Shown: positions 1 to 64,000 of the stretch, one piece after another
How the letters are laid out: every line of letters begins with the position of its first letter
Position numbering within the stretch: position 1 is the first letter of the stretch
Source: Octopus sinensis
Taxonomy: Eukaryota
Reading direction: 5' to 3'
Assembly: GCF_006345805.1 (NCBI RefSeq)
Contig: NC_043003.1
Location: 38,254,001-38,318,000, forward strand
Length of the DNA stretch: 64,000 nt
Made by a program: the position numbers and the translations under genes
The notes under the pieces: model-generated
Seen by the model: the letters and a program-made list of their open reading frames with translations, nothing else
The model's database searches: none
What the model was told of the DNA's origin: nothing

Positions 1-260
1 TGTGTGTGTGTGTCTGTGTATGTCTGTGTCTGTGTGTGTCTGTGTATGTTTGTGTGTCTTTGTTTGTCCCCCTAGCATTGCTTGACAACCGATGCTGGTG
101 TGTTTACGTCCCCGTCACTTAGCGGTTTGGCAAAAGAGACCGATAGAATAAGTGCTGGGCTTACAAAGGATAAGTCCCGGGGTCGATTTGCTCGACTAAA
201 AGGCGGTGCTCTAGCATGGCCGCTGTCAAATGACTGAAACAAGTAAAAGAGTAAAAGAGT
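1..260 (+). mobile_element. SINE family A, 3' half
   Basis: gcattgcttgacaaccgatgctgg...ggcggtgctc..gcatggcc..gtcaaatgactgaaacaagtaaaagag, nearly identical to 1245-1445 and 52600-52790. Confidence 0.85.
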
Positions 261-269
261 ATAATATAT

Positions 270-700
270 CAGTTTAAAGGTGGCAACTTGGAAACTTTCA
301 TGGAAGATTCCTAACTTTTCAGTCTAAACTCTTCAGTCCACTCGACTTCTGATTTATTATGTTGAAACTGAGGTTTATAATTGCGATGACTCGAGTATTT
401 ATACCATTTATCTTACTTCTATCATTGAATTTAGTTTCAGTGCTTGTTTAACTCTTTTGTAATTTTCTCCCACATCTGTGTTGTGTCTTACTTGTTTCAT
501 TACTTTAAGTGTGTATATAGAAGATTCTGATACAGTTCTCTGGTTTCACTGTAAAGATGTAATATAACGTTTCCAGTTTTAGTAGAATCGTTTGATCCAA
601 CTTCGCTTTCTTCTATAACAGTATGATTGTCTTCCAATTTGGCATGGCATGATTGTTGTACAGCGTTGGATTGTATACAGTGTCCTGAGCGTAGTATGTT
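270..700 (-). mobile_element. Decayed R4/Dong-like non-LTR retrotransposon, post-RT region
   Basis: Minus-strand frames give RVKQALKLN then KINGINTRVIAIINLSFNIIN..LKSLD*KVR, resembling the R4/Dong RVxxxLKxxLN..KIxAINT..YSFxII motif, with stops and frameshifts. Confidence 0.5.
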
Positions 701-1059
701 TTTTTTTTTTAATATCCAGTTTGCTTGATTGCTAGCTTGAATATCTGCCTCTAGTTGCTCAGAAGGGCTTAGAAAGAAAATCTATATGTTTTTGTGGAAT
801 TTGGCGTTTTTTAAAACAACGATTTTGGTTATATGGTTATATACTGGAAACACGTTTTGTATGAAAAGCATAATCGGTTATATGAAAAAAAAAAAAAAAA
901 ACAGAAAAGAAAAATATGAGATACAATAAATATTTTCATACATAAAGTATAGCTACTTAGTAACACACTTAATTTCACAGATTGATAGTTCTAATATCTA
1001 GTAGAGGAAAATACATTCAAATTCTAACAACACATTCAGAAAATTTATTTTTGTTAATA

Positions 1060-1176
1060 TTCCGGGTTCAGTCCCACTGCGTGGCATCTTGGGCAAGTGT
1101 GTTCTGCTATAGCCCCGGGCCGACCAATGCCTTGTGAGTGGATTTGGTAGACGGAAACTGAAAGAAGCCTGTCGTA

Positions 1177-1233
<57 letters not shown>

Positions 1234-1445
1234 TTGTGTGTCTGTGTTTATCCCCCTAGCATTGCTTGACAACCGATGCTGGTGTGTTTACGTCCCCGTC
1301 ACTTAGCGGTTCGGCAAAAGAGACCGATAGAATAAGTACTGGGCTTACAAAGAATAAGTCCCGGGGTCGATTTGCTCGACTAAAGGCGGTGCTCCAGCAT
1401 GGCCGCAGTCAAATGACTGAAACAAGTAAAAGAGTAAAAGAGTAT
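1060..1445 (+). mobile_element. SINE family A with internal (TA)n(TG)n
   Basis: ttccgggttcagtcccactgcg (B-box-like) ... gccttgtgagtggatttggtagacggaaactgaaagaagcc core, microsatellite, then the 3' half ending aagtaaaagagtaaaagagta. Confidence 0.85.
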
Positions 1446-1659
1446 TTATTAACTGTTCAATTAATTTTGATTTCCTTCTTAGTCACAAGTTAAAGCATTT
1501 TAAGAAAAAAAGAGTTACTCGACTATATCGGTCAGTATTTGACCACTATTTACTTTAATGGCACTGAAAGAGTGAAAAACAAGTTGACCTCAGGGGTAAC
1601 GGAGGATGCTTAACTTAATCCATATCCCAGTTTAACCCAATGATCTGTCTATAAAAGTA

Positions 1660-1833
1660 TTTTTGATGGCGAGAAATAGGAGTGAAGATAGCATCCACGA
1701 CTCTTCTTTAGATCTTCGAGACTAGGGAGAAAAGGGTGTTGCCTAGTTTCTGGCCTGATGATAACTTCTGCCCTTTCCTCCCACTAGTCTCGAAATCCAA
1801 AGGAGAGTCATACATTTCAACTCGCCATTAAAA
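1660..1833. mobile_element. Fold-back MITE-like element
   Basis: ttttgatggcgag / ctcgccattaaaa and gactcttctttagatcttcgagactagggagaaaaggg / ccctttcctcccactagtctcgaaatccaaaggagagtc are imperfect inverted repeats. Confidence 0.65.
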
Positions 1834-3095
1834 AGAACCTTCTACCGATTCTGATAATCTACTGCTTTTGGAGTCAAATATTTCTCCTAACTATATAATG
1901 GTTTTAAATCTTGGTACAAGATCAGCAATTCTTAGTAGGAGAAGTTAGTCGATGACATCAATTCCCGGTCCTTGGCTGGTACTTTATTTCATCGACCTCG
2001 AAAGGATGAAAGGCAAAGTTGACAACGGTGGTATTTGAACTCGGCACGTAAAATAGGAAGAAATGCCGTTTAGCATTCTTGTTCGACGTGCTAATAAAAT
2101 AGAATGGAATTTGTTTCGGATATAGCTTTACTAGTGGTGAAAGGAAAACCACCAAATCAATAAACGCATCTGTATTTGTGAATGCCATCGTCCTTTGAAA
2201 TCATAAGGGATACAACTTGAAAAAAAACAAACCTTTTATGTATTTCATTTATGACAGCAAATCAACCCGGCTGAACTCACTCTTTTTCCAAGCTATATAC
2301 ATAAAAGGCATTGAACTCAACATTACTAAGCTCATGACACACTCATTAATTTAACAGTGGTTCTACTGCTTACATTTGTAACTTATACCACTGGACCAAC
2401 TTCAGCTTGCCAGCTTCTGTTGTATTCAGCATCAGAATCTATAGAAATACAGAAACCTATTTTGACAGCGGAGAGAGTGTATAACACGTGTAGATTGTTA
2501 TACTGTAACGTAACACAAACAATTAAGCACTGCATTTCAGAATTTACACTTCATGTTGCGGTTTGGTGGCTTGTGTGTCTCAATGGCCCTGAGAGCTGTG
2601 CCAGCGGACTGCAAGTCCCTTGTGGTTCCTATACTGGACAGATCAAAGGATAGAAGTCAGGTCAACATGGACTACTTCATCCCAGAGGTAAAAACGAGTT
2701 TGTATAGGGCTAATATTCCTATGAAAGAAAAACAACAACAAAATTACAGGAGTATCGATGACAATTCAAAACCAAGAACTAGGAGAGAAAATACCTTCAC
2801 CCAGGAAGGCTTATGACGCAGCGTATCAAAATCCGGAAAAAGGGTGCAAAGCTGCAGTGAATCAGTTGGAGGGAAGTAGAAAAGATAGTGAAGAGTGGAG
2901 AACAGTAGAGAGAAAATGTCGATGACCTAGGATCCATAGGGAGCGAAGAGCTTGAGTAAGCAATATATTAGGATGTGAAAGCTCGGGAAGAGTTATGATG
3001 TATCTGGTACAATGACTCTGTCATTTAATCAAATATCTATGTTCTATAGTTCATCATTATCTTCAATAACCTCCAATTTATAATTATATTTATAG

Positions 3096-3227
3096 GAACA
3101 TCAAGAAATTGTGTCGGTTGTGGACAGTATTAAGGTTATAGAATACCATCCGACAAACAGTGCAACTGGTAGCCCAACAACCCCCACCCCGCCACTTTTA
3201 TCGCTTCGACCATCTGTTACTCAGTGA
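3096..3227 (+). CDS. Possible terminal coding exon of an upstream gene (EHQEIVSVVDSIKVIEYHPTNSATGSPTTPTPPLLSLRPSVTQ*)
   Basis: AT-rich acceptor tatatttatag at 3094-3095, phase-0 open frame of 43 codons plus TGA, non-repetitive sequence, followed by a U-rich UTR-like tract. No family recognised. Confidence 0.3.
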   Translation, partial: EHQEIVSVVDSIKVIEYHPTNSATGSPTTPTPPLLSLRPSVTQ

Positions 3228-3659
3228 CGAAATTAAGAAACTAATGTTGAAATTCAACAATGCATTGAGACAATCTAAACTTAAAAAACAATACCATTGT
3301 CAGTCATTTGTGATTCAACAATCTCTTCATCATGTTGAATGGTTTTGACATTTGTCAGCTCTGCATAATTTCTTTCCTTTTCTTGTTTTTAATTTTCTTT
3401 TTTTTTTTACTTTTGTTTTTGTTATAGCTTTTGTTGTTGTTTGTAAAAATGTAAAAAAAAAATGTAAGTAGACAAACATTCAAAGAAAGCTACAAAGCAA
3501 ACTTTTACAATAATCTCGTGTTTATTTTGCTTGTCTTGACACCTCCGTGTTTATGATGGGACAACAAGAGGAAAACTGTGAGAAATAGATTAACGCCTAT
3601 ATACTCCGCCTACAACTTATCGTCATCGTCATCATCATAATTATTATTATTAATAGCAG

Positions 3660-3873
3660 TAAGGCGGTGAGCTGGCAGAATCATTAGCACGCTTGGCAAG
3701 ATGCTTAGCAGCATGTCGCCCATCCTTACGTTCTGAGTTCAAATTCCACCGAGGTCAACTTTGCCTTTCATCCTTTCGGGGTCGATGAATTAAGCACCAT
3801 TTGAGCGATGTGGTCGATGTAATTGGCTTAAACTTCCTCTGATAGTGCTGGCTTTGTACCAAAATTAGAAACC

Positions 3874-3936
<63 letters not shown>

Positions 3937-3950
3937 TATTATTATTATTT
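3660..3950 (+). mobile_element. SINE family B followed by (ATT)n
   Basis: taaggcggtgagctggcagaatc..gttctgagttcaaattccaccgaggtcaactttgcctttcatcctttcggggtcgat, then an (ATT)n run at 3875-3950. Confidence 0.8.
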
Positions 3951-4483
3951 ATTATCTTTGCACAGCTTCTAACGCTGGATATGTACTATGGTGCCAGTTC
4001 AGTTGTTCACTACCAGTAAACTAAAGTAACACCCCTTATTTTTCGAGCACCATCCGGAGTATTCGATCGGCTCCAAGCAGTGCTGTTTTCTGCGAGTGTT
4101 CCACCCTTATTGCAGCCCCTATTTGTTCTATGTATTTCTTCAAGATTTTTACTCACTCTTTCCAGGACTCTGAAAATTATTGGTACTACTACCACCTTTT
4201 TCATCGACCACAACTGCTTTACCTCCAAAGCTAACCCGTCATATCTATCGACTTTTGTTTCTTCCTTATCGAATACCTTGTTGTCACCTGGGCATGCTAT
4301 ATCAATGATCCAGCATCGTTTGCTTTCTTTCTCAATTAACATTATGTCTGGTTTCCTATTCTCTATCTCATGGTCGCACTGATTCCTAAAATTCCATAGG
4401 ATCCTTGCATTATCATTTTCGATGATGCGTTCGGGTTTATGTTCGTCCCACTGTTTTGCTCTGTCAATTCCATACTTGTTGCA

Positions 4484-4486
<3 letters not shown>
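3951..4486 (-). mobile_element. R4/Dong-like non-LTR retrotransposon 3' fragment (restriction-like endonuclease domain)
   Basis: ILWNF..QCDHEIENRKPDIMLIEKESKRCWIIDIACPGD..KE..KVDRY..LALEVKQLW..VVVVPII is a typical RLE (PD-(D/E)xK) C-terminus; flanked on both sides by (TAA)n on the element strand. Confidence 0.85.
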
Positions 4487-4546
<60 letters not shown>

Positions 4547-4562
4547 CATTATTATTATTATT

Positions 4563-4770
4563 AAGGCAACGAACAGGCAGAATCGTTTAGCAGGTCAAGA
4601 AAAATGCTTAGCGGCACTTCGTCCATCTTTACATTCCGAGTTCAAATTCCCTCTGAGGTCGACTTTGCAGTTCATCCTTTCAGAGAAGATAAAATAAGTA
4701 CCAGTTGAGTATTGGGATCGCTGTAATCGACTTATCCCCTCCCCCGAAATTGCTGGCCTTGTGCCCAAAT
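4563..4770 (+). mobile_element. SINE family B
   Basis: taaggcaacgaacaggcagaatcg..ccgagttcaaattccctctgaggtcgactttgc..aagtaccagttgagtattggg. Confidence 0.75.
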
Positions 4771-5939
4771 CAGTAGCAGTAACAGTGGTGGCAATTTTGT
4801 TTTTCCTCTTCAGAATTTGAGTCTTTCTCATATTCTGACAAGGCTGACCATCTTGAGATATATGTGGCCATCTGTTAAATGTATATGACTTTGATTTACT
4901 TCCTTTAGATATGTTTGTTCTCATCCTGTCATCAATATCGTTTTCATTTTTTTATAATTAAATTATCTTATCGCCTTCAACGTTTTGATGTCAAATCCAA
5001 GGGTTTATACCCCATGTACAAAATATATTCTTTCTCATTTTGGCACAAGGTTAGCAATGTTGAAGGGAGCGGAAAGTAGATTACATCAACTTCAGTTCTC
5101 ATTTGCTCTTATTTTATCGATCTCGAAAGGATGAGAGACAAAATTAACCTTGGCGGCATTTGAACTCAGAAAGTAAAGAGTCGGAAGCATGTTCTCTGAC
5201 GTGCTAACAATTCTGCCAGTTCACTGCCTCGTATGAAGTATATTGACACTAATTTAACTATTGCAATATTATATTATCTTTCAGGGAATATTGTATATAT
5301 TGGTATAGAGGAAATAGAAATGTCAAAACATGTAATATTTTAATGAACTTAAACATTTCCCAATTAGTAATTTATGGTTGGAAAATAACGGTCTTAAATC
5401 TATTAACAGTTCTATATCTTCGTCTAACCTTCTGAATGAAGTAGTGAAAGTGACGCTATTATCACCGCGTTTTTATAAGAGGCACGAGTATCATAGGAAT
5501 GATGTTATAATTGATAAAATCATTATCGCCTATTTAAAAAATTTTTAACAGTTAATTACAAGTTACTTTCATGGATCAGTAATTGATCTAAATTTATTAC
5601 ACGAGTGTTATATATGTGTACTGATATTTTGTTTGTATTTTGGTCTTGTACCAAAATGTGAAACCAATATATTGTTTGTATTTTGTTAGTAATACAGTCT
5701 CTATAGATAATCTAGTTTGTGTGTGTGTGTGGGTCGAATTTTGTATAAGACTGTAGTGTTGTAATCTAAAGCCTTTCCATTTAGTTTTGTTTCGTATTTT
5801 ATGTCATAATGTATTGTAATGGCTCTATGTTGTAAATGCATGTTCAACCGACGAAAATGTGTTGTACTTTTGTGTCCGATGTGACAGTTTGAGTAGCGAA
5901 GTTTGCAACTCTCATCTGAATGTTTTTCTGTCTTCTATA

Positions 5940-6313
5940 AGGAGTGGCTTCAAGGTGAAGGAGTGGCTGTGTGATAAGAAGCTTGCTTCTCAACCACATG
6001 GTTCCGGGTTCAGTCCCAATGCGCGGTACATTGAGCAAGTGCCTTCTACTATAGCCTTATACTATACTATAGTCTTCTACTATATAGTAGAAGACACTTG
6101 CCCAAGAAGAGTCTTGTGGGTGGATTTCGTAGACGGAAACTGAAAGAAACCCGTCATATAAATGTGACCTCGTGTGTACCGTTGGCGATTTTTTCCCTCT
6201 GTCTTCCCTTCTTTCCTGAGCGTCCAATAATACTATATTTGTTCCACGTCCGCGTGTTGTTGTGTTTTTGTGCTTTCTTGTTTGGATTAACTTTATATAT
6301 ATATATATTATAT

Positions 6314-6374
<61 letters not shown>

Positions 6375-6405
6375 ATATATATGTATGTATGTATATATAT
6401 GTATG

Positions 6406-6462
<57 letters not shown>

Positions 6463-6670
6463 TTGTGTATCTGTGTTTGTGCCCTACCATCGCTTGACAA
6501 CCGATGTTGGCGTGTTTGCGTCCCCGTCCCGTAACTTAGCAGTTCGGCAAAAGAGACCGATTGAATAAGTACTAGGCTTAAAAGGAATAAATACTGGGTC
6601 TGATTTCTTCGACTAAAGGCGGTGCTCCAGCATAGCCGCAATCAAATGACTGAAACAAGTAAAAGAATAT
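5940..6670 (+). mobile_element. SINE family A, full length, with expanded internal microsatellite and insert
   Basis: Head aggagtggctgtgtgataagaagcttgc..ggttccgggttcagtccc, core, (TA)n 6295-6460, 3' end aatgactgaaacaagtaaaagaata. Confidence 0.8.
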
Positions 6671-7279
6671 TATTTCCTTCACGTTTAGGATACATTATAA
6701 TATTATTAACTACCCCCAACACTTCAGTGTACTTAATCTTATCGAACTCAGAAAGAAAAAAGCAAAGTTGACCGCGGCTGGATTTTGGACACAGGTAGAG
6801 AGCCCTAACTGAATACTATTCAACATTTTACCCAATTTTCTAACAACTTTTATAATACACTTGAAGTACATTCTGAGTCTTGTAGGTTTGTAGTTTCGTG
6901 TGGATGATGTTTTATAACCAGGATAGAACTGAAGGTATCGGTGAAAGTCAATAAGGGTGACGAGAAGGGTATAAACAGGTTGGATAAGTGGGTACAATCG
7001 GAAAGGATATGCTGTTAAATAATTTCAAGAAGGATTCTATAGACTCATGCACTCTATAAAATATATGTTTCAGAACTGATTGTTCTGATTTTTTTTCTTT
7101 TTTGAGTAGCTTTGTTATTTAAACAAACGTATAAGAATAGGAATAAAAAATTATTCATAGATTTTCGGAAACAGCTTAAAATTATATTAAAATTTTCTCT
7201 AAAACATCAAATAATCACTTGAAAATATTGACTCAGTCTATAAATGCCGTCATAAAATTTCCTAGATATTTCAAAATAT

Positions 7280-7495
7280 TCTATTCTACTCTAGGCACAA
7301 GGCTCAAAATTTCTGGGGAGGGGTCCAGTCGATTAGATCGACCCCAGTACGCAACTGGTACTTAATTAATCGACCCCGAAAGAATGAAAGGTAAAGTCGA
7401 CCTCGGCGGAATTTGGATTCAGAACGTAAAGATAGACGAAACACCGCTAAGCATTTCGCCCAGCGTGCTAACGTTTCTGCCAGCTCGCCGCCTTA
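7280..7495 (-). mobile_element. SINE family B
   Basis: Reverse complement of the family B consensus (gaccccagtacgcaactggtact..gtcgacctcggcggaattt..gccagctcgccgcctta). Confidence 0.85.
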
Positions 7496-7589
7496 GATAT
7501 TTCAAAATATTAAAAGTACATTCACGTCGTAATTTTACAGTTGTTGCCTATAACGGTTGGTATTGGTTACTCACTGTTTCGAATCTTTG

Positions 7590-7970
7590 CTGCGTGGGTA
7601 AGAAGCTCACTTTGCAACCATGTGGTTTCGCATTCAGTCCTACTACACAGCACCTTGGACAAGTGTCTTCTACTCTAGCCCCCAGACTATCGAATGCTTT
7701 GTGAGTGTATTTTACAGACGGAAACTGTATGGAAGCCCATCGGATACATAATTCATGCAAACATATATATATATGTATGTATCTGTGTTTGTTCTCGCCC
7801 GTCCCTTGATAACCGGTGTCGGTTTACTTACGTCGCCGTAACTAGCAATTCGGCAAAAGAGACCGACAGAATAAGTAATAAGATTTAAAATAAGTTCTGG
7901 GGTTCATTTGTTCGACTAAATCACATCATGGCCGCATTCCAGTGCTTGAAAAGTGTAAAAGACAAAAGAT
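7590..7970 (+). mobile_element. SINE family A, diverged
   Basis: ggtaagaagctcactttgcaaccatgtgg..ttggacaagtgtcttctact..cagacggaaactg..cggcaaaagagaccgacagaataagta. Confidence 0.75.
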
Positions 7971-9180
7971 AATAAATATAAATAACTAAAACAATATTCG
8001 ATCCCTCCTTCCGCAGACAAAACGTTTGAATCGCTTAAGGTGGATCGATTTTAAATATACATCACGTAATTACTTTTCGGTCTTTACACATCGATGCATA
8101 AACCAAATAATTTTATAAATGTTTCGAGTCTGAAAGTCACTGACGCTACGTAATATAACGAACCTCTCTTTATAACGACCATAATAAAATGCATAAAAAC
8201 GCTTATAATGAGAAAAAATATCAAACTACAATTATTTAGGACTGGGAAATATTGTATGTTCGGATAAGAATATAAAAATGTCATTTGCTAATGAGAATAT
8301 ACCAAAAAATTTTCTGTGTCTTTCTATAAAAAACATTTTCACATAGAATTAAACATATTCTTTAATGGTTTTGATCGGATTGGGTGGGAGAGGACAGTAC
8401 CCACGGTCTTCGCCGAAAATTCGTGACTAGTGAGATCGACGGAGCAATATTTTATTGCCTTTATTTAAGTTATAAATGGCGGCTACAGGAAAGAAAAAAA
8501 AATATGTGCAGGGTGGGAATTTCAAAGAGCTAAAAGTTTTGGGAAAGAAATAGTCTAGCGCGGCGCCTAAGGGCGTGGAGGCGAGTGACGAGAGAAGACA
8601 AAAACGAATGAGTCGGATGGATTCGAGTGAAGGCCAGTCGAGATTAAACAGCTCGAGATTAAACAGAGACGTTGCTGAAGCAACGATATAAAAGATAGAG
8701 CACGTTTTGTGGACTAGAGTTTAGTGCCTGTAGGTCAACGTTACCGGTGGACGAGCAGACCTATGACTACAACCACTCCAACTGTAACCATCCCGTTTTT
8801 TAAATAGCTAGTGCATCTACATAATATACGCATACTTTCTTTTTTAAGACAGTGGGGTGTGCGTGATTTGATTGACTGATACGAGCACATATTAATGAAA
8901 ATGGTCGAGAAAATGAAAGACTGAATCTCTTTCCGCAATTGATTAAATTAGCAACTAGAAAAACATAAAACCATTCAATCAACAGTTCTTTTCATCGTTG
9001 TTTGACAGTTTGATAAACATCGAGGGTGCATATTTGATTTTCATGTTGCACTGGTTTATTATTAATACAACATGACGCAGATGTACATGTGCATATTTGC
9101 ATATACATATATGTATATATATATATATAATATATATATATATATAATATATATATATATATAATATATATATCTATATA

Positions 9181-9216
<36 letters not shown>

Positions 9217-9533
9217 TGTATGTATGTATGTATGTATGTATGTACGTATGTATGTATATGAATGTTTGTATCTATGTATCGTCTCTCTCTATCTTCCCTT
9301 CTATTGGACTTTCTTCTGTTCCGAAAAAGAGCGTCTGCTCGAAACGTTAGACCATCTTTCTTTCCTTTCCTGAGCGTCTGCTAATACTTTACATGTACCA
9401 CGTCCTCGCGTTGTTATGTTCTTTTTTTTTTTTTTGATTTACTATATCAATCTATCTATCTATATAAAATTTACGACAGTTTGTTTCGGTTCCGTGTTAC
9501 TTCAAGTTCGCGGGCCCCTATCGGGAGTCCATA

Positions 9534-9592
<59 letters not shown>

Positions 9593-9724
9593 GCGAAAAT
9601 ATTGATTTCTGTGTGTCAGTGTGTCACACTTAGACTCCCCTCTCTCACTATTCAATCACACTATTCTGCATGATGAGGTACGAGTAATATTAGGTATAGA
9701 GACGATGAGGGTAGTGGCGAACAC

Positions 9725-9765
<41 letters not shown>

Positions 9766-10129
9766 GAGACAGAGAGAGAAAGAAAAAGAGAGGGAGAGAA
9801 AGTGAGACAAAGAAATTCATTAAAAATAGTGTTTATGGTGGCAGTGGGAGTGATAATAATAGAGAGAGAAAGAGCGGGTGTGTGAGAGAAAGAGGGAGAT
9901 GATGTACAACTTTGTTTAACCAAGTCTCTTTGACAGAAATTCCTGTAGCCAACATACTGAACGCTATCATTTTTGTTTTAGTTTTTGCTTTTTTATATAG
10001 ATATACACACGCACTCACACACACAATATAAAATACACTGTAATTGAAATAAAGTTCCCTCCAAATTGAAAATATCTAATATAATAAATGTGAATATCAG
10101 TGTGTCATACTTTTTCAACTTTAATACAT

Positions 10130-10345
10130 CCTTTGTACTGGGAGCACAAGGCCTAAAATTTTGGGGGAAGGGATTAAGTCGATTACATAGACCTCAGTAC
10201 GTAACTGGTACTAATTTTATCGATCGAAAGGATGAAAGGCAAAGTCGACCTCGGCGGAATTTGAACTCAGAACGTAGCGGCAGACGAAATACCGCTAAGC
10301 ATTTCGTCCGGCGTGCTAACGATTCTACCAGTTCCCCGCCTTAAT
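10130..10345 (-). mobile_element. SINE family B
   Basis: gacctcagtacgtaactggtact..ggatgaaaggcaaagtcgacctcggcggaatttgaactcagaacgta..ccgcctta. Confidence 0.85.
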
Positions 10346-10425
10346 ATGATATAATGATGATATGATATGATATGATATGATAAATGTGAATGTCAGTGTG
10401 TTACACTTTTTCTACTTTACTCCTA

Positions 10426-12994
10426 CAGGCCGTCACTCAACATATCATACCATTTTGGAATCAGGCTGACTCCGTGAGTGAATTAAAAACACACACACAT
10501 ACATATATATATGTATGTATATATACAGATGCATATATATATATATATATATAATATATATATATATATATGTATGTATATTAGATGCATGTACATTATT
10601 ATATATATATATATATATATGTGTGTGTATGTATATATATATGCATTTTTATATATATAGAGCATGTATATATATATATACGTATATATATATTATATAT
10701 ATATATTAATATATATATATTATATATATACGTATATATATATATATACATGCATCTTATATATATATACATATATATACATATACACATACATATACAC
10801 ATATATAGACATATACATGTGTGTGTGTATATGTATATGTATGAATACATGTATGTACGTGTGTATGTGTGGTGTGTGTTTGTGCGTGTGTGTATGCGCG
10901 CGCGTGTGACTGTATTTGCGACTTTATTTATTTATTTTTTTTTTTTCCCCATGGCTCTTAAGAAAATTCATGGTGAAAGTGCTAAGCATCATGCGATAAC
11001 GCTGGAAGATAAACTGGTTATAATAGAACGCCATGAAGAAGGTGAAAAGCGGTAGCAATTGCAATTGTACATAATAAGGGCAAGATTTTATCACATATCA
11101 AATCTGAAGCCCCAGGGATGAAGAACACTGTCATTAATAAAAGAGCCAAAATCTTTGAAGAAATGGAAAGTATTCTTTCTCTTTGGACTGTTAGGTTGAA
11201 TCGTCAGCGTGCTACTATTAGTCAAGAAATCATTCAAGAAAAAGATTTGTCTTTGTTTGAGGACCTGAAGAAAAAATGTCCAGATGAGAAAGATGTAGAG
11301 TTCAAGGCAAGTCAAGGATGGTTCGTGAGATTTAAGGAGCGATGAAGTTATCACTCCATTAAGAAGCAAAGTGAAAGTGTATCAGCTGACTAACAAGCAG
11401 TAGCGGAATTTCCTAATGCATTAAAAAAATCATCGAAGAAAACGGGTTTCCTCCCGAAGAGATATTTAACGTAGACGAAACTGGATTGTATTGGAAAAAA
11501 TTGCCAGAGCATTCATTCATTTCCAAGGAGGAGAAAGCTATTCCAGGCTACAAGGTCTCAAAAGAACGTGTTGAGAGGTAATTGTGCAGATTTTAAGTAA
11601 AAGCCATTGTTTGTGTATCATGCACACAACTCCCGTGCTCTGAAGAACATACCCAAAGCATCTCTCCTTGTTATATGGACGGCTAATTCAAAAGCATGTG
11701 TTACTGTTGTTGTTTTTGAAGATTGGTTCTTCAATCATTTTATCCCAGCCCCAGAGAAGTACTGTAAGGAGAAGGGGATTCCTTTTAAGGCTTTTCTTAT
11801 CTTAGATTGTAGATTTTGACCACAACGTTACCGTCGTATACCTCCCTCTGAACACCACATCTCTTCTGTAGCCAATCGATCCGGGAATAATTGCTATCTT
11901 TAAGGCTTTATTATATGAAGCGTATACTGCGACAAGTAATAGCTGCAACTGATCTTGATGAGTCCATTATACTTTGTGACTTTTGGAAGAGATACGATAT
12001 CTATAAAGCTGTACAGAACATAGCAGTGGCATGGAATGATGTACAGAGCACGGCTATGAACGGTGTATGGAAGAAGCTATGCATGCAATTCATGAATGAT
12101 TTATGGGCTTTGAAAATGTTGCCATGAACAAAACGTTGGTGACTACAATCAAAGAACTGAAAATGGATTTGGAGGAGGAGGATTTCACGGATTTATTTGA
12201 AAAAGACAGGCAGCCCTTGACGAACGAGAATCTGATAGAGCTTCACGAGCAGCAAAATCAAGAAGAGGTCGAACCTGAGCCACGTCACTTTACCTTTACG
12301 AAAATGCAGCATGCATTTGCATATATCGAAAAAGGTCTTTCTATGTTCGGGGATATGGATCGAAATGCTCATCGCCTGTTCAAGATTATGGGGGCTTGTC
12401 ACGAAGCTTTTGCTCCTTATAATGTAATCCTCGAGGAAAAGAAGACAGTTCAAGGAACTCTCAACCAGTTTTTTTAAGCGCATCGAACAACAAGAATAGC
12501 CAGACTCATCTGATGATGTTAACGATCCACAGCCATCTATATCCGCGATGTAAACCACCAAATTGTATGTACGTATTGATAAATTTAAAATTAATGTTTT
12601 TTACTATTGCAAAATGATAATAATTGCTGGATTTGTTGTTTAAGTTTTAAAAAGGCTTTTATTTACGATGTCTTATTGCAAAGTGCGTTCATAAATAAAG
12701 CGCCCGCGATGTACGATAAATACCGGCAAATTGTATTCGTAAATTTAGATTACACTCTTTTTTACTGTACTGTATTAGAAAATAAAAATTATTTGTTTGT
12801 AAGCTTAAAATAGGTTTTTATTAACCAAGTATTATTGATTATTGCATTCATAAATAAAACACAAAAGTTGGAATATTTATTATCATTTTAGCCTAGAGAC
12901 AAGTAAATTCAGCCTAGCCTAGCCTAGAGCACGTTAATTCGGCTTAAGTCGTGTTTCCTGGAACCAATTAACGACGTAGGGTGACGTATGCCTG
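10426..12994 (+). mobile_element. Tigger/pogo-like DNA transposon, near full length, pseudogenised
   Basis: Broken transposase 10951-12477: ITLEDKLVIIERHEEG (CENP-B HTH), FEEMESILSLW..IIQEK..FKASQGWFVRFKER (Tc5 HTH), FNVDETGLYWKK, KPLFVY..WTANSKACVT..FEDWF..FLILD (DDE_1). Right end ..gtgacgtatgcctg|ta; weak left end ta|caggccgtcac. Internal microsatellite expansion 10480-10900. Confidence 0.85.
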
Positions 12995-13118
12995 TATGTA
13001 GGATATACATACATATTTATATATTATATATATATATATATATATTCTATTATATATATATATAATATAGATATATATATATATATATATATATATATGG
13101 TGTAAACTGTGTGTGTAT

Positions 13119-13158
<40 letters not shown>

Positions 13159-13229
13159 TGTGTGTGTGTGTATGGATATATATTATATATATATATTTGG
13201 GTGTGGTGTGTGTGTATGGATATATATAT

Positions 13230-13261
<32 letters not shown>

Positions 13262-13263
13262 AT

Positions 13264-13314
<51 letters not shown>

Positions 13315-13726
13315 TGTGTGTATGTGAAGAAAGAGATAGTCGGTGGGTGTGATTGTGTATGTGTGTGTGTGTTTGAAGAATGATTTCTTTAATTTAAAAA
13401 CTATTAATTACATAAAAGAAAGCTTAATAAACAGAATGAGGCAAATCATTTTCCTATTGCATTGTCTTCAGACACATGCATTATGGGATAATCTCTGCAG
13501 AAGAAGTTGCTTACACCATAACACATGTGTTTGAAAAGCTATAAATAGCGAAAGCGCTTACATTATACGAAAATTTCCTTTTAAGAGATTTGTGGCATTC
13601 TGTATTTTCGAAGAATTTTATAGAATTAACATTTTTTAATTAAAAAAATACCCAGACGTTATGAAACCTTGTGCGCGCGTATATATATATATAGGTGTGT
13701 GTGGTTTGTGTGTATGGTGTGTACAT

Positions 13727-13767
<41 letters not shown>

Positions 13768-13768
13768 T

Positions 13769-13803
<35 letters not shown>

Positions 13804-14050
13804 ATATATAAATATATTATAATTTATATATATTAAATAATATATAATAGATATATATATTATATATATATATAATATATACATATATATAATATATTAT
13901 ATTAGTGTATATGGTTTCATTCACGTGCGTTAACTACAGCATTAGAGCATTTTAGCTCGTATTTCTAGCAATGTAGGTATTTCTTAACACCCTAGTCACA
14001 TTTAGTGATATTTATAATTCTCCTTTATCGTGAAATATTGCAACCCGCTT

Positions 14051-14154
<104 letters not shown>

Positions 14155-14926
14155 TGCGTGTGTATAGGTATATGTATCTATGTATAATATGTATATTTAT
14201 ATACGTACATATATACATACACGCGCACACGTACGCACGTACACACACATATTTATAATGGCGAAGGAAGATGTTCACGCACGTGTTGGTGTATTCATGT
14301 GCGTGATGGGTTTAATAGGGCGTGTGCTGGTGTGTAAGTGCACACGTGCGTATATGCACACACACACACACACACACATTTATTCATTCAGCACATTTCC
14401 CAGCGCTAAATGTTGCTTCACACCATAAAAATGTAATGTAAAAACGATTCTTCCTCTTCCTCCAAACTTGATCTCTTTCAGATATATCCTCTATAAAACA
14501 ATATCACTAATTTATTCAGTCTCAGCGATTTAAATCTCTTAATTAAATCTCACACTCTGTTCATCAGACGCTTCGTTCTCAAAATTATGCATCACCTGAA
14601 CATTGAATAAAACTTCAATAACCCGAAACGATGCTATTTGCTTAACATTTAAATGTTAAATGTTGGACGTTGCTACCGTGTGAGTTGCACGAGGACCAAC
14701 AGCAGGTTTAAAAGTGAAGCTAATATGAGACGCCTGTTCGTCGTTGTAATAAGGACAATAAATTATACGATGTTAGCAATATACTTAAATTAGTCTGCTT
14801 AGGAAATACGTGAGAATTGTCTCACTGCTCTATAATTAATATAGCGTGTAGATTTGAGTCTGTGTGTATGCGTGTAGGCGAATGCGTGTGTTTAATACAC
14901 GTACACACACACGTACAGTTGTTTTG

Positions 14927-14972
<46 letters not shown>

Positions 14973-15032
14973 AGTAGTTGAATGAATTATCTTAGTATGG
15001 ATAATTCGGTTAACTCCATTCTTTCATTTATT

Positions 15033-15079
<47 letters not shown>

Positions 15080-15110
15080 GTGTGAGTGTGTGTGTGTATG
15101 TATACATACA

Positions 15111-15142
<32 letters not shown>

Positions 15143-15346
15143 CATTTGTATATATAAGGTATGTTATGTAGAAAAGACAGATAAGCAAATGAAGGCTTAA
15201 GGAGAATATTCACATAGAAAGTTACATATACAAATAACTGAATGATGTAATCAAGTCTTATCTTTTCAGCTGTTCAGGTACTGTATCCATGTATGAACAC
15301 ATAAATTCGCACACACACACACACACACACACGCCCCCCCCCACGT

Positions 15347-15670
15347 ACAGGAATCACTCGCGTTAAAAGTCTTATAGTCCCTGAAAACGTGCCGTAATTC
15401 AAACTGATTTAATATTTTGGCAACGAGGATGACTTTTTACCTTTCTACATCAAGTCTTTTTAAACATCAAGTTAAATATCTAGTAGAACGCTTTTTACTG
15501 TTCCTCTCCGCAACAGTACCTTCGGTTCTCCTCAATGACTTCTTTCCAGACATCTTGAATTGTAGGTAAATCTGGCAGTGCCGCTGATCAGCAATTATCC
15601 ACAACAAATATGTAGTAAAAAAAAGAATATATAGTGCGAAGTAAGAACTGCTGTGTGAAAGCAAAATATT
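15347..15670 (-). mobile_element. Tigger-like non-autonomous remnant
   Basis: ta|caggaatcactcgcgtt terminus at 15345; minus-strand MSGKKSLRRTEGTVAERNSKKRST resembles a Tigger transposase N-terminus. Confidence 0.4.
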
Positions 15671-16149
15671 CGCATGAATGTAAGAATGAAAATGTGATAA
15701 TGAATAAGTGAAGGAATGCGATGGGAGAAAGTACTATGTATTTACAGTTAGTTGAAGGGTTACCAGATTCATAGACACTTTACCCTTTGCACCTCTGACT
15801 TGAACTATCAAAATTCCATACTCTACTCCCACATACATGAACGCGCACATAGACAAATACGCGTGCATGCACACTCTGTGTTGACATACGACGTATGTAG
15901 CTACAGGTATTGCTATCATACTGTTACTATTAGTGGTGTTGCCAATTGGTTAGTCAAAAGATGCCAATTGATTATTCAGAAGTTAAAAATGGTAGTGATT
16001 TTTGTTGTATTGGTTTTCATGTTTTCATGTTGGTGATGGTAGGAGTATTGTTGATAGTAGCTCTGGGTATATTGTTTATTATGTGTTGAAGAGAGGCGGG
16101 GGTATGAGATAGTACAACAACTGTATCTCAGCATACTATATCTCGTACA

Positions 16150-17400
16150 CCCTGGTCGCAAGGAATTTTGATGTGGTTTTCAGGCGGTGAGATGCTGCCA
16201 ACATGGTGGTACTTGACACGAATTCCGTCTTCTTCGGTGAATTGTTTCCTGGAAAGAAGGGTTGCAACCACCAAGTAAATGTTAAACAGCAGAGGGGCAA
16301 GGACACATCTTTGTTTTACTCCACTAGGACATCAAAGGGATCTGAGGTTTCACCTCCCATTGTTACTTTCGTTTGTATAAAATCATGAAACTTCTGGACA
16401 AACGAGAGAAACGTTGTTGAACAGCCAAACTTCTGAAGCAGGCGCCACAACATGGGACAATTAACTGTGTCAGATACCTTTGTTAGATCAATGAAAGTGT
16501 ATCATCTGTTTCTCTGCAGTTCACAAACCTTCAAGAAGACGCGTCACAAATATCATGTCAGAGGTACTTCTTTCTAGTCGAAATCCATATTGAAATCCAA
16601 GCATAATCCAGATAACATGAAGTAGAAGACGTCGGAGGAGAATAGGAGAGAAGATCTTGCTGGCATAACCCAAAAGAGAGGATACCCTGCTGTTGCCTCA
16701 CTCTGCACGGTCTCCCTTGCACTTGTAGACTGCACAGTTGGAATGTTTCTACTTGCCAGGTATAGTCTTTCTCTGCCAACAGAAAAGAAACAAAGAGTGA
16801 AGATGGGATATGAGGTAAGGCTCGCCATACTTGTAGATCCCATCTGGAATTCAATCTTTGCCGGGAGACTTCTTGTTTTTGTGATTTTGTTGTTGGTGGG
16901 GTTCTCAAGTTCTGTCGGGATAGGAAGACCTGGAATCACTTCAAGTGCTGTGGGGTCCGTGGGGACTATCCGATTCAGAGGATCTCTGACACTGGTCTCC
17001 ACAATGAGGAGATACTTCGTTTGATCTTTGCATCTTTCGGGAGACTCAGCAAACGAGTCTTTTGGAGCAAGAACCTTTGAGAAAGTACAAAAATCTCCAT
17101 TTATCGAGCTGCCTATTTATCCACCTTCCTGTACAAGTTTGAGTGCTGGATCCTTTACTGGCGCAAGGTCAGACAACCAGGAGCGTTCCATATCAAATCG
17201 CTCCAAAGTATCCTTGGTTTTTCTTGGCAAGACTTTCATACTCAAATCCTCCTGAGGGTTGGAATCTACAACGTTGAAGCCTGCGTCCTCCGTCGTCTTC
17301 TCAGTCGGGTTGGACATCTGATTCGGATGCCGGGAAACCGACTCCAAAGGACGGTCCTCTTCAGCCTGATCGAGACTGGATACATGCCATATTGATGTTC
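16150..17400 (-). mobile_element. Decayed RTE-clade LINE (linker + reverse transcriptase N-half)
   Basis: Across frames: DPLNRIVPTDPTALEVIPGLP; NKKSPGKD*IPDGIYKYG..LHSLFLFCW..VYKCKGDRAE*GNSRVSSLL..SKIF; DMIF; FIDLTKVSDTVN..LW..LQKFG; GVKQRCVLAPLLFNIYL. Confidence 0.85.
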
Positions 17401-17428
17401 AAAAGTGCTCAAATAAATGAGACAAGGA

Positions 17429-17679
17429 TAATTAAACACTGGTCAAAGAACAAACATTAAAATGAGTTAACAACTTTATTTACGGTATCAAACCTCCAAC
17501 ATAATTCATATATAAATAAATATTACCATGGCTTTGATGATATATAAATAATATATAAATCAAAATATTTTGATTTCTATATTATTATATTATGAAAGCC
17601 ATGGTAATGTATGATGGAGGTCTGATACGTATATTAAGCCGTTAACTCATTTTAATGTGTGTTCCATGACCAGTGTTTA

Positions 17680-17683
<4 letters not shown>
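17429..17683. mobile_element. Fold-back MITE, TA-bounded
   Basis: taattaaacactggtca..acattaaaatgagttaac..tatca.acctcca..attaccatggcttt mirrored at 17590-17683. Confidence 0.75.
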
Positions 17684-17756
<73 letters not shown>

Positions 17757-18559
17757 TTATATACAAAGAGAGGGAGGAGAGATAGATGTATATATACTTT
17801 TTGAGCTAGCATGATCTCTTCCACCCCACCACGCCAAAAACTATATATAATAAAACCCTTCTATCAACAAACATTTTTATTAGAAGACGTGTATCTTACA
17901 CCTCATTAACGCCACCATCTGGTCATTAGATTTCTGACGAAAGGTCAACTATTTAAATGGCTTCACAAAACACTCCTTTAACACCCCACCATCTCCCAAC
18001 TCCTCTTCTAATCAAGTATCTTGTGTTGACCATTAATTACTTTCACTCTCACAATGATTAACAAACCTGAACCCCACTCCAAACACACCCAGATCCGATA
18101 AATAGAATCACAAGCCCCAAATCCTCTGATCTGTTTGACAGCGAATGCGAGAAAGTTCTCCAAAAATGTTAACAAGGAATTAAAAAATAAAGTCATCTAT
18201 GTAACATATTACAGTCAGTAGATACGGTTTTATTCTAAATCAGTATCTATTGCACATAGCAGAATTTTATTCAGCCCGGTGGCTATTCGCAAAGCCAGTT
18301 AATGCTTATTTACCGTTTTTCTTTATACTGTACGCGATCAATCTCGTCTACGCATATAGCTGAGTGTTTTACACGCCATTAATATAGCCCAACGGAGTCG
18401 AAATGCATCTGGCGTTTTTGCTATACGCTGCTGGGACGCCTTCCGATATATATGACGGTATTAAACATAACACGTGCATAATAGGAATTAATCCTTGGGC
18501 GAATACTACTGTGAATTTGCCTTTCAACGATATTCTATTTTTCTTTTATTCTTTTACTT

Positions 18560-18910
18560 GTTTCAGTCATTTGACCTCGGTCATGCTGGAGCACCACCAT
18601 TAAAGTTTTTTTAATTCTTTGTAGGCCTAGTACTTATTCTATGGTCACTTTTGCCGAACCACTAAGTTACGGTGACATAAACTTATCAACAAGTGATGGT
18701 GGGGGTCAAACACAGACACAAAGACACACACACAGATACATATATATATATATATGTGTACGACAGGCTTCTTTCAGTTTCCGCCTATCAAATCCGCTCA
18801 CAAGGCTTTGGTAGGTCCGAGGCTATAGTAGAGGACACTTGCCCAGGATGTCACGCAGAGGGACTGAACTCAGAACCATGTGGTTGGCAAGCAAGCTTCT
18901 TACCGCACAT
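18560..18910 (-). mobile_element. SINE family A
   Basis: cttgtttcagtcattt..catgctggagcacc..gacaggcttctttcagtttccg..cttgcccaggatg..agaaccatgtggttggcaagcaagcttcttacc. Confidence 0.8.
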
Positions 18911-19618
18911 AGAAAGCTATTTAATTTAATAATACCTCTATTGCATATAACGGTTAAATACACACACACACACACACACACACACACCACACACACACAC
19001 ATACACACACACACACACACACATACACACACACACATATATATATCTGCGTTGCACGCGCAGAACTTGGAAGTCACTTGCATTTTTCTCCTGCCTGCTG
19101 ATATTTTAACATTCTATTAAGAATAAATAAAATATTTTTGCTCCTGATCGAAATCGCATTTCCTACGAGGCTATTTCGATAGAAAAAAAAAAACCCGTGG
19201 CTGAAATGAAAAATAAAAATTTGACTTTATCTGGTGCATAACCACAGATACTTATTTGTATATAGACGTACGCCTTTGCTTCGTATGGTTATGTATAAGT
19301 ATCTGTGATTATGTTTCTTTGAGTATTGTGCTGAAGATGGGAAATAAGTTCTTTTTATTGCTTTAATCTCAAAATTGAACCCAAATTCACAATTTACTGT
19401 GATGTTTTATTTAGTATTTTTCATTTGCTCACTTGCAGCCCGTATTTTTTTAGGAGTTATACACTATTTTTTTTACCGCCTTTGGTGTCTTCTTTCAGCA
19501 TGTTGGAGAAGGTTCTTTCCTGATACCTTTAATGTAATTATATAATTTATGTATATAATTATTAATTTAGTATATATATATAATTAGTGTTAAGTGTCGG
19601 GAAAAAGAGTACTTTATA

Positions 19619-19948
19619 CTATTAGGTGCACAGGATTTTCAAGCAAGTTATGGCTGAAAATTATGGGATTCGCATGTCTATATATAATTTTCTTATCAAA
19701 GGGTTTTGTGTTGAGAGAAAGTATGATAACGAGGGAAAAAGAGAGGAAACAAAGAAAAGAAAAAGAAATAGGAAAATGACAGAAGATTAAGAAGGTGAAA
19801 AAAAGAAGATATTTATGCGTAAATATATGTATATAAATATCATGCTTTCTCTCCACCACAACACCCTATGACAAGAAAACTATATATAGATATGCAACTC
19901 CCATAAATTTTCAGCCATAACTCGCCTGAAGATCCTGTGTACCTATAG
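19619..19948. mobile_element. MITE with ~110-bp terminal inverted repeats
   Basis: ctattaggtgcacaggattttcaagcaagttatggctgaaaattatggga...gagagaaagtatgata (19619-19728) matches the reverse complement of 19838-19948. Confidence 0.75.
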
Positions 19949-20031
19949 ACGAAACGCGCCCAAAATCAAATATATTAATCTCTATTATACTATAGAGTAT
20001 TCTTTTTCCCGCCGCTTAACACTTATATATA

Positions 20032-20120
<89 letters not shown>

Positions 20121-20783
20121 CGCCAACACGTGACCGAAAGTTCCGGGTCAGTATTACGTCCACTTCTGCTGTATCCAGTGCGGTTAGGCGAGAGGCATGA
20201 AACCGCGGGATAATATTTACATACATACAAAGAGAGAGAGAGAAAGAGAGGAGAGAGAGAGAGAAAGAGAGAGAGAGAGAAAGAGGGGGAGAGAAAGAGG
20301 GAGAGGAAGAGAGACGGAAATAATATTAAGATACAAGGATGTGTATAAGAAGCGGTAATGATGGTAGAAGAGTGTGATAATGGAGAGAAATGAACGTAGG
20401 GAAATCAGGATTGGCGAGAGAAAAGATACCGGAACTGTTTAAACTAATCATTGCAGGCAGTCAAGTTTATTTACTGAAAATGAAGAGATTTTCATTGGTG
20501 TGAACAATTTTATGAGTATCCGCATTAAATCATTGAGAGAGAAGACCATTGAAAGAAAGAAAAAAAGAAATAGAATCAAACAAAAGGGAAATACAAATGA
20601 ATAAATATATGAATATGATGTGAAATTTCTAAACATATTAACAGTATTCAATTTGTATTTGTTTATTTATTAACAATTTAGTGTACGGAAACTCGTTGTT
20701 ACTTACTGTAAACATAAAAAACAAGTCCGTTCACAATGACAGCAATTTGCAGGTGACTAACAGTTTGGGAAAATTAGAGAGCG

Positions 20784-20835
<52 letters not shown>

Positions 20836-21207
20836 TTGAGTGGTCACGTGGCATTGATAGTTTTTTTTTTAAGTGGAGCGAATGATTTAGTATTCATAGT
20901 TTTAAAATAGCAGCATGTAATTTGTTCAACTCCATAACTGGTAACCAAATCATACGAAAGCCGAGCCAGCGTAAGAGTTTCTATGTCGGTCATGAACAAA
21001 CTGCAGCCTGTGGGACTTTCTGAATGGCACTTGTTAGATGTCAAATCCATTATCGCACTGAAGGAAAAGACAGGTAGGTGCAAAGACATGCATATAGAAT
21101 ACTTTATTAGTACATATTTCAAATAACCAAACATTAGACGCCCCTTCAAAGCGTACGGCTACAAGATAAACCCAATTTCTCATTTCAGCCTTTAGAAAAA
21201 AACACTT

Positions 21208-22320
21208 TGTAGCAGTGCAGTCGAACTACTTCGCTCCAGTGTAGCAGCACACTAGCGCTGCGTCCCTCTGTCCTTTAGAAGTTAGCGGCGGAAGAATACG
21301 ATGACTTCCGCCCAGCACAACTGGTGCCAAAAATTCAAGTGAGAAAAATTACCTGCTGGCTAGGAGCTAGAAGGTTAACACGCCATCATCAACTGTCCAG
21401 TGAGTTCGGTACACGGGATGACACGCTGATGAGTTACGCATACACTCACTTGGAAACAACTTATTGCATTTTCTCTTTCATACAGCGTATGAATTTCTAC
21501 TGCTTTCTAGTGAGCGAACTCTTTTCTCTGCCAGCATCACTCCAGCAGATCGTTATTTCTATTGTCGCATACATCCTTGTACACAAGTGAAAATCATCAT
21601 TACACTGTGTTATCCTCTCTTTAAATAAATGTGTTACTTTGACCCCAAAAGATGCCTTCTGATCAACTCATTTCCACTCACTTACATACACCATCCCTGA
21701 ATACATTACATTAATACCATAAAGATCGCTTTTGCTATAGTGGTAACCTTTCACGTTACATTGGTGAAGCCGACGTCCAAATATTTTCTTTGGAAATATT
21801 CCCAAAATGAAAACAACGAAACACAGAAAAAGAGAGAGAACACAAAACAGAGATGACCACTCACAAATATCCTGATGTCCCTCGTGCGAACAGCTATTGC
21901 ATATTTACCTTTCCACTGACACCGTTGAACTGTTGTTTTCCATGCTGTACCCACGTGGGTGAATATTTTTTCTCACATTTCAAAATGGCTACCCGGCTTT
22001 AACTATGGCTCGATTGTATAATACGCATGCGCGTGGGTGCCTAACTACACAGTTTTTTCCCGTTCGCCGACATTGATAAAAAAAAAACTATCATTGAGGA
22101 TTAACATTCTTTTATTTTCCGCGGACTGTGCTCGCCTGTTTTCAGTGGTGATGTTTGACTTTGGTTCGCTCTGATGGACTCGTATTTCGTGGTTCATAGC
22201 ATTACGTCCGAGCAGCAACAGCTGGATATTATACTGAACTCCATTCTTTCTTCCCTGGCGAGTCATCTCAAGGATCTCACCACTGACACCCCAAAAGACG
22301 CCACTTATTTATCAATCATG
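21208..22320 (+). mobile_element. Gypsy-like LTR retrotransposon 5' stub: LTR + PBS + gag fragment
   Basis: LTR-like TGTAGC(21208)...GCTATA(21739) with AATAAA near 21625, then a TGGTAACC PBS-like site at 21741. Plus frame 22135-22310 reads PVFSGDV*LWFALMDSYFVVHSITSEQQQLDIILNSILSSLASHLKDLTTDTPKDATY, like the Gypsy gag LWF..E..F..ITS N-terminus. Confidence 0.65.
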
Positions 22321-22654
22321 TTCAGAGTGTGAAAATTTTACATATTAGTCTAGAGTTCGAAAGAAGACTAATGTAAAAATTTTGGCTGAGAGAAATGGCA
22401 ACAGTATGATTATTACTAGCAGAAACCTCGCCTTTCGGGCGGTTTTCTGCTAGTCACTCGATAATATTTCCGCATTTGATTCCCAATTCTAATCATTTTT
22501 ATATTTTACGTCTAATTATTTCTTTGTATAATAGTTCTCACTTGCTTAGTAAATATTGCTGTCTTTATTTTATCCGACATAATCTCTCTTTTTTAAAGAG
22601 TCAATCTATTATATATGTATTTATTAATAATTGGTACAACTTACATAGGTGCGT

Positions 22655-22703
<49 letters not shown>

Positions 22704-22725
22704 CAATAGATAGATAGATAGACAA

Positions 22726-22762
<37 letters not shown>

Positions 22763-22813
22763 CAAATAGATAGATAGATAGATAGATAGACAAATAGATA
22801 GATAGATAGACAA

Positions 22814-22879
<66 letters not shown>

Positions 22880-22915
22880 GGATGGATAGACGGACGGACG
22901 GATGGATGGATGGAT
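22655..22915. repeat. (TAGA)n / (GGAT)n tetranucleotide array
   Basis: Directly visible. Confidence 0.95.
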
Positions 22916-23179
22916 CACACTCACTCGCACACAAAAATCTGGTGCAGTGAGAACACATGGAAATAGCGTTTCGTTACTTTTTCAAATATACCTAAATTTA
23001 AAATGATCTAATATAAGGATATCATTAATTCGGCATGTGTTGAAATATGCCAAAACAATTTAATTCCGCACAAATATATGTTACTTTACATATAATTTAT
23101 GTGTTAATTCTATTTACTGAAACTTGCTAAAAAGCATATTTTGTTTTAAAGTAGTATCTATTTGTAGACACAATTATCA

Positions 23180-24340
23180 GTAATTATACTGTTTCCATTT
23201 CTCTCAGCCAATATTTTACATTAGCCTTCTTTCGAACTCTAGATAATTCAACATACAGCTGACCATGTAAGAAGAATTGTGTTGGAAGATATATTCCAGT
23301 TTGTTCAAAAATCTGTCCCCGTGCCTTTTTGCACGTCAAGGCAAAAGCTGACTTGACAGAAAATTGTTTGCGTGTAAATATAAATGGAAATTCTATTTCT
23401 TGAGATACATGTGGTATTCTTGGAACTAGCAGAGTTGATCCTGCATAAGGACCAGAAGCAACCTCAGCTTCACTAACATAATTATGTAAACTGACAATGG
23501 TGTAGTGTGTGCTATTGCAATGTCCATTAGTAGCATCTAAATTTCTCAGAAGCATTATGCATCGTTTTTTCTTCAGTTTGAGAATGTGTGGTGAAAACCC
23601 TGATGGTGTAAGTTTGTTGATGAACTCGATTGGGTATAGAGTTTCATTATCGACTGTATCTGAGCTTCTGTATATTTTTTTAGCTCACCAGGGATCATGG
23701 TCAACAGAAAATCATTCACAAATTGTGCTGCTTCATTTGTTGGAGTAACGATGGTTCTATTTGCAAGCCACACAGGGTTTGTGAAGTTATTTTTGAGGTC
23801 AGCATATACAAAATCACATAGATCTGAAAGAGTACTACTTTCAAGGTAAGGGTCATTGGGTAGTTTAAATTTGAATTTCCCTTGGCTTTGTTCAACGGAA
23901 ATGTTACCATTTCCTAAATCAAGAAGATAAGTAGAAAACTCTCTTTCATCAGAATGATTGATTGTCAACTCCACTACTTCCACATGATCGCAAAGAAAAG
24001 ATCTCTTTAGTGTTGCATCAACAATTTGTGATCTGACACCATTATTTTGAAGGAGAGTGTTCACCTCTCGAGATACCTTAATGTGTAGCAGAAACAGAAT
24101 CATGTCTACGTCTCCGTGCATATTCAGGCATCTGTTTCAGTCGCTTTGCCCTGGTCTCATCTGTTTCAGTTGCCCGTCTTTCTCTCTGCCGTTGTACCTT
24201 TGCTGCTTTTTCAGTCGCATATTATATATAAATGAAAGCTCGTTAAAAACTATCTCGTTTAGCGTGCTAGAAATAGCAGCGATCACGTAGTTATTATTAT
24301 AAGGTTTATAGCGTTCCAAGTACCCATACCAACAAAATAA
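23180..24340 (-). mobile_element. Helitron RepHel remnant (Pif1-like helicase)
   Basis: FSTYLLDLGNG; WLANRTIVTPTNE..VNDFLL; LLRNLDATNGHCN; VPRIP..FPFIFTRKQFSVKSAFALTCKKARGQ..GIYL..FLHGQLYVELSRV (Pif1 C-terminal motifs), with frameshifts. Confidence 0.9.
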
Positions 24341-24552
24341 CTTCTTCATTAAAATAAAAAAAATATACCGGTATATTAAAGAATTTTCATTTTATCAAAA
24401 ATATTAATTTAACAAACTCCGGAATATGATAATATTTTGGAAATTGTGCCTCGTATCGAAGTTATACAGCTATTTTGTGTAACAACATGCATTCATTCAA
24501 CACAAAATCACTTAAAAATTATACCAGTATATTAAAAAAAATTTTCATTTTA

Positions 24553-25130
24553 TCAAAAACTAGCACTATGACCCTTTTGGATGCACTTGGCCCGGCGGTC
24601 CACAAGCTTGCGTACTCCCTTCAAGAAGAAGGTTTTCGGTTGGTCGTGCAGCCATTTATGCACCGCTTCTTTCACATCTTCATCCGTAGGAAATCGACGA
24701 CATCGCAAACCATCTTTGAGCGGCCCCAAAAATTGATTGTCGGAAGGGGCGAGATCTGGGGTGTAGGCAGGGTATTCTAGCCCTTCAAAACCCAATCGGG
24801 TAATGGTTTCAACGGTCTGGGTGGTCGTGTGTGGGCTTGCATTGTCATGCAACAACAAAACTTTCTTCGACAATACGCTTCGGTGTTTGGTGCGAATTGC
24901 TGGCTTCTGTTTGTTGGCCAGCAAAGCAATGTATCTTGCACTGTTGATCATACACCCCTTTTCCAGAGAAATCGGATCGCCCCACTTTGTTCTTATTTGG
25001 TACACATTGCAAGTGGAGCGGCCATGCATACACTGTAAAGCCAGAAAGAGAAATGGTGTGATCAGGCTCAAACTTTGATCAAGTAACCACAATAGTACCA
25101 ACTGTAACCAGGCATGCGCAGAAGGCAGTG
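24553..25130 (-). mobile_element. Mariner transposase C-terminal fragment (DD34D)
   Basis: LLLHDNASPHT..LEYPAYTPDLAPSD..GPLKDGL..DEDVKEAVHKWL..KLVDR..KCI. Confidence 0.9.
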
Positions 25131-25231
25131 TGACAATAATAAAGATATGTTATGGCGAAAATGCGGATAATTTTTGACTTCCCTTTGTAAATTTCCTCAG
25201 CCAATCACTGTCTGACTACTGCTGATATATA

Positions 25232-26136
25232 TTAGGTTGAGGAAAACGTTCGTGCGCCGTGTTAAAATAATGATTTTTTATGCAGGAATTTATTCAAAAA
25301 CAACTATTCTTCAAAATAAAGACCATAGTTTCCCACGACATTCTGCCAACGATCTGCAAGCTTTCGGATTTGGTCAAAGCACCAATCCTTCCGCTTTGAA
25401 TCGAAAAATTCTTGACAGGCTTCTTCAACTTCATCGAATGTCTCAAACCAGCGACCTTTCATAAAGTGCTGCATTGATTGGAAGAAACCATGGTCAGATG
25501 GTGCAACGTCTGGACTATAGGCTGGATGCGGCAGAACTTCCACAACGTCCAATTCTTCAATCTTGTTGCTGGTCTTTCTTATTTCTTATTTCTTTATTGC
25601 CCACAAGGTGCTAAACACAGAGGGGATAAACAAGGACGGACAAACGGATTAAATCGATTACATCGACCCAAGTGCGTAACTGGTACTTAATTTATCGATC
25701 CCGAAAGGATGAAAGGCAAAGTCGACCTCGGCGGAATTTGAACTCAGAACGTAACGGCAGACGAAATACGGCTACGCATTTCGCCCGGCGTGCTAACGTT
25801 TCTGCCAGCTCGGCGCCTTATTTATTATTATTATTTTTTGGTGGGCAACGTGAAATAAAGTGTTTTGCTCAAGAACACAACGCGTCGTCCGGTCCAGGAA
25901 TCGAAACCACAATCTTACGATCATGATGCTGACACACTAACCACTAAGCCACGCGCCTCCACAGTTGCTGGTCTTTCTGGTAGTATGCGGTTTTGCATTG
26001 TCTTGGGACAAAGCGCGTTTTCGACGAACACAGTGAATCACAATTGAACATGACATGAACTGAATGAACACACACCACAAAAATATATAAAAAAGCATTA
26101 TTTTAACACGGCGCAGGAACTTTTTCCTCAACCTAA
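25232..26136 (-). mobile_element. Internally deleted mariner element with TIRs and TA TSD, interrupted by SINE sequence
   Basis: ta|ttaggttgaggaaaa.gttc.tgcgccgtgttaaaataatg ... cattattttaacacggcgcaggaactttttcctcaacctaa|ta. Fragments ALSQDNAKPHT and LPHPAYSPDVAPSD..KLADRW..V..YGLYFEE. Confidence 0.9.
25580..25963 (-). mobile_element. Composite SINE insertion (tRNA-like head + family B SINE) with 15-bp TSD
   Basis: Direct repeat gttgctggtctttct at 25565-25579 and 25964-25978. Head ggaggcgcgtggcttagtggttag..ggtttcgattcctgg has A- and B-box-like motifs. Confidence 0.8.
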
Positions 26137-26149
26137 TATCACCTTTCAC

Positions 26150-26680
<531 letters not shown>

Positions 26681-26695
26681 CGCATATATACGTAT

Positions 26696-26735
<40 letters not shown>

Positions 26736-26759
26736 GTACGTACATAGATACATACACAT

Positions 26760-26791
<32 letters not shown>

Positions 26792-27197
26792 ACATACATG
26801 TATAGTTACACATACGCACAGATTCATAGACGCGCGCGCACATATACACAGTTTTATAATTTGAAAGAATCATAACAAATTAAAATACCATTATTCAGCA
26901 TTTCATATATTAAGTTAGTTTGCGTAAAGCATGATAATAAAGAAACACGATGCATCTATTTATTTTATCTTTTTATTTATTTACTTCTTTAAGTCTTTTG
27001 ACTGTAGCCATGCTGGAGCACCACCTTGAAGATTTCTAGGCAAACGAATTGACCTAGTACTTGTTTTGTTAAACTTGGTACTTATTCTATCGATCTCTTG
27101 TGCCGAACCGCTATGTTACGGGGACATAAGCACACCAACACCGGTTGTCAAGCGTTGGTGGGGCAAAATACAGATACGAACACACACAACCCACACA

Positions 27198-28054
27198 CGT
27201 TGTCTGATCAATAAGTATCCGGAATGTTGCCATAGTAACGAAGCTAAAGCAAGAAGAGTGAAGCCGCTTGGTACAGATTGATCATGTACACTTCTGTGCA
27301 TGCACAGTAAGTTTTAATGTTCTAGCTCACTTCCCCAGTTTACAGCAGTGCTTGGAAGGAAGGTGTGTAGCGTGTGTTCGTTGCATTGACCATGACAGAG
27401 AAAATTGAGCAGAGAATCTGCATCAAATTTTGTCAAAAGCTTGGAGACACCTGCTCAGAGGTTTACGCAAAGTTTTCAAAATGTTTTCGTTCTCGACACA
27501 ATCAAGAAGATCTTGTGCAACTGAAACCCGAGGGTCTTTTTGGTCAACTGAAAGTAGTTTTGGCACAAACTTGGCAGACACGTGTCTTATACCCATATCT
27601 TCAGTGATAATGAACTGAACCGTAACTGGTCTTCACATCCTCTGATAACTCACAGATGGTGATTCGACGATTTCCCCTTACAGCAGCACGCACAGCTGCG
27701 ATGTTTTTCTTAGTTTTGCAGGTTGCGGGTCTCCCAGAACGTTCGTCAATAACGACATTTTTTCGGCCATCTTGGAAACGTCTGAACCACTTGTACACTT
27801 GTGTACAGCTCATACACTCCTCTCTATACACTTTCGGCAACTTTGCGTCGGCCTCTGAGCAGGTATCGCCATAACAACTTTGTCATGGTCAATGTGACGA
27901 TCACACGCATTGCTGTAAACAGCGGAAGTGAGCTAGAATGTTAAAACTTAGTGCGCATGCACAGCAGAGGTCAAGGTCAATCGTTGGCAAGCGGCTTCAC
28001 TCTGTGTGCTTCGTTACTATAGCAACTGTCTGGATATTTATTGATCAGACCTCC
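27198..28054. mobile_element. Mariner-derived fold-back element made of two inverted left ends
   Basis: Plus arm: gtctgatcaataagtatccgga.. then MTEKIEQRICIKFCQKLG. Minus arm: the same TIR/5' leader, then QVYKWFRRFQDGR..ERSGRP..NRRITICELSED..RHVSAKFVPKLLSVDQK. Confidence 0.85.
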
Positions 28055-28959
28055 TTCAAGTTCCGTCTACTAAATCCACTTACAAGACTTTGGTTGGCCC
28101 AGGGTGTCATGCAGTGGGACCGAACACGGAACCACGAGGTTGAGAAACAAAGTTCTTATCACACACCGCGCCTGCACCTATTTATTTATTTATTCATTTA
28201 TTTATTTTTACTTTACTGAATCCTAACTCCTCAAAGTATTAGGAAGCTGGCTTATTTACTAAAGATTCTATGCATCGTATCCTGTTGCTGATACTGAGAA
28301 AAAAAACACAGATTTTAGTCCATCTTGTTATCACTAGTCCTTGTGTAGTTGACAAGTGTTTTAGTAACGTTCATATCCTATGATTCAATGGTCTCTTAAT
28401 GATAAGCACTGACATTCCAGCGTTGTTAGAGCTTTGTACAAAGAAAGCAGACTCCTCGACTCAATATCGAAGAAAATTACTATATGTAGGCTAAATTTAC
28501 ACTTATATATTTCTGTTATTTTTTTTTGTTTTAGTCATTGAATTACGCCCACGAAGTGTTTAGTCGAACAAATCGATAGCAGAATTTACTTTTAAAACTC
28601 TGATACCTGCTATCATTCTCTTGTGCCGTGTCACGAAGTCACGGATTCACAAACAGACCAACACCGGTTGGCAAGCGTTGGTGGGAAACAAACATAAACA
28701 TAAAGACAAACAGACAGACACACACACACACATACACACATATATGTGTACGACGGGCTTTTTACAGTTTCCGTCTACTAAATTCACTCACAAGGCATTG
28801 GTCGACCCGGGGTTATATTGAAAGATACATACCCAAGGTGCCGCGTAGTGGCACTAAACTCAAAACGACATGGCTCCAAAGCGACCTTCATAACCACACT
28901 ACAATGTTAAATTATTTTACTAATTTATTGAATTACTCCACAATAGTGAGAAAGGCGAA

Positions 28960-29165
28960 AAGATGGCGAGCTGGCAGAATCGTTAGCACACTGGGCAAAA
29001 TGCTTATCGGTATTTCATCTGTCTTTACGTTCTGAGTTCAAATTCCACCGAAGTCGACTTTGCTTTTCATCCTCTAAAATAAGTATCAGTTGAGTACTGG
29101 GGTCGATATAATCGACTTTATCCCTCCCCCGAACTTTCTGGTCTGGTGCCAAATTTGGAAACCAA
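28960..29165 (+). mobile_element. SINE family B
   Basis: atggcgagctggcagaatcgttagcac..ttacgttctgagttcaaattccaccgaagtcgactttgc. Confidence 0.8.
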
Positions 29166-30384
29166 CGTTGCAAAACACGGAACCCTCTCCCATTATTTTG
29201 GAACTGATAAGGAACACTCGTTTGTTTTCTTTAAAAAAAATTAGTGTACGGTAAAATATATATTTGTTCAGCATTTACTTGTAAGTATGTAATTTGTTTT
29301 GGAGAGTTTAATGGTCTAGTATATAGAACCTAGTTTATGATACACATCATCTGAATACTTTAAATTCTTATTTTGTCTGATCTCCAACTACTTCTATTTC
29401 GGAAGAAAGCAAACACCTTGAGTGTCTTACTTTACTAAATAAATCTACTGGTGTGTCAACGATATATGTAAATCTGTCTAAATTCACATTCTATAGTTCC
29501 ATGGAAATAACCACATTGAAATAAATTCCAACATATCTACGATTTTTCTTTTCGCTTAAAACAGTTTGAATTATTATTTCCAGTATGAATTATATTTGTA
29601 TTTTCGCTATTGCTAATAATACTTCCTCTTAATGTCGAGGATTTATAAAAGTAATGTCTTTTAAAATAAAATAAAATAAAATTGTACAATGTTTTAATAA
29701 GATAAAATTATTTATGTCTGTGCCATTCTCATCGTTAAACCAGGCGTTACTGGCTTGTTTCTCTACTATTACATCGTTATTCTATAAAAACACCCATGAA
29801 TGTAGATTATATTTATTATTTTAGCTCGGATGAGAAAGCATTCCTGAGATATATCCCATATTAATGGGAAAATATGTGTTGAGCAAACTACTATATAGCT
29901 ATTTTGATCTGTTTAGTGCAGTTTCTGTCTTGTGTTCTCTCGTCTTTATAGGGCAATGGGAAAATTTTGTTACAGAGTAATTTTTGTAACTACTATACAG
30001 GCGTTTACATAATAAATGAGATCCGTTTTAGCTGGGCTGAGATCTTGTGCTGCCTCGTCTTTCTATAGCCACGAAACGCTATTTTGTGCAGAAAATAAAC
30101 CATTCAGTTAGGAGCCAAGTCGAGTAACCTTTTTAATATGTAAGTCAAATTGCAAACGTGTAGAAGCTCATCTGTGTTACGAAAAGTAATGAATCTATAT
30201 ATTTCTACAAATCCATAGGTTAGCAGCTCACGTTAAATTACTATTTTGAACTTCTTCGGGCTTAAACCTTTTTCTGTTTTTCTCTCTATATAGTTTTAAA
30301 GATGTTGTCAGACATCAGTTTCAATCTTAAACGCGATTCAAATTTCGCCCTAGGGTGAGAAACAACCAGGAAAGGAGAGGTTGG

Positions 30385-30550
30385 TAAAGAAGCCATACTT
30401 GCAATCTTCAATTCGGTGTTCGTGCCTGTCCTCGCTTACGATCACGAATGTTCTGTAATGACCGAAAGAGCAAATACATTGCAAATACAAGCGATCGAAA
30501 ATGGATTCACTCAGAAGGGTCTCTGGGGTAATGGTGCTCGACCGGGTAGG
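30385..30550 (+). mobile_element. RTE-like LINE C-terminal fragment
   Basis: IFNSVFVPVLAYDHECSVMTER..QIQAIE, then RRVSGVMVLDRV in a shifted frame. Confidence 0.6.
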
Positions 30551-31259
30551 AGTTTGTAGGTTTTTGAAAGTGGTGAGGTGATGGGTAGACGTTTGGGAAG
30601 GAGCTTTTAGTGTTTCTTTAAGAAAAAAAAATGAAAGAAAAAATTCTTAAAGATTCGTACTCTCTGCTTGTTTTTCCATCGATTAGCAAGAAGAAAATTC
30701 GAAAAAAGTAAAAAATGAAGGAATTGGGATGGGGATGGAGAAAATTTAGATATTGAGAATATGTTTTATTATTTTTTTGCGAAATCCTAATCTCCTGTAT
30801 TGAAAACAGGAATCGGAAGAAATTTAGGGAAAACATCAGGTGAGGGGCGCGCTAGAAACAACATGTGAAGGACAAGATTTCTGGGAGAACTTCCTTTTAA
30901 ATTCATATCGAAGATCAGGTTTTTAGATAGACTCATTACAAACACGAATTACAGAATAGTAAAAGGTGATTTCAATTGGATCTGAGCTGTAATTTTGCGC
31001 GTGCACACAGCAAGAAATAATTCATACAGAAATTTTACAGAAGTTTTATCTAGAGTGTGTGTGTGCGTGCGCGCACGTGTGTGTATATGAGTATGTGTGT
31101 GTGTGCGTGTGTGTATCTGTGTATGTGCGTGTGTATGTGTATGTGCGTGTGTATGTGTGTGTGTGTGTGTGCCAAAGGAAGTTATGTTATGGCATTCTTT
31201 CGTTTGAAACGGGAAAGTTGTCAACTCGATCATATAGTCGATCACATGGGATCATGTTT

Positions 31260-31428
31260 GTTCGTTAATTTCCGTAATTTTAAAATTTCTTTATGGTTTG
31301 AAGAGAGTAGAAATTAAAAGAGAGCAGAAAGAGAAAAGGCAACATTTGCTTTGAAGTGAGAGCAAAAAGTGAAAGAGAGGAGAAAATGAAAGATGTATGT
31401 ACGTGTATATGAAATGGACGTGTGTGTA

Positions 31429-31470
<42 letters not shown>

Positions 31471-31544
31471 TGAGTGAAAGTGTAAATTGTCATGTATGTA
31501 TTTTTTGCATGTATGTGTAAGTGGCACTTACTTTCTCTTTCTCT

Positions 31545-31578
<34 letters not shown>

Positions 31579-32243
31579 TTATCTTTCATATACACGTTCA
31601 TAAATACATATACATACATCTTTTTTGTATGTATGTGTGCGTGTGCATGTAAGAAAGTGAGTGAGTGATTATATTTCCTCATAACTTACAGAAATGGATG
31701 TATTTTAAAGTACACACTCATATAGAAAATGTAAGGTCCTCGCCGTCGTGGTATGAAATGTCATTTAGGATAGTTTAATTATAGAAAGATTATAATGTCA
31801 AGTTTTCGTAATGCAAATATGTAAATGAAAATAAAATTCATTTGTTAACCGAAAGATTACTGAATCTTTTGATGCCCCATACGTCAAAATCGGCAACTCA
31901 GTTTTCGAATGTATTCGTTAATTTCCATAAAATATTTGTATTTCTTTATGCTTTGAAGAGAGCAGAAATCGAAAGAGAAAAGAAAGTAAAACCGCAACAT
32001 TTGCTTTGAAGTGAGAGCAGAAAGTGAAAGATGTATGTACATGTATATGAAATGGACGTGTGTGTGTGTGTGTGTGCATGAGAGAGAGAGTGAGTAAGTG
32101 AATGTGTGTGTTGTCATGTATGTGTAAGTGGCACTCACCCAGTCTCTCTCTGTGTCACACACACACATCTTTCATATACACATACATAAATATATGTGCA
32201 TACATCTTATTGTATGTATGTAGGTGTGCGTGTGCGTGTGTAC

Positions 32244-32282
<39 letters not shown>

Positions 32283-32540
32283 AGTGACTGTATTTCCTCA
32301 TAACATATAGAGAAATATATGTCTTTTAAGGTACACACTCATATAAAAAATGTGACGCCGTTGTCGTTGTCGTCATGGAATAAAATAGTTTCGATAGTTG
32401 ACTTATAGAAAAGAATATAATGTAAAATTTTTGCAATGCAAATATATAAATGAAGATATAGTTTATTTGGTAGACGCAAGATTACTGAATCTTTTGATAC
32501 CCCATACGTCAAAATCGGCAACTCAGTTTCCGAACGCATA
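31260..32540. repeat. Diverged tandem duplication of a ~630-bp unit
   Basis: ttcgttaatttcc..caacatttgctttgaagtgagagca..gaaatggacgtgtg..atttcctcataac..gattactgaatcttttgat.ccccatacgtcaaaatcggcaactcagttt occurs at 31260-31905 and 31914-32535. Confidence 0.8.
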
Positions 32541-32552
32541 AGGAAGATAGTG

Positions 32553-32646
<94 letters not shown>

Positions 32647-33012
32647 TCTCTTTTATATATATATATATTATATATATATATATATATAGAAGTATCCCTG
32701 TCTGTCGTTCTCTTTGTCTCTCACATTCCCTACGTGTCTATCCCTACCTGTCTCATCGCCTTCCCTGATGTCAATCACCCTCATTATGCCACATTCTCTG
32801 AAACTAACACTTTTGCACCCCTCTCATTTTATCATGTAATAGCCCAACCCTTCGTAGTCGGTCCATCATCAGTTTTTATTGAAATCCAATTCGCCTACAA
32901 TTGGACTGGATGTTAGTTCAACATGTATACAAAGTTTGGTGAAGATTGGTTCCCTGGTTTCGGCAGCATGATGATAACAGACAGACAGAAATTGCCATTA
33001 TATATAAAATGC

Positions 33013-33069
<57 letters not shown>

Positions 33070-34406
33070 TGTCGGGGCAGGTATTTGTCATTTCGAGAAT
33101 TACTACTCTAGCGGATTCAGGTATCTTCAGGTATTTCCAGTGAACTCTGGTGTCACAAACAGTAAAAGAAATCTCATAATAACGTGTTATATCAGTACAA
33201 CAAGACATTTTGGACAGCTGAAGGTGGGTGAATGGTGGTTGGTGAAGGCGCCAATGTGATTTAAGAAAAAGGAAACGGATTGTATTAAATTAGTTACAGA
33301 AATGCCAAACCTTTCTCTTTGCACTTTCATGTTTTATGGACTTAGGCATTTGTTTACGAAGACAAAGACACAATGAAAAATATGCGCATACATAAGTATA
33401 ATGAAATATAATATAATAAATATATGCTTGAGTGTTTGTGTTTGTGTGTATGTGTACGTATTTGTGTGTGTGTTTATTTGTATTTCTGTGTGTGTGTGAG
33501 TGTGTGTTTGAGGCCATATAGGAAATTCTTTGACAGATTTTTCTCAGGTAATTTAAAGACATTTGGATCCTAAAAATAATGATGTCATTGGCCGACGGCG
33601 AAATTTCAGTGGAGGATCAGAAAAGGTATATTAAAAAAAGAAAGGAAGAAAGAGAGAAAGGAAAATTATTCATGGAGTGTTGTTTTACTTTCCTGGCACC
33701 AGGTTTTTCTCACGAAGCAAAACTGTGGAGAACAAAAAAACAAAAAACGAACCAACACACTCAAACACAAATGTTTAACATATATATGTATACACACTCA
33801 CACATATATATATATATATAATGTATGTATATATAAATACATGTGTGTGTGTGTTTAAGCTAATAAAAAACAAAATAAAAAACATAAAAGGCCATATAAC
33901 TTACAAACGTGACAGGTTTTCTTATATTTCTTTGACAGTCTTTCAATATTAAGAACTCCACCCAATTGTGAGTATTTTATGACACGGAACTAATGACATA
34001 GGATTAACTATTCACAAGGAAAACTATGTGTGTGAGTGTTTGTGTGTGTATGTACGGTTGGTGTTGTAACAGTCACTTAGTTGTTACTTGTATAGTGAAA
34101 GATAGTAGCCGTTGTTTTCTTTTAATGTTTGGATACTCTCCGTTTGGGAAGATATTCCTAAAATGCTTTACCCCACAGTTTTTATGTGTAGATTGAACAA
34201 CGGTAACTGGTTCAGTTGGGAATAAGACTTTTCCTTTATAAATTCTTCTGAATTATCTAATGTCACGCTACGCTGCACATTCCCACAGATACCCAATAAA
34301 AAAAAACTGGAAGTGCATGCGTGTGTGTGTGTGTGCGTTCGTTTGTTTGTTTCTATAGAAACAGATTTGCCTGCGTATGTAGATGTAAGTATATGTGTAT
34401 GTGTAT

Positions 34407-34640
34407 AAGGCGGCGAACTGGCAGAGACGTTAGCACGCCAGACGAAGTGCTTCGCGGCATTTCGCCCGTCGCTACGTTCTGAGTTCAAATTCTGCCGAGG
34501 TCGACTTTGCCTTTCATCCTTTCGGGATCGATAAATTAAGTACCAGTTACGCACTGGGGTCGATGTAATTGACTTAATCTGTTTGTCTGTCCTTGTTTGT
34601 CTCCTCTATGTTTAGCCCCTTGTGGGTAATAAAGAAACAT
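34407..34640 (+). mobile_element. SINE family B
   Basis: taaggcggcgaactggcagagacgttagcacgcc..ccccttgtgggtaataaagaaa. Confidence 0.85.
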
Positions 34641-35026
34641 ATGTGTGTATTATGTAGGTATCCGTATATGTACGTATTTATTTATGTGTACGTATCTTTA
34701 TCGTTTATCTTTTACTTGTTTTAGTCATTAGACTGCAGCCATGCTGGGGCACCGCCTTGAAGAGTTTTTAGTCGAGCGAATAGACCCCACTACTTTTTTC
34801 TTTTTTTTTTTTGCTAAACCTGGTATTTATTTTATCAGGGTCTTTTGTCAAACCGCAAAAATCACGGGACGCAAACACGCCAACACCAGTGTCAAGCGGT
34901 GGTGGGGGAACACATACACATTCACACACACATAGAATAAGAAATAGAATATCCTCGGTACAGTATTATATATTTTTGAAAAAATGAATAGAAATGGCTT
35001 TTCTGTAATAATTGAATGGGAAAATT

Positions 35027-35115
<89 letters not shown>

Positions 35116-35287
35116 ATGTATGTATGTATGTATGTATGTATGTATGTATGTATGTACGACGGACTTCTCTCAGTTTCTGTCTAGCAAATTCACTCACATG
35201 GTCAACCCGTGGCTATTGTAGAAGACACTTGCCCAAAACACCTCGCAGAGAACGACAGACAGGGATACTTCTATATATATAAAAGAG

Positions 35288-35299
<12 letters not shown>

Positions 35300-35324
<25 letters not shown>

Positions 35325-35580
35325 ACTATCTTCCTTATGCGTTCGAAAACTGAGTTGCCGATTTTGACGTATGGGGTATCAAAAGATTCAGTAATCTTAC
35401 GTCTACCAAATAAACTTTATTTTCATTTACATATTTGCATTGCAAAAATTTTACATTATAATCTTTTCTATAAGTCAACTATCGTAAACATTTTATTCCA
35501 TGACGACAACGACAACGGCGTCACATTTTTTATATGAGTGTGTACCTTAAGAGACATATATTCCTCTACATGTGGTTAGG
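35300..35580 (-). repeat. Inverted, high-identity copy of 32283-32560
   Basis: ORF-track peptides 32339..32641(-) and 35295..35537(+) are nearly identical (TIFLMRS.TELPILTYGVSKDSVILRLPNKLY.HL.ICIAKILHY). Confidence 0.85.
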
Positions 35581-35919
35581 AAGTACACTTCTTACCACAT
35601 AGCCACGTATATGTATGTTTGTGCATACGAATGTACGGTGTGTTTAAGTATTAAAAATTTCTTTTTAATCGACAGAAAGTTACAAAGGTGATTTCTCAAA
35701 CTGATAAGTATCATTCGTGCACGGCACCCTCGGCCAAAGAGTCATTTTTGTAACTTTCAGCCGATTAAAAAGTGCAAAAGTGTATATACACATGAATTGA
35801 TTTCTCTTTTCTCTGTGTATGTGCATAGATAAATATATGTACATGCATGTATATTTGTACGCACTTCTATATTTGTATATGTATATATGTGTGTGTGTGC
35901 GTGTGGTGTGTGTGTGTGG

Positions 35920-35996
<77 letters not shown>

Positions 35997-36059
35997 ATTT
36001 CACAACCGAAAATCCTACTAATAGTTTTATGCTTTTGTGATACTTGAGCAGACAGATTA

Positions 36060-37260
36060 TGGTACTATTAAAGCATTCATTTGGAATACCTGAAGTTCTG
36101 GATTATCTACTAAGTGGCTAATTCGTGTTCTTATCCGCCTTTTAGTTTTAGCATACCAGCGCCTGTCTCTAATGGCCCAAATGCTTTCTAAGCCTTCATA
36201 TCCTTTATGGCCAATTCGTTCGTATAGCTGGTAATTTCAATAGCTAGTCTCTCTGCCGGTTCTTCTTGGGATAGTCTCCCTTTCCCCCATGCATTTCTTC
36301 TGATTCACTAACCTGTCATAATAGCTTTTACATGCCCCTTTTTTGTCGGGGTCAGTGAGAAATATGTCCATTGCGCTTTCGTTACGTGCATATTTCTCTT
36401 CAACATCTATTCCTTAGTAGAAAAAGAAAGAAAAAAATGACGTACATCAATACTGATATACTATCTTGGTCCGGACACTTCTCGCTTCTGATCCTTGCCT
36501 TTGCAGACCATTAGAAAACTCTCTTTCCAATCCCCTCTTTACTATGTATACTTGATTTTAGCTGCTCTTTTAGCTGCTTTATATCGTTTCTTGTTCTTCC
36601 TCCTTTTTTCATAGGGACATCTCTTAGCTTTGGTAACTTTATTTACTGTATCGTTTCACCATCATATTATCTTCCGTCTTGCTGGAACCTTGTTCCATCC
36701 TCCGACCGCCTTGTAAGCACACAACAGGCTATTTCATGATAACTCAGGGTCGCTTTTTATATTATAAATGTCTATTTCCTTCTTAGCATATGCGTCACCC
36801 AATATTTTTTTAAAACTACACCATGTTTAAAGAATTTTCAATTTCTATACCATCTTTCTCCAGACTGTCTTGTGTCTCTAGGTCTGATGTCACTAATCAC
36901 TAGTCTATGTCAAGTGGTACAGTCTTTGTCACTAAATGGCTTATAGTATTCAGCATCGTTTCTGTTTCTCGTTTACTGGTAAGTATGAAGCATATCTGGT
37001 CTGACTGGTTGATAGGTGTCCAGTAATTGATTGGTTTCCTTCAAGTTAGTGTTGTAAAAGTTTTGGCTACTTGCAATCACAGAACTTTAAAAGAACTGAT
37101 CCCTCTCTGCTCTGTATACAATAACCATATCGTCCCTTTACAGTAGAATAGCCACCAAGGTGTTGCCCAGCATGTCCATTAAAGTTTCCATCCATAATAA
37201 AAAAAAGTCGCCATTCAGTTACTCTGTAAGAAAGCCCGTTTGTTCATCAGTCAATCCTGG
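36060..37260 (-). mobile_element. Decayed RTE-clade LINE, apurinic endonuclease + linker
   Basis: IMDGNFNGHAGQHLGGYSTVKGRYGY..REGSVLLKFC matches the RTE APE GDFNGHVG..GYG..N.EG..LL.FC motif; multiple stops. Confidence 0.7.
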
Positions 37261-37284
37261 TTACAGTGTATATATATATTTTTA

Positions 37285-37513
37285 TTTCACCTGTCTCAGT
37301 CATTAGACTGCAGCCTTGCTGGGGCACCGCCTCGAAGAATTTTCAGTCGACCGAACCGACCCCTGCATTTACTTTTCTTTAAGCCTGACACTTATTCATT
37401 CGGTCTTTTTTGCTGAACAGCTAGGTTACAGGGACGTAAACATACCAACACTGGTTGTCAAGTGGTGGCGGGCACAAACACAGACACGAAGACACACACA
37501 CGCACGTACACAC

Positions 37514-37612
<99 letters not shown>

Positions 37613-37770
37613 CTACTGGCTTCTTTCAGTTTCCGTCTCCCAAAACCATTCCCGAGGCTTTGGTCGGCTCGAGCTTTAGTAGAAGACACTTGCCCAAGGT
37701 GCCATGCAGGAGGACTGAACCCGGAACCATGTGGTTGGCAAGCAAACTTCTACCACACAGCCACGCCTAC
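37285..37770 (-). mobile_element. SINE family A
   Basis: ctgtctcagtcattagactgcagcc..gcaccgcc..(CA)n..cttctttcagtttccg..gaagacacttgcccaaggtgcc..ggaaccatgtggttggc. Confidence 0.85.
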
Positions 37771-38726
37771 AGAGAAAAAATACCTTTCATGTTGCCTATG
37801 ACTTGTTTTAACTTAATCTGTCACATACTCTTACTAAGTTACTTAATCTATTTCTCTGCCGAAACACCAACTCTACCGGCTACAATGTTATTATTACTTA
37901 CCCAGAACAATTGCCATTCCTTCGATATAACTCGACAAAATCAAAACATTTCACTTCGGGTATTTCCGTGGGTTGTGGAGTAATAGATATAACGAAATTA
38001 TGCCAGCAATGTCTCATTTTAAACTTGAAGAAAAAAAAGGCCTTGCATATTTGTTCTTACCTGTTTCATGTGTGTATGTAAAAATCCTCAAATTTCCAAG
38101 CAGAAAACAGAATCGAACTGTCATTTGCTTCCACGGAAATAGCCGAAGTGAAATGTTTTGATTTTGTCGCGTTATATCGAAGGAATGCCGAACAATTTGT
38201 ACCAGTTACCAGACTCAGAAAATTCTGGTCAAGTTTATGTTTCCATCATTCCCGTTTCGGTTTTTAATTTTCCTTTAATTTTACTTTCATTTCACTTCTT
38301 CGATAATACGGAACACCATATTCTAAACCAAGCATGAGTAACCTTTTCAAGAATCGGGTTGTGTAAGACATGGCACTTCATCAAGCAGAATCCAAGTTAA
38401 TTTTTCATTAGGTGTGCACATTTAGAAAGTCCCACGACCGCAGTTTGCTCACGACTGTCCTAAGCTAACGCTTAAGTTTTTTTTTCTAAATATATATATA
38501 TATTTTTTTAATATTCTCAAGATTGATTATCAAAATTTCTAATATCATGTAAACCAATTTTTCTGGAAGTGAAAATCAACATATTAAATCAACGACAAAA
38601 TAAAAAATGGTTCATTAGAATCTACGAGTGGAAATATATATGAAAGAAGGTTTGAAAATGCAATTTTAAAAGGTGTTTATTAACATGACCGATTTCACTT
38701 TTTTAGAAAAAGATTGTCAAAAGTAA

Positions 38727-38937
38727 GAAGTCAGAAAACAACACAGCTCCCATGACTTTCGGAAACATTTCTTCACACTCAGAGTTGCTGAAGCATGGAA
38801 TAAACTGCCTGCGTCAGTTGTTGACTGCCATGACGCTGCATCCTTTAAGGCCCTCATGCTTTCCGAAATCCGTCGAAACTACACCTGATTATATATACAC
38901 TTTCGATGAGTTGTAGTGCACCTGAGCACTGTACACA

Positions 38938-38979
<42 letters not shown>

Positions 38980-38980
38980 T
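38727..38980 (+). mobile_element. CR1/L2-like LINE 3' end with (ATT)n tail
   Basis: HSSHDFRKHFFTLRVAEAWNKLPASVV..SFK (the FF..RV..WN.LP motif), short 3' UTR, (ATT)n; it interrupts a copy of the 39 kb repeat. Confidence 0.85.
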
Positions 38981-39049
38981 AAAAGCTTTGTAAAAACTTT
39001 GTAAAAACTTTGTTCGGTTTAGTGCTGGTTGTCACAAAAGTATTAAAAT

Positions 39050-39231
39050 ACATATATACATTCTTTGTATATAACAATGTATATATGTATTGTAATATTT
39101 TGTGACAACCAGTATTTAACACAATAAAGTTTTTACAAAGCTTTTACATTTTACTTTTGACAATCTTTTTCTAAAAAAGTGAAATCGGTCAAGTGAATAA
39201 ACAACTTTTAAAATTGCATTTTCAAATCTAC

Positions 39232-39283
<52 letters not shown>

Positions 39284-39510
39284 GAAGGTTTGAAAATGCA
39301 ATATATACTTTTATATATATATATGAAAGTAGGTTTGAAAATGCAATTTTAAAAGGTGTTTATTCACTTGACCGATTTCACTTTTTTAGAAAAAGATTGT
39401 CGACAGTAAAATGTAAAAGCTTTATAAAAAATTTATTGTGTTAAATACTAGTTGTCATAAAATATTACAATACATATATACATTGTTATATACAAAGAAT
39501 GTATGTATAT
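39050..39510. repeat. Long palindrome (~186-bp arms) around a (TA)n centre
   Basis: 39050-39236 is the reverse complement of 39324-39510. ORFs 39116..39301(-) and 39193..39444(+) give the same peptide. Confidence 0.9.
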
Positions 39511-40166
39511 ATATATATATAGGTTTGGTTAAGGACGTCTCGCCCTGGTACGTGATGATGTCTGTTTCTTTATTTTTCCCCTGACGAAGGAATATTTATC
39601 GTGATGCACCATCGTGCATTAAATACGGTGATGAACCCCTGAAATGGCCATAGGGAATGTAAATATGGTTTCTTCTTTTTTGCTTAGACACTGGCTTTTA
39701 ACAATAGGTTTCCCTTATCTTGGAAAGTAATTTTTAATCGAAAAAATTTCTAAATGATGAACTTTTATCTTACCATATTATATATTATTTATTTATATGT
39801 TTCCTATATATTATATATATATATATTTTATATCGTTTTATATATCTATATATTTATATATTTCTTTATATTTTTATCTATTTATTATTCTAGATGTTGT
39901 AATGTTAAAAAACATATATTTTTTTAGTCGCTAAATTATTAATCATTAACTTTTAACCGCGATGGACTGTATTCATACATTTTCTTATATTTTTCTTATA
40001 TGCTTGTATTGATGAGTTGTGTTCCGTCTTCCGTGATTTTATGCATGTATATTCTATATGAAAGAAAAAGCATTATGTGATTAAATGTTCGAGATATGAA
40101 ATGTTACGTGGATGACCTTATATTTGTTTGTTCTGCAACCATAGTTTAATTATATATATGTATATA

Positions 40167-40248
<82 letters not shown>

Positions 40249-40380
40249 ATATATATATGCAACTGTACTAGAGCGCTCGGTCAGTAAAGCGAGTAATGAT
40301 ATTATTTATAAAAACATGTGAAAACCAGTTACTCAGGGTTTTTTGAAATTCACATTGTTGTTGCTGTTTTTAGAAATAAA

Positions 40381-40418
<38 letters not shown>

Positions 40419-40438
40419 CGCGCACGCGCACATATATA

Positions 40439-41701
40439 TCAGGTCATCCCATAAGTTCTGTCCGAATTTTGAACAAAGAAAACAATCAATCAAATGTTAT
40501 ATTTAATTGAAATTTATTCATCAGTGTACTTGCCCTGATCATTTATGACTTCCTTCCATTTACTTACAAGCTTTTTAATCCAATCAATGTAAAACGCTTT
40601 TGGTTTCAAAGCGAAGAACACTGAAACGTCAGTTTCGACCTCCTGGCTTGCGAAAGTTATGTCCCCCAAATGATTCTGTAAACTACGAAACAAATGGTAG
40701 TCTGAAGGAGCAAGGTCGGGAGAATAAGGTGGATGAGGAATTTTTTCCCCAACCAAACTCTTTGATCTTCTGTGATGTGATCTTTGCAGTGTGGAGTCGC
40801 GCATTGTCCTGACGAAACATCACTCCTTTTCGATTCACTACTAAAGTGGGTCTTTTTGCTTCAAAGTTTGGTTCAAACACTCTAATTACTGACAGTAGAT
40901 TTGACCAGTGATTGTTGCATTAGGTGGTAACAATTCAAAGTGAATTGCTCCTTTGCATTCCCACCAGATAGAGAGAAGAACCTTTTTCCCATGAAGTTCC
41001 CTTCTCGGTTGTGATTGAGCTTTTTCCCTTTTACCAAGCCACTGTTTACGACGTTTAACATTTCGATAGAAGACTCATTTTTTGTCACCAGCCACAAGTC
41101 TATCCAAAAAGGGTGAAATGAATTCGCGAGAATGGAGAGAAGAGCAGATGTCAACTCGGGATTTGCGATTGTTTTCGGACAATTCGTGAGGTACCCATTT
41201 TCCAAGTTTAGGAACCTTTCCAAGTTGATGAAGATGACGTTGAACAGGTGTATGGTTTGAACTAAGCTTTATTGCTAATTCTTTAAATGATAATGCAGGA
41301 TGGATTTTCTTCAAATAATACCTCAAGGAGCTTATCATCAAACTCAACTGGACGTCCTGTCCAATCTTCATCCTCAAGGCTGAAATCTCCACTTCTGAAT
41401 TTTGCAAACCACCTTCTGCAAGTTCTTTCATTCAAGCATTCTTTCCCATAAACTGAGTTTCCTTTTTTTGTACTCATAAAGCATTATGTGCCTCAAATGC
41501 TCTTTAGATACTTCCATGTTAGAAAGGATTTTAAGCAAAGAAATTTTAATTCTATTATTCTATAAAATAATATTTAATTAGTTTAAATGTACACAAATGC
41601 ATAAAAATAATTTTAAATTCCATTAGACATTCTAAAATACTATTAAATTTCATTCAATTTTAAAAAAGGTAAAATCGGACAGAACTTATGGGATGACCTG
41701 A
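40439..41701 (-). mobile_element. Full-length decayed mariner (DD34D)
   Basis: TIRs ta|tcaggtcatcccataagttctgtccga ... tcggacagaacttatgggatgacctga|ta. Motifs RRWFAKFRSGDFSLED..GRP, GKWVPHEL, QDNARLH, PHPPYSPDLAPSDYHLFRSL; frameshifted. Confidence 0.95.
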
Positions 41702-41953
41702 TACATACATATGTACACGTACGCACGCGCGCACACACACACACACATACATACATATTTGAGCACATACGGTAAGGTGTCTCGTGCGACACTCTGACAT
41801 TCAGTCAATCTACTACTCTGAAATGGTGCTTGATTTTATCGATTTTGAAAAGACGAAAGGAAAATTTGGTCTAGAAGGATTTGAACTCAGACCGAAGTGA
41901 GCCGGAATAAATTCAACAACATACTAGTTTTAGTCAAAAGAGTGAAATGTATA

Positions 41954-42033
<80 letters not shown>

Positions 42034-43223
42034 CATTGAATACGTGTACGTACATACATATTTCCGTACACACACATACATGCATACGTACATATATATG
42101 TATGCTTGGGTATTAACGAGTACATTAATAACAATGAAACTGGTTGCTCGAAATCTTTGGGTATAGCTTATTGTTATCATATTTTAGGTCAGACCTGAAT
42201 GAACAGATCAACCACTAAAAGCGTTCCTACAGTGACCATTCTGGTTTTCTGTTTTTTTTTCTTAGTTTTTGTATAGGGTCTACATTTTACAGCATATTCT
42301 TTTTTTAAGACGATTTAGAGAGGATTGGCCACTATTTGCAGCCGGTTCTGTGATCTCGTTGGCCCATTTAGTACAGGTTTATTATCCAATTCACAACTTC
42401 AATGCTTAATTCGTATCTGCATATATATTCATATCTATTGTGCTTATGATATATACCAAAACCACAACCGTCATATACTTGGGTAGCATGTTTTATGCTT
42501 TTGTCAATTGTAACTACATGTCTCCTACATAGTCATGAGCAAGCATAGACTCTTTCTTAGCCCTACCTACCTTTACTTAGAGGAACACTGAAAATGTGAA
42601 GGCTGGTACTAATTACTAAGTTCGCTGGTACTAATTACTAAGTTCGCTGGTACTAATTTCAGCTGAGCAGTCTACAGCAATGTATAAGAGGTTCTTTGCT
42701 CAAGACCACAATATACTCGCTGATCCAAGAATCGAACTCATGGCTTTATGATCTAAAACCCAACACCTTAACTACAAGGCCATGCGATTTCCTAATGAAC
42801 ATATATACATCTTTTAGATCATAACCGCATTTCTTAAAACTTATCTACAACCATTAGCTTCAATTTTATCTTTATGGTTATTTAAGAGTATTAGCTATGG
42901 CATGCTGGTTGTTCGAATTTATTTGTGTTATATTTCTGTCAGTAGTTTCTTGTCATGAAAGGCAAAGTTGACTCTTGCAAGATTTAAGGATTACCTACAG
43001 AAATATGTCACCTACCGGGTTTGTTGCTTCATAACATTCTGAAAAATGGATTATTTTAGATGAAATTTTCTAAAAATACGTTTCAGATGATGTAGATGAC
43101 GATTATATCGGAACTTGTGAAAAGATGGGGAAATGGTTCACACAATTTACATGCCTCGTTTACATTTCCTCATAACTTCAGAAATACGGGTATTTTTTAA
43201 TGAAACATAATATTCAGGTGCGG

Positions 43224-43570
43224 GCGTTGCTGTGTGATTAGAAGCTTGTGTGGCATCTTTGGCAAGTTTTTCTACTATAGCCTCGGGCCGACGAAAACCT
43301 TGGATTTCGCAGATGGAAATGAAAGAAACCCATTGTATATAGATGTGTGTGTGTTGGTGTGTGTCGCACTACCGCTTGAGAACCGGTGTTGGTATGTTTA
43401 TGTCCTCGTAACGAAGCAGTTCGGCACAAGAGACCAATAGAATAAAAATCAGGCTTAAAATAGAACAAGTACTGGGGATGATTTATTCGACTAACAACTC
43501 TTCAATGTGGTGCCCCAGCATGGCCGCAGTCTAATGACTCAAACAAGTAAAAGATAAAAAGATAAAAGAT
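43224..43570 (+). mobile_element. SINE family A, diverged
   Basis: gctgtgtgattagaagcttg..tttctactatagcctcgggccgac..gtggtgccccagcatggccgcagtctaatgact.aaacaagtaaaagataaaaaga. Confidence 0.75.
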
Positions 43571-44329
43571 AGAAATACCTTCCAGATGGTGTAGATTACG
43601 TTTATATCAGAATTTAATGTGAAAGAGATGGTGTAAGGTGGATATTTCAAACACTTCGACTTTGTTTCTACATACATTTTAATAATGTCGATTACTCTAA
43701 GTCGGGGGTGTATCAAAGTGAAGATGCGTGAACTATCCTAGTTGAATACTGGGGACGATGTAATCGACTAACACCCTTCCCGAAACTGGTGGCCTTGTAC
43801 CAAAATCAGAAACCAAAATCATTATTATTATTGAGAGAGCAATGCATGCCACCAAAGTGACACTGGGTTACAAATATACGAAGCCCAGTAAACCCATCAG
43901 GACTACCCGTCTGATAAGGATACACCAGGCACATGCATCACAACCATATGTGCGTGACATGCTGATCTCACATCAAGATAAACAGTGCATGACCTTGCAG
44001 GTGGGACCCAGTTAGAGTTTTCTTCTGGTCTAATAGTCCATCCCACTCAAAAGATTCCTGAATAAGGTTTGTTTAAGGATGATAAACAAAACACTCATGT
44101 TTCCAGAGGTGAATTTATTCAAATCCCAAAGAATTTCTCTCAGCACATGGCTATAATGCTCCCCTACTACTATTGCTCGTGACCAGAGATGCACATGTTC
44201 AGCTGGTTAAGGTCAAGCAACACACAAGGAAATCTGTGTATTGAGTAAAATAGTCACTGTAGCCCATCTTGACAAGCAAATATGTGGCATTGAGCAGAAT
44301 ATTTGCTACAGCCCATCTTTTATCGTTAT

Positions 44330-44610
44330 TGGTATTTTTTTTACTCCTCAGAGCTCTCGGTCTTGCTTGCTCTGGTTAATTATGTAAGAACGGACAGCAA
44401 CCTGTTGTCAGAAGTCACACCGGGTCTCTTTCCGCAAATTATAAGCTTTGGTACTTGGATGTTAACTTATCGTGGAAGACTCTCAACACCCCAGCAACAA
44501 TTTCAAAATCCTGGCTGTCCCCAATAGAGCAGTTTTTTTAGCCTGCTCTACCCTCATGTCAATTCCAATTTCTCTGACATATTTCTCGAACCTGGTTGTT
44601 AGTGCTCCGT
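44330..44610 (-). mobile_element. R4/Dong-like 3' end fragment
   Basis: Minus strand LTTRFEKYVREIGIDMRVEQAKKTALLGTARILKLLLG* plus 3' UTR; preceded on the element strand by (TAA/TGA)n 44610-44675. Confidence 0.75.
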
Positions 44611-44639
44611 ATCATCATTATCATCATCATTATCATTAC

Positions 44640-44675
<36 letters not shown>

Positions 44676-44920
44676 CTTTTAATTTGCATGTTTGCTACAA
44701 TCACTTACCGAGACACACCCAGCGTCTTAGGGCGAGTGAAGGATAAGAGATGTTACAGTATGACTGAAAGCTTGGGGAGAGGAAGTGGCAGAGGCAGTTG
44801 CGAAATATCTTCACTTAATACAACACAAACATTTAAATTCAATAGGATTTTTCTAAGGATGTGGGCAGTGCCTGTCAGCACAATTTTTTGGATTTCTCTG
44901 AGACATGATTCTCCTGGGAT
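44676..44920 (-). mobile_element. R4/Dong-like 3' end fragment
   Basis: Minus strand LREIQKIVLTGTAHILRKIL plus 3' UTR ending aaagataataataat; (TAA/TGA)n on both sides. Confidence 0.8.
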
Positions 44921-44939
44921 ATTATCATCATCATCATCA

Positions 44940-44988
<49 letters not shown>

Positions 44989-45002
44989 CATTATCATCGT
45001 CG

Positions 45003-45035
<33 letters not shown>

Positions 45036-45178
45036 CCAGTATCATGATCATCATCATATCATTATTAAATTATACAATTCTGCTTCTCTTTCCAGTGATT
45101 GATTCATCATTCCCGAAGAGAGTGTGTCCTGCCGCCATAGACAAACTTGGAGCACACCTTGAAGATTTGTTAGGCAAT

Positions 45179-45548
45179 ATGAGTCAAAAATTATACCGCA
45201 ACAACAGTAACGACAGGAGTCTAAGTTCCAACAGCAGCACCGGTAGTAGAAGCAGTCAAACTAGTAGCAATGGTGATGGCGATAGCCTCAAGTGGTCGGA
45301 ACAAAGTTACAGTGTCGGTGACATTTTGGACAAGTTTCGACTGCCTCAAATCGTTCGGTTGCATGCGAGGGGACAACCAGTACATTCAAGCTTACCGATA
45401 CCGTTCAACATTGCTCGTGAACAGTTACTGTTCTTCGATTCAAGAAACATTCGGCAGTTGATTGCTGAAAATTTAGTAGACACATCGGAACCCGGATCAA
45501 ACATGGATTCGTACTTGGAAGATGTTGTCATTCCTGAAGACTATCCAG
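45179..45548 (+). CDS. CABIT-domain (GAREM/THEMIS-like) protein, coding exon 1
   Basis: Acceptor ...cttctctttccag at 45094-45095; ATG at 45179 in a frame open across the whole exon; donor GTTAGT at 45549 (phase 1). Translation LKWSEQSYSVGDILDKFRLPQIVRL...LLFFDSRNIRQLIAENL...VVIPEDYPG resembles the GAREM CABIT N-terminus (VKWS...LLVSTYRLPQIARL...YLLIHS...IEIPVHYAG), recalled from memory. Confidence 0.8.
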
Positions 45549-45628
45549 GTTAGTGTTGATTCATTGGGATTTTTTAAATGTTTCTTAAATGCTTCACACA
45601 CACACACACACAAACACTCACACTATTT

Positions 45629-45680
<52 letters not shown>

Positions 45681-45682
<2 letters not shown>

Positions 45683-45846
45683 CTACCAAAAACCTGAGCA
45701 AATATAAAGATCTTGAAATAGAAATCAGCAAAATGTGGAACCAGAAGACTAAAACAATACCTGTTGTCATAGGTGCCCTGGGAATGATAGCAAAAGGGGC
45801 TGATTGCTACCTAACTCAGATACCAGGAAACCTAAAAATGGCATAA
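45681..45846 (+). mobile_element. R4/Dong-like RLE fragment in the CABIT gene intron
   Basis: KNLSKYKDLEIEISKMWNQKTKTIPVVIGALGMIAKG immediately after (TAA)n 45629-45680. Confidence 0.8.
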
Positions 45847-46405
45847 GACTTCTGCAATGCAGAGATCGCATTTGTTCTTATAATCGCTATACGGTTTGGC
45901 ATGTGTAACAATAGACCATTTCATACTGTATACAACTAAGGTGTGTGTTAGGTTATGAATGAGCCTAGATAGAAAAGTACTATTAGTTTTCGTTTGAGAT
46001 TTATAGCTAGTGAATCATTACAAATTCTCGCCTTGAAGGTGGTACTACACGTGCCAATATATATATACAAACTTGGAATCCTCCGTGGAGACTGTGCATT
46101 TATATACGATATTTTTTCGCGAAGCATTTATTTTCTAAGGGACAGTAGGCGGGGCATCTACAGCTCTATAGATTTCTAGAAGGTGCTAAAATGGAGTTTG
46201 TGGGGTTATAACTACCTTTCTGAGTCACTTAGGGAAGGCAAAGTGCAGACGTACGATCTACTAGATACAGAAACCAAATATCCCTCCGACATACTCTATT
46301 CATCTTAAATTTGGAGAGGATGCATCCAAAAACTTAGTCTCATATTTGGAACAGAATACATCATACATACATACATGCATACACACCTATATGTACATGT
46401 GTATG

Positions 46406-46454
<49 letters not shown>

Positions 46455-46466
46455 TATATATATATA

Positions 46467-46513
<47 letters not shown>

Positions 46514-46914
46514 GAAAGGTATTGGTATCAGAAAGACCCAAAAGGTATCGGCTAAACGCCAAGTAAGTGCTATGGATAGACCACGGTTAAGCCCCAGGCT
46601 CGATAATGATATGAGTGAGGAGTCCAACGTGGGTCATGTATTAGCACGCATATGAATAAACTGACAGAATGAGATAAAAAAAAACAAAGCAGTAAATAGA
46701 TGTCATAACATTTATCATCGAAAGGTCTTACAGCTGTAAAGCTTCTTAATATTTTCCCACTCCGTGGAATTTCCGTGGGTCCCCACTAGTATTTATTAAT
46801 TGCTGTTAGTGGTTATATGTTTTCTTTATTCCCACTACTTGTCTAAACTTTTTTTCATTATTCAGATCTTAACAATAAACTGAGTTAAATATATGTGTGT
46901 TTTTGTTTCTTTTA

Positions 46915-47009
<95 letters not shown>

Positions 47010-47994
47010 ATTACATTTTTCACATTTATTTTTCTATGATGAAATATGCCTGACAGATCTGAAATGCCAAGTCTTTCGACATAACTCGATCCTGTGTAAC
47101 TTCTACAACTCAGGGTTCTCGGCTCCCAATTAACTATTCCAACTGAAATACTTTTGGTCTGCCTCAGTCGTGAGCCACGATCTTACACCTCATGTATTTC
47201 TGGCATGTTTTATCAATCTTCATTAAATATTCAAATTAGTACAGTCATTCAAAAAACACCAGTCAATGACGTTTAATAAAATTCACTTTTCAGCTCATTT
47301 CATCTGAAATTTTCTGAAGTCAATATCCTGCATTCAAAGGATATATCTGTTTTATTTATTTATGTTTTTCACAGCTGTCAAAGTCTGTTCATGTTAATTT
47401 TATATAATGTATCTTTTATACATATTCAAAAGGTGTTTTCAAATGTATTATTTTGACTAGTCTATTTTTACTTTAATTCATTGTCTTGATAATTAACTGC
47501 CGTTTGTATTCTGCTTGAAAAAATCTTGTTAGCTTGTTATGCTCTTTCTTAAGAAATTTATATGAATGAAACTCTTAATATCACATTTAGTAATAGATTC
47601 TTTTCTAATCTTGTTAAATTTTCTGCCTTTAGCATTCATGTTTTGTCTGTATAGCATGGAGTAACTCGTGTACAGTATTGTACAGCTTCATGGTGATTCA
47701 CACGCCACAACTTAGACTCTACAAGTCAGGAATTCTACTATGTATGCCTGAATAGTGAAAATGATATTAGTCATTGATTTAGATAGTCGTTTCTTCCCAG
47801 CGTAATTATTTCTAATAACGATTATTCATTTTTTAGCACGCACACGCACACGCGCGCACTTCATGAAATCTGACTTTTGTATAAAGGATGTTTTTGATGC
47901 CAACTGAGTGTGGGCGATCCAAAAAGATCTTATCCAATAATTCTAGAGATCTGGCCTTGCATTTCTAAGGTTTCAGTTCATAGTTTATTCGACC

Positions 47995-48720
47995 ATACAT
48001 ACATACATACATACATACATACATGCATACATACATGTATGCATGCATGCATACATGCATGCATACATGCATATATACATACATACATACATACATGTAT
48101 GCATTCATACATGCATATATACATACATACATACATACATACACACATACATGTATGCATGCATACATGCATATATACATACATACATGTATGCATGCAT
48201 ACATGCATACATACATACATACATGCATACATGCATATATACATACATACATGCATGGTTGCATACAGACATACTACATGCTTGCATGCATACATACATG
48301 CATGCATGCACACACATGCATGCATATATACATACAAACGTACATACATAATGCATGCAAACATGCATGCAAACATACATGCATACATACAGACATGCTT
48401 GCATACAGACATACATGCATGCATACATACATACATACATGCACGCATGCATGCATACATACATGCACGCATGCATGCATACAAACATACATACATACAT
48501 ACATGCAGGCATGTATACATACATACATATATACATACATACATTAGTACGTACATTCATAAGTACGTACATACAATCATACATACACATTCATACACAA
48601 ACACATACACACACCCATATATATGATGTGTGTATATGTACACGTATGAATGCACGTGTATGCATGTATGTGTGCATTTATGTATGCGTATATGTGTATG
48701 CATGCGTATCATGCGTGAAA
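47995..48720. repeat. Compound (CATA)/(CATG) tetranucleotide array in the intron
   Basis: Directly visible; source of the long His/Met/Tyr/Cys ORF artefacts. Confidence 0.95.
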
Positions 48721-48789
48721 GTTTAAAATGTGGAATTTAAATATATTACATCGCAAAAATAACTAAAATATTTCCATTTCTATTTGCAG

Positions 48790-49934
48790 GTTTATTTGTG
48801 CAGCCAGTAACCATAGGAAACAGTACCGAACTAATCACTTACGATAATATTGAATCTTTGGTATCACACGAAGCCAAAGGATTCCTGACTCTACACACAA
48901 TACAAGGTATTCGTAAGACATCATCTCTTGGAAGCATCAGTCAATCAAATGCAGGATCCTGTCCAAAATTGTACCCCAGAGGAAGTATATTTCTAATTGA
49001 AGAAATTCAAAAATGGTCTTTTAGTTCAAAAGGAAATCTTCAGAATAGCCATCACGCTCCTTCCATTATGAAAGTTCCTTCAGCAAACCGGAAATCCACA
49101 GTGCATTTTGCTGACTCAAACCAAACAAATGAATACGATTCTAGAGAAAACATAAACCAGATATCTAAAAGAGAAGGATCATCTAGAACATCTTCTCCAT
49201 TGTCACCAGCAAGAAAAATCCCAAGCATACAAAGGCTAAGTTCCAGTATGAATGACAACTCATTGTTAAGTAGTAGTTTGAAAACAAGACCAGTAGTTAG
49301 GTCTGCTTCCGTAGGATCATCAAGGTCAATAGATAATGGTCTAGTTCTCAAATGCAAAGATGCAAGTGGACGAAATGTCTATTTCCCGTTTCATACTGAA
49401 GGGAGTTTTATTGAAGTATTAACGCATCCAACAAACCCGAATAAACTCTCAATACAAGTGAAAGAATTGTTAAACATGAAAGTTCTTCCTCCCATGATAT
49501 GCTTTGTCTATGGCAAAAAACGTCTTTTATTAACATCTGGTTTTCTAAAACTCAAGGAGATTCAAGAACATCGATCGGTAGTTGTGTGTGCGGTAAACAG
49601 GACTTCATATGTCTTATTCGAGTTGCCTGTCACTTCAAACATGAAATTTTCTTTGTCTCTCAATAAGAATCTTTTAACGTCCCCTCATATTCAAAGAGCA
49701 TTAAATCTCTGCGAAGAGAATGCCACGAATTTCAGCAGTGATATTAAAGTGGTTACTAAGTTGTCTTCAAAGTCAATCGAGTTTGGCAACAACGGCCTCA
49801 CTACTTTCGGTTTGGAAACATTTAAACAGCTGGAAGACATAGCCGAAGTGAGTTCCAGTGAAGAAGAAGATGATGATGAAGGTACGAACAAACAGTTTAA
49901 TCGTATACCTGTCGAAGGAGTGATATATCTGTAG
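48790..49934 (+). CDS. CABIT-domain (GAREM/THEMIS-like) protein, coding exon 2
   Basis: Acceptor tatttgcag at 48788-48789; G(45548)+GT restores the frame (YPG-LFVQ). 378-aa ORF contains LKC-x7-VYFPFHTEGSF (CABIT signature hydrophobic-x-C-x7-26-hydrophobic-x-LP-hydrophobic-x3-G-x-F with L to F), then LLNMKVLPPMI and RSVVVCAV..ELPV..MKF, collinear with GAREM. Stop TAG at 49932-49934. Joined CDS 370+1145 = 1515 nt. Confidence 0.82.
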
Positions 49935-50733
49935 AAAAAAAAATGTTGTTGGTCAGTTTTATTGGTGGTTCACGGCAAACATAATCACCTTCTATTGTAA
50001 ATAATTATATCCCCTCCTCCTCCTCCTCCTCCTCCTCTGTAATTCGGCAGTTATCAGCCACAACGATGAGATACATACATAAATGAAGCAGAAGATATAC
50101 ATACATTAAGAAAATACAAAGAAATATGACTGAAATACATACATGCACGCACGTTTTACACATGTATGTACATATACATATATAGGAGAATAGCGAGTGG
50201 AACCCTTTAAACTTATTCGGAAAATTTCCAAGCCCACAAAATCCTTATTGCCGCAGAATACAGCGATACAAACGTAACACCAGCAGCATCTCCGCCGGCT
50301 TTTCAGTTTCTAGAAACTAATAAATCCAATGTATTTTTGGAGGAATTCCCTCTAGGAAAAGTCTCTGCTTTTAAAACCTCAACGTGAGAGTTGTATTTCG
50401 GAAGTAATGTGATCGCCCTTCTTTTGGGATGTAGGATTTGTTTAGTAAAGAGGTACTGCTGTTGAAGATCTTATTGGTATCCTTCAGTGAATCAACTTTG
50501 TTGATAATGAGATCATGCCAGCATCCTGCACATGAGTATAATCATATCTTGGCATTATTCAGTCTAACAACCAGGGAACTAAAAAAGCCAAAGAAAAAAA
50601 CACCAAGAAGGTACTGACGATTCTCATTCAGCTTCTACAAACATGTTCATATTTAGTTGATGAAAAAATCAGTCAAGCTGATATTACAGTATATTGCAAT
50701 GTGTTACAACGCTATAAGCTAATTCTAGATCAT

Positions 50734-50784
<51 letters not shown>

Positions 50785-51271
50785 AAACTAGAAAATTACA
50801 GTTTCACACTATATTCTCTGTCTTGCACTATTCATTCGTACTCTATGACCATTATAGCTGACAAACCTGCAACATTGAACTGTCTGTGTAATAACAACAA
50901 ATTGGCCTTTTGAATTACATGCTCAATCCACCCGATGGGTTTCCATACAGATTCCGTTTGCCTAATCTGGGGCTATGACATTGACACAAGCCAAGATGCT
51001 ATACAGTGGAATCGATCCTAGGACATCCTAATTGTGAAATGATTTTCTTAATGGCTCAGCCACGCCTTTGTCATACGCACATACATACATACATACATAC
51101 ATACATACATACATACATACATACATACACTCAGCCACATACACACACACACATATATATATATACACCATAATATCGAGAACAAAGGCCACAGTGAACT
51201 CCCCGCGGGGGAGTAGAAACTCTAAGTTTCGAGTAGCGTCCTTCTTTAGAAAAAGTTGACAGCTTGATTAT

Positions 51272-51336
<65 letters not shown>

Positions 51337-52386
51337 TATATTCACATGTACACAGTTTATACATACTCATATATTTATACATGTACTCATATGCACACTT
51401 CTATCCATATGCACAAATGTAATAAAAATATCTATGTTTATACATATATTTATACTACAATTAATACAATATTTCAGCTATCAAGAAAAACGAATTCATC
51501 AAAGGACTACAAAAATGTATAGCAATCTTAAAAAGTTTCAGTAATGCGTTCTTAAAATGTCATATTTGACTTCTTCATTAATCAATGCTCGAAACATTGA
51601 TTATGGGACATCTCTTTGCTAATTCAGCCCTCCCTGAATTAGAGTGAGTAAAGTTCAGATGTGAAAACGTTTAATTTTGAATCTTTAGTTTTGATACGGT
51701 ACGTTATTTTTTAAACTCAAATTTCATCGATGTGGGTTTTGCTTTTCATCTTTATGTACCAGCTAAATAGCTTACACCATGCATTATATTTCTATAATGT
51801 ATCTCTATTTGTGAAAGAAATTATAATAGAGGAAATTGGCTTGGTTTTTAGATGGTTAGGTACTCAACGAAATAAAGGATATTTAGCATAAAACATTCAA
51901 AAGTTGCCCATCCAATGTATTGGAATTTATAGATAAAAGCAAAACTTCTTGCAAAATCTCTCCATTGTTTTCTACCAGAGCAGAACACAGTCTTCTAACA
52001 ATAACTGCAACTCTATAGTTTTGTCTGCTTTTCTGACGCCTTCTAAAGATCATATGAATCTAAGCAGGTTGTCAGATCACAACTAAAGGTTGTCTTTATA
52101 TATGATATACCAAAGGCCAGTTAAACTGGTGGTGAACTGACCCCCACCAGGATATTGATTAAAACTAGAAAATAAGATGTAAAGATGCAGTAACCCGTTT
52201 GCTATGAATCCCTTTGGCTCTATGGTGCAACCCTGCTATAAAATGTTCATATCTAAATGAAAACCTTCCGTTAGAAGTTCATACAAGAACCTACTTTTTG
52301 TAAATTTATATTTCAACCATCAGTTTAATAATAAAAATGTTAATTATTTTACTAAGTTCTTTATTATTTTTAAAATTAATTGCAAC

Positions 52387-52790
52387 AGGCGCAGGAGTGG
52401 CTGTGTGGTAAGTAGCTTGCTAACCAACTACATGGTTCCGGGTTCAGTCCCACTGCGTGGCATCTTGGACAAGTGTCTTCTGCTATAGCCCCGGGCCGAC
52501 CAATGCCTTGTGAATGGATTTGGTAGACGGAAACTGAAAGAAGCCTGTCGTATATATGTATGTATATATATAAGTGTGTGTGTATATGCTTGTGTGTCTG
52601 TGTTTGTCCCCCTAACATTGCTTGACAACCGATGCTGGTGTGTTTACGTCCCCGTCAATTAGCGGTTCGGCAAAAGAGACCGATAGAATAAGTACTGGGC
52701 TTACAAAGAATAAGTCCCGGGGTCGATTTGCTCGACTAAAGGCGGTGCTCCAGCAAGGCCGCAGTCAAATGACTGAAACAAGTAAAAAAA
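52387..52790 (+). mobile_element. SINE family A, full length, little diverged
   Basis: Complete head aggcgcaggagtggctgtgtggtaag..ggttccgggttcagtccc, core, microsatellite and 3' half with A-rich end. Confidence 0.9.
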
Positions 52791-53174
52791 AAAAGAGAGA
52801 ATATCGACGGGTTATGTGAGCAGAATTGTAGAAAAGAAAGGTTTAAAATGAAATTACTGAATCTAAAATTGAAGCATCATTGCAAACTTATCATACTATT
52901 CACAACGAAAATGTTGGAAAGATCCACGTTGTTACAGATTTAATTGAAATAGTCCGTTTGAGTTCAATGTGATGGTGGCACAATTACTAACGGTTTAAAG
53001 TCCTCAATTAACTGATTCGTTCACTTCTTATCAGAATCATTGTGTTGTGTGACAACATGGTTCGAAGTAGAAAGAGCAGCCCGGCTGTAAAAAACAATTT
53101 CTCCCACTCCAGCAATGTAAGTATTAAAAATAAATGTAAAGCAGTTATATGAATATACAGGATGTCCCACCAAT

Positions 53175-53625
53175 ATATATCATCATCATCATTGTTCGAC
53201 CGTGGTCGAGACAATGGAATTTACCATGCTACGCCAGACTTCACGGTCCATCATAGCATTACGGAGGTCCAGTTGCTGGATGCCTGTATCCCTGGAGATT
53301 ACATCAGGGTAGGAGAGTGTGCGCTCTCTGGTATTCCAGAGGAGAAGAGTAGAAATTACTTCGTTTTCAGCTCTACAACAATGTCCAACAAACTGGACTC
53401 TCCTACCTTTCACAAGAGATGACACAGGTGGTAGTTTCCCATATATTTGCATTTTGGTTGGATGACTCTTCCACGAGTGTAGGTTCCATCCAACCGCCTC
53501 TCAAGCTTCTTTGATAACGTCCTGGTTTCTGAGCCATATAGTAGAATTGGTTCGACTGTGGCTTTGAAGATTTCAAGTTTGAAGTCTCTACTTAGATTTG
53601 ATGACCAGATCTTATGCATGTCAAT
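53175..53625 (-). mobile_element. RTE-like LINE 3' end with (TGA)n tail
   Basis: KIWSSNLSRDFKLEIFKATVEPILLYGSET..RLDGTYTR; RRVQFVGHCCRA..AMMDREVWRSMV*, followed by tgatgatgatgat. Confidence 0.85.
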
Positions 53626-53659
53626 ATATATACACACATACACATACATTGAATGATTA

Positions 53660-54732
53660 TAAAGTCAGTGTTTGTTAAAATACATTTCCATTTCTTTATG
53701 AACGCCTGCTTTCAAACTGATGGAAACAGCCATGTATTCGCAAACACCAAGAAACATTTCATTCGGTATTTATGCGCGTACTTGTTCCATGGGTGCTCTC
53801 AATTCGTTGACTGTAGCCGGAGTGACTTGAGATCCGGTGAGAGAAGTGGATATTCTACTATACTTCTTCGTTTAATCCAGCTGTTTGGCAAAACCTCATC
53901 TAGGTAGGTCCTTACATTACTATGGTAATGAAAGGGTGCCTCATCTTGCTGGAAATACAACCCCGCATCATCAAAGTTCTTTTGAATGTCTGGTGTGACA
54001 AATTGTTGTAGCAAGTCCAAGTAAATGGGACCAGTCACAGTGCCGGCAAAAAAGAATGGTCCAATTAATCCATTTGATAATAAACCGCGCCATACTGCAT
54101 CTCCTGGTAAATTAACATGACCTTCCTCCTAAATGTACGGTTTCTCAAGTCTCCAGTAGGTGCATTTGTGGCAGTTAATTGAGGCATTTAATTTAAATGT
54201 AGCCTCCTCACTTCAAACAATATGTAGGAAAATGTGCATCTTCTACATCTTGCCAAATTCTATTCGCAAACCTCCACTCTTCGGACCAGATCATCCTCAC
54301 TGAGACCATCGACTATTCTCGGAATGTAACTTTTCCAATGACAGAGGTTCAAAATGCGATGGATGCTTGATTTTTGAAATTTTTTTTTGATATCTCTTGT
54401 CTTGCTTGCTGCATAGATACTCTTGAATTTTGGCTATACGTTTCTAGTGCATTTTCGTGCTTTGTGGGGCTCGTTCGATATCCGTGATCTTCTGGATCAT
54501 ATTTAGTGAACATTCATTTTATCCAAACTTATCTCTAATTCAAGAGATGGTAAGTCGTGTAGTTAGATCTATTTGAAACACTCTGCGTTTTCAAAGTTCC
54601 AGTAGTACTTTAGTTCAAAATTCCCTTTTTCAAAGTTTAGTCTGGTTCCCTTCATTATTTTTAATGCGTCAAATCTAAAATGAAATGAAAACTAAGCTCT
54701 TAAAATGAGTATATATTTTTGGGAACGACCTG
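53660..54732 (-). mobile_element. Decayed IS630-Tc1-mariner element, rosa-like (DD41D)
   Basis: [40 protein letters not shown]; the expected third catalytic position lies 41 residues after the QQD aspartate. Terminus gggaacgacctg|ta. Confidence 0.7.
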
Positions 54733-54950
54733 TATGTGTGTGTATTTCGATCAAGGGATCGTAGTAATTCTCATTTAAAGACGAACTAGATGTTAAAAAC
54801 AAAGTAGGTGTGTTTAGTTCATTTCTTTGTTTTCCCGTTTTTTATTACAACATGGCCATGATGTTTCAATTATTCTTCATTCTTCGGAAAACGTAACTGG
54901 TTATACAAGGTGAGTACTACACACACACACACACACACATACACACGCAC

Positions 54951-55029
<79 letters not shown>

Positions 55030-55115
55030 AGAAATATAAAAATGTAAAAGGAGCAAAAATACTGGAGATTCAGTATACACCACGTGGCAAAATTATGGGT
55101 TGAAAATATGGGGAA

Positions 55116-55231
<116 letters not shown>

Positions 55232-55350
55232 AGAAATATAAAAATGTAAAAGGAGCAAAAATACTGGAGATTCAGTATACACCACGTGGCAAAATTATGG
55301 GTTGAAAATATGGGGAAAACATATATATATATATATATAATATATATATA

Positions 55351-55713
55351 TATTATCCGAATTTTATAGTATTAAATATCCATTTCGGTTGATCATACTA
55401 ATCGGTTTCGCATAAAGAATACAATGGATACCACTTGCCAGTTTCACAGCAGACTCAACTAAGAGTCATAAACCAATCCCCTGAACCCTTTTCCGTTTCA
55501 CCACTTTTTTTCACACCAGCCGCCGATCGGTTGTACTAATCCACCTCTGACAATAGAGAGCAGTCACCATATTCCCTTCCATATCGGCTATCTCTGATGA
55601 GCGTAAAATTATATAATCGGATTATTACCTAACACTCCATTGTATTCTTTACGCGAAACCGATAAGTAAGACCAGCCGTGATGGATATTTAATACTATAA
55701 AATTCGGATAATA
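55351..55713. mobile_element. MITE with ~78-bp TIRs
   Basis: tattatccgaattttatagtattaaatatccat..atcggtttcgc.taaagaatacaatgga on both ends in inverted orientation. Confidence 0.8.
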
Positions 55714-55774
55714 GACCCACTCTTCCCTGACTTATGGTCTTAGACGACTCACGCATGTATATGTGTGTGTGTAT

Positions 55775-55806
<32 letters not shown>

Positions 55807-56589
55807 GTACCATGGACGCAGCCTCAAGGCTGAAGCATATAAAAGAATATACAGTGCACATATATTTATAATACTGAATGATAGAGTGTAACAAAGAACA
55901 AGGAAAGTGTGAAGTAATGCTAAGAAAAAAAATGTGACGTTCTAAGAAGAAACGGAGGAAAGGGATTAGATAGGGAGAAAGAAGGGTTGAAAGTAAGAAG
56001 AGTGGGAAGAAAATTGTAAGAATAAATGATGGGGGAATAGATAAGATGATGGGTTAGTCGAAAGACGGATAAATAGACAGTGTGAAAACGAGAAGGTAGG
56101 AGTGGATGACACAAAAATAAAAGGTTCAGGAAAGGAAAGAAGAAAAGGAGGAAAAAAAAGTAAGTGGTGTAAATTGAAGAGTGAAAGGAGGGGAGGGAAG
56201 TCACATGCATTCACACACATACAAGCGCTTGCACACGTTCACCTGTTAAATATGTGCCGATTAAGATATTCAAGATGACTACACTGCCTATAGAATAATT
56301 CTGTAAGTTGTGTGAAATACACTTCTAGATTCACACATTCAAAAACCAATTAAGACATAAATAATTTAAATGATTGGCTTTCATATACAAAATTTAGAAC
56401 ACAATTAAAGAAATAAAGTTAATTAATGCAACTGAAGACGATTAGAAATCTGTGGAATGAAAACTGATTCGATTGTGTTGAAATATCATTAGTACACAAT
56501 GTCAGTAAATAAAGGAACTTTTGAGGATATATTTTGGCTTTTAGCTTTTATTATTTAAGTCTTTCTGTGATCTCGGGTCCAATGAAAAT

Positions 56590-58198
56590 GCTTGCTTTCA
56601 GTTTTGCGTCACTTTTCTCTACACCAAATTTTACTTTTAGGTACTAGAAGCCACAACCACCCTGTGTCATTGCTTTTACGAAGTTTTTCATGAGGTCGAG
56701 TTTGATGCGAAGGGTTGGAAGGAAGAGCTTTTTGCGGGTATACCAGTGGCATATGATGCACACAGTACCGTCTAACTATGCGCTCATCTCTTTTAGGCCA
56801 GTCTTTTACTGTGTAATGAGTTCTGTCGTGGTGGCTGTTCCAAACACACAAGAAGCACATATTTTTGGTATATCAAAGCTGCAGTCATAGGAAGAGAGAA
56901 ACCTTTAAATCACCACAAATATTCCACTTGTGAACTGAGTAATAAACTCCTTTCAGAAAGAGTTCCATCGATTCATAAGTTTCTTCCATACCGATAACAT
57001 GACCCACAGAAATGGAAGGTTTTTCATTACCATTATGTGACAACACAGCTTTGAGGCTAACCTTACACGAGTCTATAAACAATCTCCATTCGTTAGCTTC
57101 ATGCACGTGTCCTAATTTTTGCATTAGTGCATTAACGTCAGTACAGAAACAAGCATTACTTTCTTGCTTGAAAAAGACAAATAAGCCTTTATGACGAGAG
57201 CGGAAAATGGAAATTTTCGTACCTTTCAGTAGGAGATTCCGATGTTGTAGTTTGGATCCCGAAACTTCTACCCTTTCCTTTGACAATGCTACGTCTCTTC
57301 CTAAATCGTTCGAAACTTCTTGATTAAATTAGCCTGGCTCATTTTTCTTAGAATCCTCTACTTACTCTTCGTCGATAGGAGAGTCAGAGGGTTCATTGTG
57401 CTACGTGTCAAGATTTTCAAGTGAAGCGTGTGAGAGGGGAACTGGGACAGGGTTCTCAAAGTCATATGAGACTGGTTTTAGAGCCGACTTACAATCTACA
57501 TACGCAATTTTTGCTTTGGTCTTCTTTGAGAAACCACTAATATTTAGTCATGCAAAAGTAACAACCAGACACATAATTGGTTGGCTCATGCCATACCATT
57601 GGTACTGCAAAAGGCTTTCCCTTCCATTTTCCATTCAGCCACTGTGTAAGCCCTGAGTAACACACGGTATAGCATATATGAGGTGCCCACCTCTTGTCTT
57701 GGTCCCCAACTTTACACATGAAATAATATTTATAGGCAATTTTAAATTTGGAGCAATGTTCCTCCGCTGGTCACGCGAATCAAGTTTTCCACTGACATAA
57801 CAAAAGTTGTCTGGATGATTCACACAGCCTCTCCTATTCATGATCTAACACAATGAACACACTTAAAACAGTAAAAACGCAGAACGAGAGATACCAAGAA
57901 TAAACTGACGTATTTGGCATTGCACACAATACGTCGGCGCCATCTATTGCTAAACTAAATAATGAACTTTCTCATCGCTTGTTTTATTGCTGTTATTTTT
58001 TAATTTTGAATTAAGACCGCTTTAATTTTAGCAATTTTTATAATACGGCCTATATCTTATGGTTATAATCTTTCGCATGCGCATAACTCAAAATCCTGAC
58101 GTGCTAGAACAATTCTGAGTGCGGATTCGGAATCGGCATCCTCGATTTAAGCTAAAACACTCGCTTTTACCCCAGTAGCAAAACTTTGTTGTCCAGTG
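56590..58198 (-). mobile_element. Decayed DNA transposon, probably Chapaev (CMC superfamily)
   Basis: MNRRGCVNHPDNFCYV..GDQDKRWAPHIC..C..PFAVPMVWHEP..CYFC; WRLFIDSCKVSLKAVLSHNGN; WNICGDLKV; CFLCVWNS. 5' terminus CACTGGACAAC. Family assignment is from memory. Confidence 0.6.
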
Positions 58199-58828
58199 TT
58201 TTGTATATTTATATATTTAGTCGAGTGGTTGGAGATTTAGGTACAGAAAGAGAAGTTACTACAATTACAGTTGCTTGAAGGGGTAGATTTCGAGCCAGTT
58301 TTCTTAAGTTTAATTAGACAAGGCGAGTCGCAGGGTATAAGATTTTTATTATATCTTATCGAACGTTTAATGGTAGTTATGTTCTAGGAAACTTTTCTGA
58401 ATTAATCAATAGATGTAAGCTTCTTCTGTAGAGGTTCTTCCAGAATATATTTCTCATTCTTCTTATCCTTTTTTTAAATCAATGTACCATGTGAGAATAT
58501 ATAATGTTGAAATGTGATTTTGTACACGGTTTCTGAGAGGAACACATTGCATATTCCCACAGCCACAATAGATTTGGATGTTCTAATTCTTGCTTTAAAA
58601 TACTCGCTTAGTAGTGGTGGGGAAAAACGACGCCAATAAAATAATATAATTAAAACGCAATAGGCTTATACTGTAAAATACCATACATTTTGTTTAGTCT
58701 AAAAACTAACAAGCCATAAACAGTATAAGTAGATATTATTGGCTGGGAATAGCATTTCGAATAATTTTCATACTATTCTACACACATACACACGCGCGCA
58801 CACACACACATATATGTGTGTATATGTA

Positions 58829-59039
58829 CAGTAATCCCTCGCCATATCGCGGTTCACCTATCGCGGTTTATTATTTAAACTTACGTCGATTCCTCCGTGA
58901 TGTTGTTTTACATTTATAATAAAATAAACATATATATAAATTTTAAAATATTAAAAAAAAACACTGTTTCTACTTCGCGGATTTTCACCTATCGCGGGGT
59001 TTTTGGAACGTAACACCCGCAATAGTCGAGAGATTACTG
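58829..59039. mobile_element. Tigger-type MITE
   Basis: ta|cagtaatccctcg ... cgagagattactg TIRs with internal atcgcgg repeats. Confidence 0.75.
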
Positions 59040-60767
59040 TTTAGAATGTATATGTATATGCTCATATATATATACGTAAAGGTAAGATCCAAGGATCAAG
59101 ATGTAGGAAGTTAGTAAGCTTCGAGCAGTCCGTAGGAGGTGTAATGTAGACTCGGGTGAAATTCCTCTTCCATATTTATCATATATACGTGCATTCGAAC
59201 GTAGCAGCGGACAGCTAACCTTTAACCGCTATTTGGATCACGTTGTGTCCACTACTCTGATTGGTTGGTATTTGTGCAATTTGTCTCATACTCGATTGCC
59301 CCAGCTTGCCGCGGATAACCAGTAAGAGGCTCTAAATTGGATCACGTGGGACTACCCTGTTTCAGCCTACAGCCCCTTATAAAAAATTCAGCTTTTCCTT
59401 GTTCCGGGTCTTTGGTTCCAGACATTTTAAGGTCTAGCCACTGACCACGAAGACACAGTCAGTTCCAGCGTCAACACTACCACAACAGCTATATTGAGAC
59501 TTACCAACTTTGTCACCATGACATTCGACAGCGTTGCGGCAACCTCCTTCTTCATAGCCACCATCATGTCCTTCTTAACGTCGTCAACATCATCTCTCTA
59601 CGTACACAGCTCAGCAAGCAATTCACCCCGGTTTCAACAGTTCACTGTTTGTGAATGATTTCACAACGGATATACAATGATTTCACAACGAATATACAAC
59701 CTGCATGAACTCCCGTGTAAGTGACCCAGGCAGCAGCATTACAGCCACGACTTCACGTACGACATGTATCTGTAACCGGCTCAGCATCATGGCCGCGACT
59801 TCTTGATACAGTATTTCAACTACCGTGTACGATTGACTACGAACTGGTATTATTATCTTTCTTGTGTCTATGAACTTCTCACTTCGATGGCTTATGGATA
59901 CTTTCACTGTCTTCTTATTGCCATCCTTAAATATTCTTAACATGCGCATGCATCTATGCCTACACATACATACAGTTTGTTCTCATGACGGCCTGTCAAT
60001 TATTTTGTATACATGACATATACAGACACACATGTTACCACATCAATAAATGTTCTCTTAATCATTTTTATGCGGTTGTGTCTCCCATCTGGCATTTATA
60101 TGTTCTATTCAATTTCTCTTTATTGTAACGGTAGTGTAATGTGGTACAAAAGATCCATTCTCCTCACCTCACATCGCACGGCCATTACAGAGGTATAAAA
60201 TACAACTTTCGAGAACAATTTATTAACGTAGAAGGGTGCAAATTTCTCCCACATTGAAGTTCGATCAGCAGAAAAAAATTATTTCATAGTTCACGGTTAG
60301 CAGCTGGGGTTGCTGTGTATACGAATAAAAATCCAAATTTAGGGAATGGAGTATATAAATTCAGGCTACATAATTCGTTGCTATTGTGTTAAATTGTCGT
60401 GTGCCCAAATTGGGTCAAATGCGTTGTTTTTTTTTCAATATTTAATTTTGCTTGCAATAGACGGTTCTTTCGGTCAAACTATCGTATCTTCCAGTGCTTC
60501 AGATGAAAATTTATCAAAGTGTAGTACAACGGTTTAGCATTTTTCAAAAGTGTAGTAAGCCCACCTATGACAGTTTTGCAAAAGGTTTCTGACTGAAAAT
60601 ATACATGCATTGAGTTACGATTTTATGTACTCAATAAAGTATTATTATTAAGATGAAACTGTTGCTAATGTAAAAAGAAACGGAATGGTGAAACTATTTT
60701 TTCGTTTTCTGAAAAAGCAACGTTTTGGACTTACGACACTTTTGCATAATACCAACGATATGTTTCA

Positions 60768-60904
60768 TAGCTAGCGGAACCTCGGAAGTAGTAATTACCC
60801 AAACGAGGGTTACATTCATTTGACTAAGGTATCTTCGGCCTGACGAGTAGCTAGCGGATTACCCCTCGTTTGGGTAGTTACTACTTCCGAGGTTCTGCTA
60901 GCTA
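60768..60904. mobile_element. MITE with ~42-bp TIRs, TA-bounded
   Basis: tagctagcggaacctcggaagtagtaattacccaaacgaggg ... ccctcgtttgggtagttactacttccgaggttctgctagcta. Confidence 0.85.
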
Positions 60905-61129
60905 TATATAGGCATGGCTATATAGTAATAAACTTACTTCCCAACCACGTGATTCCAGGTTCAGTCCCACTGCGTACCACCTTGGGCAAGTGTCTTGTAC
61001 TGTAGCCTCGGCATAGCGTCGACTGTGGGCCGGTAGCTGTGTACAGTCGCCTCAACGCCACCCAGAGCTGTATCTGAGAAAGTAACAGTTAATTCATAAT
61101 ATATATGTACGTATGTGTGTGTGTGTATA

Positions 61130-61647
61130 ATGTTGCAAACCTCTTCGTGGTATGGTGGGACAGACAGTTTAAACAGTGCCTAGCGACCCGTAACATCCAC
61201 TTAGCTATGTACACTCGCTACGTTGAGGACATTAACCTTGTCGTGAAATGTAATAGTAATATAGATATAGACACAGAGATAGACTCTCCTCTAAATGAAG
61301 AACAGTTGATGACTGCTATACAACACATAGCTGACTCTATTCATAGCAGTATAAAAGTTACCGTGGACTACCCCTCTAATAGATTACCTGTCCTAGATAC
61401 TGAGCTGTGGATGGAAAATACTATGGTTAACGGAACCGTTAAACCCTGTATACTCCACTCACACTATTGTAAACCTATGGCTAATCCACTGGTAATCCGT
61501 AGTGACTCAGCGATGTCGAGTACTGCCAAGCTCAACATCCTGGTGGCAGACTTAGTTAGAGTAATGAGGAATGTATCTCCACTATGCCAACCACAAGAAC
61601 GACAACAACACATCCAGCACTTCATATTCCGAATGCAATGCTCATGA
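61130..61647 (+). mobile_element. Penelope-like element RT C-half/thumb fragment
   Basis: MYTRYVEDINL (YVDD site), ADSIHSSIKVTVDYPSNRLPVLD, HSHYCKPMA..VI..SA..K.NIL..LVRVMRN, typical of PLE RT domains 5-7 and thumb. Confidence 0.75.
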
Positions 61648-62187
61648 CACTACATAGACCCTAAGGAAGACATGTTTAAAATGTGAATGAAATTGGTTGT
61701 GTAGTTCTCAAGTTGGATCTTTTCTTTTTGAAAGCCAGATTTTCCTAGTTAACTAAACAATTTGAAACTTCGTATACTGGTAGAATGTGTCAAAAGAAAA
61801 CATAATTGTAAACCAAAATGAAAACAGAATTGTAATTTCTAAGTTTAACGTTGTTTAAAAATTGGAATTTTAACCAATGATATTCTTTCTTTCGGCCTCA
61901 TATTATTTACTGCTTCTCAAAATATTGTTACTGTGACGTAAACAGCTATTTTGTGACGTAGTTAACGTAAACATGTAAATAGATAACTAAAATGTAAACA
62001 TCTCCGCTTATAAACTTCGTGGAGTATATATAAAATTTGTGTAGATCCTAAATAGCTACACACACATGTATACAAACATATGCATATATATATATATATA
62101 TATATATACACCTATACACACATATTCTAATGCATATGCATATATGTGTATATATTTATAATGTGTGTGTATTATAGATGCATACAT

Positions 62188-62221
<34 letters not shown>

Positions 62222-63091
62222 GTTTACATACAATATATATATGTTATATACATCTACATGTATATGTATGTATGAATATATAAGAACCACAGAATTTGAA
62301 TCAAACTGTTTTGATCCATACATACACACACACACACACACCAACACTACCATCCATGAGACATCCTAACATAATCAATGCTACTACTACTACTATCATC
62401 ATCATTATCATCATCATCCACTGCCGCCACCACCACCACCTCACAAAAAACCAAACACTATAATTGCTGCCATCGTACACATCCACTGTCACCACTACCA
62501 CCACTGCCATGATAACCACATCTACCACAGCTGTTTGCTTACTGCTTACCCACTCACAAAATAGCTATCTACGTCACATTAACACTATGCAGCTAATAAT
62601 TTCAAATGAAAACAGACAATATGATTGGCTAAGGATAGAATAAGTACTGGGCTTACAAAAAGAATAAGTCCGGGGTCGAGTTGCTCGATTAAAGGCGATG
62701 CTCCAGCATGGCCGCGGTCAAGAGTAACATTAAAAGTAAAATATGTTTTATATGACACATTAGGGTTAGGGTTAGTGTCCGAAGGTTGAAAGTGTTTAGT
62801 TACAAAAAATATATTTCTCGATCTGCCGTTGAAAGGGTAAAGATCCCTTATATTATTTATTTAAACCCTTTACAAACTAGAAGGGTTATGGGTCAAGAGG
62901 AAAATACATCAATCAAATGTTGGGAAGGCCATCGGTTGAATAAAACAACATTGTTCCTCAACAGAACAATAAGGCTCTATAGTTAGGGGGAAATTTACCC
63001 ATTCAGTTTCAAAACTCAGGTGGAGCCAAAAGAGGTCTCTACATATACATACGTATACACACACACACACATACATACATACATACATACA

Positions 63092-63124
<33 letters not shown>

Positions 63125-63141
63125 CCAGACAACTTCAGCTT

Positions 63142-63177
<36 letters not shown>

Positions 63178-63184
63178 ATATGTA

Positions 63185-64000
63185 CTAGCAGAATTGCCCG
63201 GCGTTGCTCGGGGCTGAATTGCTTGAAAGTACTGTTAATGATTGCACTGAATTATGATGATTATTCAGGCAAATATTAATATAAGTTTACGGTGGGAGAT
63301 AAGGACTTAACGATCAAACGTGTGCCATTGCATTTTTTGGGGAACCAAATTTCTGATGAGCATTATAGGGGCACCAACTTTAAGTTTGAGAAAGTGTGGT
63401 GGTAGTCCGGGGTGCTCAAAGGAATTGAGTACCTCTATTGGATAGTTGATGACGTCCTCTGGGTCAGGAGTTGTATCGATAGACTGATATACATAGACTT
63501 CCCCAGGAATGAGTTTTAGCATTTCATCATTAATATGGTGAACAGTTTTATTCCTCGGGGCCAGTATAGCCTTTTTGCCAATCCAATCCATATTCTGATA
63601 ATTAGCTTGTAGATCTGGGAACACTGCATCTCTGAGATCAGGAGGCGTCTTAACAATGGTACAAATGGAATCGATGGCAATATTACCATTTTCATACCCT
63701 GGTATTTTGCCTTCGCCAAGTGCAAGGAGGGTGTGAGGAAATGCTGCTGATGTGATATTACGTCGCATATGAGCACGCATATTGGTGTGAAGTTTGAGTG
63801 TTACTTCCCTTTATTTAAAAAAATATGCATTAAAATGGAAAAAAATGATGGTAAATTATTTTTAAAATCGTAGACTCATCGTAGACGCGCGCTAATACCC
63901 AGAAGGGCTCGATATGAATCACGACTATAAGATACCCGGTTTTGGTTAAACTGCATCGCAAAATGTGGGAGTAGTTAGGAATCTAAATCGGAGTAGACAG
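63185..64000 (-). mobile_element. Non-autonomous Helitron with Pif1 helicase fragment and intact 3' terminus
   Basis: LKLHTNMRAH..LLALGEG..VFPDL..KAILAPRN..INDEML..YQSID..YPIEVLNS..PGLPPHFLKLKVGAPIMLIRNL. The 3' end on the minus strand is the hairpin cccgagcaacgccggg + CTAG|T at 63184-63212. Confidence 0.9.

What the first reader, a model, noticed from the sequence alone, without database searches (positions are those of the whole stretch)
45179..49934. Two-exon CABIT-domain gene (GAREM/THEMIS-like) in a probable cephalopod, with the signature cysteine motif intact
Seen: splice sites join two exons into a 504-aa frame with LKC-x7-VYFPFHTEGSF at 49347-49409 (Cys codon 49353-49355). Established: CABIT domains occur in vertebrate THEMIS/GAREM adaptors, and THEMIS CABIT binds and regulates SHP-1 phosphatase. 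Inference: this is an invertebrate CABIT adaptor with a single domain, an acidic stretch and no visible proline-rich Grb2-binding or SAM region in this frame. It could be a phosphatase regulator in a lineage without T cells.
Basis: partly seen in the sequence, partly recalled or inferred. Interest (0 to 1): 0.7.

Follow-up and report, generated by a model that had tools for sequence, protein, structure and literature searches.

The report
Octopus short single-CABIT adaptor gene
This is a real gene that is already catalogued (Octopus sinensis LOC115214220); it encodes a small protein built around one CABIT domain, belongs to a mollusc-wide side branch of the THEMIS/GAREM family, and its function has never been tested.

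Summary
Exon 45179-45548 joins exon 48790-49934 through GT/AG sites into a 504-aa frame, and the Cys core motif sits at 49347-49409. This protein is identical to RefSeq XP_029639192.1 (Octopus sinensis LOC115214220 isoform X3) and to an O. vulgaris entry. UniProt already calls another O. vulgaris product of the same 90% cluster a "CABIT domain-containing protein".

Pfam CABIT scores 30.5 bits against a cutoff of 24. A profile search shows that residues about 38-455 form one CABIT domain, interrupted by a 105-aa Ser-rich insertion seen only in cephalopods.

"Two-exon" is true only for the isoform X3 coding sequence. Isoform X2 adds a coding exon at 20983-21073.

The gene is not the GAREM orthologue. 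It lacks the proline-rich, conserved ITIM and SAM parts. It groups (bootstrap 177/200) with short mollusc proteins of 350-520 aa that share an acidic stretch and an invariant C-terminal hydrophobic-Tyr-hydrophobic end. Octopods also carry a separate GAREM-like paralogue and a third CABIT paralogue.

Exon 2 is under purifying selection (dN/dS 0.21).

The phosphatase-regulator idea is untested. Published structures show the signature Cys is buried and structural. Invertebrate CABIT proteins have been known since 2009. Both structure predictions failed (pLDDT about 30). Verdict: ordinary, a new member of a known kind.

The parts
20983..21073 (+). Alternative 5' coding exon of isoform X2 (MSVMNKLQPVGLSEWHLLDVKSIIALKEKT plus 1 nt); donor G|GTAGGT
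   Evidence: tblastn of XP_036360601.1 gives 30/30 identical residues; the sequence and donor were read
45096..45178 (+). 5' part of the common exon after acceptor TTTCCAG|TG. It is coding in isoforms X1 and X2 (VIDSSFPKRVCPAAIDKLGAHLEDLLGN) and 5' UTR in isoform X3
45179..45548 (+). Coding exon 1 of the 504-aa form: Ser/Asn-rich N-terminus (residues 1-37) and the first part of CABIT, ending in the family's most conserved motif IPEDYPG
45549..48789 (+). Phase-1 GT...AG intron of 3241 bp, full of microsatellites. Its position (inside the invariant Gly codon after IPEDYxG) recurs in relatives
   Evidence: ORF fragments of relatives stop or start at this motif. The acceptor is conserved in another Octopus genome contig, L001
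48790..49934 (+). Coding exon 2 including stop TAG 49932-49934
   Evidence: dN/dS 0.21 against L001
45290..45548 (+). CABIT domain, N-terminal half, first piece (residues 38-123)
   Evidence: The profile of the short family aligns continuously (positions 25-367) to Pfam-positive CABIT proteins
48790..49019 (+). CABIT domain, N-terminal half, second piece (residues 124-200)
49020..49334 (+). Cephalopod-specific Ser-rich insertion (residues 201-305, 26% Ser) just upstream of the Cys core motif. It holds two basic-residue phosphorylation-type motifs (RKST 49089-49100 and RSAS 49299-49310) that are also kept in the distant relative P0008
   Evidence: Absent or much shorter in the oyster and snail family members aligned; composition; more relaxed selection, pN/pS 0.44 against 0.13 in the CABIT C-terminal half
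49335..49784 (+). CABIT domain, C-terminal half (residues 306-455)
   Evidence: The Pfam CABIT match covers protein residues 242-412, profile positions 114-240 of 255; family profile
49347..49409 (+). Cys-containing core motif LKCKDASGRNVYFPFHTEGSF (Cys312 = 49353-49355)
   Evidence: Cys312, Gly328 and Phe330 fall in columns at least 90% conserved across 26 CABIT proteins
49851..49880 (+). Acidic, casein-kinase-2-type stretch SSSEEEDDDE (residues 478-487). An acidic stretch lies at this place throughout the short family
49911..49931 (+). C-terminal tail VEGVIYL-COOH. The penultimate Tyr503 (49926-49928) is invariant in the short family (ends are IYL, IYI, VYV, FYM, LYI)

Best explanation
This is the protein-coding gene LOC115214220 of Octopus sinensis.

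Shown:
- Its main product is a 504-aa cytoplasmic-type protein. It has no Pfam match other than CABIT.
- The only recognisable folded module is one CABIT domain (residues about 38-455).
- That domain is interrupted, just before the Cys core motif, by a 105-residue Ser-rich insertion seen only in cephalopods.
- After the domain come an acidic stretch and an invariant hydrophobic-Tyr-hydrophobic C-terminus.
- The gene belongs to a short, CABIT-only branch found in bivalves, gastropods and cephalopods. This branch is paralogous to the GAREM-like CABIT+SAM genes of the same animals.
- The gene is under purifying selection.

Inferred:
- Like every studied CABIT protein (THEMIS, GAREM, Sano), it is a non-enzymatic scaffold that acts by binding other signalling proteins.
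- The CABIT fold is the binding platform, and the conserved Cys is a buried packing residue rather than a reactive one.
- The Ser-rich loop, with its conserved RKST and RSAS sites, is a phospho-regulatory element.
- The acidic stretch and Tyr-containing tail form a second docking element. It could be a terminal beta-strand that packs on the domain or on a partner, or a class II PDZ-type ligand.
- Because it lacks the Grb2-binding proline-rich motif and a conserved Shp2-binding ITIM, it most likely does not work as a Grb2/SHP adaptor in the way GAREM does.
For: - Gene model and identity to RefSeq.
- Pfam CABIT above the gathering score.
- Relatives P0009, P0010, P0013, P0014, P0015, P0023 and P0080 are Pfam CABIT-positive across profile positions about 1-244 of 255, while three others (P0008, P0011, P0020) gave no Pfam match.
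- The profile search of 1.84 billion representative proteins gave 83 hits. Every one that was checked against Pfam or carries a UniProt name is a CABIT protein.
- The family profile gives single continuous alignments to GAREM-like proteins.
- Short clade including the octopus gene: bootstrap 177/200 on 325 columns and 37 taxa.
- Shared acidic stretch plus invariant Tyr503 tail.
- Insertion absent from the non-cephalopod members aligned.
- No SAM domain, no conserved PxxP or ITIM.
- dN/dS 0.21.
- Literature: the Cys is buried (10.1101/2024.10.01.616165; PMC13381594). GAREM needs a proline-rich motif and an ITIM for Grb2 and Shp2 (PMC6852768).
Against: - No fold evidence. Both AlphaFold runs gave pLDDT 29-30 because only 3-4 sequences were permitted in the alignment.
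- No sequence link to any solved structure.
- No transcript or junction reads could be examined. The only extra octopus contig found was genomic.
- No binding partner is known for any member of the short clade.
- The roles proposed for the loop and the tail rest on motif patterns alone.
- Octopus species do carry one PxxPxR (PLSPAR, residues 260-265) and one ITIM/YxN-like ITYDNI (139-144). A lineage-specific Grb2 or SHP contact is therefore not excluded.
Confidence: 0.6

Rival explanations
1. It is the cephalopod orthologue of GAREM. On this view it is a Grb2- and Shp2-binding adaptor that tunes ERK signalling downstream of receptor tyrosine kinases, and the reader's model has simply truncated it.
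For: - It has a CABIT domain.
- GAREM-like mollusc proteins are among the best non-cephalopod hits: P0010 at 93.5 bits and P0014 at 79 bits.
- PLSPAR fits PxxPxR, and ITYDNI fits both ITIM and YxN in Octopus species.
Against: - The stop at 49932 is authentic. All three RefSeq isoforms retrieved (X1, X2 and X3) and the O. bimaculoides and Argonauta proteins end ...EGVIYL, the same kind of end as the oyster and snail short proteins.
- There is no SAM domain and no conserved proline-rich motif. PLSPAR is lost in Argonauta, and the Tyr of ITYDNI is lost in P0008 and in the other short-family members.
- The tree separates it from the SAM-tailed clade.
- Octopods have their own GAREM-like gene ending ...FIKGWRP (P0028, named after LOC115214239).
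Confidence: 0.07
2. The single CABIT domain binds and regulates an SH2-domain tyrosine phosphatase (the SHP-1/2 or Csw orthologue), as THEMIS does.
For: THEMIS CABIT1 binds SHP1 and protects it from oxidation once it has been phosphorylated by LCK (PMC13320886). THEMIS-mediated inactivation of SHP1 through the CABIT domains has also been reported (PMC10114920). The octopus protein keeps the nearly invariant Tyr122 in IPEDYPG and the core motif.
Against: - Isolated THEMIS CABIT2 did not bind or affect SHP1 (10.1101/2024.10.01.616165).
- The Cys is buried and structural.
- The profile of the mollusc family does not detect any THEMIS chain in the Protein Data Bank copy, so the octopus domain is remote from THEMIS.
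- Tyr503 has only one residue after it, so it cannot form a normal SH2 ligand. This last point is my inference from known SH2 specificity.
Confidence: 0.12
3. It works like Drosophila Sano. On this view it is an apically enriched cytoplasmic CABIT protein that binds Dishevelled and feeds into planar cell polarity and epithelial morphogenesis.
For: Sano is the only invertebrate CABIT-family protein with genetics. [quoted passage not shown] The octopus protein likewise lacks the Grb2 and SHP motifs.
Against: Sano is 778 aa, and no arthropod protein was identified among the named hits. No Sano sequence was compared here. The Dsh-binding part of Sano is not mapped.
Confidence: 0.1
4. It is a decaying duplicate of a neighbouring CABIT gene and has no function of its own.
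For: Octopods have at least three CABIT paralogues. One of them (LOC115214103) has accession numbers consecutive with this gene's, which suggests a tandem pair. The domain carries a large low-complexity insertion.
Against: - The frame is intact in O. sinensis, O. vulgaris, O. bimaculoides, Argonauta and an unnamed Octopus.
- dN/dS is 0.21 overall and lower still in the CABIT C-terminal half and the tail.
- The clade predates the bivalve/gastropod/cephalopod split.
Confidence: 0.03

Closest known systems
GAREM1/GAREM2 (FAM59A/B), vertebrate single-CABIT adaptors, and their mollusc counterparts (for example Crassostrea angulata LOC128166487, 940 aa)
   Same: Both have one N-terminal CABIT domain with the LPxVV, IPEDYxGxF and Cys core motifs. 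The family profile aligns continuously across the whole domain.
   Different: The octopus protein has no proline-rich Grb2-binding region, no conserved ITIM for Shp2 and no SAM-type C-terminus. It is about half the length and sits in a different clade. It has a cephalopod-specific insertion and an acidic stretch plus Tyr-containing tail.
THEMIS/THEMIS2 (tandem-CABIT adaptors of lymphocytes; PDB 9I3P)
   Same: Both match the same Pfam family (PF12736) and have a Cys-containing core motif.
   Different: The octopus protein has one CABIT domain, not two, and no proline-rich sequence. It is too distant for the mollusc profile to reach any solved structure by sequence. The fold comparison failed.
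Drosophila Serrano (Sano)
   Same: Both are invertebrate, cytoplasmic, single-domain members of the same superfamily with no Grb2 or SHP link (PMC2776533).
   Different: Sano is 778 aa and arthropod-specific in sequence. Its Dsh binding is shown, while nothing is known for the octopus protein. The two were not compared directly here.
Short mollusc CABIT-only proteins (Crassostrea virginica LOC111118896/LOC111118334 385 aa; Candidula unifasciata CAG5120065 422 aa; Babylonia areolata LOC143280329 517 aa; Nucella lapillus KAL8584678 389 aa)
   Same: They share the clade (bootstrap 177/200), the architecture, the acidic stretch, the invariant penultimate Tyr and the intron position.
   Different: The cephalopod proteins carry the 105-aa Ser-rich insertion and a Ser/Asn-rich N-terminus. 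All of these proteins are uncharacterised.

Membership tests
CABIT domain family (Pfam PF12736) | Match to the Pfam CABIT profile at or above the gathering score | tested here: met
   30.5 bits against a cutoff of 24, E 3.1e-7, protein residues 242-412 matching profile positions 114-240 of 255. The match is partial because of the insertion.
CABIT domain family (Pfam PF12736) | Cys-containing core motif | tested here: met
   Cys312, Gly328 and Phe330 of LKCKDASGRNVYFPFHTEGSF lie in columns at least 90% conserved across 26 family members (coordinates)
CABIT domain family (Pfam PF12736) | The N-terminal half of the domain is also homologous, not only the Cys region | tested here: met
   The short-family profile aligns in one piece (profile positions 25-367) to proteins whose Pfam CABIT match spans profile positions about 1-244. 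Pro56, Pro119 and Gly124 are invariant and Tyr122 is at least 90% conserved.
CABIT domain family (Pfam PF12736) | All-beta core with an inserted SH3-like head, as in the THEMIS structures | tested here: inconclusive
   Two AlphaFold2 runs gave mean pLDDT 29.0 and 30.0, so no fold search was worthwhile
GAREM | Proline-rich motif that binds the Grb2 SH3 domains | tested here: not met
   The only candidate is PLSPAR (260-265) in Octopus species. It is absent in Argonauta and in the other short-family members.
GAREM | Tyrosine-phosphorylated ITIM that binds the Shp2 SH2 domains | tested here: not met
   The only ITIM-like site, ITYDNI (139-144), lies inside the domain. Its Tyr is not kept in P0008, oyster or snail members. 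Phosphorylation itself cannot be tested here.
GAREM | C-terminal SAM domain | tested here: not met
   The protein ends 49 residues after the CABIT domain and has no SAM match. The SAM-type tail ...FIKGWRP is on another octopod gene (P0028).
GAREM | Orthology by phylogeny | tested here: not met
   It groups with the short clade at 177/200 bootstraps, apart from the SAM-tailed clade. Vertebrate GAREM sequences were not in the tree.
THEMIS | [quoted passage not shown] | tested here: not met
   There is one Pfam stretch and one domain in the profile alignments, and no proline-rich sequence
THEMIS | Binding and regulation of SHP-1 | not testable with these tools
   This needs biochemistry. Literature only (PMC13320886; 10.1101/2024.10.01.616165).
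Sano (Drosophila) | Binding to Dishevelled; planar cell polarity phenotypes | not testable with these tools
   Literature only (PMC2776533). No Sano sequence was compared.

The most novel reading that the evidence does not exclude
The short CABIT-only proteins form an undescribed, ancient mollusc-wide subfamily. Its conserved acidic stretch plus hydrophobic-Tyr-hydrophobic C-terminus would be a dedicated docking element, either a class II PDZ-type ligand or a strand that completes the CABIT fold. Cephalopods would then have added a phospho-regulated 105-residue loop beside the Cys core. That would give CABIT a signalling mode independent of Grb2 and SHP.
Probability: 0.3. Interest if true: 0.35.

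Novelty: new member of a known kind. Interest (0 to 1): 0.2.

Why it matters
The value is modest. The finding shows that a raw-sequence reader recovered a correct gene model and domain call, but the gene, its isoforms and its CABIT label are already in RefSeq and UniProt. CABIT proteins outside vertebrates have been known since 2009.

The useful new points are comparative:
- Molluscs carry at least three CABIT lineages: GAREM-like with a SAM-type tail, a lineage ending in Val, and the short lineage with a Tyr-containing tail.
- The short lineage lacks every motif that links vertebrate CABIT proteins to Grb2 and SHP phosphatases.

If someone wants to learn what a bare CABIT domain does, this minimal architecture is a convenient subject. 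No long-standing question becomes testable because of it.

Tried and rejected
1. Structure prediction failed twice: octopod-only alignment A1, pLDDT 29.0, and A4 with one distant relative added, pLDDT 30.0. No fold search was run on these models.

2. Three word-index homologue searches returned only octopod proteins plus one distant hit. The first two were capped at the 8000 candidates sharing most words; I suspect low-complexity words swamped that list. The third used trimmed sequences, scored only 5546 candidates and still found little.

3. Sequence and profile searches of the Protein Data Bank found no THEMIS or GAREM chain. They gave only weak matches, probably chance, to the BAG6 ubiquitin-like domain (E 0.016).

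4. I looked for a spliced transcript contig. The 504-aa and 562-aa proteins are not on record by exact match. The contig carrying P0003 is genomic, with the intron end intact.

5. I checked whether the neighbouring paralogue LOC115214103 lies in the window. It does not; only a paralogous hit on exon 1 was found.

6. I considered a link between a PDZ-type tail and Sano's binding to Dishevelled. [quoted passage not shown]

7. I considered Tyr503 as an SH2 docking site and rejected it, because only one residue follows it.

9. Two papers were not held in the library.

10. Literature searches pairing CABIT with invertebrates or molluscs found nothing relevant: the first listed only unrelated papers, and none of the ten papers listed by the second contains the word CABIT.
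Full report
**Observation**

The region was read and re-translated. ATG 45179 opens a frame that runs to a CAG|GTTAGT donor after 45548. A polypyrimidine-rich acceptor, TTTGCAG|G, precedes 48790. The frame then runs to TAG at 49932-49934. The two exons are 370 and 1145 nt, giving 1515 nt, which is 504 codons plus stop. The intron is phase 1. The 378-codon open stretch of exon 2 is the longest ORF in the 64-kb, 36% GC window and is far beyond chance.

**Identity**

A search of public proteins found a 100% match to Octopus sinensis LOC115214220. UniProt names the 553-aa O. vulgaris member of the same 90% cluster (CAI9725610.1) "CABIT domain-containing protein".

Orthologues are O. bimaculoides LOC106869748 (503 aa) and an Argonauta hians protein (528 aa, 75% identical). 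A more distant unnamed relative, P0008 (45% identical), has the same end.

Isoform X2 (562 aa) adds 58 N-terminal residues. Thirty of them come from an exon at 20983-21073 (donor G|GTAGGT). The rest come from the part of the common exon between the acceptor at 45095/45096 and the ATG. No part of the X1-specific N-terminus was found in the window. So "two-exon" describes the isoform X3 coding sequence, not the gene, which spans at least 29 kb here.

**Is it a working gene?**

Exon 2 was compared with the homologous exon on a genomic contig from another Octopus (L001, from run SRR11869384). This gave dS 0.187, dN 0.039 and dN/dS 0.21. Constraint is tightest in the CABIT C-terminal half and the tail, and more relaxed in the insertion. 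The splice acceptor is conserved there.

The spliced product aligns without a gap across the junction to oyster and snail proteins. ORF fragments of many relatives end or begin exactly at the IPEDYxG motif, which indicates an old, conserved intron position.

Direct junction reads could not be obtained. Exact-match look-ups found no transcript contig.

**Domain**

Pfam CABIT (PF12736) scores 30.5 bits against a gathering score of 24 (E 3.1e-7) over residues 242-412. That partial match understates the case.

A profile of the octopod proteins was searched against 1.84 billion representative proteins and found 83 relatives at E up to 1e-3. Those that carry names are mollusc or brachiopod proteins, and UniProt labels several of them as CABIT domain-containing. 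Six of the nine non-octopod relatives scanned (P0009, P0010, P0013, P0014, P0015, P0023), together with P0080, match Pfam CABIT, collectively over profile positions about 1-244 of 255. P0008, P0011 and P0020 gave no Pfam match.

A profile of the short family aligns to these proteins in one continuous piece. Residues about 38-455 of the octopus protein are therefore one CABIT domain.

In a 26-sequence alignment, Pro56, Pro119 and Gly124 are invariant. The following are at least 90% conserved: Ile118 and Tyr122 of IPEDYPG, Phe126, and Cys312, Gly328 and Phe330 of the core motif. The codon of the invariant Gly124 is the one split by the intron.

**Architecture beyond the domain**

- Between GSIFLIEEIQ and LKCKD, the cephalopod proteins carry about 105 extra residues (201-305, 26% Ser). 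Oyster and snail members lack these or have a much shorter loop.
- Inside this loop, RKST (224-227) and RSAS (294-297) are kept even in the 45%-identical P0008 (as ARKST and RSRSAS). These are basic-residue kinase-type sites.
- After the domain come a short helix-like FKQLEDIAE, an acidic stretch SSSEEEDDDE and the end VEGVIYL.

**Which CABIT lineage?**

A neighbour-joining tree of 325 domain columns from 37 proteins places the octopus protein with short proteins (352-517 aa in the tree) from Crassostrea virginica, Candidula, Babylonia and an unnamed species. The bootstrap is 177/200, and tail columns were excluded. The Nucella protein, which has the same tail, was not in the tree.

All members of this clade share an acidic stretch and a C-terminus of the form hydrophobic-Tyr-hydrophobic (IYL, IYI, VYV, FYM, LYI). 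Tyr503 is invariant.

Two other lineages are visible:
- Long proteins of 640-1200 aa end in a SAM-type ...FI(K/R)GWRP tail. This is the GAREM-like architecture. The lineage includes an Argonauta protein named after O. sinensis LOC115214239 (P0028).
- A lineage ending in Val includes O. sinensis LOC115214103 (P0033, 404 aa).

LOC115214103 has accession numbers consecutive with this gene's in both O. sinensis and O. vulgaris, so the two are probably neighbours. It is not in this window.

Octopods therefore have at least three CABIT paralogues, and the gene in hand is not the GAREM orthologue.

**Tests of the adaptor motifs**

According to the literature, GAREM binds Grb2 through a proline-rich motif and Shp2 through a phosphorylated ITIM. 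It also has 14-3-3 sites and a SAM domain (PMC6852768; PMC10968029).

A motif scan found:
- one PxxPxR in the insertion (PLSPAR, 260-265) in Octopus species, lost in Argonauta; a second pattern match (PTNPNK, 337-342), kept in all the cephalopods scanned, lies in the CABIT C-terminal half, just after the Cys core motif;
- one ITIM/YxN-like ITYDNI (139-144) inside the domain, whose Tyr is absent in P0008 and in the other short-family members;
- no RxxS/TxP 14-3-3 consensus;
- no SAM domain.

- Isolated CABIT2 neither bound nor affected SHP1 (same preprint).
- CABIT1 bound SHP1 only after phosphorylation by LCK (PMC13320886).
- CABIT proteins occur from cnidarians to mammals. Drosophila Sano, a member of the family, binds Dishevelled and acts in planar polarity (PMC2776533).

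A CABIT protein in an animal without T cells is thus expected. An intact Cys says only that the fold is probably intact.

**Most likely mechanism**

Shown: a conserved, selected, single-CABIT protein with no match to any Pfam family other than CABIT, from a short mollusc lineage that lacks the Grb2, SHP and SAM modules.

Inferred:
- It is a non-enzymatic scaffold.
- The CABIT fold is its interaction surface.
- The cephalopod Ser-rich loop is a phospho-regulated element next to the core motif.
- The acidic stretch and Tyr-containing tail are a second docking element, either a terminal beta-strand or a class II PDZ-type ligand.
- Tyr503 is unlikely to be an SH2 site, because only one residue follows it.

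I put about 0.95 on the gene and domain identity, and about 0.4 on the scaffold-with-regulatory-loop-and-docking-tail picture.

**What failed**

- Profile searches of Protein Data Bank sequences did not reach THEMIS.
- Neither literature search turned up a relevant paper linking CABIT with invertebrates or molluscs; none of the ten papers listed for the mollusc search contains the word CABIT.

**Verdict**

The finding is already catalogued by automatic annotation. The functional idea is untested and rests on a premise (a functional Cys, and generic binding of CABIT to SHP-1) that recent structural work weakens. It is a new member of a known kind and of low interest. The one modest new point is a minimal, mollusc-wide CABIT-only lineage with a conserved Tyr-containing tail.

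Noticed in passing
window 20983-21073 and 45096-45178: These are alternative 5' coding sequence. An upstream exon 24 kb away (isoform X2) and the in-frame stretch before the ATG extend the protein by 58 residues. The X1-specific N-terminus was not found in the window.
   Followed up: yes
window 45549-48789: The 3.2-kb intron is largely microsatellite: (ATA)17 at 45630-45681, (TA)41 at 46402-46481, (ATCT)24 at 46915-47009, and a CATA-type array of about 620 bp at 47994-48613 that creates long spurious ORFs on both strands. There is also a short retroelement-like piece near 45690-45850, judged by eye only.
   Followed up: partly
window 44617-44675 and 44924-45062: Long (ATT)n and (ATC)n trinucleotide runs lie directly upstream of the common-exon acceptor. 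They read as poly-Tyr/His/Ser ORFs but have no homologues.
   Followed up: no
window 63307-63780 (-), 23573-24121 (-), 24553-25101 (-): These are transposon remnants. One is a PIF1/Helitron-type helicase fragment (Pif1_2B_dom, 43.7 bits, above cutoff). The others are a weaker PIF1 fragment and a DDE_3 (mariner-like) transposase fragment, both below cutoff, lying in the large upstream intron.
   Followed up: partly
outside the window (O. sinensis LOC115214103 = P0033; LOC115214239-like = P0028): Octopods carry at least three CABIT paralogues. LOC115214103 (404 aa, ends ...SETFV) has accession numbers consecutive with this gene's in two species, which suggests a tandem pair. Many members of its lineage end in Val, which resembles a PDZ-ligand end.
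   Followed up: partly
alignment A3, profile positions 108-158: The mollusc CABIT profile weakly matches the ubiquitin-like domain of BAG6 in the Protein Data Bank (E 0.016-0.03, 17 bits). This is probably chance, but it is the only structural hint obtained for the N-terminal half.
   Followed up: no
P0028 (Argonauta GAREM-like protein), core motif: The signature Cys is replaced by Ser (FLMSTDDMDRE) in this otherwise well conserved CABIT domain. This fits with the Cys being a packing residue rather than a catalytic or redox one.
   Followed up: no
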